From positions 958 through 64,957 of the forward strand of contig JAUVXE010000002.1 of the NCBI GenBank assembly GCA_030603745.1: a DNA stretch of 64,000 bases, in the 5' to 3' direction. Positions 1 through 64,000 of this stretch are shown piece by piece; position 1 is the stretch's first letter; each line of letters begins with the position of its first letter. The DNA comes from Coriobacteriia bacterium (GTDB lineage Bacteria > Actinomycetota > Coriobacteriia > Anaerosomatales > SLCP01). Under the pieces are notes generated by a model. The model had not been told where the DNA came from. It saw only the letters and a list, made by a program, of their open reading frames with translations, and did no database searches. The translations under genes were made by a program, and so were the position numbers.

Positions 1-373
1 CGCGGTACTCACGGGCGGTCATGTCTGCGGTGAGCGCCAGGGCGAGCGGCGCAGCGGGGCGGGGTGCGACCGGGTCGGGTGCGGGTGCGGGACCCGCGGC
101 GACCCCGGGAGCAGGCCCGGCCGGCACCGCGGTCTCCTCGGCGAAGGAGTCGAAGCGCACGATCGTCGCCGCGCCCTCGTAGGTGAGGAGCACGGCCACG
201 AGCGCCGGCCCGCGCCCGACGAACGCGTCCTCGAGCGCGGCGCCCGCCTCGGCGAGGGAGGCGTCGCGGACGAGCGTGCCGGGTCGCGCGGGGCCCTCGG
301 CGTACAGCCCCCGGCCCGCGAACCAGCCGCGCGGGCCGGTCGGGGCCAGGTGCAGGCTGACGCGCTCGCTCAC
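1..373 (-). CDS. partial CDS (5' part only, runs off the window): possibly the N-terminus of a chorismate-utilising enzyme (PabB/TrpE-like)
   Basis: Minus-strand frame is open from GTG 373..371 (just after the purH stop) to the window edge, with high GC3. Translation VSERVSLHLAPTGPRGWFAGRGLY...LLTYEGAATIVRFD...LTADMTAREYR resembles the variable N-terminal region of aminodeoxychorismate/anthranilate synthase component I. The functional call is weak. Confidence 0.4.
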   Translation of the reverse strand, partial: MSERVSLHLAPTGPRGWFAGRGLYAEGPARPGTLVRDASLAEAGAALEDAFVGRGPALVAVLLTYEGAATIVRFDSFAEETAVPAGPAPGVAAGPAPAPDPVAPRPAAPLALALTADMTAREYR

Positions 374-374
374 G

Positions 375-1937
375 CTAGTGGCGGAAGTGGCGGTGCCCGG
401 TGAAGACCATCGCCACGCCGAGCTCGTCAGCCTTCGCGATGACCTCCTCGTCGCGGACCGAGCCGCCCGGCTGGATGATCGCCGTCACGCCCGCGGCCGC
501 GCAGACCTCGAGTGAGTCGGAGAAGGGCATGAACGCGTCGCTCGCGGCGACCGCGCCGTTCGCCTTCTCGCCGGCCTGCTCGACGGCGATGCGCGCCGAG
601 TTCACGCGGTTCATCTGACCGGCGCCGGTGCCCACGCTCGTGAAGTCACGGGCGATAAGGATCGCGTTGGACTTCACGCTCTTGGCGACCTTCCAGGCGA
701 AGAGCAGCTGCTCCATCTCCTCGGGCGTGGGCTGACGCTTGGTGGGCACCGTGAATGTCTCGGGGTCCTCGGCGACCGCGTCGCTCGTCTGGACGAGCAT
801 CCCGCCCTCGACCGCGCGCGACTCGTAGTGCGGCGCGCCGGCCGGACGCATGCCGCCGGTGCGGAGTACGCGCACGTTGGGCTTTGTGGCGAGCATCTCG
901 AGCGCAGCCGGCTCGAACTCCGGCGCGATCATGACCTCCACGAACTGGCCGTTGTCGAAGATCCCCTGTACAAGCGTGGCGGGCACGGCGCGGTTGAACG
1001 CCATCACGCCGCCGAACGCGCTCACGGGATCGGCGTCGTGCGCGTTGAGGTAGGCGGTCGTGAGGTCTCCAGCGACCGAGACGCCGCACGGGTTCGTATG
1101 CTTGACGATCACGCAGGCGGGCTCGTCGAACTCGCGCACCGCGGTCCAGGCGGCGTCGGTGTCGAGGATGTTGTTGTAGGAGAGCTCCTTGCCCTGCAGC
1201 TGCGTGGCGCGTGCGAGCGTGTGGTCCTTGGCGTCGACGAACCGGTAGAACGCCGCGCCCTGGTGGGGGTTCTCGCCGTAACGCAGGTCCTGCACCTTCT
1301 CGAGGCGGAAGCGCGCCTCGGCGGGGAACGACGTGCCGCGGTAGTCCGAGAGGTACATCCAGATCGCGCTGTCATAGGCGCTGGTGAGGCGGTAGACCTC
1401 GGTGGCGAGCCGGCGGCGGGTCTCAAGCGTGGTCGCGCCCTCCGCGCCGCGCATCTCGGCGAGGACCTCCTCGTAGCTCGCGGGGTCCGTCACCACAGCC
1501 ACGCTCGCGAAGTTCTTCGCGGCACTGCGCAGCATGCTCGGCCCGCCGATGTCGATGTTCTCGATGGCGTCGGCCTCCGTGACGCCCTCGCGAGCGACGG
1601 TCGCCTCGAACGCGTAGAGGTTCACCACGACCATGTCGATCATGCCGATGCCGTGCTCGTCCGCCGCCGCCATGTGCGCGGGCACGTCGCGGCGCGCGAG
1701 CAGTCCGCCGTGCACGCGGGGGTGCAGGGTCTTCACGCGCCCGTCCATCATCTCGGGGAACCCGGTGAGGTCGTCGATGGGACGCACGTCGACGCCCGCC
1801 TCGGCGAGTGCTCTCGCGGTACCCCCGGTCGAGACGATCTCGACACCGAACTCGTCCTGGAGCGCCTTGCAGAACTCGGCCACACCGGTCTTGTCGGTGA
1901 CCGAGACGAGCGCGCGCTTGACCTTGACCTGATCCAT
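375..1937 (-). CDS. purH: bifunctional AICAR formyltransferase / IMP cyclohydrolase
   Basis: Translation MDQVKVKRALVSVTDKTG...GGTARAL...HRHFRH matches PurH along its full length. I chose the internal ATG at 1937 rather than the ORF-track start at 2021, whose 28 extra residues are Arg/Gly-rich. Confidence 0.95.
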   Translation of the reverse strand: MDQVKVKRALVSVTDKTGVAEFCKALQDEFGVEIVSTGGTARALAEAGVDVRPIDDLTGFPEMMDGRVKTLHPRVHGGLLARRDVPAHMAAADEHGIGMIDMVVVNLYAFEATVAREGVTEADAIENIDIGGPSMLRSAAKNFASVAVVTDPASYEEVLAEMRGAEGATTLETRRRLATEVYRLTSAYDSAIWMYLSDYRGTSFPAEARFRLEKVQDLRYGENPHQGAAFYRFVDAKDHTLARATQLQGKELSYNNILDTDAAWTAVREFDEPACVIVKHTNPCGVSVAGDLTTAYLNAHDADPVSAFGGVMAFNRAVPATLVQGIFDNGQFVEVMIAPEFEPAALEMLATKPNVRVLRTGGMRPAGAPHYESRAVEGGMLVQTSDAVAEDPETFTVPTKRQPTPEEMEQLLFAWKVAKSVKSNAILIARDFTSVGTGAGQMNRVNSARIAVEQAGEKANGAVAASDAFMPFSDSLEVCAAAGVTAIIQPGGSVRDEEVIAKADELGVAMVFTGHRHFRH

Positions 1938-1978
1938 CGAGACCTCTCCTGCCCACGATCCGGAACTGCCCTGACACA

Positions 1979-2032
1979 TACCGGCCGAGGAGCGCCCCCG
2001 CTCACGCGGGCGGACCACCACCTCGGCCGGTA
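1979..2032. other. long perfect-stem hairpin between the binding-protein gene and purH
   Basis: TACCGGCCGAGG (1979..1990) and CCTCGGCCGGTA (2021..2032) are perfect 12-bp reverse complements. The 30-nt loop contains a second GC-rich hairpin. There is no U-tract on either strand. Confidence 0.5.
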
Positions 2033-2084
2033 GGCACGTCGTATGCGATTCTAGCGGGTCGCCGCGCGAGCGGCACCCCGGCTG

Positions 2085-3263
2085 CTAGTCGACGATCTGC
2101 TCCCACGAGCCGCCGACCACGCGATAGGCCGAGATGACCTGGTTGCGCGTGTCGCCGTTCTCGTCGAACTCGGTCACGCCGGTCACGCCGTCGAACGTGA
2201 TGCCGCGGACCGCGGCAGCGACGGCGGCACGATCCGGCCCGGCCTGGAGCACGGCCTGGACGAAGATGGCGGCGGAGTCGTAGGCGTAGGAGTCGTAGGC
2301 CTCGGGCGCCACGCCGTACTCGGCCTCGTAGCTCGCGCGGAAGTCCTGGCCGCGCGCCTGCTGGTCGAGCGGTAGGCCGAGCATGGTGGCGATGTCGCCC
2401 TCGGCGTTGGCCGCTCCGGCGATCTGGATGTACTCGTCGGAGAAGATGATGTCGCCGCCGATGAGCGGGACGTCCACGCCTCCCTCGGTCATCTGCTTGG
2501 AGATCAGCCCGCCCTCGGTGTGTGCGCCGGCGTAGTAGACCGCCTGCGGCTCGAGGCCGCCGACCTTGGTCACGAGCGCCTGGAAGTCGACCTCGCGCGT
2601 CTGGATGGCCTCGCGCGAGAGGATCTCCCCGCCGAGGTCGACGAAGGTCTTCTCGAACTCGTCGGCGAGGCCCTGGCCGTACGGGGTGGAGTCGTCGATC
2701 ACGACGACCCGCGTGAAGCCGAGGTCACCGTAGACGAGGTTCGCCGCGTAGTCGCCCTGGGCGTCGTCCCGGGCGGTGATGCGGTTCACCACATCGAAGC
2801 CCTGGGTGGTGAGCTGCGGGTTGGTCGAAACGGTGATCATCGCCATGCCGGCCTCTTGGTAGATCGGCGAGGCGGGGATCGAGCAGCCCGAGTTGAAGTG
2901 CCCGATCACGCCGAGGACATCGGTGTCGCCGGCGAGCAGGTTCGCGACGTTGACGGCCTGCTTGGGGTCGGCCTGGTCGTCCTCGGCGCGCAGCACGAAC
3001 TCGTAGCCGGCAGCGCGGACCTCCTCGGAGTTGTTCGCCTCCTTGAAGGCGAGCTCGGCGGCCCGGCGCATTCCCTGGCCGTAGACCGCGTTGTCGCCGG
3101 TGAGCGGTGCCGCGAAGCCGATCTTGACCTCGACGCGCTCGGTCGGCGTGTCGCCGGAGGGCTCGTCGGTGTCGGCGGTGCCGCAGCCCGCGAGCGCCGT
3201 GCTCGCGAACAGGAGGGCGGCCAGCGCGAGCGCGCCGGCGCGTCTCGTGGTGCGAAGGCTCAT
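2085..3263 (-). CDS. branched-chain amino acid ABC transporter substrate-binding lipoprotein (LivJ/LivK family)
   Basis: N-terminal signal peptide with lipobox LAGC. The mature part (KIGFAAPLTGDNAVYGQG...GVIGHFNSG...) is typical of the Leu/Ile/Val-binding periplasmic protein family. Confidence 0.85.
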   Translation of the reverse strand: MSLRTTRRAGALALAALLFASTALAGCGTADTDEPSGDTPTERVEVKIGFAAPLTGDNAVYGQGMRRAAELAFKEANNSEEVRAAGYEFVLRAEDDQADPKQAVNVANLLAGDTDVLGVIGHFNSGCSIPASPIYQEAGMAMITVSTNPQLTTQGFDVVNRITARDDAQGDYAANLVYGDLGFTRVVVIDDSTPYGQGLADEFEKTFVDLGGEILSREAIQTREVDFQALVTKVGGLEPQAVYYAGAHTEGGLISKQMTEGGVDVPLIGGDIIFSDEYIQIAGAANAEGDIATMLGLPLDQQARGQDFRASYEAEYGVAPEAYDSYAYDSAAIFVQAVLQAGPDRAAVAAAVRGITFDGVTGVTEFDENGDTRNQVISAYRVVGGSWEQIVD

Positions 3264-3391
3264 GGGTCGGTCCTCTCTTCGGTCGCGCCGCCTACCGGGA
3301 CGGGCGAGGGGCCGCTGAATCAGATTCGCTCAATATACCAGGAAGGTGCATCGGGCGAGAATCCCGGCCGCGAGCGGACGCGCGAGGTCGC

Positions 3392-3820
3392 CTACACGCG
3401 GTAGGTGAAACACTCCACGAGCGCGACGTACTCGGAGGAGGCGGCGACACTCCGACGGACCTCCCGCGCCTGCTCCGTGTCCACCTCCGGCGCGAGCGGG
3501 AGCATCCCGCTCAGGATGAGGGCCTTGTCGAAGATCGGCTCGCTCACTCGTTCGCCGAAGTAGTCCGCGCCGATGCGCCGCGCGGTGTCGAACGAGCTGC
3601 CGGTGCGGACCCGCAGGTCGTAGTAGCCCACGAGCGCATCGGTCGCCACGCAGAACGCGTCGCGGATCTTGGCCTCGGCACCCTCCCACCGGGCCTCGAG
3701 GTAGGCCTGCCGCGCCTCCACGACGCACTCCCAGGCGCGCCTGATCGTGGGGACCGTGTTCTGCCTGCTGCTCGGCGCCGACTCGACGACGCCCTCATCG
3801 ATGAGGTGCTGCCAGTCCAC
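3392..3820 (-). CDS. hypothetical helical cytoplasmic protein
   Basis: 142-aa ORF with GC3 bias and no TM segments. I recognise no motif. It sits between the binding-protein gene and purN. Confidence 0.5.
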   Translation of the reverse strand: MDWQHLIDEGVVESAPSSRQNTVPTIRRAWECVVEARQAYLEARWEGAEAKIRDAFCVATDALVGYYDLRVRTGSSFDTARRIGADYFGERVSEPIFDKALILSGMLPLAPEVDTEQAREVRRSVAASSEYVALVECFTYRV

Positions 3821-3919
3821 CGGAGATCCCTCCCTCGGACGGGGGCGGCTGCATAAGCGGCTGCGGTCCCCCCGGCCGCAGCCGTGCCACCATCATGAAG
3901 GAAGGGTCTTAACAGAATC

Positions 3920-4564
3920 TTACCGGGCTCCGGAGGGCCCCTCGGCGAGGGGGATGATGCGCGCCTTGCCGTCCTCGACGGCGACGCGCCCCTCGGCGAA
4001 GAGCTGGAGGACCTCGGGGTAGATGCGGTGCTCGACCTCGTGGATCTTCGCCTCGAGCGACTCGATGGTGTCGTCGTCGGCGACCGTGACGGCCTCCTGG
4101 GCGATGATGGGGCCGTCGTCGAACTTCTCGTTGGCCAGATGGACGGTCACGCCGGTGACCTTCACCCCGTACTCGAACGCGTCGCGGATGCCCGAGGGCC
4201 CGGGGAACGCGGGCAGCAGGGCGGGGTGGATGTTGAGCACGCGATCGGGGAAGGCATCGAGCACCTCGGTCCCGAGCAGACGCATGTACCCCGCCATGAC
4301 CACCAGGTCGGCCTCGTGCTCGAGGAGCAGGTCCCTCAGCGCCTCGTTGTAGGCGCGAAACGTCTGGTAGGCACTGCGGTCGACCCACGCCGCCGGGATG
4401 CCCGCGCGACGCGCCCGCTCGAGGCCGTAGGCGTTCTCGTGGTTGGCGAGCACCACGACGACCTCGGCCTCGCGCCGTCCGGCTGCCGAGGCGTCGAGGA
4501 TCGCCTGCAGGTTGGTGCCGCCACCCGATATGAGCACGCCCATGCGCATGCGCCGCTCGTCCAT
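3920..4564 (-). CDS. purN: phosphoribosylglycinamide formyltransferase
   Basis: GVLISGGGTNLQAILDA...VVLANHENAYGLERA...LNIHPALLPAFPG...GVTVH are PurN signatures. The start could instead be the MRMGVL ATG a few codons downstream. Confidence 0.92.
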   Translation of the reverse strand: MDERRMRMGVLISGGGTNLQAILDASAAGRREAEVVVVLANHENAYGLERARRAGIPAAWVDRSAYQTFRAYNEALRDLLLEHEADLVVMAGYMRLLGTEVLDAFPDRVLNIHPALLPAFPGPSGIRDAFEYGVKVTGVTVHLANEKFDDGPIIAQEAVTVADDDTIESLEAKIHEVEHRIYPEVLQLFAEGRVAVEDGKARIIPLAEGPSGAR

Positions 4565-4608
4565 GGTCGGTGCCGTCCTCTCGTTCGCCGCCGGGCCCGC
4601 GGGGGGCG

Positions 4609-5667
4609 CTACTCGTAGCGTACCCGCCCGGTGCCACCGATGACCTCGCCGATCTCGAAGACCCGCTCGCCGCTCTCGCGCAGCGCGGCGGCCGCGTCGG
4701 CGGCGTGCCCGGGATCGAGCACGAGCGCGAAGCCGATGCCCATGTTGAAGGTGCGATACATCTCCTCGTCATCGAGGCCCGCCGCGTCCGCGACCAGCTC
4801 GAAGACCCGCGGGACGCCCCACGAGCCGCGCACCACGCGCGCGTCACACGAACCGGGCAGCGCCCGGTCGAGGTTCTCGGTGATGCCACCGCCGGTGATG
4901 TGGGCCATCGCCTTGACCGGGACGCCGCCGCGCAGCAGCGCGAGGACCTGCCGGACGTAGATGCGGGTGGGCTCGAGCAGCACGTCGGCGAGCGTCCTGC
5001 CGCCGAGGTCGACGCGGGGCAGGCCGAGATCGGCCTCGTGCCCCTCCACGAGCACCTTGCGCACGAGCGAGTAGCCGTTGGAGTGGATGCCGTTCGACGC
5101 GAGGCCGAGGATGACGTCCCCGGGGCGCACCGCGGTGCCGTCCACCATCCTCGGCCGGTCGACCACCCCCACGCAGAAGCCGGAGAGGTCGTAGTCGTCA
5201 TCGGCCATCACGCCGGGGTGCTCGGCCATCTCACCGCCCACGAGCGAGCAGCCGGCCTGGGTGCACCCCTCGGCGATACCGGAGACCACCTGCTCGACGA
5301 GCTCGGGGTCGAGTCGGCCGATCGCGATGTAGTCGAGGAAGAAGAGCGGCTCGGCGCCGCAGGTCAGGATGTCGTTCGCGCACATCGCGACCAGGTCGAT
5401 GCCCACGGTGTCGTGCCTGCCGAGGAGGCGGGCGAGTTGCAGCTTGGTGCCCACGCCGTCGGTCCCGCTCACGAGCACCGGGTCGTCCATCTCCTTGAGC
5501 GCGGCGGCGCTGAACAGCCCGCCGAAGCCGCCGATGTCGCCGAGGACCTCGGGCCGGTAGGTCGAGCGCACCGCGGCCCGGATGGCGCTCACCGCGCGCG
5601 CGCCCGTGGCGGTATCCACGCCGGCGTCGCGGTAGGTGGTGCGGCGGGTGTCGTCACGCTCGGTCAT
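4609..5667 (-). CDS. purM: phosphoribosylformylglycinamidine cyclo-ligase (AIR synthetase)
   Basis: TYRDAGVD...GGFGGLF...LVSGTDGVGTK...GGEMAEHPG...AHITGGG are PurM family motifs. Confidence 0.95.
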   Translation of the reverse strand: MTERDDTRRTTYRDAGVDTATGARAVSAIRAAVRSTYRPEVLGDIGGFGGLFSAAALKEMDDPVLVSGTDGVGTKLQLARLLGRHDTVGIDLVAMCANDILTCGAEPLFFLDYIAIGRLDPELVEQVVSGIAEGCTQAGCSLVGGEMAEHPGVMADDDYDLSGFCVGVVDRPRMVDGTAVRPGDVILGLASNGIHSNGYSLVRKVLVEGHEADLGLPRVDLGGRTLADVLLEPTRIYVRQVLALLRGGVPVKAMAHITGGGITENLDRALPGSCDARVVRGSWGVPRVFELVADAAGLDDEEMYRTFNMGIGFALVLDPGHAADAAAALRESGERVFEIGEVIGGTGRVRYE

Positions 5668-5769
5668 GGAGCGGGCCTCCTCGGCGGGTCGTGGCGGGTC
5701 GTGGCGGGGCGTGCGGCGTGCGGGGACATTCTACCGCAGCCGCCGACGGCGGGCGGGCGTGCGGGACCC

Positions 5770-6198
5770 TCAGGCGAGCGGCAGCGTGCCGGCCAGGACC
5801 GCGAGCCCGGCGCTCGAGACGGCTGCGATGGTCGCGGCGGCGAGCCATCCGGTGCCGTGCGTGACACGGCGGCCGACGAACGCTCCCGCCCACGCCGGGA
5901 GCGCGTAGCCCACGAGCGCCCCGCCGAGGGCCCACAGCCCGAGCGCGACCCAGGTCGCGACCGGGGCGCCGGGAACGAGCGGGCCCACGCCGTCGAACGC
6001 GTCGCGCGCCCGGGCGAGCACACGCAGACCGTCGCCGAGGAGCCACGCCGCCGCGAGCACCACGATGCCGGCACCCGGCCGTTCGGCGCGCGCGAGGAGC
6101 GCGGCCGCGAGCGCGGCGCCCACGAGGGAGGCCATCGGGTTGAAGCTGACCGCGAGCGCGAGACCCGTGACCGCGGCTGCGAGCGCGCCCTCGGCCAT
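5770..6198 (-). CDS. hypothetical integral membrane protein (about 4 TM, Ala/Gly/Leu-rich)
   Basis: 142-aa ORF whose start abuts the purF stop (6198/6199). The sequence is hydrophobic throughout and I see no recognisable family. Confidence 0.55.
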   Translation of the reverse strand: MAEGALAAAVTGLALAVSFNPMASLVGAALAAALLARAERPGAGIVVLAAAWLLGDGLRVLARARDAFDGVGPLVPGAPVATWVALGLWALGGALVGYALPAWAGAFVGRRVTHGTGWLAAATIAAVSSAGLAVLAGTLPLA

Positions 6199-7674
6199 CT
6201 ACCCGCAGGACTCCAGCGAGAGCTTGCCTCGGCGGACCGCCTCGGGGATGTCGATGGGGTAGTCGCCGTCGAAGCACGCGAGGCAGAACTGGTCGGCCTC
6301 GCATCCGGTGGCGGCGACCATGTCCTCGAGGGCGAGGTAGGCAAGCGAGTCCACCCCGATGCGCTCACCCACCTCCTCGACGCTGAGCGCGGAGGCGATG
6401 AGCTGCTCCTGGCTGTCCGTGTCGATCCCGTAGAAGCACGGCCAACGCACCGGGGGCGAGGTGATGCGCATGTGGACCTCGGTCGCGCCCGCCTCGCGCA
6501 GCAGCTCGACCAGCTTGCGCGACGTGTTCCCCCGCACGATGGAGTCGTCCACGACCACGAGGCGCTTGCCCTCGATCGCGTGACGCAGGGGGTTCAGCTT
6601 GAGGCGGATGCCCTGCTGCCGGATCGACTGCGTGGGAGAGATGAACGTGCGGCCGACGTAGCGGTTCTTCACCAGGCCCTCGCCGAAGGGGATGCCGCTC
6701 ACCTGCGCGTACCCCACGGCCGCCGGCACGCCGGAGTCCGGCACCCCGATCACGAGGTCGGCTTCGGCGGGCGCGCTCGCGGCGAGCGAGGCACCCATCC
6801 TGCGGCGCGCCTCGTAGATGGTGCAGTCGCGCATGATGCTGTCGGGACGCGCGAAGTAGATGAACTCGAACATGCAGAGGCTGGCCTTCTCGGCGGGCAC
6901 CGCCTGCTCGGCCTCGAGACCGTCGGCCGAGATCTTGACCATCTCGCCCGGCTCGAGGTCGCGCAGGTGACGCGCGCCGATGATGTCGAGCCCGCACGTC
7001 TCGCTCGAGACCACCCAGCCGCCCTGCGGCAGCTCGCCGATCACGAGCGGCCGGATCCCGTGCGGATCACGGAACGCGTAGACCGCGTCCTCGGTGATGA
7101 GCACCACGGCGTAGGCGCCGCGGATGAGCTCCATCGTCTCGCGGATACCGGAGCGGATGTGATTGTGCTTCTGCGTGAAGTGGCCGATGAGGGTCGCGAT
7201 GACCTCGGAGTCCGTGGTCGACCGGAACCGCACGCCGTTGTCCTTGAGCGAGTCGCGCAGCTGCGACGTGTTCACGAGGTTGCCGTTGTGCGCGAGCGCG
7301 ATCACCTGATGGCCGATGGCCGAGAGGTGCGGTTGGGCGTTCTCCCACGACGTGGACGAGCCGGTCGTGGAGTACCGCGTGTGGCCGAGGCCCACGCCGC
7401 CGGTCAGCGAGTCGAGATCGGACTCGCGAAAGACCTTGCTGACCAGACCGAGGTTCTTGGTGACCGTGACGGTGTCGCCGTCGCCGACCGCGATGCCGGC
7501 CGACTCCTGCCCGCGGTGCTGCAGCGCGTGCAGGCCGAAGTAGGTCAGGCGCGCGACGTCCTCGCCGGGGGCGTAGACGCCGAACACGCCGCACGCCTCC
7601 TCGGGACGGTCCTCCCTGCCGAGGTCGGCGTCGACGGCCAGGGCGTCCCGACGCTCGGGGGTTTCGATGCTCAT
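6199..7674 (-). CDS. purF: amidophosphoribosyltransferase
   Basis: ACGVFGVY (the N-terminal nucleophile Cys follows a propeptide-like leader), LQHRGQESAGIA, a PRTase motif VVVDDSIVRGNT, and C-terminal Cys residues typical of the Fe-S type PurF. Confidence 0.95.
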   Translation of the reverse strand: MSIETPERRDALAVDADLGREDRPEEACGVFGVYAPGEDVARLTYFGLHALQHRGQESAGIAVGDGDTVTVTKNLGLVSKVFRESDLDSLTGGVGLGHTRYSTTGSSTSWENAQPHLSAIGHQVIALAHNGNLVNTSQLRDSLKDNGVRFRSTTDSEVIATLIGHFTQKHNHIRSGIRETMELIRGAYAVVLITEDAVYAFRDPHGIRPLVIGELPQGGWVVSSETCGLDIIGARHLRDLEPGEMVKISADGLEAEQAVPAEKASLCMFEFIYFARPDSIMRDCTIYEARRRMGASLAASAPAEADLVIGVPDSGVPAAVGYAQVSGIPFGEGLVKNRYVGRTFISPTQSIRQQGIRLKLNPLRHAIEGKRLVVVDDSIVRGNTSRKLVELLREAGATEVHMRITSPPVRWPCFYGIDTDSQEQLIASALSVEEVGERIGVDSLAYLALEDMVAATGCEADQFCLACFDGDYPIDIPEAVRRGKLSLESCG

Positions 7675-7941
7675 CGGGAGTGCGACTCCTCACCACACGG
7701 TCCTCCGGAACGCGGGTAGTGTAGCACGGAGCCTCCGGCACGGCGTGGGCCGCGTGGCGCTCGCCGGGCCGGCGGGGCTCAACCCATCGCCCGCGCGCAC
7801 CGATACACCCCGGTAGAGAGTACCGATGCGCTCTGCGGCTGCGGTAGCCGATGCGCGAGGAGGGGCCCGGGACCACCCGGCCCCTCTTCCGTTTCCCGGC
7901 CCGGCCGACGCACCGACGCCGGTCCGGGCGGCGCCGTCGTC

Positions 7942-10233
7942 TCAGCCCTCGCGGAGCTCCTCGGAAGCGAAGGTCTCCTCGGGGTGGACCTGCGCGGCGA
8001 GCGCGCCCTCGAACACCTCGCGCATCGCGCCGACCTCCGCGTCCACGCAGCCCTCGATGCGGAGCGAGTCGCCGCCCACCGTCCCCACGACGGCGAACGG
8101 GACGCCGTGGGCGAGCGCGATCTCGAAGAGGCGGTCCACGCCGGACTCGGCCACGGTCACCACGGCCCGGCCCTGCGTCTCGGCGAAGAGCGCCGCGACC
8201 GGCGGGAGGCCGGCGTCGTCCGGCGAGAGGTGCACGTCGGCGCCGATCCCGCCGGCGACGCACGACTCCGCGAGCGCGACGGCGAGCCCGCCCTCGGCGC
8301 AGTCGTGTGCGGAGCGCAGCAGCCCCTCGTCGATCGCGGTGAGCAGCACCTCGCGCAGCGCGGCCTCATGCTCGAGATCGACCCGCGGCGGCGCGCCGGC
8401 GACGGTGTCGAAGGCCACGCGCAGGTACTCGCTCCCCCCGAGCTCCGCCGCGGTCTCGCCGAGGAGGACCACCACGTCGCCGGCGTCCTTGAAGGCGAGC
8501 GTCGTGTGCTTGGAGACGTCGTCGAGGATGCCCACGAGCCCGACGGTGGGCGTGGGATAGATCGGCTGCCCGAACGACTCGTTGTAGAAGGAGACGTTGC
8601 CGGAGATGACCGGTACCTCCCACGCGCGGCAGGCATCCGCCATCCCGCGGATCGCCTCACGGAACGTCCAGAAGACCTCGGGCTTCTCGGGGGAGCCGAA
8701 GTTGAGGCAGTCGGTGATCGCCGCCGGACGGCCACCGGAGCAGGCGACGTTGCGGGCCGCCTCGGCCACGGCGATCTGCGCGCCCACGTACGGATCGAGG
8801 TAGACGTAGCGGCCGTTGCAGTCGCTCGACGCGGCGATGCCGCGATCGGTGACCTCGCCACGGCCCGGCAGCCCGATCCGCAGCACCGCTGCGTCGGAAC
8901 CCGGCAGCACCACGGTGCCCTGCATCACCTGGTGGTCGTACTGCTCCCAGATCCAGCGGCGTGAGCAGATGTTCGCGCTCGCCAGGAGGTCGAACAGCGT
9001 CGCCGTGAGCATCTCGGCGTCGTCTGGGTGGTCGAGCTCTGTGAGCGGGTCGAACGCCTGCAGCTCGTCGAGGTAGGCCGGACGCTCGGCGACCGGGTCG
9101 TAGATCGGCGCGTCGTGCGCGAGCGTCGCGGCGGGCATGTCGCCCACGACCTCGTCGCCCTCGCGGATGACGAACCGGCCCGTGTCCGTCACCTGGCCGA
9201 TCACCGTGGCGGGGAGCCCCCACCGTTCGCACACGTCCTGGACCTCGCCGAGCAGCTCCGGCGTCACCACCGCGAGCATCCGCTCTTGGGACTCCGAGAC
9301 CATGATCTCGAACGGCCTCATGGCGTCCTCGCGCTGCGGCACGAGGGTCACGTCGATCTCGAGGCCCACTCCCCCGCGCGACGCCATCTCGCTCGCACTC
9401 GAGGTGAGGCCGGCCGCGCCGAGGTCGCCGAGGGCGACGAGCAGGTCGCCCTCGAGCAGCTCGAGGCACGCCTCGATGAGCAGTTTCTCGGTGAACGGGT
9501 CGCCCACCTGCACGCTCGGACGCTTCTCCTCGGCCTTCTCGTCGAACTCCTGACTCGCGAGCACGCTCGCCCCGCCGATGCCGTCGCGACCGGTGGTCGA
9601 GCCGATCAGCACGAGCAGGTTGCCCGGCCCGGCCGCGACCGCGCGCATGAGGTCTTCCTCGCGCATGAGGCCGATCGCCATGGCGTTGATGAGGCAGTTG
9701 CCCTCGTAGGCGTCCTCGAAGTAGACCTCGCCGCCCACGGTGGGCACGCCGAGGCAGTTCCCGTACCCGCCGATCCCCGCGACCGCGCCCTCGAACAGGT
9801 AGCGCTGGCGCGGCTTGTCGAGCGTCCCGAACCTCAGCGAGTCGAGGATCGCGATAGGACGCGCGCCCATCGTGAAGATGTCGCGGATGATGCCGCCCAC
9901 GCCGGTCGCCGCGCCCTGGTAGGGCTCGATGGCCGAGGGGTGGTTGTGCGACTCCATCTTGAACGCGACCGCCCAGCCCTCCCCCACGGAGATGACGCCG
10001 GCGTTCTCGCCCGGTCCCTGCAGTACCGCCGGCCCCTCGGTGGGAAACATCCGCAGCGCCTTGCGCGAGTGCTTATAGGAACAGTGCTCGCTCCACATGA
10101 GCGAGTACATGTAGAGCTCCGTCACCGTGGGCGTCCTGCCGAGGATCTCGACGACGTGCTCGTACTCGGCGGGCTTGAGGCCGAGCTCCTCGGCGAGGCG
10201 GGGCGCGAGCTCGGGCGATAGGTCGGCACGCAT
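7942..10233 (-). CDS. purL: phosphoribosylformylglycinamidine synthase subunit PurL (FGAM synthase II)
   Basis: 763 aa. LGLKPAEYEHV...MWSEHCSYKHS...ESHNHPSAIEPYQGAATGVGG matches the small-type PurL of the PurLQS system. Confidence 0.95.
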   Translation of the reverse strand: MRADLSPELAPRLAEELGLKPAEYEHVVEILGRTPTVTELYMYSLMWSEHCSYKHSRKALRMFPTEGPAVLQGPGENAGVISVGEGWAVAFKMESHNHPSAIEPYQGAATGVGGIIRDIFTMGARPIAILDSLRFGTLDKPRQRYLFEGAVAGIGGYGNCLGVPTVGGEVYFEDAYEGNCLINAMAIGLMREEDLMRAVAAGPGNLLVLIGSTTGRDGIGGASVLASQEFDEKAEEKRPSVQVGDPFTEKLLIEACLELLEGDLLVALGDLGAAGLTSSASEMASRGGVGLEIDVTLVPQREDAMRPFEIMVSESQERMLAVVTPELLGEVQDVCERWGLPATVIGQVTDTGRFVIREGDEVVGDMPAATLAHDAPIYDPVAERPAYLDELQAFDPLTELDHPDDAEMLTATLFDLLASANICSRRWIWEQYDHQVMQGTVVLPGSDAAVLRIGLPGRGEVTDRGIAASSDCNGRYVYLDPYVGAQIAVAEAARNVACSGGRPAAITDCLNFGSPEKPEVFWTFREAIRGMADACRAWEVPVISGNVSFYNESFGQPIYPTPTVGLVGILDDVSKHTTLAFKDAGDVVVLLGETAAELGGSEYLRVAFDTVAGAPPRVDLEHEAALREVLLTAIDEGLLRSAHDCAEGGLAVALAESCVAGGIGADVHLSPDDAGLPPVAALFAETQGRAVVTVAESGVDRLFEIALAHGVPFAVVGTVGGDSLRIEGCVDAEVGAMREVFEGALAAQVHPEETFASEELREG

Positions 10234-10363
10234 GTGGTGTTGATCCTCCCGGCGGTCGGGTCGCGGTCTGTGGTGGTGCGTGTGACGCGGTCGCGCGAGG
10301 CGACAGGAGCATTGTAGCCGAGGGGGGCGAGGCGTGCGCTTCCCGGAACCGGCCCGGGCGGCC

Positions 10364-10777
10364 TCAGCCCTCGGCGGTCACGAGGTATACGCCAGGGTAC
10401 GCACCATGTGCGCGCTCGTCGGCGCTCGCGAGCGTCGCGCCGAACAGCGACGCGCACGCCGGCGCGAGCGCGTCGTAGAACGAGCAGCCGAGCGCCTCAC
10501 ACTGGCGCGCCGCCTCGGTCACGACCTCGTCGGTGAGCGGGAGGAGCGCGGTGCCGGACGCGATGATCCGCTCCCAGGCGGGAACGACATCGCGTGGGGC
10601 GTAGTACCGGGCGACGACGGCGAGCACCTCGTGGACGAAGTGTGAAGGCGCCGCAAGCGCCACCTCACCGGCGGCCGCGCGCGCCTGCAACTCGAGCGCG
10701 CGCTCCCGCCCCGCCTCGGGCTTGAACCACTTCACGCCGACCGAGGCGTCGAGTACGAACAGCGGCCGCGCACTCAC
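10364..10777 (-). CDS. vapC: PIN-domain toxin (VapC family)
   Basis: 137 aa. N-terminal LFVLDASVGVKWF carries the first acidic PIN residue. The size and the 4-nt overlap with the upstream RHH gene are typical of vapBC. Confidence 0.8.
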   Translation of the reverse strand: MSARPLFVLDASVGVKWFKPEAGRERALELQARAAAGEVALAAPSHFVHEVLAVVARYYAPRDVVPAWERIIASGTALLPLTDEVVTEAARQCEALGCSFYDALAPACASLFGATLASADERAHGAYPGVYLVTAEG

Positions 10778-11082
10778 CTGCGCCCCTTACGGACGTCGCG
10801 CACTGGTGCGCCGTCGTGCGTCTCGCGCACCTCGCGAAGGATGTCGAGCGAAGCCCGGTCGTCGCGAATCTCCCGCCCCACGGGGAACGTCCGCATCCCC
10901 TCGAGCGCCTCGAGCATCCGCGCGCGCCGCGCCTCCTCGGCACGCTGCTCCCGCGTCTTGCCGAGGTATGCGGCGAGCGACTCCTGGACGACCTCGCTGC
11001 GCGACACGCCGTGCTCCCCGGCCTCGGCGGCGAGGCGCTCGAAGAGCTCATCGGGAAGCGAGATGGTGATCTTGGCCGTCAC
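10774..11082 (-). CDS. vapB: ribbon-helix-helix antitoxin (CopG/VapB type)
   Basis: MTAKITISLPDELFERLAAEAGEHGVSRSEVVQESL is a classic RHH N-terminus. The gene overlaps the vapC start. Confidence 0.8.
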   Translation of the reverse strand: MTAKITISLPDELFERLAAEAGEHGVSRSEVVQESLAAYLGKTREQRAEEARRARMLEALEGMRTFPVGREIRDDRASLDILREVRETHDGAPVRDVRKGRR

Positions 11083-11172
11083 CGCTAAGACCCTCCTCGG
11101 CGGTCACACCGTGCGGTCATACCCATGGTACGACCAGGTTCCCGACGCGTCAATCGAACGGTGCCCGCCCGG

Positions 11173-11475
11173 TTACGGGGTGGCCGGGAAGACGACCCTG
11201 AGCAGGTAGACGATGGTGTAGGCGATGAGCATCGGCAGCGCGCCGACGGCGACGAAGTGCAGCGCCACGGTGCCCGGGGCGATGAAGCCCACGACCATCG
11301 CGAGCAGGAGCAGCACCGGGAAGACCATCCAAGGCGCGCGTCCGAGGCGTCCGTAGGCGCTCTGCGGGCGGCGCGCCGCGTCGACGGCGAGCACCGCGCA
11401 GGCGACCGGCACGCCGTAACGCACAAGGAAGCCGCCGATGAGCGCGAAGGGCGTGAGCGTCACGCTGTCGTGCAC
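11173..11475 (-). CDS. hypothetical small membrane protein (3 TM)
   Basis: 100-aa hydrophobic ORF. Its GTG start (11475..11473) overlaps the purQ stop (11477..11475), which suggests translational coupling. Confidence 0.55.
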   Translation of the reverse strand: MHDSVTLTPFALIGGFLVRYGVPVACAVLAVDAARRPQSAYGRLGRAPWMVFPVLLLLAMVVGFIAPGTVALHFVAVGALPMLIAYTIVYLLRVVFPATP

Positions 11476-12173
11476 TAGCCCGCCACCTCGGCCAGGCGCT
11501 TCGCGATCGCGGTGAAGAACGGTGCGCCGTCAGTCGTGCCGGTGAGCGGATCGACGGCGCGCTCGGGGTGCGGCATGAGGCCGAACACGTTGCCGCGCTC
11601 GTTGCAGATGCCCGCGATGTCGTCCACCGCGCCGTTGGGGGCGTTTCCAGCGGCCGCGCGGGAGCCGTCCGGCTCGCAGTAGCGGAGCACGATCTGCCCT
11701 CCGGCCTGCAGGCGCGCCAGAGTCTCGGCATCGCAGTAGTAGTTGCCCTCGTTGTGGTTCACGGGAATGTCGACCACGGCGCCCTCGGGCAGGTCGAGCC
11801 ACTCGCACGCCGAACGCTCGACGCGCAGCGGCTGCCCGTGGCAGATGAACTTGAGTCCCGAGTTGCGCAGCAGCGCCCCCGGAAGCAGGTGGGCCTCGGT
11901 GAGGATCTGGAAGCCGTTGCAGATGCCCATGACCGGTCCGCCGCGCTCGGCGAAGCGGACCACCTCGGCCATGATCGGGCTGAAGCGGGCGACCGCTCCA
12001 CAGCGGATGTAGTCGCCGTAGGAGAACCCTCCGGGCAGGATGACCGCGTCGACGTGCCCGAGGTCGGTGTCACCGTGCCAGATGTAGGAGGTCTCGAAGC
12101 CGAGGTGGTTCGCCGCGTGCACGACGTCCTGCTCGCAGTTCGAGCCGGGGAAGACCACGACACCGAAGCGCAT
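11475..12173 (-). CDS. purQ: phosphoribosylformylglycinamidine synthase glutaminase subunit
   Basis: MRFGVVVFPGSNCEQD...LPGGFSYGDY...GICNGFQIL...MPHPER show the class I glutamine amidotransferase triad context of PurQ. Confidence 0.95.
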   Translation of the reverse strand: MRFGVVVFPGSNCEQDVVHAANHLGFETSYIWHGDTDLGHVDAVILPGGFSYGDYIRCGAVARFSPIMAEVVRFAERGGPVMGICNGFQILTEAHLLPGALLRNSGLKFICHGQPLRVERSACEWLDLPEGAVVDIPVNHNEGNYYCDAETLARLQAGGQIVLRYCEPDGSRAAAGNAPNGAVDDIAGICNERGNVFGLMPHPERAVDPLTGTTDGAPFFTAIAKRLAEVAG

Positions 12174-12176
12174 CTG

Positions 12177-12413
12177 CTACGCCTCCCCCTCGGCCACGAT
12201 CCGGAAGTCCTCGATCACGGGGTTGGCGAGCAGGCGCTCGCACATCTCGTGCACGGTGGCGAGGTCGGCGTCGGCCTCGATCTGGATGTACTTGCCGATC
12301 TTGACGCTCTCGATCCCCTCGTAGCCGAGGTTGGCGAGCGCGCGCTCGGCGGTCGCTCCCGGAGGATCGAAGATGCCCTGCTTGTACGTGACGTACACCT
12401 CGTAGCGTGCCAT
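12177..12413 (-). CDS. purS: phosphoribosylformylglycinamidine synthase subunit PurS
   Basis: 78 aa. VYVTYKQGIFDPPG...ERAL..LGY is PurS-like, and the gene lies immediately upstream of purQ. Confidence 0.9.
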   Translation of the reverse strand: MARYEVYVTYKQGIFDPPGATAERALANLGYEGIESVKIGKYIQIEADADLATVHEMCERLLANPVIEDFRIVAEGEA

Positions 12414-12431
12414 CGCGGCCCAGCCCCTCTC

Positions 12432-12893
12432 CTACGCGTCCTTGTCCGACGCGGTGCTCGTCTTCTTGGTCGTGCCGCCCGCGGACTTGCCACCCGCGGC
12501 CTTCGCCGCCTGGTCCTCGGCGATCGCCTTCTTGCGCATCGGGCGCATCTTGGCGAAGTCGATGTAGAGCGAGACGAAGATGCAGCCGTAGGCCCCGGCG
12601 AGCGCGATCGCGCCGGGCATCGTGTCCCGCTGCCACCAGGCCACGAGCGAGAGCACCACCGCCGAGGCGAGCACGATCATCCAGATCTTGCGCCAGCGGC
12701 GGAACTCGGGCGAGACGGGCACCGGCGCCAGCAGCGACGGTCGCGATTTCTTCTTGCCCTTGCCCGAGGAGCTCGCCGAGGCGGCCGTGTCGCCGACCGC
12801 GCGCTTGGGCTTGGCCGAGGCGGCCGAGCGGCGGGTCTTCCCGACCTCGGCGCCCTTCTGGTAGCGCGGGTTCTGGGCGCTCCTGCGTGCCAT
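12432..12893 (-). CDS. hypothetical membrane protein with Lys/Arg-rich tails (possibly DUF3043-like)
   Basis: 153 aa with basic, low-complexity N- and C-termini flanking two TM helices. It sits between purC and purS. The family assignment is from memory only. Confidence 0.55.
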   Translation of the reverse strand: MARRSAQNPRYQKGAEVGKTRRSAASAKPKRAVGDTAASASSSGKGKKKSRPSLLAPVPVSPEFRRWRKIWMIVLASAVVLSLVAWWQRDTMPGAIALAGAYGCIFVSLYIDFAKMRPMRKKAIAEDQAAKAAGGKSAGGTTKKTSTASDKDA

Positions 12894-12896
12894 GGG

Positions 12897-13787
12897 CTAC
12901 GCCGCCCCTTCCGGCTCGAAGGTGCGGCCCGTGATCATCTCGTAGGCCTGGATGTACTTCGCGCTCGTGGCCTGGACGATCTCATCGGGCAGCGCGGGCG
13001 GCGGCGGGGTCTTGTCCCAGCCGCTGTCCTCGAGCCAGTCGCGTACGAACTGCTTGTCGAAGCTCGCCTGGCCGCGGCCGGCGGCGTAGTCCTCGGCGGG
13101 CCAGAAGCGGCTCGAGTCCGGGGTCAGCACCTCGTCGATGAGCGTGATCCGGCCGTCGACCAGGCCGAACTCGAACTTGGTGTCCGCGATGATGATCCCC
13201 CGGCCGGCGGCGTGCTCGCGGGCGCGGGCGTAGACCTCGACCGAGACGCGGCGCAGCTCCTCGGCGGCCTCCTGGCCCACGAGCTCGACCATCCGCTCGA
13301 AGCTGATGTTCTCGTCGTGCTCGCCGATCTCGGCCTTGGTCGAGGGCGTGAAGATCGGGTCGTCGAGGCGGTCGGACTCGCGCAGGCCACCGGGAAGCTC
13401 GATCCCGCAGACCGTGCCGGCCTCGCGGTACTCTTTCCAGCCGCTGCCCGCGAGATAGCCCCGCACGATGCACTCCACAGGGAACACCTCGGCTTTGCGC
13501 ACGATCATCGAGCGGCCTCGGAGGTAGTCCGCGTGCGGCGCGAACTCCTCGGGCAGCTCGGAGAGGTCCGTCGTCAGGAAGTGGTTCGGCACGACATCGC
13601 CGAGGAGCTCGAACCAGAACAGCGAGAGCTTCGTGAGCACCTCACCCTTGAAGGGGATCGGGTCGGGCAGCACGATGTCGAACGCGCTGATCCGGTCGCT
13701 CGCCACGAGCAGCAAACGGTCGCCGAGGTCGTAGAGGTCTCGTACCTTGCCCTGGGAGTCGGGGCGAAGGCCCTGCGGCTGCGTCAT
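12897..13787 (-). CDS. purC: phosphoribosylaminoimidazole-succinocarboxamide synthase
   Basis: From the internal ATG at 13787: [37 protein letters not shown]...ADTKFEFG is the PurC signature. The 47-codon upstream extension in the ORF track is Pro/Arg-rich and was rejected. Confidence 0.93.
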
Positions 13788-13909
13788 CGCAGTCGTCCTT
13801 TCGGGTCTTCGGGGACGGTCGGGCCGCGGCCGGGGTTCGAGTGGTGCGACGGGGCGCGGCGTTCCCGCACATTGTAGGGGAAACCGGGGATGCGGTGTAG
13901 GTCGCCCCC

Positions 13910-14140
13910 TCAGCCGCCGATCGTCCACTGGTAGGCGACCACGAGCGCGAGGAAGCCGTGCGCGACCGCGAGCGCCGTGAGCGCGTAGGCGAGTCGGCGA
14001 TGCACCTTCTGGTGGGTCCTGCCCTTGAAGCGGATCACCCGCTTGCCCACGAGCATCTGGAGCGCGAGGACCGCCAGCGCGAGCAGGCCCGTGGAGATCA
14101 GGTGTTGGAGCGTGACCCGCATCCCGAAGAGCATCGGCAC
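13910..14140 (-). CDS. hypothetical small membrane protein (2 TM)
   Basis: 76-aa ORF with two hydrophobic helices separated by a basic loop ([17 protein letters not shown]). It does not overlap the corrected purC. Confidence 0.45.
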
Positions 14141-14196
14141 CCCTTCAGCCGTCCGGTCTTCATCCTGCGTGATGGATACCCGTCACGCCGCGCGCA

Positions 14197-15165
14197 TCAC
14201 GCGAGCACGCCCGGGCCGCCCGCGTAGAGCAGCCCCACGTACGCGACGTATCCGACGAGGAAGAGCGCTCCGGCGACCCGTCCGATCCGTCCCCGCCACA
14301 GCAGCAGGGGCACGAGCAGCGCCGAGGAGGCGAGCATCACCCACACGTCGAACGACGCGATCCCCGCGCTCACCGGCAGCGGCTGCACGATCGCCGTGAT
14401 GCCGATGATCGAGAGCACGTTGAAGAGGTTGCTGCCGACCACGTTGCCCACCGCGACGTCGGCGTGTCCCCGCACCGCGGCCATCACGGAGGTGGCGAGC
14501 TCGGGCAGCGAGGTGCCGATCGCCACCAGCGTGAGGCCGATGACCGCCTCGGGCACTCCGAACGTCCGCGCAATCTCCTCGGCGCCGTTGACGAGCAGCC
14601 GTGAGCCCACCACGAGCGCGGCGAGCCCCACCGCGAGCTCGACGAACCCGAGCCAGAGCCGCTTCGTCACGCCGGCGAACTCATCGGCCTCGTGCTCGTG
14701 CAGCTCCGCCGAGGGCGCGTGACCGTCGGCCTCGGTCCAGTACGAGTACCAGACGTAGGCGACGAGCGCGCCCACCATGAGCGCGCCGTGCCACCTCTCC
14801 ACCACGCCGAAGAGGGAGAGCCCGGTGAGCAGCGCGATCGAGGCGAGCATCACCCAGGTGTCGCGGCGGACCTCGGCGGGCTTGACCGCGATGGGGAGGA
14901 TGAGGGCCGACGCGCCGAGGATGAGCAGCACGTTGGCGATGTTGCTGCCGACCACGTTGCCCATGGCGATGTCGACCTGGCCGCGCCCCGCCGCCTCGAG
15001 ACTCACGAGGAGCTCGGGTGCCGACGTGCAGAACGCGACGATCGTCATGCCGATGAGCAGCGGCGAGACCCCCATGCGGCGCGAGACCGTGACCGCGCCG
15101 CGCACGAGCCACTCGCCTCCCGCGAACAGCAGCACGAACCCTCCGAGGGCGAACAGATACATCAT
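14197..15165 (-). CDS. calcium/sodium antiporter (CaCA family, YrbG-like)
   Basis: Two alpha-repeat motifs (GNVVGSNIANVLLILG and GNVVGSNLFNVLSIIG) and about 10 TM segments. It is a paralog of 39662..40609. Confidence 0.9.
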   Translation of the reverse strand: MMYLFALGGFVLLFAGGEWLVRGAVTVSRRMGVSPLLIGMTIVAFCTSAPELLVSLEAAGRGQVDIAMGNVVGSNIANVLLILGASALILPIAVKPAEVRRDTWVMLASIALLTGLSLFGVVERWHGALMVGALVAYVWYSYWTEADGHAPSAELHEHEADEFAGVTKRLWLGFVELAVGLAALVVGSRLLVNGAEEIARTFGVPEAVIGLTLVAIGTSLPELATSVMAAVRGHADVAVGNVVGSNLFNVLSIIGITAIVQPLPVSAGIASFDVWVMLASSALLVPLLLWRGRIGRVAGALFLVGYVAYVGLLYAGGPGVLA

Positions 15166-15290
15166 GGCGCGGGACGTTCCTTCCGGCAGGGGTATGAACA
15201 GCGCACAAGTCTACCGCATCGGCCGGGAACGTTCCGGGCGTACGGCGCGTCAGATACGACAGGACCGCGAGACGTGGAGGGAGGGCCCCG

Positions 15291-15677
15291 GTGTCGAAGC
15301 ATGTGCCGACCGTGGTGATGGTGGCGGTGAGCGCGCTGATCATCGGCGTGATGATCATCGCCTGCACCTCCGCTCCCCCCGCCGAGCCGTCGATCCGGGG
15401 GTTCACCAGCTCCGTCACGCGCACGGGCGCCGACTCCGCCGAACGCGTGTCGATGCTCGTGACCGGGACGTCCGCTGACGGGCTCGAGTACGACCTCGCC
15501 GTGGTCACCGCCGACGATTCGACCCAGGTCGTGCTCGGTGACGACGGACGGGGATCGCTCGACGACCTGGTCGACGGCCTGCTGGTCGAGGTCTGGTTCG
15601 AGGGTCCGGTGGCCGAGTCCTATCCGGTGCAGGCGACCGCCGGCGAGATCCGCGTCCTGAGCCGGGGTCCCGAGTAG
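15291..15677 (+). CDS. small secreted lipoprotein, unknown function
   Basis: Signal peptide with lipobox IIAC, then a beta-rich 100-aa domain ending VQATAGEIRVL. The family is not securely recognised. Confidence 0.55.
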   Translation: MSKHVPTVVMVAVSALIIGVMIIACTSAPPAEPSIRGFTSSVTRTGADSAERVSMLVTGTSADGLEYDLAVVTADDSTQVVLGDDGRGSLDDLVDGLLVEVWFEGPVAESYPVQATAGEIRVLSRGPE

Positions 15678-15697
15678 CACGCGACCCGCACCGCCGG

Positions 15698-17116
15698 TCA
15701 GCCGATCAACGGGAGCCGCAGGGCGAACGTGGTGCCCGCCCCCTCGCGCCGCTCGACCGCGACCGAGCCGTCGTGGCGCTCGACGATCTCGCGCACCACC
15801 GCCAGCCCGATGCCCATGCCGCCGGTGGAGCTCTCCCGCGCGCTGTCCGCGCGCCAGAAGCGGGCGAACACGCGCTCCTCGTCCTCCTCGGCGATCCCGA
15901 CGCCGGTGTCGGACACGCGCAGGACCGCGCGGCCGTCCTCGGCCACGAGCGAGACCTCCACACTGCCGCCCTCGGGCGTGTAGCGCGCGGCGTTGGAGAG
16001 CAGGTTGCCCACGGCCTGGGTCAGACGGTCGGCGTCGCCGCAGACGACGAGTCCCGGCGTGAGACGCTCGCGCAGCGCAAGCCCGCTCGACTCGATGAGC
16101 ACCCGGTGGGCGTCGAGCGCCGCGCGCACGGGGGCGTCGAGCGCCATCTCCTCGCGCGCCATCGGCACCGCGCCGCGCTCGAGCCGCGTGAGCTCGAGGA
16201 TGCCGTCGGCGAGGCGGCCGAGGCGGACCGTCTCGTCACGCACGATCGCGAGCCGCTCGTCGTCGGCGGGCAGCACGCCGTCTTGCATCGCCTCGACGGT
16301 CGCCTGGATGGCCTGGAGCGGCGTGCGCAGCTCGTGCGCGACGTCGGCGGTCAGGCGCCGCTCCATCTCGCGGTCGGCCTCGATCGCGTCGGCCATCTCG
16401 TCGAAGGTCCTGCCGAGGATCCCGATCGAGTCATCGCCTACCAGCCGGGTGCGGGCGGTGCGGTCGCCTTCCGAGAGCGCCGAGGCGGTCTCGGTGATGC
16501 GGTCGATGGGGCGGGCCAGCCCGGCCGCGAACGCAAGCCCTGCGAGCGAGGCGAACGTCACCGCCACGAGGGCGGCGGCGGAGAGCCCGATGAAACTCGA
16601 GCGCTGGAAGCGCAGGTCGCTCTCGGCGAGGATCCCCTCGGAGGAGAGCTGCCACACGCGCACCACGCCCACGACCTCGCCCTCGCTCACCACCGAGGCG
16701 GTCGCGACGGGACCGGTGGGCTCGCTCACCCCGCTCGGCAGCAGACCCATCATGCCGTGGGCGAACCCGCCCATGACCGAGTCGTCGTAGATGACGTCGC
16801 CCTGGGCGTCGAGCACCTGCAGCCCGAGACCGCTCATGATGCCGAACCGTGGCATCTGGGCGAACGCCTGCAGCGTCCAGCCGCCCCACTCGTCGTGGGA
16901 ACGCGAGAGGAGCTGCGCGGCGCCGTTGGCGGTGTCCTGCAGACCCTGGCGCACGTAGGCGTCGAACTGAGCCGCCCACACCACCGAGAGGATGACCGCC
17001 GCCAGGCCCGCCGTGAGGAGCGCGACCGCCGCGAACGCGACCGCGATACGCACGGTGAGACGGCCCCAGGCGAGCCGGAACCGCCGGGCGAGCGGGATGG
17101 CGGCGGCCGGGGACAC
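15698..17116 (-). CDS. two-component sensor histidine kinase (2 TM, HAMP, HisKA, HATPase_c)
   Basis: H-box ADVAHELRTPL, N-box LLSNAARYTP, G-boxes DTGVGI and GGMGIGL. There is a periplasmic loop between two TM helices. Confidence 0.92.
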   Translation of the reverse strand: MSPAAAIPLARRFRLAWGRLTVRIAVAFAAVALLTAGLAAVILSVVWAAQFDAYVRQGLQDTANGAAQLLSRSHDEWGGWTLQAFAQMPRFGIMSGLGLQVLDAQGDVIYDDSVMGGFAHGMMGLLPSGVSEPTGPVATASVVSEGEVVGVVRVWQLSSEGILAESDLRFQRSSFIGLSAAALVAVTFASLAGLAFAAGLARPIDRITETASALSEGDRTARTRLVGDDSIGILGRTFDEMADAIEADREMERRLTADVAHELRTPLQAIQATVEAMQDGVLPADDERLAIVRDETVRLGRLADGILELTRLERGAVPMAREEMALDAPVRAALDAHRVLIESSGLALRERLTPGLVVCGDADRLTQAVGNLLSNAARYTPEGGSVEVSLVAEDGRAVLRVSDTGVGIAEEDEERVFARFWRADSARESSTGGMGIGLAVVREIVERHDGSVAVERREGAGTTFALRLPLIG

Positions 17117-17826
17117 TAGCCGGTCCCGTCGCCAGCGACCTCGAAGCGGTAGCCGACCCCGTGGACCGTCCAGATGAAGGTGGGGTCGCGCGGGTCGTCG
17201 TGCATCTTGGCGCGCAGGTTCTTCACGTGGGAGTCGATCGTGCGCTCATACCCCTCGAAGTCGTACCCGAGGACCTTCTCCACGAGCTCCATCCGCGTGT
17301 AGACCCGGCCCGGGTAGCGCGCGAGCGTGACGAGCAGCTTGAACTCGCTCGCCGTCAGGTCGAGCTCCTCCCCGCCGAGGAACACCTTGTGTCCCACCGT
17401 GTCGATCTCGAGCCCGCCGAAGACGAGTCGGTCACGCTGCGGCTCGGTGTCGGCGTGCGCGCGGCGGAGCAGCGCTCGCACGCGAGCGACGAGCTCCCTC
17501 GGCGAGAAGGGTTTGACGAGGTAGTCGTCGGCGCCGAGCTCCAGGCCGGCGATGCGGTCCTCGGTCTCGCCCTTAGCCGTGAGCATGATGATGGGGACGT
17601 CCGAGCCGTCCCGGATCGAGCGGCAGACCTCCTCGCCGCTGATCTTGGGCAGCATGAGGTCGAGCACCACGAGGTCGAACCGGTGCTTGTCGAACTCCTC
17701 GAGCGCCTGCTCGCCGTCGGCCGCGGGGGTCACCCAGTAGCCCTCGCGCTCAAGATACGCGCTCACGGCGTCGCGGATGGCCTTCTCGTCTTCCACCAGC
17801 AGGATCCGACGTGCTGACGTCGTCAT
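17116..17826 (-). CDS. OmpR/PhoB-family response regulator
   Basis: Receiver domain (ILLVEDE...DLVVLDLMLP...TAKG) plus a winged-helix C-terminus (VHGVGYRF). It overlaps the kinase gene by 1 nt. Confidence 0.93.
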   Translation of the reverse strand: MTTSARRILLVEDEKAIRDAVSAYLEREGYWVTPAADGEQALEEFDKHRFDLVVLDLMLPKISGEEVCRSIRDGSDVPIIMLTAKGETEDRIAGLELGADDYLVKPFSPRELVARVRALLRRAHADTEPQRDRLVFGGLEIDTVGHKVFLGGEELDLTASEFKLLVTLARYPGRVYTRMELVEKVLGYDFEGYERTIDSHVKNLRAKMHDDPRDPTFIWTVHGVGYRFEVAGDGTG

Positions 17827-17965
17827 CGACTACCTCCCGTCATGCTGCGTACGGGGCCTGGTGCAAAGTCTAGACCTCCCGTCCGCCCGTGGCGCTCCTC
17901 CACGGGAACTCCACAGGCGCGGCGGCGGAACGTTTCCTGGTCGCCGACCGGCGACCGGGGCGTCA

Positions 17966-18163
17966 TCAACCGATCGGCGTGGCACACCCGCACGACGAGC
18001 CGAGCGTGAACGTGAAACGCGCGCCGGCCGATCCGCACTGGGGACACGCGCGCTCGCGCTCCGGCTGCGCGGCCGGCTCCTCGGCCTCCACGAAGAACGA
18101 GTACCCGCACGAACCGCACTGGTAGACGAACTTGATCCCTAAGTCCCGGTCCTCGCTGCTCAC
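17966..18163 (-). CDS. small zinc-ribbon protein (FmdB/CxxC_CxxC_SSSS-like) with a Cys-rich C-terminal tail
   Basis: 65 aa: YQCGSCGYSF...ACPQCGS...GSSCGCATPIG. Its ATG overlaps the stop of the upstream ArsR-family gene (ATGA), so the two are probably co-transcribed. Confidence 0.7.
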   Translation of the reverse strand: MSSEDRDLGIKFVYQCGSCGYSFFVEAEEPAAQPERERACPQCGSAGARFTFTLGSSCGCATPIG

Positions 18164-18516
18164 CGGCGCTCCTCCTTCTGGTCATGCCCGCTCGCGGCAG
18201 GCGCACAACACGGTCCGGTGGTCGAGGACGCGCTCCCCGCAAGCGCACCGATCCCCTCGGCGAGCGCGCCGATCGCGGCCGGCTCGAGGCGGCAGTAGAG
18301 CCACTGTCCGACCCTGCGCGTGCTGACGAGGCCCGCGGCACGGAGACGCTTGAGGTGGTGCGAGACGAGCGCGTCTGACAGGTCGAGCTCGCTCGCGATC
18401 TCGCACACGCACAGCTCCCGGTCCGCGAGGAGGCGGACGAGCGCCAGCCGTCGCTCGTCGGCGAGCGTCTTGAGGGTGTCGAGCGTCACGTCCTGCCGAG
18501 GGGGGTTCGCGTCCAT
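18160..18516 (-). CDS. ArsR/SmtB-family metal(loid)-responsive transcriptional repressor
   Basis: LKTLADERRLALVRLLADRELCVCEIASELDLSDALVSHHLKRLRAAGLV is the ArsR wHTH, with the ELCVCE alpha-3 thiolate site. A vicinal Cys pair (GPCCAP) lies in the C-terminal tail. Confidence 0.9.
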   Translation of the reverse strand: MDANPPRQDVTLDTLKTLADERRLALVRLLADRELCVCEIASELDLSDALVSHHLKRLRAAGLVSTRRVGQWLYCRLEPAAIGALAEGIGALAGSASSTTGPCCAPAASGHDQKEERR

Positions 18517-18528
18517 GCGGCGATTGTA

Positions 18529-18548
18529 TCAAACGGACGTTTGAACGC
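18529..18548 (-). promoter_or_regulatory. candidate operator: dyad TCAAACG-N2-CGTTTGA within a 20-bp block identical to 27275..27294
   Basis: Read in gene orientation the sequence is GCGTTCAAACGTCCGTTTGA. It is followed directly by TACAAT (18528..18523), then 6 nt, then the ArsR-family ATG at 18516. Confidence 0.7.
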
Positions 18549-18567
18549 GACCGGGGCAGGCATCCCG

Positions 18568-19386
18568 TCAGCCGGTGCGCAGGGCCTCCGCGAGGGTCGC
18601 CGGAAGACCTGCGGCGAGCATCTCGCGCGCGACGGCATCGATGTCATAGGCGACCCGGTGGATCCGCACCCCGACCCAGGTCTCCGTGCAGCCGGCCGCC
18701 GCCGCGAACCGGTCGTCGGGCGCCGCGGCGCGGATCTCCTCGGCGGACCCGATCAGCAGCTCGACCCAGGCAGCCCGCGGGTCGCCGTCCTTGGGCTTGC
18801 CCACCGAGCCTGAGTTCACGTAGTGCACCCCGGGCGCGTCGCAGGCGCCCCCCTCGGGCGGGTCCGGATCGGGGAAGGAGCGGTGGTACGGGATGTGGAC
18901 GTGGCCGCAGCAGACCACGTGGGCGTCCGTCTCGCGCGCCAGACGGGCGAGCTGGCCCTCGCCGCGATCCGGCATCAGGTACTCGTTGATGCGGCGGGGA
19001 CTCCCATGCGTGAGCAGCACGCGCACCCCGGCCTCCTCGATCCTCACCTCGTCGAGCAGGCCGAGGAGCCATGCCGCATCGGCGTCGCCGACCGCGGCCT
19101 CGGTGAACTCGTAGCTCGCGGCCCCGTCGGACCTGGCGGCATCTGTCGCGTAGTAGCAGCCGCACGCGCCGCTTCGGTCCCCCACGCCCTGGTCGTAGTT
19201 GCCACGCACGGTGGGCACGCCGCTTGCGCGCACGCGCTCGACCACGCCCGTGGGGTCCGGGCCGTAACCCACGAGGTCGCCGAGGCAGTAGATCTCGGCG
19301 AGGCCCTTCGCATCGATGTCGGCGAGCACCGCCTCGAGGGCGGGGACGTTGCCGTGTATGTCGGAGTAGAGCGCGATCGCGCGCAT
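18568..19386 (-). CDS. metallophosphoesterase family protein (calcineurin-like, YfcE/MJ0936-type)
   Basis: MRAIALYSDIHGN...CLGDLVGYGP...GNYD...LTHGSP...CGHVH are the canonical phosphoesterase metal-binding motifs. Confidence 0.85.
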   Translation of the reverse strand: MRAIALYSDIHGNVPALEAVLADIDAKGLAEIYCLGDLVGYGPDPTGVVERVRASGVPTVRGNYDQGVGDRSGACGCYYATDAARSDGAASYEFTEAAVGDADAAWLLGLLDEVRIEEAGVRVLLTHGSPRRINEYLMPDRGEGQLARLARETDAHVVCCGHVHIPYHRSFPDPDPPEGGACDAPGVHYVNSGSVGKPKDGDPRAAWVELLIGSAEEIRAAAPDDRFAAAAGCTETWVGVRIHRVAYDIDAVAREMLAAGLPATLAEALRTG

Positions 19387-19532
19387 GGCGTCGTCCTTCC
19401 GGCTCCTGACGTCTGTCTGCGATGATGCCCTGCCCTGCGCCCCACCTCAAGACGGCGCGGTTACATCGAGGTAAAAGGGACGGCCGGCGGGGTGCTCCGC
19501 CGGCCGTCCGGTCGCATCTGGATGCCGACGTG

Positions 19533-20795
19533 CTAGTACAGGTAGCCCGCGGCCTTCAGGCGCTCCGCGATCGAGGACTCCTGCACCATCTCGGGGTCGT
19601 AGCCGATGCGCATCACCAGGGTGGTGGTGTCGAGCGCCGCATGGGCGACCCCGGGCACCTGCCTGAGCGCGTCGAACATCTTGAGCGCCTCCGTCTCCGG
19701 AGGACACGAACACTGGATCACCAGCGAGTACTCGGTCTCGTTCACCACCTGTGCGGTGCTGATGCGCTGGCTCACCAGCGTCCCCGAGGTCTCGGTGACG
19801 CCCACCTGCCCGCCGCCCGAACCGCCGCCCGCGACGTTGATCGCCAGGACGATGCCGAGGATCAGCACGGCGGCGAGGACCACGAGCACTTTGGGCGTCA
19901 GCCAGCCGGCCGCCGGTGCGGCCGGAGCGGACGCGGACTGATGCGGAGCGGCCATCGCCGGACGCGACTCCACGGGCTCGCCCGATGCAAGAGCGGCGCG
20001 GGGCCTCTCCTCGGCGGAGCCGGGATCAGTGTCGCCCGCGCCGCTCTTGCGAGCCACGAGCACGAGCAGGACAGCGCCGCCGAGCACTCCTGCGATGATC
20101 ACGATGAGGAAGAAGGGCACCTCGCCGGCGTCAGGCGTGGGCGCGGAGGGAACGGCGCCCTGGGACACCGGCGCGCCGGTGTACTCCATCGAGAAGGCGA
20201 GCGGCCCGCCCGCGGTGATCGCACCGGTCTCCGAGTAGTAGTAGACCATGCCGCCATCACCCTCGGAGGTGAGGACGCCGTCGGGCAGTGACGCGGCCTG
20301 GAAGCCGGGAGGAAGCCCCACGGCAAGCCGGGCCCGCTCCACGTCCACGGGAGAGACGAACGAGAACCCGCCGCTGAAGCGGTCGCCCTCGACGGGCGCG
20401 GTCGCGCCGGGGAAGAGTCCTTCGACCTGGCCCACCAGCGACTGCGTGAGCGTGAAGACCGCGACGGTGCCCCCGTCACGCTCTTCGATCCGGGCCTCGA
20501 CGAACGGGTCGTCCTCGACCGGTCCGCCAAAGATCTCGCCCGACCACGCCACCTCGAAGCCGGGCGGGATGGGCAGGGCGATCTCGGCAGGCAGCGTGGT
20601 GCCCTCGGGCAGCTGCCCGCTCACGAGCAGCAGCGGCTGCGTGGAGCCCTGCGCCTGGAGCAGCAGGGTGACGTCGAGATTGGCGAGCGGGCTGGCGAGC
20701 GCCGCGGCCGGAGCGGCCACGGCGAGCGCGAGCGTGAGAGCCAGCACCGCCGGCAGCACGGCGCGGGATCGGACACGGGAGACAAGGGAGCGCAT
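19533..20795 (-). CDS. membrane protein: signal peptide, extracytoplasmic domain, 2 TM, C-terminal HMA-like (ferredoxin-fold) domain with a CSCPP motif
   Basis: The C-terminus EYSLVIQCSCPPETEALKMFDALRQVPGVAHAALDTTTLVMRIGYDPEMVQESSIAERLKAAGYLY aligns with the heavy-metal-associated domain pattern, but C-S-C replaces the usual CxxC. The N-terminal domain is not recognised. Confidence 0.6.
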   Translation of the reverse strand: MRSLVSRVRSRAVLPAVLALTLALAVAAPAAALASPLANLDVTLLLQAQGSTQPLLLVSGQLPEGTTLPAEIALPIPPGFEVAWSGEIFGGPVEDDPFVEARIEERDGGTVAVFTLTQSLVGQVEGLFPGATAPVEGDRFSGGFSFVSPVDVERARLAVGLPPGFQAASLPDGVLTSEGDGGMVYYYSETGAITAGGPLAFSMEYTGAPVSQGAVPSAPTPDAGEVPFFLIVIIAGVLGGAVLLVLVARKSGAGDTDPGSAEERPRAALASGEPVESRPAMAAPHQSASAPAAPAAGWLTPKVLVVLAAVLILGIVLAINVAGGGSGGGQVGVTETSGTLVSQRISTAQVVNETEYSLVIQCSCPPETEALKMFDALRQVPGVAHAALDTTTLVMRIGYDPEMVQESSIAERLKAAGYLY

Positions 20796-20850
20796 CGGTT
20801 CACCTCCGGAACCTGGAAGACGAAGACGTGCGGTGAGCTCGTGGTGAGCC

Positions 20851-21189
20851 TCAGATCCTCAGAGGCCGCCACAGCACGAGAGGCCGGTCGGCCGCCTCGC
20901 CCGTTCGCAGGGCGGCACCCTCCTCGGAGAGCGGTGGCCGATCGGGCCGGCCGGTCCGGGGGGCGTCGGTACGAGCGCGGCCGCGCTCGGCCTCGCCCGA
21001 CTCCCGGAGATGGAGCGCGGCCCGGCCTCCGCAGGCGCCCGGCGCACGCTCGGCCGGCTCGCAGGGGGTCGGGCCAGCGCAGACCGCATGGGCCTCGGGC
21101 AGCGCGACGAAGCCTGCGGCCGCCACCACCGCGAAGGCGAGGACGACTCGCAGTCCGAGCGAGACTGTCGTGGCAAGGCAGATGCGCAC
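20851..21189 (-). CDS. hypothetical small secreted protein with three Cys near the mature N-terminus
   Basis: GTG at 21189 is preceded by AGGAGG with a 4-nt spacer. The predicted signal peptide is ...VVLAFAVVAAAGFVALPEAHA, followed by VCAGPTPCEPAERAPGACGG. GC3 is high. The gene ends 55 nt upstream of 19533..20795 on the same strand. Confidence 0.45.
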   Translation of the reverse strand: MRICLATTVSLGLRVVLAFAVVAAAGFVALPEAHAVCAGPTPCEPAERAPGACGGRAALHLRESGEAERGRARTDAPRTGRPDRPPLSEEGAALRTGEAADRPLVLWRPLRI

Positions 21190-21326
21190 CGGACCTCCTG
21201 CGTCCCCACAAGCGAGGGACGTGCCCACCCGTGCGGCCCGCACGGGGGGATATCGAAGACGCATGCAGAATACCATCCTCAAGGCCCTTCCCGCCCGAAA
21301 CGCGCGAGACGTACACAGGAGGACCC

Positions 21327-22886
21327 GTGGCCCCCCTCTACATCACCGTCTTCACCTGCGGTGCGGCGATCATGGGCCTTGAGCTCGCCGGCGCCCGGAT
21401 CCTTGCCCCGGCCATGGGAAACTCCATCTTCGTATGGGGCAGCGTGATATCGAGCTTCATGATCGCGCTCTCGCTCGGCTACTGGCTCGGCGGGTTCGTC
21501 GCCGACCGCTTCGGCACCCGCCGCACCCTCGGCATCACCATCGCCTCGGCGGGCGTGTTCACGGCGATCTCGCCCCTCCTGGCCGAGGCGGTCCTCCCGT
21601 GGGCGGCGTCCCTCGGCCCGCGCCTCGGCCCGCTCGTCGCGACCACCCTCGCCTTCTTCGCCCCGGCACTCCTGCTCGCCATGGTCTCGCCCATCGGCGT
21701 GCGCGCGGCCTCGGCGAGCGGACTCGGCCACATCGGTCGCTCCGCCGGCAGCCTCTACGCGATCTCGACCGCGGGCAGCATCGCCGGCACGCTCGCGACG
21801 TCGTTCTGGCTGATACCCGCGCTCCAGACCGGTCCGCTCATCGTGGGGATCGGGCTGGTGCTCTCGCTCGTCGCCCTCGTCACGCTCGCGGTCGACGGGG
21901 GACCCTCGCCCGCCCCGCTCGAGCTCGTGGGGTCGCGCTGGACCGCGGCGGTCGCGGGCACCGTGGTCGCCGGGCTGCTCCTCGGCGCGGGCGTCATGGC
22001 GGCGACCGCCCAGCCGGAGACGCTCGCCGACGACGGCTCGGCCGTCCTCTTCCAGCGTGACACGCAGTACCACCGGATCCTCGTCACCGAGGCCGCCGGG
22101 GAACGCGTGTTGCGTTTCGACCGGTCGCGGCAGACCGCCGTCCGCGTCGACGACCCGCTCACGAGCACCATCCGCTATCCGGACTACCTGCACCTCGCGC
22201 TCGCCGCGAACCCGGGCGCCGAACGGGTCCTGGTGCTCGGCCTCGGCGGCGGTGCGCTGCCGACCCGGATGCTCCACGACTACCCCGGCATACGGATCGA
22301 CGCGGTCGAGATCGACCCGGTCGTCGTCGACGTGGCCGAGCGCTACTTCGCGCTGCCCGCCGACCCCCGCCTCACGGTCCACGTGGAGGACGCGCGACGT
22401 TACGTGCGGCGGGCCGATGAACGCTACGACATCGTCGTGGTCGACTGCTATCACGCCGACGCGCTCCCCTTCCACCTGACGACGGCCGAGTTCTTCGGGG
22501 AGATCGACGCGCTCCTCGCGCCCGGCGGCGTGGTCGCCTACAACATCATCTCGGCGGTCGAAGGCGAGGACAGCGACCTGTTCCGCAGCATCTATCGCAC
22601 CGCCTCAGGGGTGTGGGACGGGCTGTGGGTCTTTCCCGTGGAGCGTCGGGACGGCGCCGACTCGCCCGATCTCGTGCGCAACATCGTGATGCTCGCGACC
22701 GACGCGCCGGTGAGCCGCGCGGATCTCCTCGGCAGGATAGGGTCCCGGGTAGACGGGACCGTCACCGTGGAGGGGTTCGAGCGGTTCGGCGACGACCTCT
22801 ACGACGGACTCGTCGAGGTCGCCGACGTGCCGGTGCTGACCGACGCGCACGCGCCGACCGACTCGCTCATCCGGCTCTACCGGTAG
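21327..22886 (+). CDS. fused polytopic membrane / spermidine-synthase-like (SpeE-fold methyltransferase-type) protein
   Basis: GTG at 21327 follows AGGAGG. The N-terminal part has about 7 TM segments (MGLELAGARILAPAMGNSIFVWGSVIS...). The C-terminal part has VLVLGLGGGALP...DAVEIDP...DIVVVDCY. The 162-codon upstream extension in the ORF track was rejected. Confidence 0.8.
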   Translation: MAPLYITVFTCGAAIMGLELAGARILAPAMGNSIFVWGSVISSFMIALSLGYWLGGFVADRFGTRRTLGITIASAGVFTAISPLLAEAVLPWAASLGPRLGPLVATTLAFFAPALLLAMVSPIGVRAASASGLGHIGRSAGSLYAISTAGSIAGTLATSFWLIPALQTGPLIVGIGLVLSLVALVTLAVDGGPSPAPLELVGSRWTAAVAGTVVAGLLLGAGVMAATAQPETLADDGSAVLFQRDTQYHRILVTEAAGERVLRFDRSRQTAVRVDDPLTSTIRYPDYLHLALAANPGAERVLVLGLGGGALPTRMLHDYPGIRIDAVEIDPVVVDVAERYFALPADPRLTVHVEDARRYVRRADERYDIVVVDCYHADALPFHLTTAEFFGEIDALLAPGGVVAYNIISAVEGEDSDLFRSIYRTASGVWDGLWVFPVERRDGADSPDLVRNIVMLATDAPVSRADLLGRIGSRVDGTVTVEGFERFGDDLYDGLVEVADVPVLTDAHAPTDSLIRLYR

Positions 22887-22915
22887 CGCCGGCCTCCCAT
22901 GGCGGACCCGGGCGG

Positions 22916-23923
22916 TCAGCGACCGGCGACGGACCCCCCCGCGCGAGCGCCCTCCGCCACGCCGAGGTGTTCGCGCACGCGCGTCAGGCCGCGCTCGCAC
23001 CGATTGCCCCACCCGTCGAGGAACGCCCGCTCGCGCAGGACGAGCACGACCTCGCACTCGTTGGGGCACCCGCCGCACTCCTCGCCCACCGTCTCGAACG
23101 CCACGTCACGCACGTCGAAACTGAACGGGGCTTCCTCGCCGTCGTCGCGCGCGACGATCGCAACGCCGAGGGCGCCCATCAGGTGCCCGTCGTCGTCGAC
23201 GTAGACGTCGTGTCCGGTCGCCTCCCGGAACGCCCGCACCACGCCCACGTTCTTGGAGACGCCTCCCTGGAAGACGATGGGCGCGAGGACCTCCTTGCCC
23301 TTGCCGACGTTGTTGAGGTAGTTGCCGACGATCGCGTTGCACAGCCCCGCGATGATGTCCTCGAGCGGGTGCCCGATCTGCGCCTTGTGTACGAGGTCGG
23401 ACTCGGCGAACACGGTGCACCGGCCCGCGATCTTGGTCGGCCGCTTCGAGCGCAGCGCCCGCTCGCCGAACTCCTCGACCGGCACGCCGAGGCGCCGCGC
23501 CTGGCTTGAGAGGAAGGAGCCGGTGCCGGCGGCGCACAGCGTGTTCATCGCGTAGTCGACCGGTACCCCGTCGCGAACGATGATGATCTTGGAGTCCTGC
23601 CCGCCGATCTCGAAGATCGTCTGCACGTCGGGATGGCGCGAGAGGGTGCCGACCGCGTGAGCGGTGATCTCGTTCTTGACGACCTGCGCTCCGAGCACGG
23701 CCCCGGTGAGCTCACGCGCCGAGCCGGTGGTCCCGACCGCGACGACCTCGACGTCCTCGCCGTCGAGCTGCTCCTCGAGCTCGGCGAGCACCGCCTTGAC
23801 GGCGCGCACCGGGTTGCCCTCGGTCCACAGGTACGAGCGCGCGAGCACCTCGCCCGCCGCATCGACCACGACCGCCTTCGTCGAGATGGAGCCGATGTCG
23901 ACCCCGAGATACCCCTTGCGCAC
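22916..23923 (-). CDS. BcrAD/BadFG-type ATPase: acyl-CoA dehydratase activase-like [4Fe-4S] electron-transfer ATPase
   Basis: YLGVDIGSISTKAVV is the ASKHA phosphate-1 motif. MNTLCAAGTGSFL and GRCTVFAESD are the two cluster-bridging Cys contexts of HgdC-type activators. The C-terminal extension contains CGGCPNEC. Start is a GTG with AAGGAGG upstream. Confidence 0.88.
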   Translation of the reverse strand: MRKGYLGVDIGSISTKAVVVDAAGEVLARSYLWTEGNPVRAVKAVLAELEEQLDGEDVEVVAVGTTGSARELTGAVLGAQVVKNEITAHAVGTLSRHPDVQTIFEIGGQDSKIIIVRDGVPVDYAMNTLCAAGTGSFLSSQARRLGVPVEEFGERALRSKRPTKIAGRCTVFAESDLVHKAQIGHPLEDIIAGLCNAIVGNYLNNVGKGKEVLAPIVFQGGVSKNVGVVRAFREATGHDVYVDDDGHLMGALGVAIVARDDGEEAPFSFDVRDVAFETVGEECGGCPNECEVVLVLRERAFLDGWGNRCERGLTRVREHLGVAEGARAGGSVAGR

Positions 23924-23924
23924 G

Positions 23925-25076
23925 TTACCGACCTCCTTGGGACGCGAGGGCGGCCGGAGCGTCGTCCGCGCCGGCCCCCGTGCGTCGATCCTTGCTCATC
24001 CGAAGCATGTCGCAGAACGCGTCGAGCCGGGTCCGCAGGCCCGTCTCCGAGGTCTGCGCGTCGTAGGAGATGAAGAGCACCGGGAAGGTGTGCTCGCGCG
24101 AGAGCCGCTGGAGCGCCGACATCGCGTTCACCTCGGGCATGCAGCCGAACGGCTTCAGGTGCAGCACGCCGTCGAAACCCTCGCGCATCAGCTTGTGCGT
24201 CATGGCGACGCTCTCCGTGCCGTCCGCGCCGATGTGGTAGCGCAGGTACGGGTCGGCGTGCTCGATCATCCGGTCGAGGTAGGCGTGCTTCTTGCGCCCC
24301 GCATGGTCGATCATCGCGCTCACGGTCACGAACCGGTGCACCTCGACCCCGCGCTTGGCGAGCTCGCGCTCGACGAAGTGGTTCGAGAACGGCTCCATGA
24401 GCACGTAGAGCTCGCCGACCACGCCCACGCGGAGCAGGTCGCGCGGGCGCTCGGCGGGGATCGCCGCGAGTTCGCCGAGGGTGCGCTCCTCGAGGGCCGC
24501 GATCCCCCGGAGGTCACGCGTCCCGTCGAGCTCGGCCAGGAACGCGGCGTGGACTCTGTCGTGAGCGCCCTCCTCGGCCTCGAAAGCGACGTTGCGCCGC
24601 ACGTGGTCCTCGACACGGTCGAGCGCGCGGGTCTGCCTGATCGCCACGCGATACGCCTGAAGAGCGCGCCGGACGTTCAGGCGCGGGTTGACCGCCTTGA
24701 AGTCCCGGTAGTGTTCGCGCACGCTGAACCCGCCCACGAGACGGACCATGCCGAACTCGTAGCCGAGGTCGCGCAGGATCGCCTCCTGCACCTCGCCGTA
24801 GTAGCCGAAGCGGCAGCCTCCCCCCGCCTGGATCAGCAGGTTCGCGCCCGCCTCGAGCGCCTCGATGTAGTTGCCGAGGTTGTACTTGAACGGGATGCAC
24901 ACGAACTCGGGGCTGTGGCGCGCGCCGAGCTCGAGCGTGCGACGGGTCATCCTCGGCGGTTCGACGATCTCGCAGTCGAGCTCGGCCGCGAGCGTCTTGA
25001 CCGGGATCGAGTAGTTGCCCATGTGCGGGAAGCTCACGCGCCGTGCGCCGCTCACCCGGGAGAGGTCCACGCTCAC
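23925..25076 (-). CDS. acyl-CoA dehydratase activase-related protein (HgdB/BcrC-like domain, second subunit)
   Basis: FPHMGNYSIPVKTL...SPEFVCIPFKYNLGNYIEALEAGANLLIQAGGGCRFGYYGE...LKPFGCMPE is typical of the DUF2229/activase-associated family. The GTG at 25076 overlaps the upstream stop (GTGA). The alternative start is the ATG at 25022. Confidence 0.8.
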   Translation of the reverse strand: MSVDLSRVSGARRVSFPHMGNYSIPVKTLAAELDCEIVEPPRMTRRTLELGARHSPEFVCIPFKYNLGNYIEALEAGANLLIQAGGGCRFGYYGEVQEAILRDLGYEFGMVRLVGGFSVREHYRDFKAVNPRLNVRRALQAYRVAIRQTRALDRVEDHVRRNVAFEAEEGAHDRVHAAFLAELDGTRDLRGIAALEERTLGELAAIPAERPRDLLRVGVVGELYVLMEPFSNHFVERELAKRGVEVHRFVTVSAMIDHAGRKKHAYLDRMIEHADPYLRYHIGADGTESVAMTHKLMREGFDGVLHLKPFGCMPEVNAMSALQRLSREHTFPVLFISYDAQTSETGLRTRLDAFCDMLRMSKDRRTGAGADDAPAALASQGGR

Positions 25077-31781: not shown

Positions 31782-32225
31782 CTAGCCGAGCCTCCCGCCC
31801 ACGAGCCGCGCGACCTCGGCCTTGTCGCAGTTGCCGCCGCACTCGGCGACCACGAGGCCGATCGCCCGGCCCATGTCCCGCTTCTCCGAGATGCCGTGCT
31901 CGGCGACCACGCGTTCGACGATCGCCTCGAGCGCCGGTCCGCTCACCTGCGCGGGCAGGTATCCCTCGAGGATCGCCACCTGCTCGCGCAGGAGCGCTGT
32001 GCGCTGCTCGTCCGTACCTGCCTTCTCCGAGCCCTCGAGCGTCTCCCCGGTCTGCTTGAGCACCTTCTTGAGGGCGCCCACGACCTCCTCGGCCGACACC
32101 TCGGCGCCGGACTCCTTCTCCTTGGTGTCGATCTCGTTCTTGACGAGCCTGAGGATCGAGAGTCGCGTCCTGTCCTTCTCGCGCATCGCCGAGGTGATCT
32201 CGGCGCTCAACCGTGCCTTATCCAT
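31782..32225 (-). CDS. GatB/YqeY domain-containing protein
   Basis: From ATG 32225: MDKARLSAEITSAMREKDRTRLSILRLVKNEIDTKEKE...YLP is typical of the YqeY family. Confidence 0.85.
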   Translation of the reverse strand: MDKARLSAEITSAMREKDRTRLSILRLVKNEIDTKEKESGAEVSAEEVVGALKKVLKQTGETLEGSEKAGTDEQRTALLREQVAILEGYLPAQVSGPALEAIVERVVAEHGISEKRDMGRAIGLVVAECGGNCDKAEVARLVGGRLG

Positions 32226-32319
32226 CGCAGGGCCTCCCCGGCTCACGCGTCGCTTCCGTCATCGACTCCCCATAGTAGCAAGGCGGCGCGAACCGCACGT
32301 CGGGCCCCCGGGCGAGACT

Positions 32320-34797
32320 CTAGCAGCGTTCGCGTGCGCGGCCGCCCGCCAGCCGACGCGCGGCGGCGAGCCAGCGGCCGTTGAGCGCGTCGATGAGCGC
32401 GTCGAGCGCGCGCCACGACAGGCGCCCCTGCGACATCGTCACGACGTTGCGCAGCGGCATCTCCCGCATGACTCGCTCCATCATGAGCCCTGCCGTCTCG
32501 TCGCGCTCGGCGAGACTCCCCTCCGCCTGCCGCGAGGCCGCTCTCAGGAGCCCCCACCGCACCACGCGGCCCAGTACGCTCGCGCCGAGGTCGTCGATCG
32601 CCGTCGTCCGGCTGAACGGGCGGACCGGCCGAGGCGCCCCGACCGGTCGTCCGCAAAGCTCCTCGAACGCAGCCGTGTCCGCGACCCGGGCCGGCAACGG
32701 GCGGGTGGGGCGCACCGGGTCGGACGAGGCGACCCGGACGCGCAGCCGTCCTCGGATGTCGGCCGACGAGGCCCCGGCCAGAACCTCGTACTCCCCGGGT
32801 TCGACACACCACCGGTCGAGATCCGCGTCGAAGTGGGCGAACGCGCGGCGATCGAGGTCGACCACCGCCTCCCCGCGCTCGCCCGGACCCAGACGAAGCT
32901 TCGCGAACCCCCGCAGCTCCATCGCCGGGCGAGCGGCGACCGGCTCGAGCATGCGCGCGTAGAGCTGCACCACCGCCGATCCCGCTCTCGGGCCGGTGTT
33001 CGTGACAGGGACCCTGACCGGGAGACGCTCGCCGTCCCGGTCGGCATCGAACACGGTGGGGGTGTCGCCGGTGGTCCGGGGCTGCCCGAACTCGAACGTG
33101 GTGTAGGAGAGCCCGTGTCCGAACGGGAAGAGCGCTTCGCGCTCCGCCGCGGGGGAGGCGAAGTACCGGTAGCCCACGTTGAGCGCCTCCCGGTACTCGA
33201 CCCGGTCACCCGCCCCGGGGAAGTTCTCGTCGGCCGGGAGGTCCTTGAGTCTGCGCGGGAACGTCTCCGCGAGCCGTCCGCCCGGCTCCGCCACGCCGAG
33301 GAGCACGTCGGCGATCGCGCTTCCCCCCGCCTGACCGCCGAGGTAGGCCTCGATGATCGCCGCTGGCCGGGCGGCCCACTCCATCTCCACCGGGCCACCG
33401 TTCGAGAGCACCACCACGGTGGCGGGATTGGCCCCGCACACCGCCTCGATCAGCCTCGTGTGTCCGTCGGGGAGGCAAAGGTGCGTCCGGTCGAACCCCT
33501 CGGACTCGTAGGGCGCGGGCAGCCCGGCGAACACGAGCGCGACGTCGGCGCCGCGCGCCGCGTGTACCGCCTCTGCCACGAGCGCGTCTGAGGTCCCGCC
33601 GCTGGAGGCATCGTAGCCGGCCGCGTACCGCACCGCACCGAGCGCGCGTCCCTCTCCCGAGTGCGCGCGCAGCGCGTCGAGCGCGGTGTCGAGGCGCACC
33701 GGGGCGACCTGCGAGCTGCCGGTGCCCTGGAAGCGCGGCTCGACGGCGAACGCCCCGATGACCGCGACCGAGACCCCTGGCGCGAGGGGGAGCACGCCGT
33801 CGTTGGCGAGCAGGACCGTGCCCTCGGCGGCCACCCGGCGCGCGAGCGCGTGATGTCCCTCGGCCAGGCGGGCGTCGACCCGCTCCCCGGCACCCGGGTC
33901 CGGCACGGCCGCCGCCGCCCGCATCGCCAGCGCCGCGACGCGAACCGCGCTACGGTCGACCGCCCCGCCGTCCAGCCGGCCGCACCCCACGGCGTCCCCC
34001 ACCGGCCCGTCGTTGGCTCCCGCGCTCGAGGGCATCTCGAGGTCCATCCCCGCGTCGAGAGCCGCGACCCTGTCGTTGGTGGCCCCCCAGTCGCTCATGA
34101 CGAGTCCGTCGAAACCCCACTCCTCCCTGAGGATCCGGGTGAGCAGCCGGCGGCTGTCCGAACAGTACTCGCCGTCGACCCGGTTGTACGCGCACATGAC
34201 CGCCCACGGCCGGGCCTCGGTGACCGCGATCTCGAACCCGCGCAGGTAGAGCTCGCGCAGCGTGCGCTCGTCGACCACCGCGTCAAGCGTCATGCGGCGC
34301 GTCTCCTGGTTGTTGACCGCGAAGTGCTTGACGCACGCGCCCACGCCCGCGGACTGGATGCCCCGGACGACGCCCGCGGCCATCCGACCCGAGAGCAGCG
34401 GGTCCTCGGAGAAGTACTCGAAGGTGCGGCCGCAGCAGGGGTGCCGCTTCAGGTTGAGTCCCGGGCCGAGGACCACGCCCACGCCGAGGGCACGCGCCTC
34501 GGCGCCCACCGCGCGGCCGACCTCCTCGGCCAACTCCGGGTCCCAGGTGCTCGCGAGGGTGACGGCTGGCGGGAAACACGTGGCCGGCACGCTCTCGAAC
34601 AGGCCGAGCGCCTCGGCGGGGCCGGCCTGCTTGCGGATCCCGTGCGGTCCGTCCGCGACCATGAGTCCCGGGATGCCCGCGTCCGGGAACGCGCGAAGGC
34701 GCCACATGTCACGGCCGGAGAGCAGTTCGACCCGGCGCGAGAACGGGAGTCGCGCGACGGCGGCGTCGGCGCGGTCCTGCAGCTCGGCCGCCTCCAT
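32320..34797 (-). CDS. glycoside hydrolase family 3 beta-glucosidase
   Basis: From ATG 34797: ...GIPGLMVADGPHGIRKQ...NLKRHPCCGRTFEYFSEDP...GLVMSDWGA (catalytic Asp context), followed by the GH3 C-terminal and Fn3-like domains. The upstream 84-codon extension was rejected. Confidence 0.9.
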   Translation of the reverse strand: MEAAELQDRADAAVARLPFSRRVELLSGRDMWRLRAFPDAGIPGLMVADGPHGIRKQAGPAEALGLFESVPATCFPPAVTLASTWDPELAEEVGRAVGAEARALGVGVVLGPGLNLKRHPCCGRTFEYFSEDPLLSGRMAAGVVRGIQSAGVGACVKHFAVNNQETRRMTLDAVVDERTLRELYLRGFEIAVTEARPWAVMCAYNRVDGEYCSDSRRLLTRILREEWGFDGLVMSDWGATNDRVAALDAGMDLEMPSSAGANDGPVGDAVGCGRLDGGAVDRSAVRVAALAMRAAAAVPDPGAGERVDARLAEGHHALARRVAAEGTVLLANDGVLPLAPGVSVAVIGAFAVEPRFQGTGSSQVAPVRLDTALDALRAHSGEGRALGAVRYAAGYDASSGGTSDALVAEAVHAARGADVALVFAGLPAPYESEGFDRTHLCLPDGHTRLIEAVCGANPATVVVLSNGGPVEMEWAARPAAIIEAYLGGQAGGSAIADVLLGVAEPGGRLAETFPRRLKDLPADENFPGAGDRVEYREALNVGYRYFASPAAEREALFPFGHGLSYTTFEFGQPRTTGDTPTVFDADRDGERLPVRVPVTNTGPRAGSAVVQLYARMLEPVAARPAMELRGFAKLRLGPGERGEAVVDLDRRAFAHFDADLDRWCVEPGEYEVLAGASSADIRGRLRVRVASSDPVRPTRPLPARVADTAAFEELCGRPVGAPRPVRPFSRTTAIDDLGASVLGRVVRWGLLRAASRQAEGSLAERDETAGLMMERVMREMPLRNVVTMSQGRLSWRALDALIDALNGRWLAAARRLAGGRARERC

Positions 34798-34832
34798 GCG
34801 CGCCCTTCCCTTCCCGTCCGGTCCCCGGGAGA

Positions 34833-35288
34833 TTATCCCCCTTCGGCGCGCCCGCTCCACGGAGGCGCGAGAGCCGCGAGCGCGACGGCCTGCAGGACGA
34901 GCGAGACCCACACGACGAGGATCGCCGCATAGAGCGCGCGCACCTCCCCCGCGTCGCCGAGGAGCGCGAGCGCGGACCCGAGGCCGGCGAGCGCCGCGGC
35001 CCACGCGCCGAGCGCGCCGAGCGCCGCGCGTCCCGACCGGGACGCCCACAGGGCGAGCGCCACGGCGAGCACGCAGACGAGGGCGAGGACGGCTCCCTGG
35101 GCGACGACCGCGCCCGGCGCGAACCAGGTCTCCTCGGCGGCGTGGTTCCGCGCCACGAGGTAGCGCATCACGCCCATCCGCTGACGCGAGAGCTCGTGAA
35201 GCCGCCAGGCGCCTCCCAGGAGCGCGAGCTGCGCGAGGATGACGAGCGCGATCACGATGTGGCGGATGGTGCTCCCGCGTGCTCTCAT
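34833..35288 (-). CDS. hypothetical membrane protein (4 TM)
   Basis: 151 aa from ATG 35288 with hydrophobic helices and high GC3. No family recognised. Confidence 0.5.
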   Translation of the reverse strand: MRARGSTIRHIVIALVILAQLALLGGAWRLHELSRQRMGVMRYLVARNHAAEETWFAPGAVVAQGAVLALVCVLAVALALWASRSGRAALGALGAWAAALAGLGSALALLGDAGEVRALYAAILVVWVSLVLQAVALAALAPPWSGRAEGG

Positions 35289-35364
35289 CGAACCTCCTTC
35301 AAGACAGAAGAGCGCGGGCACCAGGACGGGTCCCGGTGCCCGCGCCGTCACTGCCTGCGTGACG

Positions 35365-36702
35365 CTACGGCCGGGCGGGCTCCCCGGTCTCGGCCGGGTT
35401 GGCCTCGGGGTCGAGCAGCCACTCGTACCAGCCGCCGTCGTAGAGCGAGATCCGCTCGAGACCCGCGACATCAGCGTAGACGAGCGTCTCGGCCGCGCGC
35501 CACCCCGTACCGCAGAAGAACGAGAGGTCCTGCTCCGGGGTGATGCCCCACTCCGCCCACACGTCGAGCACTTCGGCGAAGTTGCGCATCGTGCCGTCGG
35601 GGTTGCGGTAGACCGGCATGTCCCCGCCCCAGCGCGCGCCCGCGGGCCGGCCGGCGACGTCGATGTCGGAGTAGCCCGGCGTCTCGCCGATGTGCTCCTC
35701 CCAGCTCCGGATGTCAACGAGCGAGCTGCCGGCTGGATCGGCGAGGACCGCCTTCGCGCCCTCGATGTCCACGATGTAGTCGGGTCGCGCGGGCACCGTC
35801 GCGCCGAACGACTCGACCGGCTCCTTGGCCACCGAACCCGATTCAGTCTCGTAGCCCGCGCGCTCCCACGCGGCGAAACCGCCGTTGAGCACCCGGACGT
35901 CCTCGACGCCCATGTAGGTCAGGATGGCCTGCACGCGGTAGGCCGGCATCGAGTCCGCGCCGTAGAGGATGACCGGCGTATCCACCGTGATGCCGTTGGC
36001 GAGCGCGAACCGCTCGAGCTCGGCGTCGGTGACCCGGTTCCACATCGGCCCGACCTCGACCTCGTCGGTGTCGATGTGCACGGCGCCGGGGATGTGCGCC
36101 GCGAGGTACTCCTCGGACTCCTCGCCCCAGCTGACCTCGAAGACCTTCACGTCGCCGTCGCCCTCGATGGCGTCTTTGACCCAGGCCGCCGGGACGATCA
36201 GCTCGTAGTTCGGGTAGGAGACCATCGGCAGCGCCGCGTCATCGGCCCACTCGCTCACGTCGTAGAGCGAGATGTCGCCGATCCCCGCCGAGGAGAGATA
36301 GTCCGCGACCGCGGGAGCGTCCTGCCCGTTCGCATCGTAGACGATGACCGCGTCGGCGTCGGCGATGCCCTTGACCTCGAGCGCGGCCGTCAGCTGGTCG
36401 GCGATATCGTCACCCTCCACCTCGAGCCACGCCGAGGAGAAGTCGACCGCGCCTTCGATGTGTCCGCCGCGCGCGACGCCGTCGAGCGCCCAGCCGTTGA
36501 AGGCGTTGGTGTCGCGGGCATCGATGACGACCGCGCCGCCCGACTCGAGGGCGGCCTGGACGTCGGCGGTGGTCGCCGTGGCGTAGCTGCCGGCCGGCTC
36601 CTCCGGCGCCGAGGCGGGCTCATCGGCGGAACACCCCCCGAACAGCACCAGGGAGAGCCCCAGCGCGACGACGAGCAACACGTGCCTGAACGTGGTACCC
36701 AT
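35365..36702 (-). CDS. exported multi-rhodanese sulfurtransferase lipoprotein
   Basis: Lipobox LFGGC. There are three rhodanese-like modules. The last carries the active-site loop FFCGTGWRAAE. A GGAAGGAG RBS precedes the start. Confidence 0.8.
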   Translation of the reverse strand: MGTTFRHVLLVVALGLSLVLFGGCSADEPASAPEEPAGSYATATTADVQAALESGGAVVIDARDTNAFNGWALDGVARGGHIEGAVDFSSAWLEVEGDDIADQLTAALEVKGIADADAVIVYDANGQDAPAVADYLSSAGIGDISLYDVSEWADDAALPMVSYPNYELIVPAAWVKDAIEGDGDVKVFEVSWGEESEEYLAAHIPGAVHIDTDEVEVGPMWNRVTDAELERFALANGITVDTPVILYGADSMPAYRVQAILTYMGVEDVRVLNGGFAAWERAGYETESGSVAKEPVESFGATVPARPDYIVDIEGAKAVLADPAGSSLVDIRSWEEHIGETPGYSDIDVAGRPAGARWGGDMPVYRNPDGTMRNFAEVLDVWAEWGITPEQDLSFFCGTGWRAAETLVYADVAGLERISLYDGGWYEWLLDPEANPAETGEPARP

Positions 36703-36798
36703 ACTGCTCCTTCCATACGTGAGGACGGAGCATAGGATACAGCATTCTGATGCTATATATCAGCCCTGATTACCGCCTGTGGAGCGGAGCGGCCCGTG

Positions 36799-37308
36799 CT
36801 ACGAACCGCTCGCGAGGTCGTCGAGGCGGTCACGGAGCTCGTCATCATCGAGGGGCCCGATGTTCTGGTCCACGACCTCGCCGTCGGCATCCACGAAGAA
36901 CATCGTCGGCACCGAGCGGAACGAGAACAGGTCGAAGAGCTCCCGCGTACGAGGATCGACGGTATGCGCGCTCACGTAGACGATCTCGCCCTCGTAGTCC
37001 GGCAGGATCCTCGTCGCGCGCTCCTCGGCCTCGACACAGGGCGGGCAGCCGCCCGAGTGGAAGAGGATGTAGATGGGCGTCCGGTCCGCGCGCGCCTCCT
37101 CGTAGACCTCGAAGGGGTCCGGGCCGGCGGCGGCCTCGGGATCGGTGAGCACGCCTGCCTCGAGCGGCTGTGCGTCGTCGCCCCATTCGCCACCGACTCC
37201 GAGCCCGATCAACACGCCGATCACCAGCGTGACGACGACCGCCACGATGAGCGTGGTGCGGCGGGACGGGTCGTTGGGAAGCGGCGGCTCGTTGCTCTGT
37301 GCGCTCAT
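36799..37308 (-). CDS. membrane-anchored thioredoxin-like protein with a CPPC active site
   Basis: From ATG 37308 (GAGGAG RBS): one TM helix, then a thioredoxin fold with FHSGGCPPCVEAE and the cis-Pro context SVPT. Confidence 0.75.
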   Translation of the reverse strand: MSAQSNEPPLPNDPSRRTTLIVAVVVTLVIGVLIGLGVGGEWGDDAQPLEAGVLTDPEAAAGPDPFEVYEEARADRTPIYILFHSGGCPPCVEAEERATRILPDYEGEIVYVSAHTVDPRTRELFDLFSFRSVPTMFFVDADGEVVDQNIGPLDDDELRDRLDDLASGS

Positions 37309-37419
37309 CGGCTCACTCCTCGTCTCGGCGGCGGAACTGAAGACCGGAGGGCACATGCGCGTCCCGGCCCCATAGGAGGGTTATCCCCATCCCGCCGGGA
37401 GCCGCATACACTCGGCCGG

Positions 37420-38784
37420 TCAGCCCTCGACCGGCTCCCGGCCCTCCATCGCCACGTACTCGCGTCGGGGAGCGACCGCCTTGTACGCCGGGCGGATGAT
37501 CTTGCCCCCGGTCGCGAGCTCCTCGATGCGGTGCGCGGCCCAGCCGACGACGCGCGAGATCGCGAAGAGCGGCGTGAAGAGCTCCTCCGGGATGCCGAGC
37601 ATCCGGTAGACGAAGCCCGAGTAGAAGTCGACGTTGACGCTGACGCCCTTGTGCATGGTGCGGACCCGCGCGATGGTCTCCGGGGCGATGCGCTCGACGC
37701 GCTCGTAGAGCTCGAACTCCTCGGTCAGGCCCTTCTCGCGGGCGAGCATCTCGGCGTAGTGCTTGAGGATGAGCGCGCGCGGGTCGGAGATCGAGTAGAC
37801 GGGGTGGCCCATGCCGTAGATGAGCCCCGCCTTGTCGAAGCGCTCCTTGTTGAGCACGCCGGTCAGGTACGCGTCGATGGCGTCCTCGTCGTGCCAGTCG
37901 CCGATGCGGCCCTTGAGGTCCTCGAGCATCTGGATCGCCTTGATGTTGGCTCCGCCATGGCGCGGGCCCTTGAGCGAGCCGAGGGCGGCCGAGATGACCG
38001 AGTAGGTGTCGGTCCCGGTCGAGGTGACCACGTGGGTGGTGAACGTGGAGTTGTTGCCGCCGCCGTGCTCGGCGTGGACCACGAGCGACAGGTCGAGCAG
38101 CATCGCCTCGAGCTCGGTGAACGAGCTGTCCGGGCGGAGCATGTGCAGGAAGTTCTCCGCGGTGGAGAGTTCGGGCTTGGGCCGGTGGATGACGAGGCTC
38201 TGCCCGTGGACGTCGTCGAGGTACGCCTGGTAGGCGTAGACCGAGAGCATCGGGAGCTTCGCGATCAGGTGCAGGCTCTGGCGCAGCACGTTGGAGATGC
38301 TCGTGTCCTCGGCCTTCTTGTCGAGCGTGTAGAGGGAGAGCACGCTGCGCGCGAGAGCGTTCATGACGTCGTTGCTCGGCATGTCGAGGATGGCGTGGTG
38401 CACGAAGGAGCGCGGGAGCTTGCGGTAGGAGCCGAGGGTACCCTCGAACTCGGCGAGCTCCGCGCTGTCAGGCAGCTGGCCGAAGAGGAGCAGGTACGCG
38501 ATCTCCTCGAAGCCCTGGCGACCGGCCGCCGTGAAGCCCTCGACGATGTCGGTGATCTCGATGCCCCGGTAGAGGAGCTCGCCCGGCGCCGGGTGGCTTG
38601 TCCCGGTGTCGGTCGAGTAGCCGATGACGTCCCCGACCTGCGTGAGGCCGGCGACCACGCCGCGGCCCGACTCGTCACGCAGGCCACGCTTCACGTCGTA
38701 CTTGGCGAACAGTGCCGGGTCGAACCCGCTGCTCGCTGCTGCTATCCGGCTCCATCGCTCAAGGTTCGCATCGGTCCTCGGCAT
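37420..38784 (-). CDS. citrate synthase
   Basis: GPRHGGAN, GMGHPVY and SRVVGW are citrate synthase catalytic His/Asp contexts. The start is uncertain (ATG 38784, 38796 or 38802). The longer track ORF was rejected. Confidence 0.88.
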   Translation of the reverse strand: MPRTDANLERWSRIAAASSGFDPALFAKYDVKRGLRDESGRGVVAGLTQVGDVIGYSTDTGTSHPAPGELLYRGIEITDIVEGFTAAGRQGFEEIAYLLLFGQLPDSAELAEFEGTLGSYRKLPRSFVHHAILDMPSNDVMNALARSVLSLYTLDKKAEDTSISNVLRQSLHLIAKLPMLSVYAYQAYLDDVHGQSLVIHRPKPELSTAENFLHMLRPDSSFTELEAMLLDLSLVVHAEHGGGNNSTFTTHVVTSTGTDTYSVISAALGSLKGPRHGGANIKAIQMLEDLKGRIGDWHDEDAIDAYLTGVLNKERFDKAGLIYGMGHPVYSISDPRALILKHYAEMLAREKGLTEEFELYERVERIAPETIARVRTMHKGVSVNVDFYSGFVYRMLGIPEELFTPLFAISRVVGWAAHRIEELATGGKIIRPAYKAVAPRREYVAMEGREPVEG

Positions 38785-39066
38785 ATCCGCTCCCATCGAC
38801 ATCCTGTGCGCTCTGTACCCGCCACTGCCGCTCCGGAACCACGCTGGGTTCGACGGAGCCGGCCGGCGTCCGGTTCTGTCCGGGTACCCGCGTCCGCATG
38901 CCGAGCCGCTGGCCGACACGCTCCCGCAGGTGAGAGAGAGGCCGTCGCTCCCCGACACGCCATCCCCGAGGGAACGCAGCCTCCACAGCGCACAGTATAT
39001 CGGAAGTGACTGACACGAGCGTGCGATACCGCTGCGGGTATATATACGTGTCAGGAGGTGAGCACG

Positions 39067-39648
39067 ATGAAACGCACGATGCTCATCGGCGGGCTGGCGT
39101 TCGGCGTCTCAGCGGCGATCGCGGGCTACGTGTGGGTCGCCTTCGAGTTCCCGTTCGCCATCCTTCTTCCCGCGTTCGTCGGCTGGTACTCGGTCGTCCG
39201 CGGCTCGTTCGGCATGCGCAAGGCCGTCGCCGCGGCGTCCGTGGGCGGCGTGACGTTCACGGGACTGTTCCTCGTCGCGATGTTCCTCGCCCTGACCGAC
39301 GGCTCTCCGCTTGCGCTGGCCGCGTGGATGGCCGCCGTGCTGGCGGCCGGGGCCGCGGGCGCGCTCGCTGGCGCGGTGCTCGACCGCGCGCACGGGGCGC
39401 GCGTCATGTCGGTCGCGTCCGCGGCCGGCATGCTCGTGGCCACCGTCGCCGCCGGAGCGCTGCGCCTCATGGCGCCGGCGGCGGTCGACACCGCCGGAGC
39501 GGCCCAGAACGTCTACGTCCTGGCACTCCTCGGGCTGGTCGGCACGATCGTGGGCGCCGCCATCGGGGCGGGCGTCAAGCGACTTCACTGTGACGGTCTC
39601 GGCGCATCGGCCCCGGAGTGCGGTCCGGGCATCCCGGTACACGGATGA
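39067..39648 (+). CDS. hypothetical membrane protein (Ala/Gly-rich, about 6 TM) with a C-terminal Cys pair
   Basis: ATG 39067 lies 8 nt after AGGAGG. The sequence is hydrophobic throughout and ends ...KRLHCDGLGASAPECGPGIPVHG. Confidence 0.55.
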   Translation: MKRTMLIGGLAFGVSAAIAGYVWVAFEFPFAILLPAFVGWYSVVRGSFGMRKAVAAASVGGVTFTGLFLVAMFLALTDGSPLALAAWMAAVLAAGAAGALAGAVLDRAHGARVMSVASAAGMLVATVAAGALRLMAPAAVDTAGAAQNVYVLALLGLVGTIVGAAIGAGVKRLHCDGLGASAPECGPGIPVHG

Positions 39649-39661
39649 CCGGCCGCCCCGG

Positions 39662-40609
39662 TCAGGCGAACAGAAGCGTGAGATAGAGCCCGTAGCCGGC
39701 GAGAAGCCCGACGCCGGCTACGCGGCCGATCCGTCCGCGGTAGAGCGCGAGCGGGACCAGCACGATGGACACCGCGAGCATCACCCAGACGTCCGTTCCG
39801 GCTATCCGCTCCGACACTCCGACCGGCCGCACCAGCGCGGTCAGGCCGAGGATGCCGAGGACGTTGAAGATGTTGCTGCCCACCACGTTGCCGACGGCGA
39901 CGTCGGGATGCCGCCTGACCGCCGCGATCACGCTCGTGGCGAGCTCCGGCAGCGAGGTGCCCACCGCCACGAGGCTCAGGCCGATCACCGCCTCCGAGAC
40001 GCCGAACGTGCGCGCGATATCGCTCGCGCCGACGACGAGGAAGCGCGAGCCGACCACCAGGGCGGCGAGCCCCGCGGCCAGCAGCAGCACCGCCCTCCCC
40101 GCGGATCCGGCGGCGGAGGGCTCGGCGGCCTCGCGCTCGTGCAGCACCGCCGAGGGCGACGAGGGGTCGCGGGCCTCGGAGCGGTAGGAGAGCGCCACGT
40201 ACGCCGCCGTCGCGACGACGAACAGCGCGCCTGCGACCCGGCCGATCTCGCCGGCGAGCGCGAAGGGCACGAGCAACGCAGCCGAAGCGACCATGACCGC
40301 GAGGTCGCGCCGGAGCTCGGCGGGCGACAGGACGATGGGCGCGACGATGGCCGAGACGCCCAACACTCCGAGCACGTTGAAGATGTTGCTGCCCACCACG
40401 TTGCCGATCGCGATGTCGGGCCTGCCGTTGAGCGCCGCGCCGACGCTGACCACGAGCTCCGGCGCCGAGGTACACCAGGCCACGATCGTCATCCCCACGA
40501 GCAGCGGCGAGAGTCCGAGGCGGCGGGACAGGCCGACCGCGCCCCTGACGAGGAACTCACCGCCGCCGAAGAGCAGCGCCAACCCACCGAGTGCCACGAG
40601 GTACATCAT
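39662..40609 (-). CDS. calcium/sodium antiporter (CaCA family), second paralog
   Basis: Alpha-repeats GNVVGSNIFNVLGVLG and GNVVGSNIFNVLGILG. The N-terminus MMYLVALGGLALLFGGGEFLVRGAV is nearly identical to that of 14197..15165. Confidence 0.9.
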   Translation of the reverse strand: MMYLVALGGLALLFGGGEFLVRGAVGLSRRLGLSPLLVGMTIVAWCTSAPELVVSVGAALNGRPDIAIGNVVGSNIFNVLGVLGVSAIVAPIVLSPAELRRDLAVMVASAALLVPFALAGEIGRVAGALFVVATAAYVALSYRSEARDPSSPSAVLHEREAAEPSAAGSAGRAVLLLAAGLAALVVGSRFLVVGASDIARTFGVSEAVIGLSLVAVGTSLPELATSVIAAVRRHPDVAVGNVVGSNIFNVLGILGLTALVRPVGVSERIAGTDVWVMLAVSIVLVPLALYRGRIGRVAGVGLLAGYGLYLTLLFA

Positions 40610-40708
40610 CCGTGCGCTCCCGAGACGGACGCCGGTGTCCCGTCAGGTGACAGGTCTCGCCGGTCGGCCGCGTTGTATATCGCAGCCGATTACGGGAATA
40701 TCGCACAC

Positions 40709-41116
40709 ATGAGACTCCTGCTGCGCTGGATCATCACCGCGATCGCCCTCGTCGCCGCGGTCTTCATCGTTCCCGGCATCACCGTGGAGGGCAACGCCTA
40801 CGTCGCCATCGGGCTCACCGCGATCATCCTCGGGCTGGTCAACGCCTTCGTCCGGCCTGTCCTGCAGGTCGCGGCGTGCGGGCTCATCGTGCTCACCCTC
40901 GGGCTCGTCCTACCGTTCATCAACGGTGTGACGCTCTGGCTCGCGTCCTACATCGCGAGCGAGTGGTTCGGTCTCGGATTCATCGTCGACGGCTTCTGGC
41001 CGGCGTTTTGGGGCGCGCTCATCGTGAGCATCGTGTCCTTCTTCCTCTCGGTGCTCGCGCCCGACGAGGACCGTTCAGGCCGAGGCGGCATCGAGATCCG
41101 GAGGATCGACGCATGA
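40709..41116 (+). CDS. phage_holin_4_2 / YvlD-type small membrane protein
   Basis: MRLLLRWIITAIALVAAVFIVPGITVEGNAYVAIGLTAIILGLVNAFVRPVL is the characteristic N-terminus of this 4-TM family. Confidence 0.75.
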   Translation: MRLLLRWIITAIALVAAVFIVPGITVEGNAYVAIGLTAIILGLVNAFVRPVLQVAACGLIVLTLGLVLPFINGVTLWLASYIASEWFGLGFIVDGFWPAFWGALIVSIVSFFLSVLAPDEDRSGRGGIEIRRIDA

Positions 41117-41550
41117 AGCAGGATCACCACACCATCGAGAAGTGGCTGAACCGGTTCGTCCTCGGCCTCGAGATCGCCGTGTCGGCGGCCCTCGTGGTGA
41201 TCGCCGCGCTCCTCGTGGTCAGCCTGGCGATCCAGCTCACGGGCGTGGTCGTCGAGGGCGTCCAGTTCGGGCGTGCGGAGTTCACCCGGGTGATCTCGAC
41301 GGCGCTCGAGGTCTTCATCGTCATCGAGCTCTTCCGCATCGCGCTCGCCTACATGAACCACAGCAACGTGATCCCGACCGTGCTCGAGGCCGCGCTCGTG
41401 GCGGTCGCGCGGAAGTTCGTGGTCTTCGAGCCCTACGACGAGTACCTGCAGACCGCCCTCGGCCTCTCGGCGCTCCTGCTCGCGATCGGTGTCACCTGGT
41501 GGCTGCTCAAGAAGTCCGAGGCGGTCGAGATGGAGAGCGACCGGAAGTAG
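41113..41550 (+). CDS. PsiE-like (phosphate-starvation-inducible E family) membrane protein
   Basis: The ATG overlaps the upstream stop (ATGA). EVFIVIELFRIALAYM...VARKFVVF matches the PsiE-type pattern. The assignment is from memory. Confidence 0.6.
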   Translation: MKQDHHTIEKWLNRFVLGLEIAVSAALVVIAALLVVSLAIQLTGVVVEGVQFGRAEFTRVISTALEVFIVIELFRIALAYMNHSNVIPTVLEAALVAVARKFVVFEPYDEYLQTALGLSALLLAIGVTWWLLKKSEAVEMESDRK

Positions 41551-41560
41551 TCGCGAGCGC

Positions 41561-42181
41561 TCAGTCGCGCCGAGGGCCGAGCAGGCCCTCGTCCCGCACG
41601 CGCCGGATGTTGTGGAGCCACACGTACGCGGCCACCACCCCGATCCCCGCGGTGAACGCCGGCGATACGTTGCGCCACGCGAGATCGGCGAAGGCGAGCG
41701 GCAGCACGGTCGCGTCCGGGACCGCGCGGTCCCCGAACCGCCACCACAGTGCGAGGAACAGGCCGAGGAACACGAGCCCGTCGACCGCGGGCAGGTAGCC
41801 GCGCCAGACCCCGAACACCAGCCCGGCTGCCAGCAGGCCCGCGGCGCACGCGAAGCCCCGGCCTCCGCGGAACCGGAGGTAGAACGGATACCGGTGGCCG
41901 AGGAACGCGGCGAGGCCGGCACCGTAGGCGACCGGCTCCGGAGCGCCGATGGCGAACCCGACGGCCACCGCGAGCGGCGCCTTGAGCATGTCGACCGCGA
42001 GCGTGGCGTACCCGGCCGGCGCGCCGAACACGTCCCGGACGTTGGTCGCGCCGGGGTTCCCGTCGCCGACCGCACGGATATCGACCCCCTTGGCCCGACC
42101 GATCAGGAACGCCGGCAGCACCGAACCGAGCAGGTAACCGATGAGCAGCGCGACGGCCGATGGCGCGAGGACCGGGCTCAC
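41561..42181 (-). CDS. plsY: glycerol-3-phosphate acyltransferase PlsY
   Basis: IGYLLGSVLPAFLIGRAKGVDIRAVGDGNPGATN...LGHRYPFYLRFRGGRG are PlsY motifs. Confidence 0.88.
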   Translation of the reverse strand: MSPVLAPSAVALLIGYLLGSVLPAFLIGRAKGVDIRAVGDGNPGATNVRDVFGAPAGYATLAVDMLKAPLAVAVGFAIGAPEPVAYGAGLAAFLGHRYPFYLRFRGGRGFACAAGLLAAGLVFGVWRGYLPAVDGLVFLGLFLALWWRFGDRAVPDATVLPLAFADLAWRNVSPAFTAGIGVVAAYVWLHNIRRVRDEGLLGPRRD

Positions 42182-42283
42182 TCGTCAGCGCCCGTCCCGG
42201 CGTCCGCGAGCAGCCACCCGCGGACGCCCGCCTTCCACCGCCAGGTCGGCGCAAGCCCGGTCAGATCGCGCATGTGGCGCCCC

Positions 42284-43885
42284 CTAGTTCGTGTCGGCGT
42301 CCCGCCTGGTGTAGCCGAAGAACCCGACGGCGAACAGCACCGCCGCGATCGCGGTCATCACGAGCAGGTTACCAGCTGCGAACTCCTCGGCGGGCATCCT
42401 CGGCACGAAGGAGAACGGGTCGAGGTCCATGACCCACTCCGGGAGGCCGAGGAGCGGCCCGATCATCGCCACCACGACGATCCAGGCGAACGGCGCCCAG
42501 ACGGCCGCGAACGCGCGGTACGCCACGCCGAAGAGTGCGACCGCGAGCCCCACGAGAAGCCACACCGCCGGCGCGTAGATCAGCATCCCGGCCACGACCG
42601 GCCAAAACGCGCTCGCGTCCTCGATCGCGACGGCATAGGTCGCCCCCGCGCCCACGCCCGCAGCCCCGAGCACGAACAGGTTGCCGAGGAGCGCGGCCAC
42701 GACATGGCTCCCCAGCCATCGGGTCCGGCTGACGGAGCCCGCGAGGAGCGCCTCGGCGTGGCCCTTGGACTCCTCGGAGCGCAGCTGCGAGATCGCCTGC
42801 AGCGCCTGGCCGGCCGCGGTGATCGCGACGAAGACGAGATACCCCGCGAGGAACGTCTCCATGAGCGTGGCGCTTCCGAGGTCGCCGAAGTACGCGGCGT
42901 AGACGTCGAGCGCCTCGAGCATCCGCTCCGCCTCCATCACGAGGCTGCCGAGCATGGCGCCGAACACGAACATCCCGATCGTCCACGCGATGAGCGAGCC
43001 CCGCTGGAGACGCAGGGCCAGGCCGATCGGCCGGACGAGCAGCCCGCCCGCGCGGGGGCGGCCTTTGCGGGTAGGGAGCACGCCGGCGCCGACATCGCGG
43101 CGCTCGATCACGAAGAACGCCAGACCGAGGAGCGCGAGAGCGAGCCCGGCGGAAAGGCCGAGCGTCCACCACTGCTCGCCCGCGAACGGCCGGATCTCCT
43201 GCGCCCATCCGACCGGCGTGAGCCAGACGAGCCCGCTCTGGCGGATGTCGCCCATGACGCGGACCACGAAGAGCGCCGCGAACGTCACGGTCGCCATCCC
43301 GGTCGCCGCGCGGGAGTGTCCGGTGAGCTGCGCGGCGAGCACGCCCACCGCCGCGAAGACCACTCCGACCGACGCCATCGAGAGGCCGAACGCCATCGAG
43401 CCGGCCAGCGGGTAGTATCCGGCGAGCCCGGCGCCGAGCAGCACCCCGAGCACGATCGAGGCGGCCGAGGCGGTGAGGAACGCGGCGGTGACCGGCGCGT
43501 AGCGGCCGATCACGCCCGAGCGAAGCAGCTCGAGTCGGCCTTCCTGCTCCTCGCCGCGCGTGTGCCGCACCACGAGGAAGATCCCCATGAACGCCATGGC
43601 GATGATGGTGCTCGCCCCCATCTCGTTGACGGCCATGGGCCCGAGGTTGTCCGGTGTCGCCTGGTCCAGGCCGTGTCCCGGCCCGGTCAGCGCGATGCCG
43701 AAGGGGTTCCCCATCAGCAGGTCGTTGCGGACGTCGATCGCCTCCTGGGTCTCGTAGAGGCCCGGGAACGCGGCGATCGAGCCCACCACGAGCAGCACGA
43801 TCGACACGATCCAGACGGGGATTCGCACGCGGTCCCTGCGCAGGAACAGGCGTGCCATCGTCCAGGTTCCCGTGAAGCCGCTCAT
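42284..43885 (-). CDS. ABC-2 type exporter permease (12-TM, antibiotic-exporter-like)
   Basis: From ATG 43885, which overlaps the ATPase stop (ATGA): 533 aa, polytopic. [18 protein letters not shown] is typical of this permease family. Confidence 0.8.
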
Positions 43886-44784
43886 CGGGCGCCCTCCGTC
43901 TGCTCGACGCCGTAGTGGCGCAGGAACAGCTGCTCGAGCGTGGGCGGCCGGCTGATGAGCGAACGGATGCCGAGGCTCGAGAGGTGGGCGATGGTCGCGT
44001 CGAGATGCTCGCCGTCCACATCGAAGTGTGTGCGCCCGTTCTCGCGGCTCACGTCGTGGACCCCCGCGAAGCCCTCGATCTCCCCGAGCGGGGCGGCGGT
44101 CTCGACGGTGATGGAGGTGCGCGTGAGGTGTCGGAGCTCGTCGAGGGTCCCGCTCTCGACGGCCCTGCCGAGCCGGATGATCGTCACCCGGTCGGCGAGC
44201 GCCTCGACCTGCGCGAGTATGTGGCTCGAGAGCAGCACGGTCTTGCCCTCTCGCTTGAGCTCGCGGATGTACTCCTGGAACGTCGCCTCCATGAGCGGGT
44301 CGAGTCCCGAGGTCGGCTCGTCGAGGAGCAGGAGTTCCGCGTCGCTCGCGAGGCCGGCGACGATCGCGACCTTCTGCCGGTTGCCCTTCGAGTACGTGCG
44401 CGCCTTCTTGGTCGGGTCGAGGTCGAACCGCTCGAGCAGCTCGGCGCGACGCTTCTCGTTGAGCCCTCCGCGCGCGCGGCCGATCACGTCGATCGCCTCG
44501 CCGCCGGTCAGGTTCGGCCACAGGGCGACGTCCCCGGGGACGTAGGCGATCCGGCGATGCAGGTCGACCGCGTCGCCCCACGGGTCGCCGCCGAGCAGCC
44601 GGGCGGTCCCGCCGTCTGCCCGCAACAGCCCGAGCAGGACCCGGATCGTCGTCGTCTTCCCCGCGCCGTTCGGGCCGAGGAACCCGTGGACCTCCCCCTG
44701 CTCGACCCGCATGTCGAGCCCGTCGAGGGCCCGCACCGTGCCGAACTCCTTCACCAGGCCCGCTACCTCGATAACCCTCGTCAT
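43882..44784 (-). CDS. ABC transporter ATP-binding protein (DrrA/CcmA-like)
   Basis: Walker [10 protein letters not shown], signature YSKGNRQKV, Walker [13 protein letters not shown]. Start taken at ATG 44784 (MTRVIEV). Confidence 0.92.
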
Positions 44785-44809
44785 CCCTGTCCCTCCTCCT
44801 CGCAGCCGC

Positions 44810-45514
44810 CTACCCGGCGACCGCGTCATCGTCTGAACCGTCGGTCACGTCGACCTGTTCCCGGCCCTCCGGCGGGGGGCGCTCGTCCACGAAGTCCACG
44901 CTCTCCCAGGCATCCTCGAACCGCGTGTCCGCGAACGTCCCCTCGGTCAGTACCTCGACCGCGGCCCGCGTGTAGCGCGCGGCGACCTCGGTGGCGAACG
45001 CCTCGCCGCCGAACCGGCGCGCGACGTGCTCGAAGAGCACGAGGCCGCCCAGCTGCCACGCGACCAGCACCACCGCCTGGTCGTAGGGGTGCCGGCTCGG
45101 CTTGAGCATCCCCGCCTCCACGCCGAGCGCCATGACCTCCTCGGACTCCCGGACCATGTCGTCGAAGAGCCGGGCTGCGGCCGGCGTGCCGTCACCGAGC
45201 GCGCGAGAGAGGTAGCGCAGGTGCGGGACGGCGTCCGCGTAGCCGGCGAGCGCCGCGAGCGGATCGGTCGACCCGGACCGCACCGCCTCTTCCTTGCCCT
45301 GTTTGAACCGCGCGACGACGAACTCGTCGCACGCGGCCCGCAACCCTTCCTTGGAACCGAAGTGGTGCAGCACGAGCGCCGGCGAGACACCGGCCGCCGC
45401 CGCGATCTCGCGGACGGTCGCCTTGTCGAACCCGGACTCGCCGAAGCGCGCGATCGCGGCGTCGCGGATCCGCGCTCGGGTCGTCCGGTCCTCTGTCGAG
45501 TGTGTTGAACGCAT
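44810..45514 (-). CDS. TetR/AcrR-family transcriptional regulator
   Basis: From ATG 45514: [46 protein letters not shown] is the TetR HTH. It lies upstream of the ABC exporter genes. Confidence 0.9.
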
Positions 45515-45530
45515 GTTCAGTATACTAAAC
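45515..45530. promoter_or_regulatory. near-palindrome GTTCAGTATACTAAAC abutting the TetR start, nested in TTGAACG...CGTTCAA
   Basis: The 16-bp imperfect dyad has a perfect AGTATACT core. The outer inverted repeats are TTGAACG (45505..45511) and CGTTCAA (45534..45540). TAGTAT lies 7 nt upstream of the ATG in gene orientation (leaderless-type). Confidence 0.5.
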
Positions 45531-45624
45531 GAACGTTCAATCGCCGGCAAGACGGTGTCGCCACAGCGGTCGGAGCGCAGGTCATCCGGTCCCCTCGGCG
45601 GCTGATCCCTGGTCGCCCGGCCGT

Positions 45625-46725
45625 TCAGACGGTGATCGTCTCGATGATGTCGCCGGTCTCGTGGTACCGGCGCACGAGCAGGTCCGCCGGCGTCACGCGC
45701 TCGGCAAGCATCGCCTCGAGCGGATCGAGCCGCGCGCCCCACGCGGCGGGCAGGGCCGCCCGGGCCGCCGCGAGCACCGTCGCGGCACCCTCGCGCACCC
45801 CGGCGTCCTCGAAGGCGACGGTGGCGACGTGGCGGTGCGCCGCCCCGTCGGGCGTGGTCCTGCGCCCGGGAAGCGTCTCGTCGAGCGCCAGCCCGAGCAG
45901 CAGCGCCCCGAACGCGCAGAACAGCGCCACGTCGGGGGGACGGTCGAACGCCTTGAACTCGATCCTCCCCACCTCGGCGGGGAGCCGGGCGAGGTCGGTG
46001 AGGGTCGGCGTGCTCACGAGCCGCTCCTCATCGTGGCCGACGAACACGAGCGCCGAGGGGCGCGCACCCGTGCGGTAGTAGGTCCGGCGGGAGCGGCCGC
46101 CCCACAGCCGCCCCTCGAAGAACGGCGAGGAGAAGCTGAACGGCACGATCCAGGGGCTGTAGTGCGTGAGCTTGCGGCCGATGTCGATCGTCCGGGCGAT
46201 CGTGAGCGCGGGGCTCGACACGCTGATATCAGGCCCGTAGGTCAGCATATGGATGTGGGCGGTCAGCTCCTCGGGCGTACGCCGGTTCGACCTCTCCCAG
46301 GCGTTGAGCGGCGGCTCGGGCACGTAGGCCGTCCGGAACGGGTTGAGCGAGGTCCGGGCGTCGCGATAGCCGAACGGCGCCGCCTCCTCCTCCCACCGCC
46401 GGATGTCGCCGAGGAGTACCGCCATCGCTTCGTCGAGCGATTCGCAGATGGGCGTGCGGATCTCGAAGCCCTTGGGGTCGGTCCGAAGGTAGACTCCCTC
46501 GGCGGTGAACCGCTCGAACCCCTCGATGTACCAACGCTTACTCTTGATGCCGAGGTCGCCGACCCGCAGCCCCGGATAGTCGCTCTCGATCGTCGGCAGG
46601 CGTTCGACGACCCGGTCGAGCTCCTCGAACGTGGTGGTGGAGAAGTCGCAGAAGCGCCCGTCGCGGTCGACGACCGCGAACTCGTGCTCGATGCCGAACC
46701 GGAACTCCTCGGGGGACAGCCTCAC
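45625..46725 (-). CDS. carboxylate-amine ligase / glutamate-cysteine ligase family 2 (GCS2)-like protein
   Basis: N-terminal FRFGIEHEFAVVD and later EIRTP resemble the YbdK/GCS2 ATP-grasp-like ligases. The substrate is unknown. Confidence 0.6.
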   Translation of the reverse strand: MRLSPEEFRFGIEHEFAVVDRDGRFCDFSTTTFEELDRVVERLPTIESDYPGLRVGDLGIKSKRWYIEGFERFTAEGVYLRTDPKGFEIRTPICESLDEAMAVLLGDIRRWEEEAAPFGYRDARTSLNPFRTAYVPEPPLNAWERSNRRTPEELTAHIHMLTYGPDISVSSPALTIARTIDIGRKLTHYSPWIVPFSFSSPFFEGRLWGGRSRRTYYRTGARPSALVFVGHDEERLVSTPTLTDLARLPAEVGRIEFKAFDRPPDVALFCAFGALLLGLALDETLPGRRTTPDGAAHRHVATVAFEDAGVREGAATVLAAARAALPAAWGARLDPLEAMLAERVTPADLLVRRYHETGDIIETITV

Positions 46726-46848
46726 GCGGCTACCTCGGCTCTCTCACGGAACACGCACGCTCGGTCTCATCAGCTCGGAGTATATCCCCTGCTCGCCCCG
46801 GGTCGGGTTGCCGCATGGGCGCTCCGTCCGGTCACCCGGACGCTCGCC

Positions 46849-47652
46849 TCAGCCGAGCTGCCAGAGCAGCGTGCCGAACCCGAGCGCCGCGGTGTAGACC
46901 GCGAACACGTAGAGCGAGTGACGGCGCAGGAATGCCAGGAGGAACGCGATCGAGACGTACGCGGTCAGAAAAGCCACGACGCCTCCGGCCAGCGCCGCCC
47001 CCGCGCCGATGAAGGGCTGCGGGTCGGCCAGGGCGTCGAGCCCGGTCTTCACGCCCGCGAGCATGATGATCGGCACCGAGAGCAGGAACGAGAACCGGGC
47101 GGCCTGCTCTCGGTCGAGGCCCATCCCGATCGCCGCCGAGATGGTCGCCCCCGAGCGCGAGACCCCGGGAAGCAGCGCCACGGCCTGGGCCGCTCCCACG
47201 AGCAGCGCCTTCCACAGCGGCAGGTCCGAGAGCCCCTGCGAGCGCGCCCTGCCGAGGAACTCGGACGACGCCAGGGCGGCCGAGGTCAGCAGGAAGAACG
47301 CCCCGATCCACCTCAGGTCCGCGAACGCCCGGTCGATGAGGTCGCCGAAGGCGATCGCGAGCGCCGCCGTCACGGCGGTGGCCGACAGCACGAGCCACCC
47401 CAGTCGCCGATCGACCCTGCGCGCCGCGTCCTTCGACGCGAGTGCGCGGGTCATCCGCGCCAGGTCGTCCCTGAAGTAGACGATCACCGCGAGCAGGGTG
47501 GCGAGGTGCAAGACCACATCGTAGGCGAGCCCGAACTCGCTCCAGCCCAGCCCGGTATGGATCAGCATCAGGTGCCCGGACGAGGAGATCGGCAGGAACT
47601 CGGTCGCTCCCTGCACCGCCCCGAGCACGACAGCCCTGAAGAACTCTGTCAC
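46849..47652 (-). CDS. uppP: undecaprenyl-diphosphate phosphatase
   Basis: AVVLGAVQGATEFLPISSSGHL...PGVSRSGATI are the two BacA/UppP signature motifs. Confidence 0.93.
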   Translation of the reverse strand: MTEFFRAVVLGAVQGATEFLPISSSGHLMLIHTGLGWSEFGLAYDVVLHLATLLAVIVYFRDDLARMTRALASKDAARRVDRRLGWLVLSATAVTAALAIAFGDLIDRAFADLRWIGAFFLLTSAALASSEFLGRARSQGLSDLPLWKALLVGAAQAVALLPGVSRSGATISAAIGMGLDREQAARFSFLLSVPIIMLAGVKTGLDALADPQPFIGAGAALAGGVVAFLTAYVSIAFLLAFLRRHSLYVFAVYTAALGFGTLLWQLG

Positions 47653-47771
47653 GAACAGACACTCCCTCGGATCGAATGCGGCACCGGCATTCGGCAGCCA
47701 GAGCGTTTCCGTCCGAGCAGTCTACCAGCCCGCGATCGCGCCCCTGGACACGCCGGACCTCCTGGGCTACG

Positions 47772-47798
47772 GTAACACGACGCTGAGAATCGTGTTAC
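47772..47798. promoter_or_regulatory. perfect dyad GTAACACGA-N9-TCGTGTTAC (GTAACAC-N13-GTGTTAC), candidate NikR operator
   Basis: Ends 44 nt upstream of the first gene of the nik-like operon, in the divergent uppP/nik intergenic region. A nikR gene lies at the other end of the operon. Confidence 0.55.
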
Positions 47799-47841
47799 GA
47801 CTGTGCGCCGTCGTGTGCGGCGCCGAGAGGAGACCCGGACG

Positions 47842-48693
47842 ATGCGACAGCACCGACTCGTGCGCACCATGGCCCTCCTGATCGCGGGAGTGCTCGTTCT
47901 CGCAGGGCTCGCGGGGTGCGCGACCGACGGGTCGGGGGCCGACCCCGCCCCGGCCGCGTCCGTAGTCGAGACCGGCACGCTCTCCTTCGTGGCCGACGGC
48001 GAGGAACACGCGCGGGAGGGCACGACCTCGAAGGAGGGCTGGGAGATCACCTTCGAGCACGCCTACGTCACGCTCACCGGCATCACCGCCTACCAGACCG
48101 ACCCGCCCTACGACGTCGACGCCGACGCGTGGGACATCGATCCCCTCCACAGCGTCACCTTGCCGGATGAGTTCACCGTCGACCTCGCCGCCCCGGCCTC
48201 CGACCCCGCATCCGTCGGCGAGGTCGGCGATGCGGTGGCCGGTCACTACAACGCGCTGGCCTGGGACCTCGTGCGCGCGTCGAGCGGTCCCGCCGAGGGG
48301 CTCTCGATGCTCTTCGTCGGCACGGCCGAGCGGGACGGCGAGCGCGTCGACTTCACGCTGCGCTTCGACCGCGAGGTCACCTACCTCGGCGGCGAGTACA
48401 TCGGCGACGTCCGCAAGGGAATCCTCGAGGCCGGCAGCGAAGCCGAGATGGAGATGACCTTCCACTTCGACCACTTCTTCGGCAGAGACGACAAGGACGC
48501 CGACGACCCGATGAACATCGACGCCCTCGGGTTCGACCCGCTGGCCGCGCTGGCGACCGACGGCGTGCTCGACGTGAGCATGAGCGACCTCGAGGAGTTG
48601 CTCCCCGCCGAGGAGTACGCCAAGCTCGAGGCGATCCTCGTGCACTTCGGGCACGTCGGCGAGGGACACTGCATCGCACGCCCCCTCGACTAG
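47842..48693 (+). CDS. exported lipoprotein, first gene of the Ni/Co ECF-type uptake operon (NikK-like position)
   Basis: ATG 47842 follows GAGAGGAGA. Lipobox LAGC. The C-terminus is His/Cys-rich (VHFGHVGEGHC). The functional call rests on operon position only. Confidence 0.5.
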   Translation: MRQHRLVRTMALLIAGVLVLAGLAGCATDGSGADPAPAASVVETGTLSFVADGEEHAREGTTSKEGWEITFEHAYVTLTGITAYQTDPPYDVDADAWDIDPLHSVTLPDEFTVDLAAPASDPASVGEVGDAVAGHYNALAWDLVRASSGPAEGLSMLFVGTAERDGERVDFTLRFDREVTYLGGEYIGDVRKGILEAGSEAEMEMTFHFDHFFGRDDKDADDPMNIDALGFDPLAALATDGVLDVSMSDLEELLPAEEYAKLEAILVHFGHVGEGHCIARPLD

Positions 48694-48708
48694 GAGGACT
48701 TCCGCACC

Positions 48709-49167
48709 ATGAACCGGGTCCGACCCCTGATCGTCTCCGTGGCCATGGCGGCCCTGGCGCTGGCGCTGCCGGCACCGGCCGCGATGGCCCACGGCGTCGA
48801 CCTCACCGCCGGGACGGTCGAGGGTGTGGAGGTCACCGCCGTCTTCGACGGGGGCGGCGGCCCGATGGCCGGCGCGCAGGTGACCGTCTTCGCTCCGGAC
48901 GACCCCGCCCGGCCGTGGATGACCGGCACCACGGACGAGGAGGGGCGCTTCTTCTTCGTGCCCGATGCGGCACTCCCCGGCACGTGGGACGTGCAGGTTC
49001 GGCAGGCGGGTCACGGCGGGATCGTCCGCGTCGAGGTCACCGCCGAGGGTGCCGAGGTCGCCGCTGATGCCGCCGGGCTCCCCGTCACGCAGAAGGCGCT
49101 GATGGCGCTCGCTGTCGCGTGGGGAGCGCTCGGCACCGCCCTGTACTTCCGAAGGCGGGCCGCCTGA
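48709..49167 (+). CDS. exported accessory protein with an Ig/transthyretin-like fold and a C-terminal TM anchor (NikL-like position)
   Basis: The signal peptide ends AMA, so the mature N-terminus would be HGV.... The motif GAQVTVFAPDD...TDEEGRFFF is like a carboxypeptidase-regulatory domain. There is one C-terminal TM helix. The stop overlaps the nikM start. Confidence 0.55.
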   Translation: MNRVRPLIVSVAMAALALALPAPAAMAHGVDLTAGTVEGVEVTAVFDGGGGPMAGAQVTVFAPDDPARPWMTGTTDEEGRFFFVPDAALPGTWDVQVRQAGHGGIVRVEVTAEGAEVAADAAGLPVTQKALMALAVAWGALGTALYFRRRAA

Positions 49168-49820
49168 TGCACATCCCCGACGGCATCTTACCCGTCTCCG
49201 TCGCCGCTGCCGGCTTCGCCGGGGCCGGGGCCGTGACCTGGCTCTCGCTGCGCCGCATCGAGCGGACCTATCCCGACCCCCGCGCGGGCGTGCCACGGGC
49301 GTCGCTCCTGACCGCCGTCTTCTTCATGGCCTCGCTCGTGCACGTCCCGGTGCCGCCGGCGAGCGTACACCTCGTGCTCTCGGGGCTGATGGGCGTCGTG
49401 CTCGGGTGGTTCGCGATCCCCGCGATCCTCGTGGGGCTGTTCCTGCAGGCGGTGATGTTCCAGCACGGGGGACTCACGATGCTCGGCGTGAACGCGTGCA
49501 TCATCGGCCTGCCCGCGCTGCTCGCCAACCGGGTCTTCGCGCTGCGCCGCCTGCTCCCCGCGCGCCTCGCCACGCCCGGCTCGGCCGCGCTCGCCTTCCT
49601 GGCGAGCTTCGCCGCGATCGCGGTGGGGGCGGCCGCGGCGGCCCTCCTGATCGTGAGCACCGTGCCCGCGCACCTCGACGCCGCCGCCGAGCGGGCGGCC
49701 ACCTTCACCCTGCTCGCCGCGCACGTCCCCCTCGGCGTGATCGAAGGGGTGGTCACGGCGCTCGTGGTGCTCTTCCTACGGCGCGTCGATCCGGGCCTGC
49801 TCGGGGAGCCCCGCCGATGA
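49167..49820 (+). CDS. nikM: CbiM/NikM-family metal transport substrate-capture component
   Basis: The N-terminus MHIPDGILP is the conserved metal-binding N-terminal motif of CbiM/NikM. The protein is polytopic. The ATG overlaps the upstream TGA. Confidence 0.85.
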   Translation: MHIPDGILPVSVAAAGFAGAGAVTWLSLRRIERTYPDPRAGVPRASLLTAVFFMASLVHVPVPPASVHLVLSGLMGVVLGWFAIPAILVGLFLQAVMFQHGGLTMLGVNACIIGLPALLANRVFALRRLLPARLATPGSAALAFLASFAAIAVGAAAAALLIVSTVPAHLDAAAERAATFTLLAAHVPLGVIEGVVTALVVLFLRRVDPGLLGEPRR

Positions 49821-50575
49821 TCGCCCGCGCCAACCCGGAGGCCGTGCGCGAATCGTCCCTCACCCGCTGGGAGACCCGGGCGAAACTCATCGGCCTGCTG
49901 TGCCTCGTCTTCGCCTTCGCGAGCGTGCGCGACACGCGCCTTCTTGCGCCGATGGTGCTCCTCTCGCTCGCGGTCTTCGGCCTCTCCGCACTGCCGGCGC
50001 GCCACCTCCTCTCCCGCCTGAAGGTCCCCGGCGTCTTCCTGGTCGCGCTCGCGGTGGTCCTCCCGCTCTTCTCCGGCGAGACCGTCCTCGCCGAGGCGGG
50101 CCCGGTCGCGCTGCGTCTCGAGGGCACCCTCGCGTTCCTGTCGGTCGCCGCACGGTTCTTCAGCATCGTCACGCTGGCGACGGTGCTCTTCGGCACCACG
50201 CCGATGCCCACGCTCGTGCGCGCTATGCGCTCACTCGGTCTCCCCGCACTTCTCGGTGACATCCTGCTCTTCACCTACCGCTACATCTTCCAGCTCGCCG
50301 AGGACCTCCATCGCGCACGCGTCGCCGCGCGCCTGAGGGGGGCGCGGTTCGGCTCGATCCGGTCCGTGAGCACCACCGCGCACATCATCGGCTCGCTGCT
50401 CGTGCGCAGTAACTGGCAGGCCGAGCGCGTGCTCGCGGCCATGCTGCTTCGCGGCTACGGCTCCGCGCGCTCGCTCGAGGTGCGTCGTGCGCCGGTCGCG
50501 CGCGACGTCGCCGCCCTCGCGCTCTGTCTCGCGCTCGCCGCGGTGTTCGTGCTCTCGCCGGCGCTCATCGGCTAG
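49817..50575 (+). CDS. nikQ: CbiQ/NikQ-family ECF transporter transmembrane (T) component
   Basis: Polytopic, with ARLRG and ERV-type motifs (AARLRGARF...QAERVLAAMLLRGY). ATGA overlap with nikM. Confidence 0.85.
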   Translation: MIARANPEAVRESSLTRWETRAKLIGLLCLVFAFASVRDTRLLAPMVLLSLAVFGLSALPARHLLSRLKVPGVFLVALAVVLPLFSGETVLAEAGPVALRLEGTLAFLSVAARFFSIVTLATVLFGTTPMPTLVRAMRSLGLPALLGDILLFTYRYIFQLAEDLHRARVAARLRGARFGSIRSVSTTAHIIGSLLVRSNWQAERVLAAMLLRGYGSARSLEVRRAPVARDVAALALCLALAAVFVLSPALIG

Positions 50576-50584
50576 GATGACGGG

Positions 50585-51391
50585 GTGAACACGACCACCA
50601 CACATCCCGCCGGGGCGCCCAAGGCGATCTCTGCCGCTGGCCTCGGTTTCGGGTACCCGGGACGCGGGCCGGTGCTCGAGGGTGTCACCATCGAGGCGGC
50701 CGCGGCCGAGCGCGTCGGCGTGATCGGCCCGAACGGCGCGGGCAAGACGACCCTCTTCATGCTGCTCTGCGGGGTGCTCGCGCCCACGGAGGGGACGCTC
50801 GAGGTGTTCGGCGCTACCGTGGAGCCTGGCGCGTTCCGGCCCGAGATCGGCATGGTGTTCCACCACACGAACGACCAGCTGATCTGCCCGACCGTTCGCG
50901 AGGACATCGCGTTCGGGCCGCAGAACACCGGCCTGCTCGAGGAGGCCGTCTCCGCCCGGGTGCACGCCGCGGCGGCCGCCACCGGGATCGCCCACCTGCT
51001 CGACCGGACCCCGCATGAGCTCTCGAGCGGCGAGCAGCGGCTCGTCGCGATCACGGGGATCCTCGCGATGGAGCCGCGTCTGCTCATCCTCGACGAGCCC
51101 ACGTCCGACCTCGACCTGCGCTACCGGCGGCGGCTGATCCGGCTCATCGAGCGGATGGAGGGGCAGACCGTCATCGTCGCCTCACACGACCTCGAGTTCA
51201 TCCTCGAGACGTGCGGCCGGGTCCTGCTGCTCGATGCCGGTCGCATCCAGGCCGACGGCGCGCCGGCCGAGATCATGGCCGATGAGGGCCTCATGGCCGC
51301 CCACGGGCTCGAGGTCCCCCACTCGCTCGTGGCCACGTGGCACCGGCACCGGGGGTCGGGGGTCGACGAGCACGGGGACGCGGCGGGCTGA
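50585..51391 (+). CDS. nikO: CbiO/NikO-family ECF transporter ATPase
   Basis: Walker [10 protein letters not shown], signature LSSGEQRLV, Walker B LLILDEPTSDLD. GTG start. Confidence 0.9.
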   Translation: MNTTTTHPAGAPKAISAAGLGFGYPGRGPVLEGVTIEAAAAERVGVIGPNGAGKTTLFMLLCGVLAPTEGTLEVFGATVEPGAFRPEIGMVFHHTNDQLICPTVREDIAFGPQNTGLLEEAVSARVHAAAAATGIAHLLDRTPHELSSGEQRLVAITGILAMEPRLLILDEPTSDLDLRYRRRLIRLIERMEGQTVIVASHDLEFILETCGRVLLLDAGRIQADGAPAEIMADEGLMAAHGLEVPHSLVATWHRHRGSGVDEHGDAAG

Positions 51392-51425
51392 GCGTCCAGC
51401 GCCGTACCTCTGCGCTCGCGTGACC

Positions 51426-51845
51426 TCAGGTGATGTTCTCGCCCGTGGTCGTGGCCACGAACCGGCCATGCTTCACGCCCTTGGTCCCGATGAGCCCGCT
51501 CGCGATGCGCTCGATCTCCCGGATGTCACCACGCAACACCACGACCTCGAGACAGTTGTGTGCATCCAGGTGGATGTGGAGCGTCGAGACGATCTCGTGG
51601 TGATGGGAGTGCTGGTGCTCGGTCAGCTTGTCGGAGAGGTCACGCGTGTGGTGGTCGAACACCAGCGTGACGGTGCCGACCGCCTCGCCCTCGGCCTGCT
51701 CCCACTGCCGCTCGACGAGCGCGTTGCGCATCAGGTCTCGCACCGCCTCGGAACGGTTGATGTATCCGCGGTCGCGGATCAGATCGTCGAACCGTTCGAC
51801 GAGGCGCTCATCCGCCGAGACGCTGAACCTCACGACATCCGACAT
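51426..51845 (-). CDS. nikR: nickel-responsive regulator NikR
   Basis: N-terminal RHH ([20 protein letters not shown]...[14 protein letters not shown]) plus a C-terminal ACT-like metal-binding domain with the His cluster [25 protein letters not shown]. Confidence 0.9.
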
Positions 51846-51933
51846 GCGTGCCTCCCGGGCTGGATGGCTCCGACCATACGGACGTAGCGTACCAGCACCG
51901 GAAGGGCGGCGTGCGGATGTTCGCGAGACCCGA

Positions 51934-52098
51934 CTAGTCGGCGGCCTTCACCTGCATCGGCTTGCCGCAGCACATGACCGACAGCTCGCAGTCGGAGTCG
52001 TGCGTGCAGCTGTCGCCCGAACAGGTGCGGCTTACCGTGAGCTCGATGTCGCAGTCATCGCACGAGCATACGAGCACATCTCCATCTTTGACGTCCAC
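51934..52098 (-). CDS. small Cys-rich protein (54 aa, 8 Cys), not in the ORF track
   Basis: GTG 52098 lies 4 nt after GAGGAGGA. My own translation is (M)[53 protein letters not shown]. The CxxC...CCGxPM arrangement recalls desulforedoxin-type centres. It lies 88 nt upstream of nikR on the same strand. Confidence 0.6.
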
Positions 52099-52282
52099 AG
52101 GGTCCTCCTCGGTCGCGGGAGCGCGTCTTGAGAGTGCGTACCCCGTTCGACCGCCGTCGCATCACCCGATGTCACCCGCTCGGTGACGAGACGGCAACGC
52201 CCCCTGGAACCACCGGGACGCGTGCACGTACGCTGCCCGGGACGTATCGAGGTCTCACCGAGGCACGAAGGAGGGCGCGAGG

Positions 52283-52651
52283 ATGACCGCCATCATGGAC
52301 GTACTGCAGCTCAGCGGAGGGATCATCCTGTGCGCGGGCTATCTCCCGCAGATCCGGCGCATCCTCACCACGCGTTCCGCACACGACCTGAGTCTCGCCA
52401 TGTGGCTCTCGGTGCTCACCGGGCTCGTCCTCATGGAGATCTACGCGGTTCACCTGTTCCTGACGGCCGGCACGCGCGCGCTGCTGATCACGAACTCCGC
52501 GAGCCTGGCGTTCAGCATCGTGATGGTCGGCCTCATCCTCACCTACGGCGTCAGGCCGACACTCCTCGTGCGCCCCGCACCCGAGCGGCTCCGTCGCGCG
52601 CCCACGGATGCCGTCGGGCAGACGGTCCAGCGTGTCGAACAGGCGGCCTGA
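52283..52651 (+). CDS. PQ-loop / SemiSWEET-like 3-TM protein with a C-terminal tail
   Basis: LSGGIILCAGYLPQIRRILTTRSAHDLS is a PQ-loop motif. There are three TM helices, and an AAGGAGGG RBS precedes the start. Confidence 0.65.
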   Translation: MTAIMDVLQLSGGIILCAGYLPQIRRILTTRSAHDLSLAMWLSVLTGLVLMEIYAVHLFLTAGTRALLITNSASLAFSIVMVGLILTYGVRPTLLVRPAPERLRRAPTDAVGQTVQRVEQAA

Positions 52652-52684
52652 GCCGGACCTCCCGCTCAGCAGGCATGCCTCGAC

Positions 52685-53422
52685 TCAGGCATGAAGCACC
52701 TGGCCGAGGAAGGTCCGCGTGCGCTCCTCGGCTGGGCTCCCGAAGAACCGGTCGGGCGTGGCCTGCTCGATGATGATCCCGTCGTCCATCATGATCACCC
52801 GGTCGGCGACCTCCCGCGCGAACCCCATCTCGTGCGTGACCATCACCATCGTCATGCCTGCGGCGGCGAGGTCCTGGACGACCTGGAGCACCTCGGCTAC
52901 GAGCTCGGGGTCGAGCGCCGAGGTGACCTCGTCGAAGAGCATGATCTCCGGGTCCATCGCGAGCGCCCGCGCGATCGCGACACGCTGCTTCTGGCCGCCG
53001 GAGAGCTGCGAGGGCCACGCCTTCTCCTTGTCGGGCAGGCCGACCTTCTCGAGCAGCTCCCGCGCCGTGGCCTTGGCCTGCTTGCGGGGCACGCCCTTGA
53101 CGTTCTCGGGCGCGATCGTGATGTTGTCGATCACGTTCTTGTGGGGGAACAGGTGGAAGTGCTGGAACACCATCCCCATCTTCTCGCGCACCTTGTCGAG
53201 GTTGTCCCGGGCCGGGTCTATGACCTCCCCGTCAAGGAGCACCTCGGAGCCCTCATCGGGCATCTCCAGGAAGTTCAGGCACCGGAGGAGGGTCGACTTG
53301 CCCGACCCGCTCGGCCCGATGATGACGACCACCTCGCCCTCGGCCACCGCGATGTCGACACCCTTGAGCACGTGCAGGTCGCCGAAGTGCTTGTGCAGGT
53401 TCCTGGTCTCTATGACGTTCAC
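52685..53422 (-). CDS. polar amino acid ABC transporter ATP-binding protein (GlnQ-like)
   Basis: Walker [10 protein letters not shown], signature [15 protein letters not shown], Walker [12 protein letters not shown]. Confidence 0.93.
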
Positions 53423-54105
53423 GCCGCAGCCCTCCTGTCGGGGGTCAATCGCAGCTCGAGCTGGTTCACGAGCCAGGTGAAGATCAACACCAGCACGAGG
53501 TAGTAGAGCCCGGCCACGAGGTAGGTCTCGAACGGGCGGAAGTTCGCCGCCGCCGCGGTCATCGCCCGGCTGTAGAGCTCGGATACGCCGAGGAACGCGA
53601 CGAGCGAGGAGTCCTTGAGCCCGATGATGAACTGGTTGCCGAGCGGGGGGATCGCCCGACGGAACGCCTGCGGCAGGATGATGAGCCGCATCGAGAGGCG
53701 TCTGGACATACCGAGCGAGCGCGCCGCCTCATGCTGCCCGTGGTCGATGCTCTGGATCGTGCCACGGAAGATCTCGGCGACATAGGCGCCCGCGTGGATG
53801 GCGAGCGCGAGCGAGCCGGCCCAAAACGAGCTCAGCACCACGATCTCCGAGATGCCGAAGTAGAGGAACATCAGCAGCACGATCAGGGGCGTACCCCGGA
53901 CCACCCCGATGTAGGCGTTCGCGAGCAGGTTCCCGATCGGGTTGCGTGAGAGCTTGAGGAACGCGAACACGAGCCCGATGACGACCGCGAGCGCGAGCGA
54001 CACGGCGGTGAGCCGCAGCGTCATCCCGGTCGCTTTCAGAAAGCCGAGGAAGTGCATGTCGAGCACAACCCAGATGGATTCGAACACGAGAAGTCTCCTT
54101 CGCAT
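53419..54105 (-). CDS. polar amino acid ABC transporter permease (HisM/GlnP family)
   Basis: The EAA-loop context is [36 protein letters not shown]. The start may instead be the internal MHFLGF Met. Confidence 0.9.
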
Positions 54106-54169
54106 GGAGCGGGGCCGGCCGGATGCCGGCCGGCCCCGTCAGAGCCGAGATGATGGTGTGACAGCCGAC

Positions 54170-54964
54170 CTACTCGCCGAGGATGTTCTCGGGGAACCAG
54201 CGCAGGCTGATCGCCTCGTAGGTGCCGTCCGCGATCATCTCCTCGAGCGCGGCGTTGATGGCGTCGAGCAGCTCGGTGTCGCCCTTCTGCACGGCGATCC
54301 CCATCTCATCCTGCTCGAGCACGTCTCCGACGGGCTTGATGCCGAGGCCTGACTCCTCCATAGCCGTGAAACCGACCAGCAGGTCGGTGATGACGGCGTC
54401 GATACGCCCGGTGGTCAGGTCCTGCAGCGCGACGATGTCACTGTCGTACGTGACGACGTTATCCTCGCCGGTGATGTCGTTGGCGAGCTCGAGATAGGTC
54501 GAAGCTTTGACGACGCCGATGCGGGCCCCCGCGAGATCGACGGGGCCGGTGATCGTGTCGTTGCCCTCGGTCACGAAGGTCTGCGCGCCCGAACGGTAGT
54601 AGGGGCGGGTGAAGTCGACCTGTTCGCGACGCTCATCGGTGATGCCGTGGCTGGCCACGAGCGCGTCGTAGCGCCCGTCACGCAACCCCTGGATGAGCGT
54701 GTCGAAGGGGACGGGGGACACCATCTCGGGAGTCCTGCCGATGCGCTCGGCGATCTCGAAGGCGATGTCGACGTCGAATCCGACGATCTGGCCGCCCTCA
54801 TCGAAGCTGAACGGCTTGTAGGCGCCGCTGTTGGCGAAGACGAAGGTCTCCGCCGAATCCACCCCGCCGACTGTGCCGTCGTCGCCGTCATCGGCGCAGC
54901 CGACGAGAGCGAGTAGGCCCGCCGCGAGCGCGGCTGTCACGATCAACTTCCAGGTACGCTTCAT
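54170..54964 (-). CDS. polar amino acid ABC transporter substrate-binding lipoprotein
   Basis: Lipobox LVGC and a family-3 SBP pattern (GFDVDIAFEIAERIG...YDALVASHGITDERREQVDFTRPYY). Confidence 0.9.
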   Translation of the reverse strand: MKRTWKLIVTAALAAGLLALVGCADDGDDGTVGGVDSAETFVFANSGAYKPFSFDEGGQIVGFDVDIAFEIAERIGRTPEMVSPVPFDTLIQGLRDGRYDALVASHGITDERREQVDFTRPYYRSGAQTFVTEGNDTITGPVDLAGARIGVVKASTYLELANDITGEDNVVTYDSDIVALQDLTTGRIDAVITDLLVGFTAMEESGLGIKPVGDVLEQDEMGIAVQKGDTELLDAINAALEEMIADGTYEAISLRWFPENILGE

Positions 54965-55263
54965 GTGTGTGCGACCTCCCGGTCAGTCCGGTTACGTGTC
55001 GACCCCACACTCGGCGACCGGAACCCACCAACACACACCTCACAATGCAAGTAATTCGACCTCTCATGCAAAGCAAGACACGCCAGTAAGCCTGGTCACA
55101 TCCAAGAGGGGAACATGACAACCGTACCGCAAGCCCGTGAGCATTGCAAATCGGTGTGTGCGCTGAAAGCCGACCCTTCGGGTCTCACCAGGGGTTATCC
55201 GAAAGTATGCATTGCGATTCATTCACGTCCGTGGCGCGTCGCCCGGTGCGTCACCCGGCGCGC

Positions 55264-56118
55264 CTACCGCACCCACTGCGTAGCCTGATCGCGCGCCTCG
55301 GCGACCGCGGCCCCCGACTGCCGGCGCGCCATGCGCCTGAGCACGACGGGCGCGACCAGCAGGCCGGCGACCGACCACGCCCCGAGGACCGCGACGGTCT
55401 CGAGCGTGCGCCAGGTGCCGCCGATCTCCGCCGCCGCCACCTCGGCGGGAAGGAACGCCGACCGCAGGCCGATCCCGAGCCAGTACACCGGGAACACCTG
55501 CCCGAGCACCTGCACCCAACCCCAGAGCGAGCTCATCGGGACGAAGATGCCCGAGATGGCGGTCACCGCCATGACCGGCAGGAACCCCCAGGTCATCGCC
55601 TTTTGCGTGTTGGGGACGAGCGCGCCGATGATGATGCCGATGGGCAGCGTCGCGAGGAGTCCGAGACCGACCACCCAGGCGAAGGTGAACCAGCCCTCGG
55701 CGCCGCGCTGGGAGAAGACGTCGAACAGGATGGCGCTCGGGACCATGAGGACGCCGAGCATCGGCACGAGACTGAGCGAGTGGAGCACGACCTGCCCGAC
55801 CACGTATCCGGTCACCCCATGGGGCGCACACTTCGCCCGCAGCAGGGTGCCGTCCTCGCGTTCCATGGCAAGCGTCTGCGCGGGGCCGGCCACGAGGCTG
55901 AATACCAGGAACGCGGCGAGGATCCCGGGAAGCGCGAGCACGGGGAACGCGAGGTCGATGCCTTCGACCGTGCTGTCCCGCCTGAAGTAGAGGTAGGTCA
56001 CGGTCGCCACCGACGTGAACAGGTAGAAGCCCTGGTCCTGGGGGCTCTTGAGGCTGAGGACGAACTCGGTCCATCCGCGGGCGAGCCCGATCCTCACCGC
56101 GTGCCGACGGGCGCTCAC
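55264..56118 (-). CDS. ABC-2 type transporter permease
   Basis: GTG 56118 overlaps the ATPase stop (GTGA). About 6 TM segments, with the MEREDGTLLR motif common in ABC-2 permeases. Confidence 0.8.
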   Translation of the reverse strand: MSARRHAVRIGLARGWTEFVLSLKSPQDQGFYLFTSVATVTYLYFRRDSTVEGIDLAFPVLALPGILAAFLVFSLVAGPAQTLAMEREDGTLLRAKCAPHGVTGYVVGQVVLHSLSLVPMLGVLMVPSAILFDVFSQRGAEGWFTFAWVVGLGLLATLPIGIIIGALVPNTQKAMTWGFLPVMAVTAISGIFVPMSSLWGWVQVLGQVFPVYWLGIGLRSAFLPAEVAAAEIGGTWRTLETVAVLGAWSVAGLLVAPVVLRRMARRQSGAAVAEARDQATQWVR

Positions 56119-57038
56119 GGGGACACCTCCTCGAACAGTCCCTGACTGCGGGACGCGTGCTGCCCGCTCTCGTGCGCCTGCACCATCGCGAGGTAGGTCT
56201 CCTCGAGCGACGCCCGCCGCACCTCCAGATCGGTGATCTCCTCCGCCTCGCCGAGGAGGTCGCGCACGAACGCGACCGGGTCGGGCGTCGAGCGCGCGTG
56301 CTGCTCGCCGCCTGCGCGCCACCGGACCTCCGCCTCGCGACCGATCTCCCGGGCGAGCTCGTCCGCGCTCCCGTCCGCCACGATGCGGCCGGCCGCGAGG
56401 ATCAAGATCCTGTCAGCCAGGCGCTCGGCCTCGCTGAGGTCGTGGGTGGTCAGCAGGATCGTGGTGTCCTCCCGCTGCGCGAGCGCCTCCACGAGCTCGT
56501 GGAACTCACGACGGCCGTGCGGGTCGAGACCGGCGGTCGGCTCGTCCAAGAAGAGCAGTTCCGGGTGCCCGATGATCCCGATGGCGACATCGAGACGGCG
56601 GCGCTGTCCGCCTGACAGCGTCCGGATCTTCTGGTCCGCCTGCTCCTCCAGGCCCACCGCTGCGATCAGCCGCTCCACGTCCCGCGGCCGGCTCCGCTCC
56701 GGCGTCGAGTACGGCTCGTAGTAGCGGCCCAGGTGGCGCAGGAGCATCCTCGGAGTCCAGCGAGCATGGTCGCGCCAGGACTGCAGCACCACGCCGGTAC
56801 GCGCTCGCCACTCCTCGCCCGCATGCGCGGGGTCCACGCCGAGGACCCGCACCTCGCCCGCCGACCGCATCCGCAGCCCTTCGAGGATCTCGATGGTCGT
56901 GGTCTTTCCGGCGCCGTTCGGGCCGAGCAGCACTACGACCTCCCCCCGCCGGACGCTGAAGGTGACGCCGTCGAGGACATCCTTGTCGCCGTAGCGCATC
57001 CTCAGGTCCTCGACGCCGACCGCGCGTTCTCCGCCCAC
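56115..57038 (-). CDS. ABC transporter ATP-binding protein (ABC-2 partner)
   Basis: GTG 57038 lies 6 nt after GGAGGG. Walker [10 protein letters not shown], signature LSGGQRRRL, Walker B LLFLDEPTAGLD. The long upstream track extension was rejected. Confidence 0.9.
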   Translation of the reverse strand: MGGERAVGVEDLRMRYGDKDVLDGVTFSVRRGEVVVLLGPNGAGKTTTIEILEGLRMRSAGEVRVLGVDPAHAGEEWRARTGVVLQSWRDHARWTPRMLLRHLGRYYEPYSTPERSRPRDVERLIAAVGLEEQADQKIRTLSGGQRRRLDVAIGIIGHPELLFLDEPTAGLDPHGRREFHELVEALAQREDTTILLTTHDLSEAERLADRILILAAGRIVADGSADELAREIGREAEVRWRAGGEQHARSTPDPVAFVRDLLGEAEEITDLEVRRASLEETYLAMVQAHESGQHASRSQGLFEEVSP

Positions 57039-57224
57039 CAGGCACCCTCCGTCCGTCCGGTCGTCGGCGCCCCCGACCGGGTGCTCCCGGCCGAGGGCGC
57101 CGCTCAGATGGTGTGTACCCCACGGGACCCCGGCACACCACGAACGACCGGGCCGGTTCGGGTATATCTCGTGGTGATGGCGGGTGCGACGCGGCGGAGG
57201 CGAGATGTCTGAAGGCGGCACGAC

Positions 57225-58565
57225 ATGCGACTGATCATCCGTGGGGTGTTCTGGTTCGGCCTCTACCTCACGATCATCCTCTTCCCGCTGATCGCCGGAG
57301 TCGTGTTCTTCGACGCCTCGCAGGCCGCCAGTCCGTTCATCTACCTCGCCATCGCGACCGGCTACATCGCCCTCGCGCTGATGGCCACCGAACTCGCGCT
57401 CGTCTCGCGGTTCGCCGGCGTGGCAGGCGCGTTCGGGCTCGACTCGCTGTTGCAGTTCCACCGGCAGATCGGCATCGCCTCCATGGCCTTCGCAGCGGCG
57501 CATCCGCTGCTTCTCGTAGCCGACCGCGCCTACACCGTGCGCCTCCTCGTCCCGAACGCGCAGCTCCCCTGGCCGGTGAGCGCAGGCGGGCTCGCCTTCC
57601 TGCTGGCCGTGCTGGTCGTGGGCCTGTCGGTCTACCGTCGCCACCTCCGCCTCTCGTACGGCATCTGGCACCTCACGCATGGGCTCTTCTCGATCGCGCT
57701 CATCGGATTCGCTGCGGCGCACGTGCTCGGGATCGGCCGCTTCGCCGCCCTACCGGTCATGCGTGCCCTCTGGATCGTCTACCTCGTCTTCTTTGTGGGC
57801 ATGTTCCTGCGCTACCGCCTCCTGCGTCCACTCTCCCTCATGCGCCATCCCTGGGAGGTCGCGGAGAACCGCGTCGAGCACGGCAACTCACACACGCTTG
57901 TGTTGCGCCCCGTGGGCCATGACGGGTTCCGGTTCGAGCCCGGCCAGTTCGCGTGGATCGGCTTCGGCCGCTCCCCCTTCGCCACCGATCAGCATCCGAT
58001 CTCGTTCTCCTCCAACGGTGACATCCCCAACCACGACGGGGCCATCGCATTCACGATCAAGCAGCTCGGGGACTGGTCGTCCCAGGTCGTGCCGACCGTC
58101 GAGCCGGGCACCAGGGCGTGGGTCGACGGCCCCCACGGCGTGTTCACCATCGACCGCGAGGAGGGCGCCGGGTACGTCCTCATCGGTGGGGGCGTGGGCA
58201 TCACGCCGCTCTACTCGATGCTGCAGGCACTCGAGACGAGGGGCGACCCTCGGCCGGTCTACCTGTTCCATGCCGCCAACGACTACGGCGACCTCACGTT
58301 CCGTGAGGAACTCGCCGAGATGGACGCGCGCATGGAGACCTTGACCGTGGTCACCGTCCTCCTGCGTCCGCACGAGGGGTGGGAGGGCGAGTCAGGGTTC
58401 GTGACCGAGGAGATCATCACCCGCTACCTGCCGCCGACGCTCTACCGCCGTTTCCAGTATTTCATCTGCGGGCCCGGACCGCTGATGGACGCCATGGAAC
58501 GGGTCCTGCCCGCGATCGGAGTGCCCGCCGACCGCGTCCACACCGAGCGCTTCGACATGGTGTAG
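57225..58565 (+). CDS. NOX/ferric-reductase-like flavocytochrome b (ferric_reduct TM domain + FAD + NAD(P)H domains)
   Basis: 6 TM helices with two His pairs spaced 14 residues apart (FHRQIG...AAAH and THGLFS...AAAH). FAD motif HPISFSS, NAD(P)H motif GGGVGITP, then ICGPGPLMDAM, ending ERFDMV. Confidence 0.85.
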   Translation: MRLIIRGVFWFGLYLTIILFPLIAGVVFFDASQAASPFIYLAIATGYIALALMATELALVSRFAGVAGAFGLDSLLQFHRQIGIASMAFAAAHPLLLVADRAYTVRLLVPNAQLPWPVSAGGLAFLLAVLVVGLSVYRRHLRLSYGIWHLTHGLFSIALIGFAAAHVLGIGRFAALPVMRALWIVYLVFFVGMFLRYRLLRPLSLMRHPWEVAENRVEHGNSHTLVLRPVGHDGFRFEPGQFAWIGFGRSPFATDQHPISFSSNGDIPNHDGAIAFTIKQLGDWSSQVVPTVEPGTRAWVDGPHGVFTIDREEGAGYVLIGGGVGITPLYSMLQALETRGDPRPVYLFHAANDYGDLTFREELAEMDARMETLTVVTVLLRPHEGWEGESGFVTEEIITRYLPPTLYRRFQYFICGPGPLMDAMERVLPAIGVPADRVHTERFDMV

Positions 58566-58574
58566 GGAGGTGTC

Positions 58575-59177
58575 GTGAACCACCGGATCGTATCGACCGT
58601 GGTCGTCATCAACGTGGCGCTCTTCGTGGTCGCCGCGGGGATGTTCGCGTGGGCGGCGGCGGTCGTCGCACCGCTCGAGCCCGGGGCGGGGTACGCACCC
58701 GACGACCCGCACCCTCCCGCACGGCGAACCGAACCCTGCCTCGACTGCCACACCGTCGCGGCCGACACGATCCCGGTCACCCACCGCCACTACCAGGTCG
58801 ATGCCTGCTCGAGATGCCATCGGCCCGCCGTTCGCGTGCTCGTGCCGCACTCCGTCGCGATGGGCGAGGCGCGATGCCCGCTCTGCCACGGGGAGCCCGC
58901 CCGCGACCTCGGCATGCCCGAGAGCCACCTGCGCTTCGAGACGGGGGCGTGCCTGCTCTGTCATCCGGTGGACACACGCTTCTACGACCGGCAGCCCGGT
59001 CCGGCGGGCCTGTCGCTCAGCCCTGCCGGGTCGATCGCGCACCCGATCGGCGGCGTCTTCGCGGACTGCGACGCGTGTCACCACGTGCCCGCGAGAAGTA
59101 CGCTCCCGGAGAACCACCGCGACTTCGCACCGCAGACCTGCATGGACTGCCACAAGCCGAGGCCTGCCGAGGAGTAG
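58575..59177 (+). CDS. membrane-anchored hexaheme c-type cytochrome (three doubled-CXXCH modules)
   Basis: GTG 58575 lies 4 nt after GGGAGG and 10 nt after the upstream stop. An N-terminal TM anchor is followed by six CXXCH motifs: CLDCH, CSRCH, CPLCH, CLLCH, CDACH, CMDCH. Confidence 0.85.
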   Translation: MNHRIVSTVVVINVALFVVAAGMFAWAAAVVAPLEPGAGYAPDDPHPPARRTEPCLDCHTVAADTIPVTHRHYQVDACSRCHRPAVRVLVPHSVAMGEARCPLCHGEPARDLGMPESHLRFETGACLLCHPVDTRFYDRQPGPAGLSLSPAGSIAHPIGGVFADCDACHHVPARSTLPENHRDFAPQTCMDCHKPRPAEE

Positions 59178-59277
59178 GCCCGTTACCGGAACGGGACTTG
59201 ACGTCGCCGAGTAGCATGAACCACGATTTCCCCGACGTGGCCGTCCGAGGCCATGCACTCGATACGAGGGGGATCTC

Positions 59278-59772
59278 ATGAGCGATGCGAGCACTTCGGA
59301 GGAGCAGACGACGTACGACACCCCGGCGCAGGCACAGACACGCGGCGGGTACGGCTCAGGCTGGCTCTATCTGGTCGCGGCGCTGTCGATCCTGAACACC
59401 GCGATCGTGTTCTTCGGCGGGGAGTTCTCGCTGATCTTCGGTCTGACCTCCGCGCTCGTCGCGGCCTACATCTTCGACGCGGCCCTCGCCATCGGCATCA
59501 CGGTCGTGCTCGCGGCACTCTTCGGGGGGCTCGGTTTCGCCGTCGCCCGCGCCAATCAGTTCGCCCTGATCGCCGCGCTCGTCCTCTACCTGGCGGACGC
59601 GGCCGTCGGCGCGTGGGCGGTGCTGATCGTGGGCGACTCGAGCATGCTGCTCGACCTCGGTGCGCACCTCTTCGTTCTCTGGGGCCTGATCCAGGGCCTG
59701 CGGCAGATGCGCGCCGAGAGCGCGGATCCCGCCGCGGGCGCCTTCGGCGTTCCGGCCGAACAGGACGCCTAG
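59278..59772 (+). CDS. hypothetical membrane protein (4 TM)
   Basis: 164 aa with a hydrophilic N-terminus followed by four hydrophobic helices. No family recognised. Confidence 0.5.
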   Translation: MSDASTSEEQTTYDTPAQAQTRGGYGSGWLYLVAALSILNTAIVFFGGEFSLIFGLTSALVAAYIFDAALAIGITVVLAALFGGLGFAVARANQFALIAALVLYLADAAVGAWAVLIVGDSSMLLDLGAHLFVLWGLIQGLRQMRAESADPAAGAFGVPAEQDA

Positions 59773-59854
59773 CTCCGATCCGCAGACCCGGACACGTGGA
59801 AGGGCGTCCGCTCGGCGGGCGCCCTTCCACTCGGTTTCAAGGCCGCTGCCGGCC

Positions 59855-60190
59855 TCAGTCGATCAGGCCGTGCCCCTCCTCGGCGTAGGCACCGGTGTCG
59901 GCGCGGTACGCCGGCTCGGTGAAGGGCAGGAACTCAGGGACAAGGCCGTGCCCCTCCTCGGCGTAGGCACCGGTGTCGGCGCGGTACGCCGGCTCGGTGA
60001 AGGGCAGGAACTCGGCCACGAGTCCGTGACCTTCCTCGGCGTACGACCCCGTGTCGCCGCGATACCCGTCTACCGCCGCCGCGACCACGGGGACGAGCGC
60101 GAGGATGAGGAGGGCCGTGAGTACCACCGCCACTCCTGCGAGCAGGCGTGAAGCCGTTCGATCGATCGATGCGTTCAACATCGTCTTCAC
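59855..60190 (-). CDS. signal-anchored protein with tandem 26-aa repeats YR(A/G)DTG(A/S)YAEEGHGLV(P/A)EFLPFTEPA
   Basis: 111 aa with an N-terminal hydrophobic segment, then two full units and one truncated unit that ends the protein (...EEGHGLID). Confidence 0.65.
   Translation of the reverse strand: MKTMLNASIDRTASRLLAGVAVVLTALLILALVPVVAAAVDGYRGDTGSYAEEGHGLVAEFLPFTEPAYRADTGAYAEEGHGLVPEFLPFTEPAYRADTGAYAEEGHGLID
59865..60070. repeat. 78-bp tandem repeat, about 2.6 copies; two copies share a 71-bp perfect match
   Basis: 59865..59935 and 59943..60013 are identical. A diverged third copy starts near 60021. The repeat lies entirely inside CDS 59855..60190. Confidence 0.9.
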
Positions 60191-60370
60191 CTCCCAGGGC
60201 GGCGTGCGTATGGGCGACCGCCCAGAGTGAATATGCGCGTCCGGCGTAACGAGGGGTTAAGCGAGTGCAAAGGCCGGGTACGTCCCCCGCCCGCGCGCCG
60301 CCATGCACGAGGCCGGGCCGCCACATGGGTACATCCGAGATGTGATCGAACGCCGTCCAGGGACCGCCAG

Positions 60371-60886
60371 ATGAAAGAACCGGACTCCATCGTCGTACAC
60401 GACCTCGAACTGTTCCCGCACGAACGGACCCTGCTCGTGAAGGGCCGTCCGGTCGACGTGACCGCACGGGAGTTCGACATCCTCCAGCGCCTCGCGACAC
60501 ATCCGGGCTGGGTCTACTCAGCCGAACAGCTCTCCGACGGGGAGGACGAGGCGATCGACACGAGTCCGGACTCGGTCAGGGTCCACATCGCCCACCTCCG
60601 CCACAAGCTGGCCGAGGCCGGTGTCGCCGAGGCGATCGGAACGGTCCGGGGCGTAGGATACCGGCTCGAAGGGCAGGGTCCCCGCGCGCAGGACGCCGCT
60701 GCGTGCGACGCCACCGGACGGGCGGGAGCGGAGCCGGAGTCGCGTCGGCTGCGCGATGCGTTCTGGCTCCTGGAGCGCGCGGTGCTCGAGGCCGAGGCGA
60801 CGGGCGACCCCTCACTGATGGCCGCGGCGCGCGAGGCGCTCGACGAGGCGCGACGGACGATCTCCCGCTGGCCGCCGGACGAGTGA
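60371..60886 (+). CDS. stand-alone OmpR/PhoB-type winged-helix DNA-binding protein (no receiver domain)
   Basis: From ATG 60371: LELFPHERTLLVKGRPVDVTAREFDILQRLATHPGWVYSAEQL...SVRVHIAHLRHKL...IGTVRGVGYRL, then a helical C-terminal region. It is divergent from the repeat protein. Confidence 0.8.
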   Translation: MKEPDSIVVHDLELFPHERTLLVKGRPVDVTAREFDILQRLATHPGWVYSAEQLSDGEDEAIDTSPDSVRVHIAHLRHKLAEAGVAEAIGTVRGVGYRLEGQGPRAQDAAACDATGRAGAEPESRRLRDAFWLLERAVLEAEATGDPSLMAAAREALDEARRTISRWPPDE

Positions 60887-60934
60887 GCCCACGAACGCGA
60901 ACCGGGCCCGTCACCGGAGACGGCTCGCCGCGGG

Positions 60935-61387
60935 TCAGGACCCTTCGCGCAGGAAGTCCGCCGCGTCCGCCGGCGGGACGTCCTCGCCCCAATCGATCCG
61001 CCCGTTGTCGCGCCAGTCGATGATGTGCCAGATCTCATGCGCCATGATCCGCTCGATCGACACGTAGCGCTCGGGGCTGATCACGATCCTGCCGGTGCGG
61101 TAGTAGGCGACCGCCTGATGGCCCTCAGGGGTCTCGCCGCCCTCGACGGTCACGCCGTCGAGCAGCCGGTAGGTGCGCTGGTACTCCTCGAGAAGCTCCC
61201 TCGCCCGCCGGATGTCGGCGGTCACCTCCTGCTCAGGCGCGACCGCCACCGGTATCGCGGGCGCGGTGTAGGGGGCCGCGGCGTCGTCAGCCACGGCGTC
61301 GACGACGGGCGCGACGGTGGACGCCGGTGAGGCGAACAGCGAGAGGGCGACCGCGGAGGCGAGGAGGAGTGTGCGTAGTGTGGTCAT
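60935..61387 (-). CDS. small secreted protein with an HExxH motif (putative zinc metallopeptidase-like)
   Basis: Signal peptide (TLRTLLLASAVALSLFASPAS), then ...RIMAHEIWHIIDW. The start is ATG 61387 or GTG 61399. Confidence 0.55.
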   Translation of the reverse strand: MTTLRTLLLASAVALSLFASPASTVAPVVDAVADDAAAPYTAPAIPVAVAPEQEVTADIRRARELLEEYQRTYRLLDGVTVEGGETPEGHQAVAYYRTGRIVISPERYVSIERIMAHEIWHIIDWRDNGRIDWGEDVPPADAADFLREGS

Positions 61388-61425
61388 GCCGGCTGGCACA
61401 AGCGAGTTCTATGCCGAGGCCGGAC

Positions 61426-61959
61426 TCACTCGCGACTCCCCGCGTGATGCTCGGGGCGGGGAACCGCCGAGGCGGCCCTCCTGAACAGGTCGCGCCCGAT
61501 ATGGCAGTAGCCACCCGGATTCTTCTCGAGGAAGCCCTGGTGGTACTCCTCGGCGGGCGTGAAGCTCGTGAGCGGGGCGACCTCGACGACCACGGGCCGG
61601 TCGTAGCACTTCTGGAGCTCGACGAGTGACGCGTCTATGACGGGACGGTCGGAGGGCTCGGTGTAGAAGACGCCACTGCGGTACTGGCTCCCTACGTCGT
61701 TGCCCTGGCGGTCCCGCGTGGTGGGATCGATCGCCTCGTAGAAGAGCTCGAGCAGGAAGGGAAGGGGCGCGACCGCCGGGTCGTACTCCACGCGGACCGT
61801 CTCGGCGTGGCCGGTGTCGCCCCTGATGACGTCCCGGTAGGTGGGCGACCCGGTGGTTCCGTTCGCGTAGCCGGACTCCACCGTCAGCACGCCGGGCACC
61901 AGGCCCATGTAGCGCTCCACGCCCCAGAAACAGCCGCCTGCCAGGTAGATAGTGGCCAT
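61426..61959 (-). CDS. msrA: peptide-methionine (S)-S-oxide reductase
   Basis: From ATG 61959 (GGGAGG RBS): MATIYLAGGCFWGVERY...GHAETVRVEYDP...YHQGFL is the MsrA signature. Confidence 0.93.
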   Translation of the reverse strand: MATIYLAGGCFWGVERYMGLVPGVLTVESGYANGTTGSPTYRDVIRGDTGHAETVRVEYDPAVAPLPFLLELFYEAIDPTTRDRQGNDVGSQYRSGVFYTEPSDRPVIDASLVELQKCYDRPVVVEVAPLTSFTPAEEYHQGFLEKNPGGYCHIGRDLFRRAASAVPRPEHHAGSRE

Positions 61960-61994
61960 CGTGCCTCCCGGGTCCGTGAGCCTGACCGCGCGCC

Positions 61995-62681
61995 CTAACT
62001 GCCGATGGAGCCGCGGCCGACCGAGAGCCGGGCCTGGAGGCTGCGCGCGATGGTCGAGATGATGAAGTTGATCGTGAAGTAGATGATCGAGATCACCACG
62101 TAGATGGTGATGATCTGGCTCGGCCGCCAGAAGGTCGCCGCGAGGATGGTGCCCTTGAACATCAGCTCGTACGCGCCGATCGCCATGGCGAACGACGAGT
62201 CCTTGATGACCGTGACGAACTGGGACACGATCGGGGGGATCATCTTGACGACCGCGGGCGGCAGCACGATGTGGCGCATCGACTGCAGGAACGAGAAGCC
62301 CTGCGAACGCGCCGCCTCCCACTGCCCCGTGGGGACCGAGTTCAGACCGCCGCGGATGACCTCGGCGATGATTGCCGAAGTGTAGATGGTCAGGCCGATC
62401 GTCGCGGCCCACATCGCCGGCAGGCCCAGCACGAAGTAGCTCGTGAGGATCAGCAGCAGCGTGGGCAGGTTGCGGACGACCTCGATGTAGGTCGCCGCGA
62501 AGTGCTTGACGACCGGCAGGCCCGAGTAGCGCATCGCGCCGAGGACCGTGCCGAACGCGAAGCTCAGCACGATCGAGAGCGCCGCGATCTGCAGCGTGAG
62601 CAGCAGGCCGTACCACAGCCCGATCCACAGAATCGGGTCGGAGAGCATCACGGCGACGGGGTTCTCCATGAAGGCGTCCAT
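61995..62681 (-). CDS. polar amino acid ABC transporter permease
   Basis: From ATG 62681 (ATGA overlap): EAA-loop context QWEAARSQGFSFLQSMRHIVLPPAVVKMIPPIVSQFV. Confidence 0.9.
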   Translation of the reverse strand: MDAFMENPVAVMLSDPILWIGLWYGLLLTLQIAALSIVLSFAFGTVLGAMRYSGLPVVKHFAATYIEVVRNLPTLLLILTSYFVLGLPAMWAATIGLTIYTSAIIAEVIRGGLNSVPTGQWEAARSQGFSFLQSMRHIVLPPAVVKMIPPIVSQFVTVIKDSSFAMAIGAYELMFKGTILAATFWRPSQIITIYVVISIIYFTINFIISTIARSLQARLSVGRGSIGS

Positions 62682-63388
62682 CACGCCACCCTCGTCCGGT
62701 CCTCGAGGCGGCGGGCGAGGATCGCGAGCGGGAAGCACATCAGGAAGTAACCGAGGCCCACGAGCACGTAGGTCGGCCCGTAGTGACCGAACCGGCCCGC
62801 GAACGCGTCACCGGCGTACATGAGGTCACCGCCCGCGATGATCGCGATGACCGAGGTGTTCTTGATGAGGCTGACCGCCTGGTTGGTGAGCGGCGGCAGA
62901 ACGATGCGCATGGCCTGCGGGATGATGATGTAGCGCATGGCGCCCACGTAGGTGAAGCCCTGCGAGACGGCGGCCTCGAGCTGTCCTCGGCCGATGGACT
63001 GGATCCCCGCGCGGACCACCTCGGAGATGTAGGCCCCGTGATACATCCCCACGCCGAGGATGCCGATCGTGATGACCGGGATGAACAGGCCGGAGATGAT
63101 CATGGGCAGCGCGTTGAAGATCATGAAGACCTGGATGAGCAGCGGGGTGTTCTGGTAGAACTCCACGTACCCGCGGGCGAACGCGCGCGGTCCCGTCCAG
63201 TGTGAGGCCCCCATCACGCCGAGGACCGTCCCCAGGGCCAGCGCGAGCGCCAGCCCCAGGGACGCCACGGTCAACGTGACAAGTGCCCCCTGCCAGAGCA
63301 GGTCGATGTTGGAGAACACGGCCTCCCAGCGAGGGATCGCGAACGGTCCCTCCTGCAGGAAGCCTATGCGTCCGAAGATGTCCGACAT
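62681..63388 (-). CDS. polar amino acid ABC transporter permease
   Basis: From ATG 63388: QLEAAVSQGFTYVGAMRYIIIPQAMRIVLPPLTNQAV. Confidence 0.9.
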   Translation of the reverse strand: MSDIFGRIGFLQEGPFAIPRWEAVFSNIDLLWQGALVTLTVASLGLALALALGTVLGVMGASHWTGPRAFARGYVEFYQNTPLLIQVFMIFNALPMIISGLFIPVITIGILGVGMYHGAYISEVVRAGIQSIGRGQLEAAVSQGFTYVGAMRYIIIPQAMRIVLPPLTNQAVSLIKNTSVIAIIAGGDLMYAGDAFAGRFGHYGPTYVLVGLGYFLMCFPLAILARRLEDRTRVA

Positions 63389-63416
63389 GCCCCGGCTACT
63401 CACTGATCGCACGCGA

Positions 63417-64000
63417 TCAGAGAAGGTTCCACTTCTCGAAGATCTCGTCGAGCTCACCGCTCGCGCGCATCTCGGCGAGCATGTCGTTGAAGAACTCGGT
63501 GAGGTCGTCGTTGCCCTTCTTGAAAGCGGCACCGTAGTCCTGCGGCGAGAAGCCGTCAGGGAGGATGGACGAGTCATCGGTCAGGTAGCCGGTGAGGATC
63601 GACTTGTCGACCGAGAACGCGTCGACGCGGCCCGACTCGAGAGCGGCGTTGATCTCGGGGTAGGTCGCGAACTCGAGGAACTCGACCGAGATGCCGAGAG
63701 CGTCGGCCTCGGCCTGGACGGCGTCGGCGGTGGTGGCGCCCTGTGCGACGCCGATCCGCTTGCCGTCGAGGTCAGCGAGGCTCTCGAAGCCGGAGGCGTC
63801 CTTGACCAGCAGGCCGACCTCGTCCTGGTAGTAAGTCTCCGAGAAGTTCCACTGCTCCTTGCGCTCCTCGTTGACGGTGAAGGTCGCGATGACCACGTCG
63901 AGCTGGCCGTTGTCGAGCAGCGGGCCACGGGTCTTGGCGGTGACGGCCTCGAACTCGACGTCATCGGCGGTCAGGCCGATGCGCTCGGCGAGCGCGTACG
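63417..64000 (-). CDS. polar amino acid ABC transporter substrate-binding protein (partial, N-terminus beyond the window)
   Basis: The frame is open to the window edge. The translation has a family-3 SBP pattern (...IATFTVNEERKEQWNFSETYY...GKRIGVAQGATT...FEKWNLL). Confidence 0.85.
   Translation of the reverse strand, partial: YALAERIGLTADDVEFEAVTAKTRGPLLDNGQLDVVIATFTVNEERKEQWNFSETYYQDEVGLLVKDASGFESLADLDGKRIGVAQGATTADAVQAEADALGISVEFLEFATYPEINAALESGRVDAFSVDKSILTGYLTDDSSILPDGFSPQDYGAAFKKGNDDLTEFFNDMLAEMRASGELDEIFEKWNLL

Follow-up and report, generated by a model that had tools for sequence, protein, structure and literature searches.

An obligately paired flavocytochrome b and membrane-anchored hexahaem cytochrome c: a candidate unit for exporting electrons from NAD(P)H

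Two adjacent genes, both on the forward (+) strand like all of the features described below, lie within the 64 kb stretch of Coriobacteriia DNA that we analysed (hereafter the window). The first of these, gene 1 (57225–58565), encodes a flavocytochrome b of 446 aa, as judged from the open reading frame, from matches to PF01794 and PF00175, and from an AlphaFold2 model. In particular, Pfam assigns to it a ferric-reductase transmembrane domain (Ferric_reduct, PF01794; residues 45–162, E = 2.6e-11, 44.1 bits against a curated cut-off of 28) and a fused FNR-type FAD/NAD(P)H dehydrogenase domain (NAD_binding_1, PF00175; residues 319–425, E = 1.4e-21), with FAD_binding_8 and NAD_binding_6 scoring slightly under their Pfam cut-offs. 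Hydropathy, the positive-inside rule and the helices of the model delimit a six-helix transmembrane domain (residues 1–205; 57225–57839), and the first two of these predict that the N terminus and the dehydrogenase domain are cytoplasmic. Two pairs of His residues, H79/H93 and H152/H166, each with a spacing of 14, are invariant in 52 of 52 homologues; based on the predicted topology and by analogy with SpNOX, we propose that H79 and H152 are the ligands of an inner haem and that H93 and H166 are those of an outer haem. The FAD-binding motif HPISFSS (residues 257–263; 57993–58013) contains the invariant residues H257, P258, S262 and S263, the NAD(P)H-binding motif GGGVGITP (residues 321–328; 58185–58208) contains the invariant residues G322, G323, G325 and P328, and a CGP motif occupies residues 415–417. 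The six-helix domain, the two His pairs and both nucleotide-binding motifs had already been described in an earlier sequence-only reading of this DNA, and are borne out here by Pfam, hydropathy and the 52 homologues; both open reading frames also occupy the positions that it gave.

The AlphaFold2 model of gene 1 has a pLDDT of 82.6, and its best structural match is full-length SpNOX (8qta/8qt6/8qq7; TM-score 0.70/0.78). Consistent with this, a profile of gene 1 compared with the PDB matches FNR-type reductases as well as SpNOX. Homologues of gene 1 number more than 1,700, the closest of them other than gene 1 itself being 84% identical. GC3 is 0.91 in gene 1 and 0.89 in gene 2, consistent with both being real genes in a genome of 70% G+C.

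Gene 2 (58575–59177) is an open reading frame with a GTG start and six CXXCH motifs, and is predicted to encode a membrane-anchored hexahaem c-type cytochrome of 200 aa. A transmembrane anchor (residues 2–31; 58578–58667), which includes the conserved juxtamembrane motif NHRIVS and is conserved along one face of the helix, precedes three dihaem modules, which are delineated by invariant columns and align with one another in register. Module 1 spans residues 45–82 (58707–58820; PH46, C55xxCH59, PxTH70, C78xxCH82), module 2 spans residues 91–130 (58845–58964; PH92, C101xxCH105, PxxH118, C126xxCH130), and module 3 spans residues 155–193 (59037–59153; H156, C165xxCH169, PxxH181, C189xxCH193). The six CXXCH motifs, which start at residues 55, 78, 101, 126, 165 and 189, are conserved among 28 homologues together with six further His residues (46, 70, 92, 118, 156 and 181), and all six motifs are kept in homologues with as little as 40% identity. 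They are also the sole CXXCH motifs in a six-frame translation of the window, and when we shuffled the residues of gene 2, two or more CXXCH motifs arose in only 9 of 20,000 trials. Because the motifs are unique in the window, rare in shuffles and conserved in homologues, they are not there by chance. All six haems appear from the conserved His to be bis-His coordinated.

The same topology methods predict that gene 2 is N-in, C-out, with the haem domain outside the membrane, which is the outcome anticipated by the sequence-only reading when it proposed topology prediction as a check; the N-terminal anchor, the six CXXCH motifs and the GGGAGG of gene 2 that it had pointed out are likewise evident in the sequence. 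Pfam returns weak matches to Cytochrome_C7 and Paired_CXXCH_1, and each of the 56 homologue clusters of gene 2 is about 200 aa in length. The AlphaFold2 model of gene 2 (pLDDT 60, pTM 0.29) is confident in helix 2–31 alone (pLDDT 91–98). Among 74 family members, H3 and F24 of the anchor are conserved in 100%, and R4, I5, V6, V10, F17 and A20 in about 85–92%. Conservation of a single face points to a helix that packs against another, not to a signal peptide that is cleaved off, and suggests that the anchor of gene 2 packs against gene 1.

The stop codon of gene 1 (TAG, 58563–58565) and the start codon of gene 2 (GTG, from 58575) are separated by 9 nt, so that the sequence-only reading was right to place gene 2 immediately after gene 1 and off by one in giving the gap as 10 nt. 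The Shine–Dalgarno sequence of gene 2, GGGAGG (58565–58570), begins on the final G of the TAG of gene 1. Since the two genes share a reading frame, we considered stop-codon read-through to a gene 1–gene 2 fusion; across loci, however, the spacing (9, 10, 11, 13, 14, 16 or 17 nt) is often out of frame, and for that reason we rejected read-through as something conserved. Upstream of gene 1, a weak, possible −10-like box, GGTATATC (57161–57168), is located approximately 57 nt from the start codon, and GGTATACT or a near match occurs at a comparable distance 5′ of gene 1 in many orthologous loci. A sigma-70 consensus scan gave no match at the GGTATATC box, a scan for consensus promoters and terminators around the pair gave no useful match, and Rfam gave none around the gene pair. 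Upstream of the pair, we found neither redox-sensing nor iron-sensing operators, a Rex-type operator being absent in 36 loci.

A survey of gene neighbourhoods, which the sequence-only reading had suggested, revealed that the pair is conserved as neighbours. All homologues of gene 1 with at least 50% identity and intact downstream DNA are followed by a same-strand cytochrome with an xHRIVS anchor, a count that includes one locus in which the cytochrome is frameshifted (L055) and one in which it is masked by a run of N (L050). The distance from the gene 1 stop to the gene 2 start is 9–17 nt in most loci, with tabulated outliers ranging from small overlaps to +164 nt (L008). Starting instead from gene 2, we found gene 1 directly upstream wherever upstream DNA was present (L001–L004; 7 of 7 metagenome loci). 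In addition, for 14 matches of gene 1 and gene 2, and for the window's own contig, the longest-contig value is identical for the two genes, which suggests co-location. Clustering of neighbour families across 37 loci indicated that gene 1 and gene 2 are the sole conserved genes and that the flanks vary, no other family being common to more than 10 of the 37. Over the range of 84% to 50% identity, and in four phyla, the two genes stay tightly adjacent as their other neighbours change. These findings demonstrate that gene 1 and gene 2 are obligate neighbours and constitute the conserved unit.

The number of haem motifs in the partner cytochrome varies, with 6–7 CXXCH in Actinomycetota and Chloroflexota and 1–2 in Acidobacteriota and Myxococcota. 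The same type of anchor can carry 1, 2, 4, 6, 7 or 8 motifs, as repeats of one dihaem module; haem number in the partner is thus, as read from the sequences, modular. The occurrence of one- or two-haem versions in diderm phyla removes the restriction to monoderm cells that had been suggested earlier. Rieske and cytochrome b genes lie downstream of a tetrahaem family member (P0218), on whose 5′ side the contig ends, and the contig of an octahaem variant (P0181) ends at or near the gene. In Acidobacteria, the partner downstream of the gene 1 homologue is a soluble, class-I-like monohaem cytochrome c. The two cultured species of Anaerosomatales are absent from the 80 loci kept from our genome scan, and on this basis may lack the pair.

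The metal-related genes of the window comprise NikR, beside which an ABC ATPase is encoded, and a pair of apparent Na/Ca exchanger paralogues, of which Pfam confirms one. The remaining window genes that we checked are housekeeping genes, so that the description of the window as rich in metal genes is weakly borne out, holding for NikR and the exchangers and not for the rest; nothing points to Hg(II), or to any specific metal, as the acceptor. No cytochrome c maturation genes are present among the approximately 24 annotated ORFs of the window, and Pfam detected neither ApbE nor FMN_bind among the scanned neighbours, whether in the window or beside gene 1 homologues without the partner. There is no MsrP gene near the pair, and a cytoplasmic-type MsrA lies 2.2 kb away. 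Other multihaem genes are found nearby in just 2 of 37 loci, and gene context therefore does not indicate a downstream acceptor. In one relative (L026), the DNA 1–5 kb from the pair encodes a fibronectin-III protein of 1,037 aa that carries ten CXXCH motifs.

The computations establish the architecture and topology of the two proteins, the conservation of their cofactor ligands, their obligate pairing and the conserved face of the anchor. We consider it likely, with some room for doubt, that gene 1 and gene 2 form one transmembrane electron-export unit, in which electrons would pass from NAD(P)H via FAD and b haems to c haems outside; we infer which way the electrons flow, what finally accepts them, and that the proteins are in physical contact. 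Cytoplasmic NAD(P)H would give hydride to the FAD of gene 1, from which single electrons would move to the inner b haem (H79/H152) and then to the outer b haem (H93/H166). The outer b haem would reduce the first c haem of gene 2, whose own transmembrane helix would keep it beside gene 1 with its haem domain on the outer face, and electrons would continue along the six bis-His c haems of the three tandem dihaem modules. Transfer from the outer b haem to a multihaem cytochrome on the outer face, as the sequence-only reading had envisaged, receives strong comparative backing from the obligate pairing, the conserved anchor face and the reduction of cytochrome c by SpNOX. Its description of a compact two-protein conduit to extracellular acceptors, however, was too strong, and such a conduit is unproven, because six haems extend over just a few nanometres, a distance too small for a Gram-positive wall, which a protein of this kind is therefore not likely to cross unaided. 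Past the membrane, in this likely member of the Anaerosomatales, the acceptors would probably be other multihaem cytochromes of the wall or surface, and in the end Fe(III), sulfur compounds or humics. Isolates of Anaerosomatales have 17–18 multihaem cytochromes together with cytochrome c biogenesis genes, respiratory quinones were not detected in them, and Fe(III) reduction is obligate in one of the isolates (PMC9686372). With regard to neighbour conservation, predicted topology and these biogenesis genes of cultured members of the order, the grounds on which the sequence-only reading could have been rejected do not hold. The proposed route would be free of quinones and, by analogy with NOX, electrogenic with no conservation of energy, and so would vent electrons and thereby regenerate NAD(P)+.

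Electrons following the same path might instead serve iron uptake, Fe(III) chelates being reduced at the surface in the manner of the eukaryotic FRE/FRO enzymes, although we regard an assimilatory role of this kind as unlikely. A 13/13 spacing between paired His residues, which gene 1 has, is typical of FRE enzymes, and gene 1 is without the NOX-specific His-119 signature; furthermore, iron assimilation has been proposed for some MsrQ-like systems beside VIT1 (Meheust et al.). Yet no iron transporter, siderophore or iron-regulator gene is present among the Pfam-annotated neighbours in the window, no neighbour family other than the pair is common to more than 10 of the 37 loci, SpNOX has negligible ferric reductase activity, and a wire of two to eight haems seems too much for a soluble chelate. 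We are similarly doubtful that the pair is protective, drawing on NAD(P)H so that cytochromes or enzymes on the wall side stay reduced, or so that O2, H2O2 or oxidised proteins are detoxified outside the membrane, in the way that MsrQ feeds MsrP. MsrPQ does provide a characterised precedent within the FRD family for feeding a periplasmic repair enzyme, and O2 defence is plausible because the host lineage is strictly anaerobic. The soluble partner in Acidobacteria is a class-I-like monohaem cytochrome c, a kind that donates electrons to peroxidases and oxidases. No peroxidase, MsrP or oxidase gene, however, is adjacent to the pair (by clustering of the 37 loci and Pfam on a subset of neighbours), and the apparent bis-His coordination of all six haems fits electron transfer better than catalysis.

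It is improbable, in our estimation, that the two proteins act independently, gene 2 being an NrfH/CymA-like quinol dehydrogenase, or a subunit of some other complex, and its adjacency to gene 1 reflecting co-regulation only. An N-terminal anchor with multiple haems is indeed what is seen in NapC/NrfH, there is a weak NCBIfam match to NrfH, and the tetrahaem family member next to Rieske and cytochrome b genes (with a contig end on its own upstream side) would suit such a role. Against this, the NrfH match scores 22 bits where the cut-off is 134, PF03264 is not matched, and quinones were not detected in cultured Anaerosomatales (PMC9686372). Co-regulation alone also sits poorly with an adjacency that persists across four phyla from 84% to 50% identity as the other neighbours change. 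Finally, a chain of haems can conduct either way, and the pair might run in reverse, from an external donor through the cytochrome to NAD(P)+. We think this very improbable, since driving electrons through bis-His haems onto NAD(P)+ (−320 mV) is uphill, electrons moving inwards oppose an inside-negative membrane potential, and clustering of the 37 loci reveals no energy-coupling subunit.

Taken as an export unit, the pair probably gives the cell a quinone-free means of moving electrons from its internal NAD(P)H to the exterior. Known entry points to extracellular electron transfer chains oxidise quinol. Direct transfer from NAD(P)H to haem c would, if true, be a different and very compact entry point, and could explain how electrons are exported in Gram-positive Anaerosomatales in which no respiratory quinones were detected. 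We found no published description of such a pairing of an FRD flavocytochrome with a multihaem cytochrome, in keeping with the remark in the sequence-only reading that it knew of no characterised NOX-plus-multihaem-cytochrome pair. More tentatively, we raise the possibility, which we rate as reasonable rather than likely, that the pair is the first to be recognised of a widespread class of transmembrane NAD(P)H:cytochrome c oxidoreductases working independently of quinones, that it contains the protein acceptor sought for bacterial NOX homologues, that an anchor-docked wire is built in dihaem steps (1–2 haems in diderms, 6–8 in monoderms), and that it could be the main exit for electrons from Anaerosomatales to extracellular Fe(III) or sulfur. 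The stepwise haem number on a constant anchor amounts to a natural experiment on wire length versus envelope type. The pair is testable by cloning two genes, and a two-gene module linking NAD(P)H to a haem wire could be of use in engineering electroactive cells.

With respect to known systems, gene 1 has the PF01794 six-helix domain and four canonical His residues of the FRD superfamily, as well as fused C-terminal FAD and NAD(P)H domains of the FNR type (supported by PF00175, the PDB profile and the fold match); long-form FRD proteins with all four His have been described (Zhang 2013). It shares with NOX proteins the sequence GVGITP (residues 323–328) and 13 residues between the His of both pairs. 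The NOX FAD motif H[PSA]F[TS][LIMV] used as a filter by Hajjar 2017 is not present, HPISF of gene 1 having Ile for Phe and Phe for [LIMV]. Nor is there an equivalent of NOX2 His-119, the extra His 4 residues past the second TM3 haem ligand that separates NOX from FRE (Zhang 2013); the corresponding residue of gene 1 is L97, which is invariant in 52 homologues. Because these two NOX-specific signatures are lacking, gene 1 is best classed, from its sequence, as a bacterial FRD of the long form and not as a strict NOX. Of the NOX/Fre architecture put forward in the sequence-only reading, the six transmembrane helices and the FAD/NAD(P)H domains stand, whereas the label NOX is imprecise.

SpNOX is nevertheless the closest structural counterpart of gene 1. 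Both are single polypeptides with six transmembrane helices, two b haems held by four His residues, a C-terminal FAD/NAD(P)H domain, short extracellular loops and an invariant Phe near the C terminus (F443 in gene 1, F397 in SpNOX). Their identity, however, is only 15–16%, the residues between paired His number 13/12 in SpNOX and 13/13 in gene 1, and in sequence the gene 1 dehydrogenase domain lies nearer to classical reductases of the FNR type, among them MMO reductase, NqrF and cytochrome b5 reductase. The outer haem of SpNOX is solvent-exposed, and the enzyme reduces cytochrome c anaerobically at 124.7 per min, compared with 48 per min for O2, its ferric reductase activity being negligible (PMC11564096). 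The authors of the SpNOX structure propose an as yet unnamed protein acceptor (PMC11564096). Whereas in SpNOX a protein partner is merely proposed, gene 1 has a dedicated c-type cytochrome encoded 9 nt downstream, which is a concrete candidate for an acceptor of this kind.

MsrPQ (YedYZ) resembles the pair in that a membrane haem protein of the FRD family feeds a dedicated redox partner at the outer membrane face. Unlike gene 1, MsrQ has no fused dehydrogenase, draws its electrons from quinol or the Fre flavin reductase, and has Arg in place of its first canonical His; moreover, its partner MsrP is a molybdoenzyme, whereas gene 2 is a cytochrome c. Gene 1, with four His residues, a fused dehydrogenase and no MsrP nearby, is therefore not an MsrQ/YedZ. 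The MsrQ-like flavinylation-associated systems have PF01794 and usually a C-terminal PF00175, and are common in Actinobacteria; the predicted destination of the electrons that they take from cytosolic NAD(P)H is a redox protein outside the cytosol (Meheust et al. 2021, eLife). In those systems the partner is an FMN-binding protein flavinylated by ApbE, whereas that of gene 1 is a haem c wire, and neither ApbE nor FMN_bind appears among the scanned neighbours or as a conserved family in the 37 loci.

Gene 2 has the features of a multihaem c-type cytochrome, namely CXXCH motifs, an N-in anchor and a distal His for each haem, from which covalent haem attachment is predicted. Like NapC/NirT/NrfH/CymA and other inner-membrane entry points to extracellular electron transfer, it is an anchored multihaem cytochrome c of the kind that feeds periplasmic or wall-side haem networks. 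Those proteins, however, oxidise quinol and conserve or use the quinone pool, whereas gene 2 appears to be fed by an NAD(P)H-oxidising flavocytochrome b; gene 2 has no PF03264, and scores 22.3 bits against NrfH TIGR03153, for which the cut-off is 134.2. It matches PF14522 at 26.3 bits (cut-off 24.8) over residues 51–105 only and PF14537 under the cut-off, and profile comparison with the PDB gives marginal c7/STC/c3 matches (E = 0.006–0.06). The closest solved relatives by sequence are c7 (PpcA), STC/CctA and c3, which have bis-His haems and doubled CXXCH motifs; these proteins are soluble and carry three or four haems, whereas gene 2 is anchored and made up of three dihaem modules.

The flavocytochrome b gene (gene 1; 57225–58565, plus strand, 446 aa, GC3 0.91) and the gene for the membrane-anchored cytochrome c (gene 2; 58575–59177, plus strand, 200 aa, GTG start, GC3 0.89) are genuine open reading frames (ORFs) in a window with a G+C content of 70% that is most closely related to genomes of uncultured Coriobacteriia and Anaerosomatales. 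The sequence-only reading had described the two as a pair, with a GGGAGG in front of gene 2 and a 10-nt gap; the pair stands, as does the GGGAGG Shine–Dalgarno sequence (58565–58570), which overlaps the TAG stop codon of gene 1 (58563–58565, plus strand), but gene 2 starts 9 nt past that stop. Because only TAG and 9 nt separate the two genes, which share one reading frame, we considered a read-through fusion; its topology would be consistent, given that the gene 1 protein ends, and the gene 2 protein begins, on the cytoplasmic side. In other loci, however, the spacing is 9–17 nt and is frequently out of frame, and read-through is therefore probably not selected for.

The adjacency of the two genes recurs whichever of them is used to start the search, in line with the neighbour conservation that the earlier reading had proposed as a check. 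From a gene 1 profile scan of one genome per GTDB species, we kept 80 loci. Wherever the gene 1 homologue has at least 58% identity, barring two loci whose contigs break off within or at gene 1, it is accompanied by a same-strand ORF bearing an MNHRIVS anchor, which in nearly all loci starts a few nucleotides past the gene 1 stop. Intact partners in this group carry 5–7 CXXCH motifs; the partner is frameshifted in L030 and L055 and contig-truncated in two further loci. At 50–53% identity, the same anchor is found on a two-haem partner in Holophagales and other Acidobacteriota and on a one-haem partner of 56–59 aa in Anaeromyxobacter-like genomes, and the partner in L038, an Anaerolineae locus, still has six haems. 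Among loci with less than 50% identity, about 40% carry a monohaem cytochrome c, either anchored (about 110–130 aa) or soluble and class-I-like, and the remainder have none. In the reverse search from gene 2, gene 1 lies immediately upstream in every locus that has upstream DNA. (Note that 14 of the gene 1/gene 2 matches, plus the window's own contig, report equal longest-contig sizes.) When neighbours were clustered across 37 loci, gene 1 and gene 2 alone were conserved, the next family occurring in 10 loci at varying positions. Together, the pairing and clustering results indicate that the pair is a self-contained module, held together while its surroundings changed.

The product of gene 1 matches Ferric_reduct (residues 45–162) and NAD_binding_1 (319–425) in Pfam, with FAD_binding_8 and NAD_binding_6 scoring slightly under their cut-offs. 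Hydropathy and the positive-inside rule predict a six-helix protein whose N terminus and dehydrogenase domain both lie in the cytoplasm. Across 52 homologues, H79, H93, H152 and H166 are invariant, as are the FAD motif HP..SS, the NAD(P)H motif GG.G..P, CGP, and a Phe near the C terminus (F443). The top structural match of the AlphaFold2 model (pLDDT 82.6) is full-length SpNOX, the NADPH oxidase homologue of Streptococcus pneumoniae (TM-score 0.70/0.78), followed by DUOX1 and NOX2; by sequence, the dehydrogenase half is closer to classical FNR-type reductases.

Gene 2 encodes one N-terminal helix (residues 2–31, pLDDT >90), a Pro-rich linker and six CXXCH motifs. No others appear when the whole window is translated in all six frames, and even two are almost never reached when the residues of gene 2 are shuffled. 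The six motifs and six additional His residues (46, 70, 92, 118, 156 and 181) are kept in 28 homologues, a complement that, judged from sequence, would be enough for six bis-His haems. The cytochrome comprises three copies of a dihaem module, H-x8-CxxCH-x8-10-PxxH-x7-CxxCH, each of which lines up in register with the lone module found in shorter relatives. No curated family claims gene 2; it matches the models for c7, paired-CXXCH, DmsE and NrfH only marginally or below threshold. Among 74 family members, H3 and F24 of the anchor are present in 100% and R4, I5, V6, V10, F17 and A20 in about 85–92%; I13 is weaker (64%), yet the i, i+3/4 spacing runs along the whole helix. This pattern fits a helix-packing interface and not a signal peptide that is cleaved off, which suggests that the anchor may associate physically with gene 1. 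In an exhaustive profile search, proteins with 2, 4, 6 or 8 CXXCH motifs bore this same anchor, and multihaem cytochromes of very large size contained the dihaem module alone. Partners with four or more haems are restricted in this sample to Actinomycetota and Chloroflexota, and one- or two-haem partners occur in diderm phyla, a relation of haem number to envelope that is suggestive and is confounded with phylogeny.

Two further arrangements of the family were seen. On the contig of variant P0218 (JGI 3300047160), the upstream side of which is lost at the contig end, a tetrahaem anchored member lies ahead of genes for Rieske and cytochrome b proteins; a role with a bc-type complex is conceivable for the family in some lineages. 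In L039, L041, L047 and L052, a conserved 79-aa ORF (for example, L041 7541–7780) follows the 56–59-aa monohaem partner, about 210 nt past gene 1. It has an N-terminal paired CxxC of zinc-ribbon-like appearance and a hydrophobic C-terminal segment, and may be a third component in the Anaeromyxobacter-like clade.

Upstream of gene 1, a GGTATACT-like box (57161–57168, and the equivalent position in L005–L023) recurs ~60–70 nt before the start codon, and in many orthologous loci an ATCGCGAGGTAG leader lies right before the start. Neither a Rex box nor an Rfam match was found there, and apart from the recurrent −10-like box no regulatory sites were identified at the pair. The description of the window as rich in metal genes rests mainly on a probable nickel/cobalt uptake cluster (48709–51845) that contains NikR (51426–51845, minus strand), an adjoining ABC ATPase (50585–51391) and a CarboxypepD_reg-like domain protein (48709–49167), and that shows no evident connection with the pair. 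[quoted passage not shown] A 111-aa ORF (59855–60190, minus strand) with a hydrophobic N-terminal segment and three tandem ~26-aa repeats (YRADTGAYAEEGHGLVPEFLPFTEPA) matches no Pfam family, and its place beside the pair is not conserved in other genomes. Elsewhere in the window, a Na/Ca exchanger family protein (PF01699; 39662–40609, minus strand; N terminus MMYLVALGG) and the ORF at 14197–15165 (MMYLFALGG) have near-identical N termini and are probably paralogues.

In the best-supported mechanism, a proposal whose plausibility is backed by the literature, electrons would pass from NAD(P)H via FAD to the inner and then the outer b haem, and through the c haems to acceptors past the membrane. 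NOX enzymes work electrogenically and dissipate membrane potential; by analogy, the pair would vent electrons rather than serve as a coupling site. In SpNOX, the outer haem is solvent-exposed, and the enzyme reduces cytochrome c directly, faster than O2 (PMC11564096; see also PMC5676040), and its investigators suggest an unknown protein as acceptor (PMC11564096). Cultured Anaerosomatales have Gram-positive walls, and they encode 17–18 multihaem cytochromes along with genes for cytochrome c biogenesis; respiratory quinones were not detected in the isolates, one of which is an obligate Fe(III) reducer, and the paper describing them does not mention the gene pair (PMC9686372). A quinone-independent entry to the haem network would fit this physiology. 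The two cultured species are absent from the loci kept in our scan and may lack the pair. Gene context offers no hint of an acceptor except in L026 and L019, which have large multihaem proteins nearby. In L026 (Coriobacteriia; 8798–13230, minus strand), two more multihaem proteins lie 1–5 kb downstream of the pair, the first (1,037 aa) carrying ten CXXCH motifs together with fibronectin-III domains and the second (475 aa) carrying six such motifs; in L019 (12447–13295, minus strand), a ten-CXXCH ORF sits at the locus edge. Such proteins might act as acceptors downstream of the pair, in the wall or at the surface.

The paired genes are thus a real feature, and a strongly conserved one. Where public annotations name these proteins, they use 'ferredoxin reductase family protein', 'predicted ferric reductase', 'oxidoreductase' or 'hypothetical protein', with a few stray JGI labels such as 'cytochrome c553', and full-text literature searches turned up no account of a c-type cytochrome as partner of an FRD or NOX-like enzyme. 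Gene 1 belongs to the bacterial long form of the FRD superfamily (classification after Zhang 2013). A strict NOX assignment does not hold, because its FAD motif (HPISF) falls outside the NOX filter and the family has an invariant Leu at the position of NOX His-119 (Zhang 2013). As with MsrQ, electrons are proposed to be handed to a partner on the outer face; the predicted 'MsrQ-like' NAD-binding systems of Actinobacteria would work similarly, but their partner is a flavinylated protein (PMC8238504), and no ApbE, FMN-binding or MsrP genes were present among the neighbours checked. The most plausible interpretation of the pair is a new form of transmembrane electron export within the FRD family, in which a dedicated haem wire varies in length by modules, and the pair makes the acceptor question of bacterial NOX-like enzymes directly testable.
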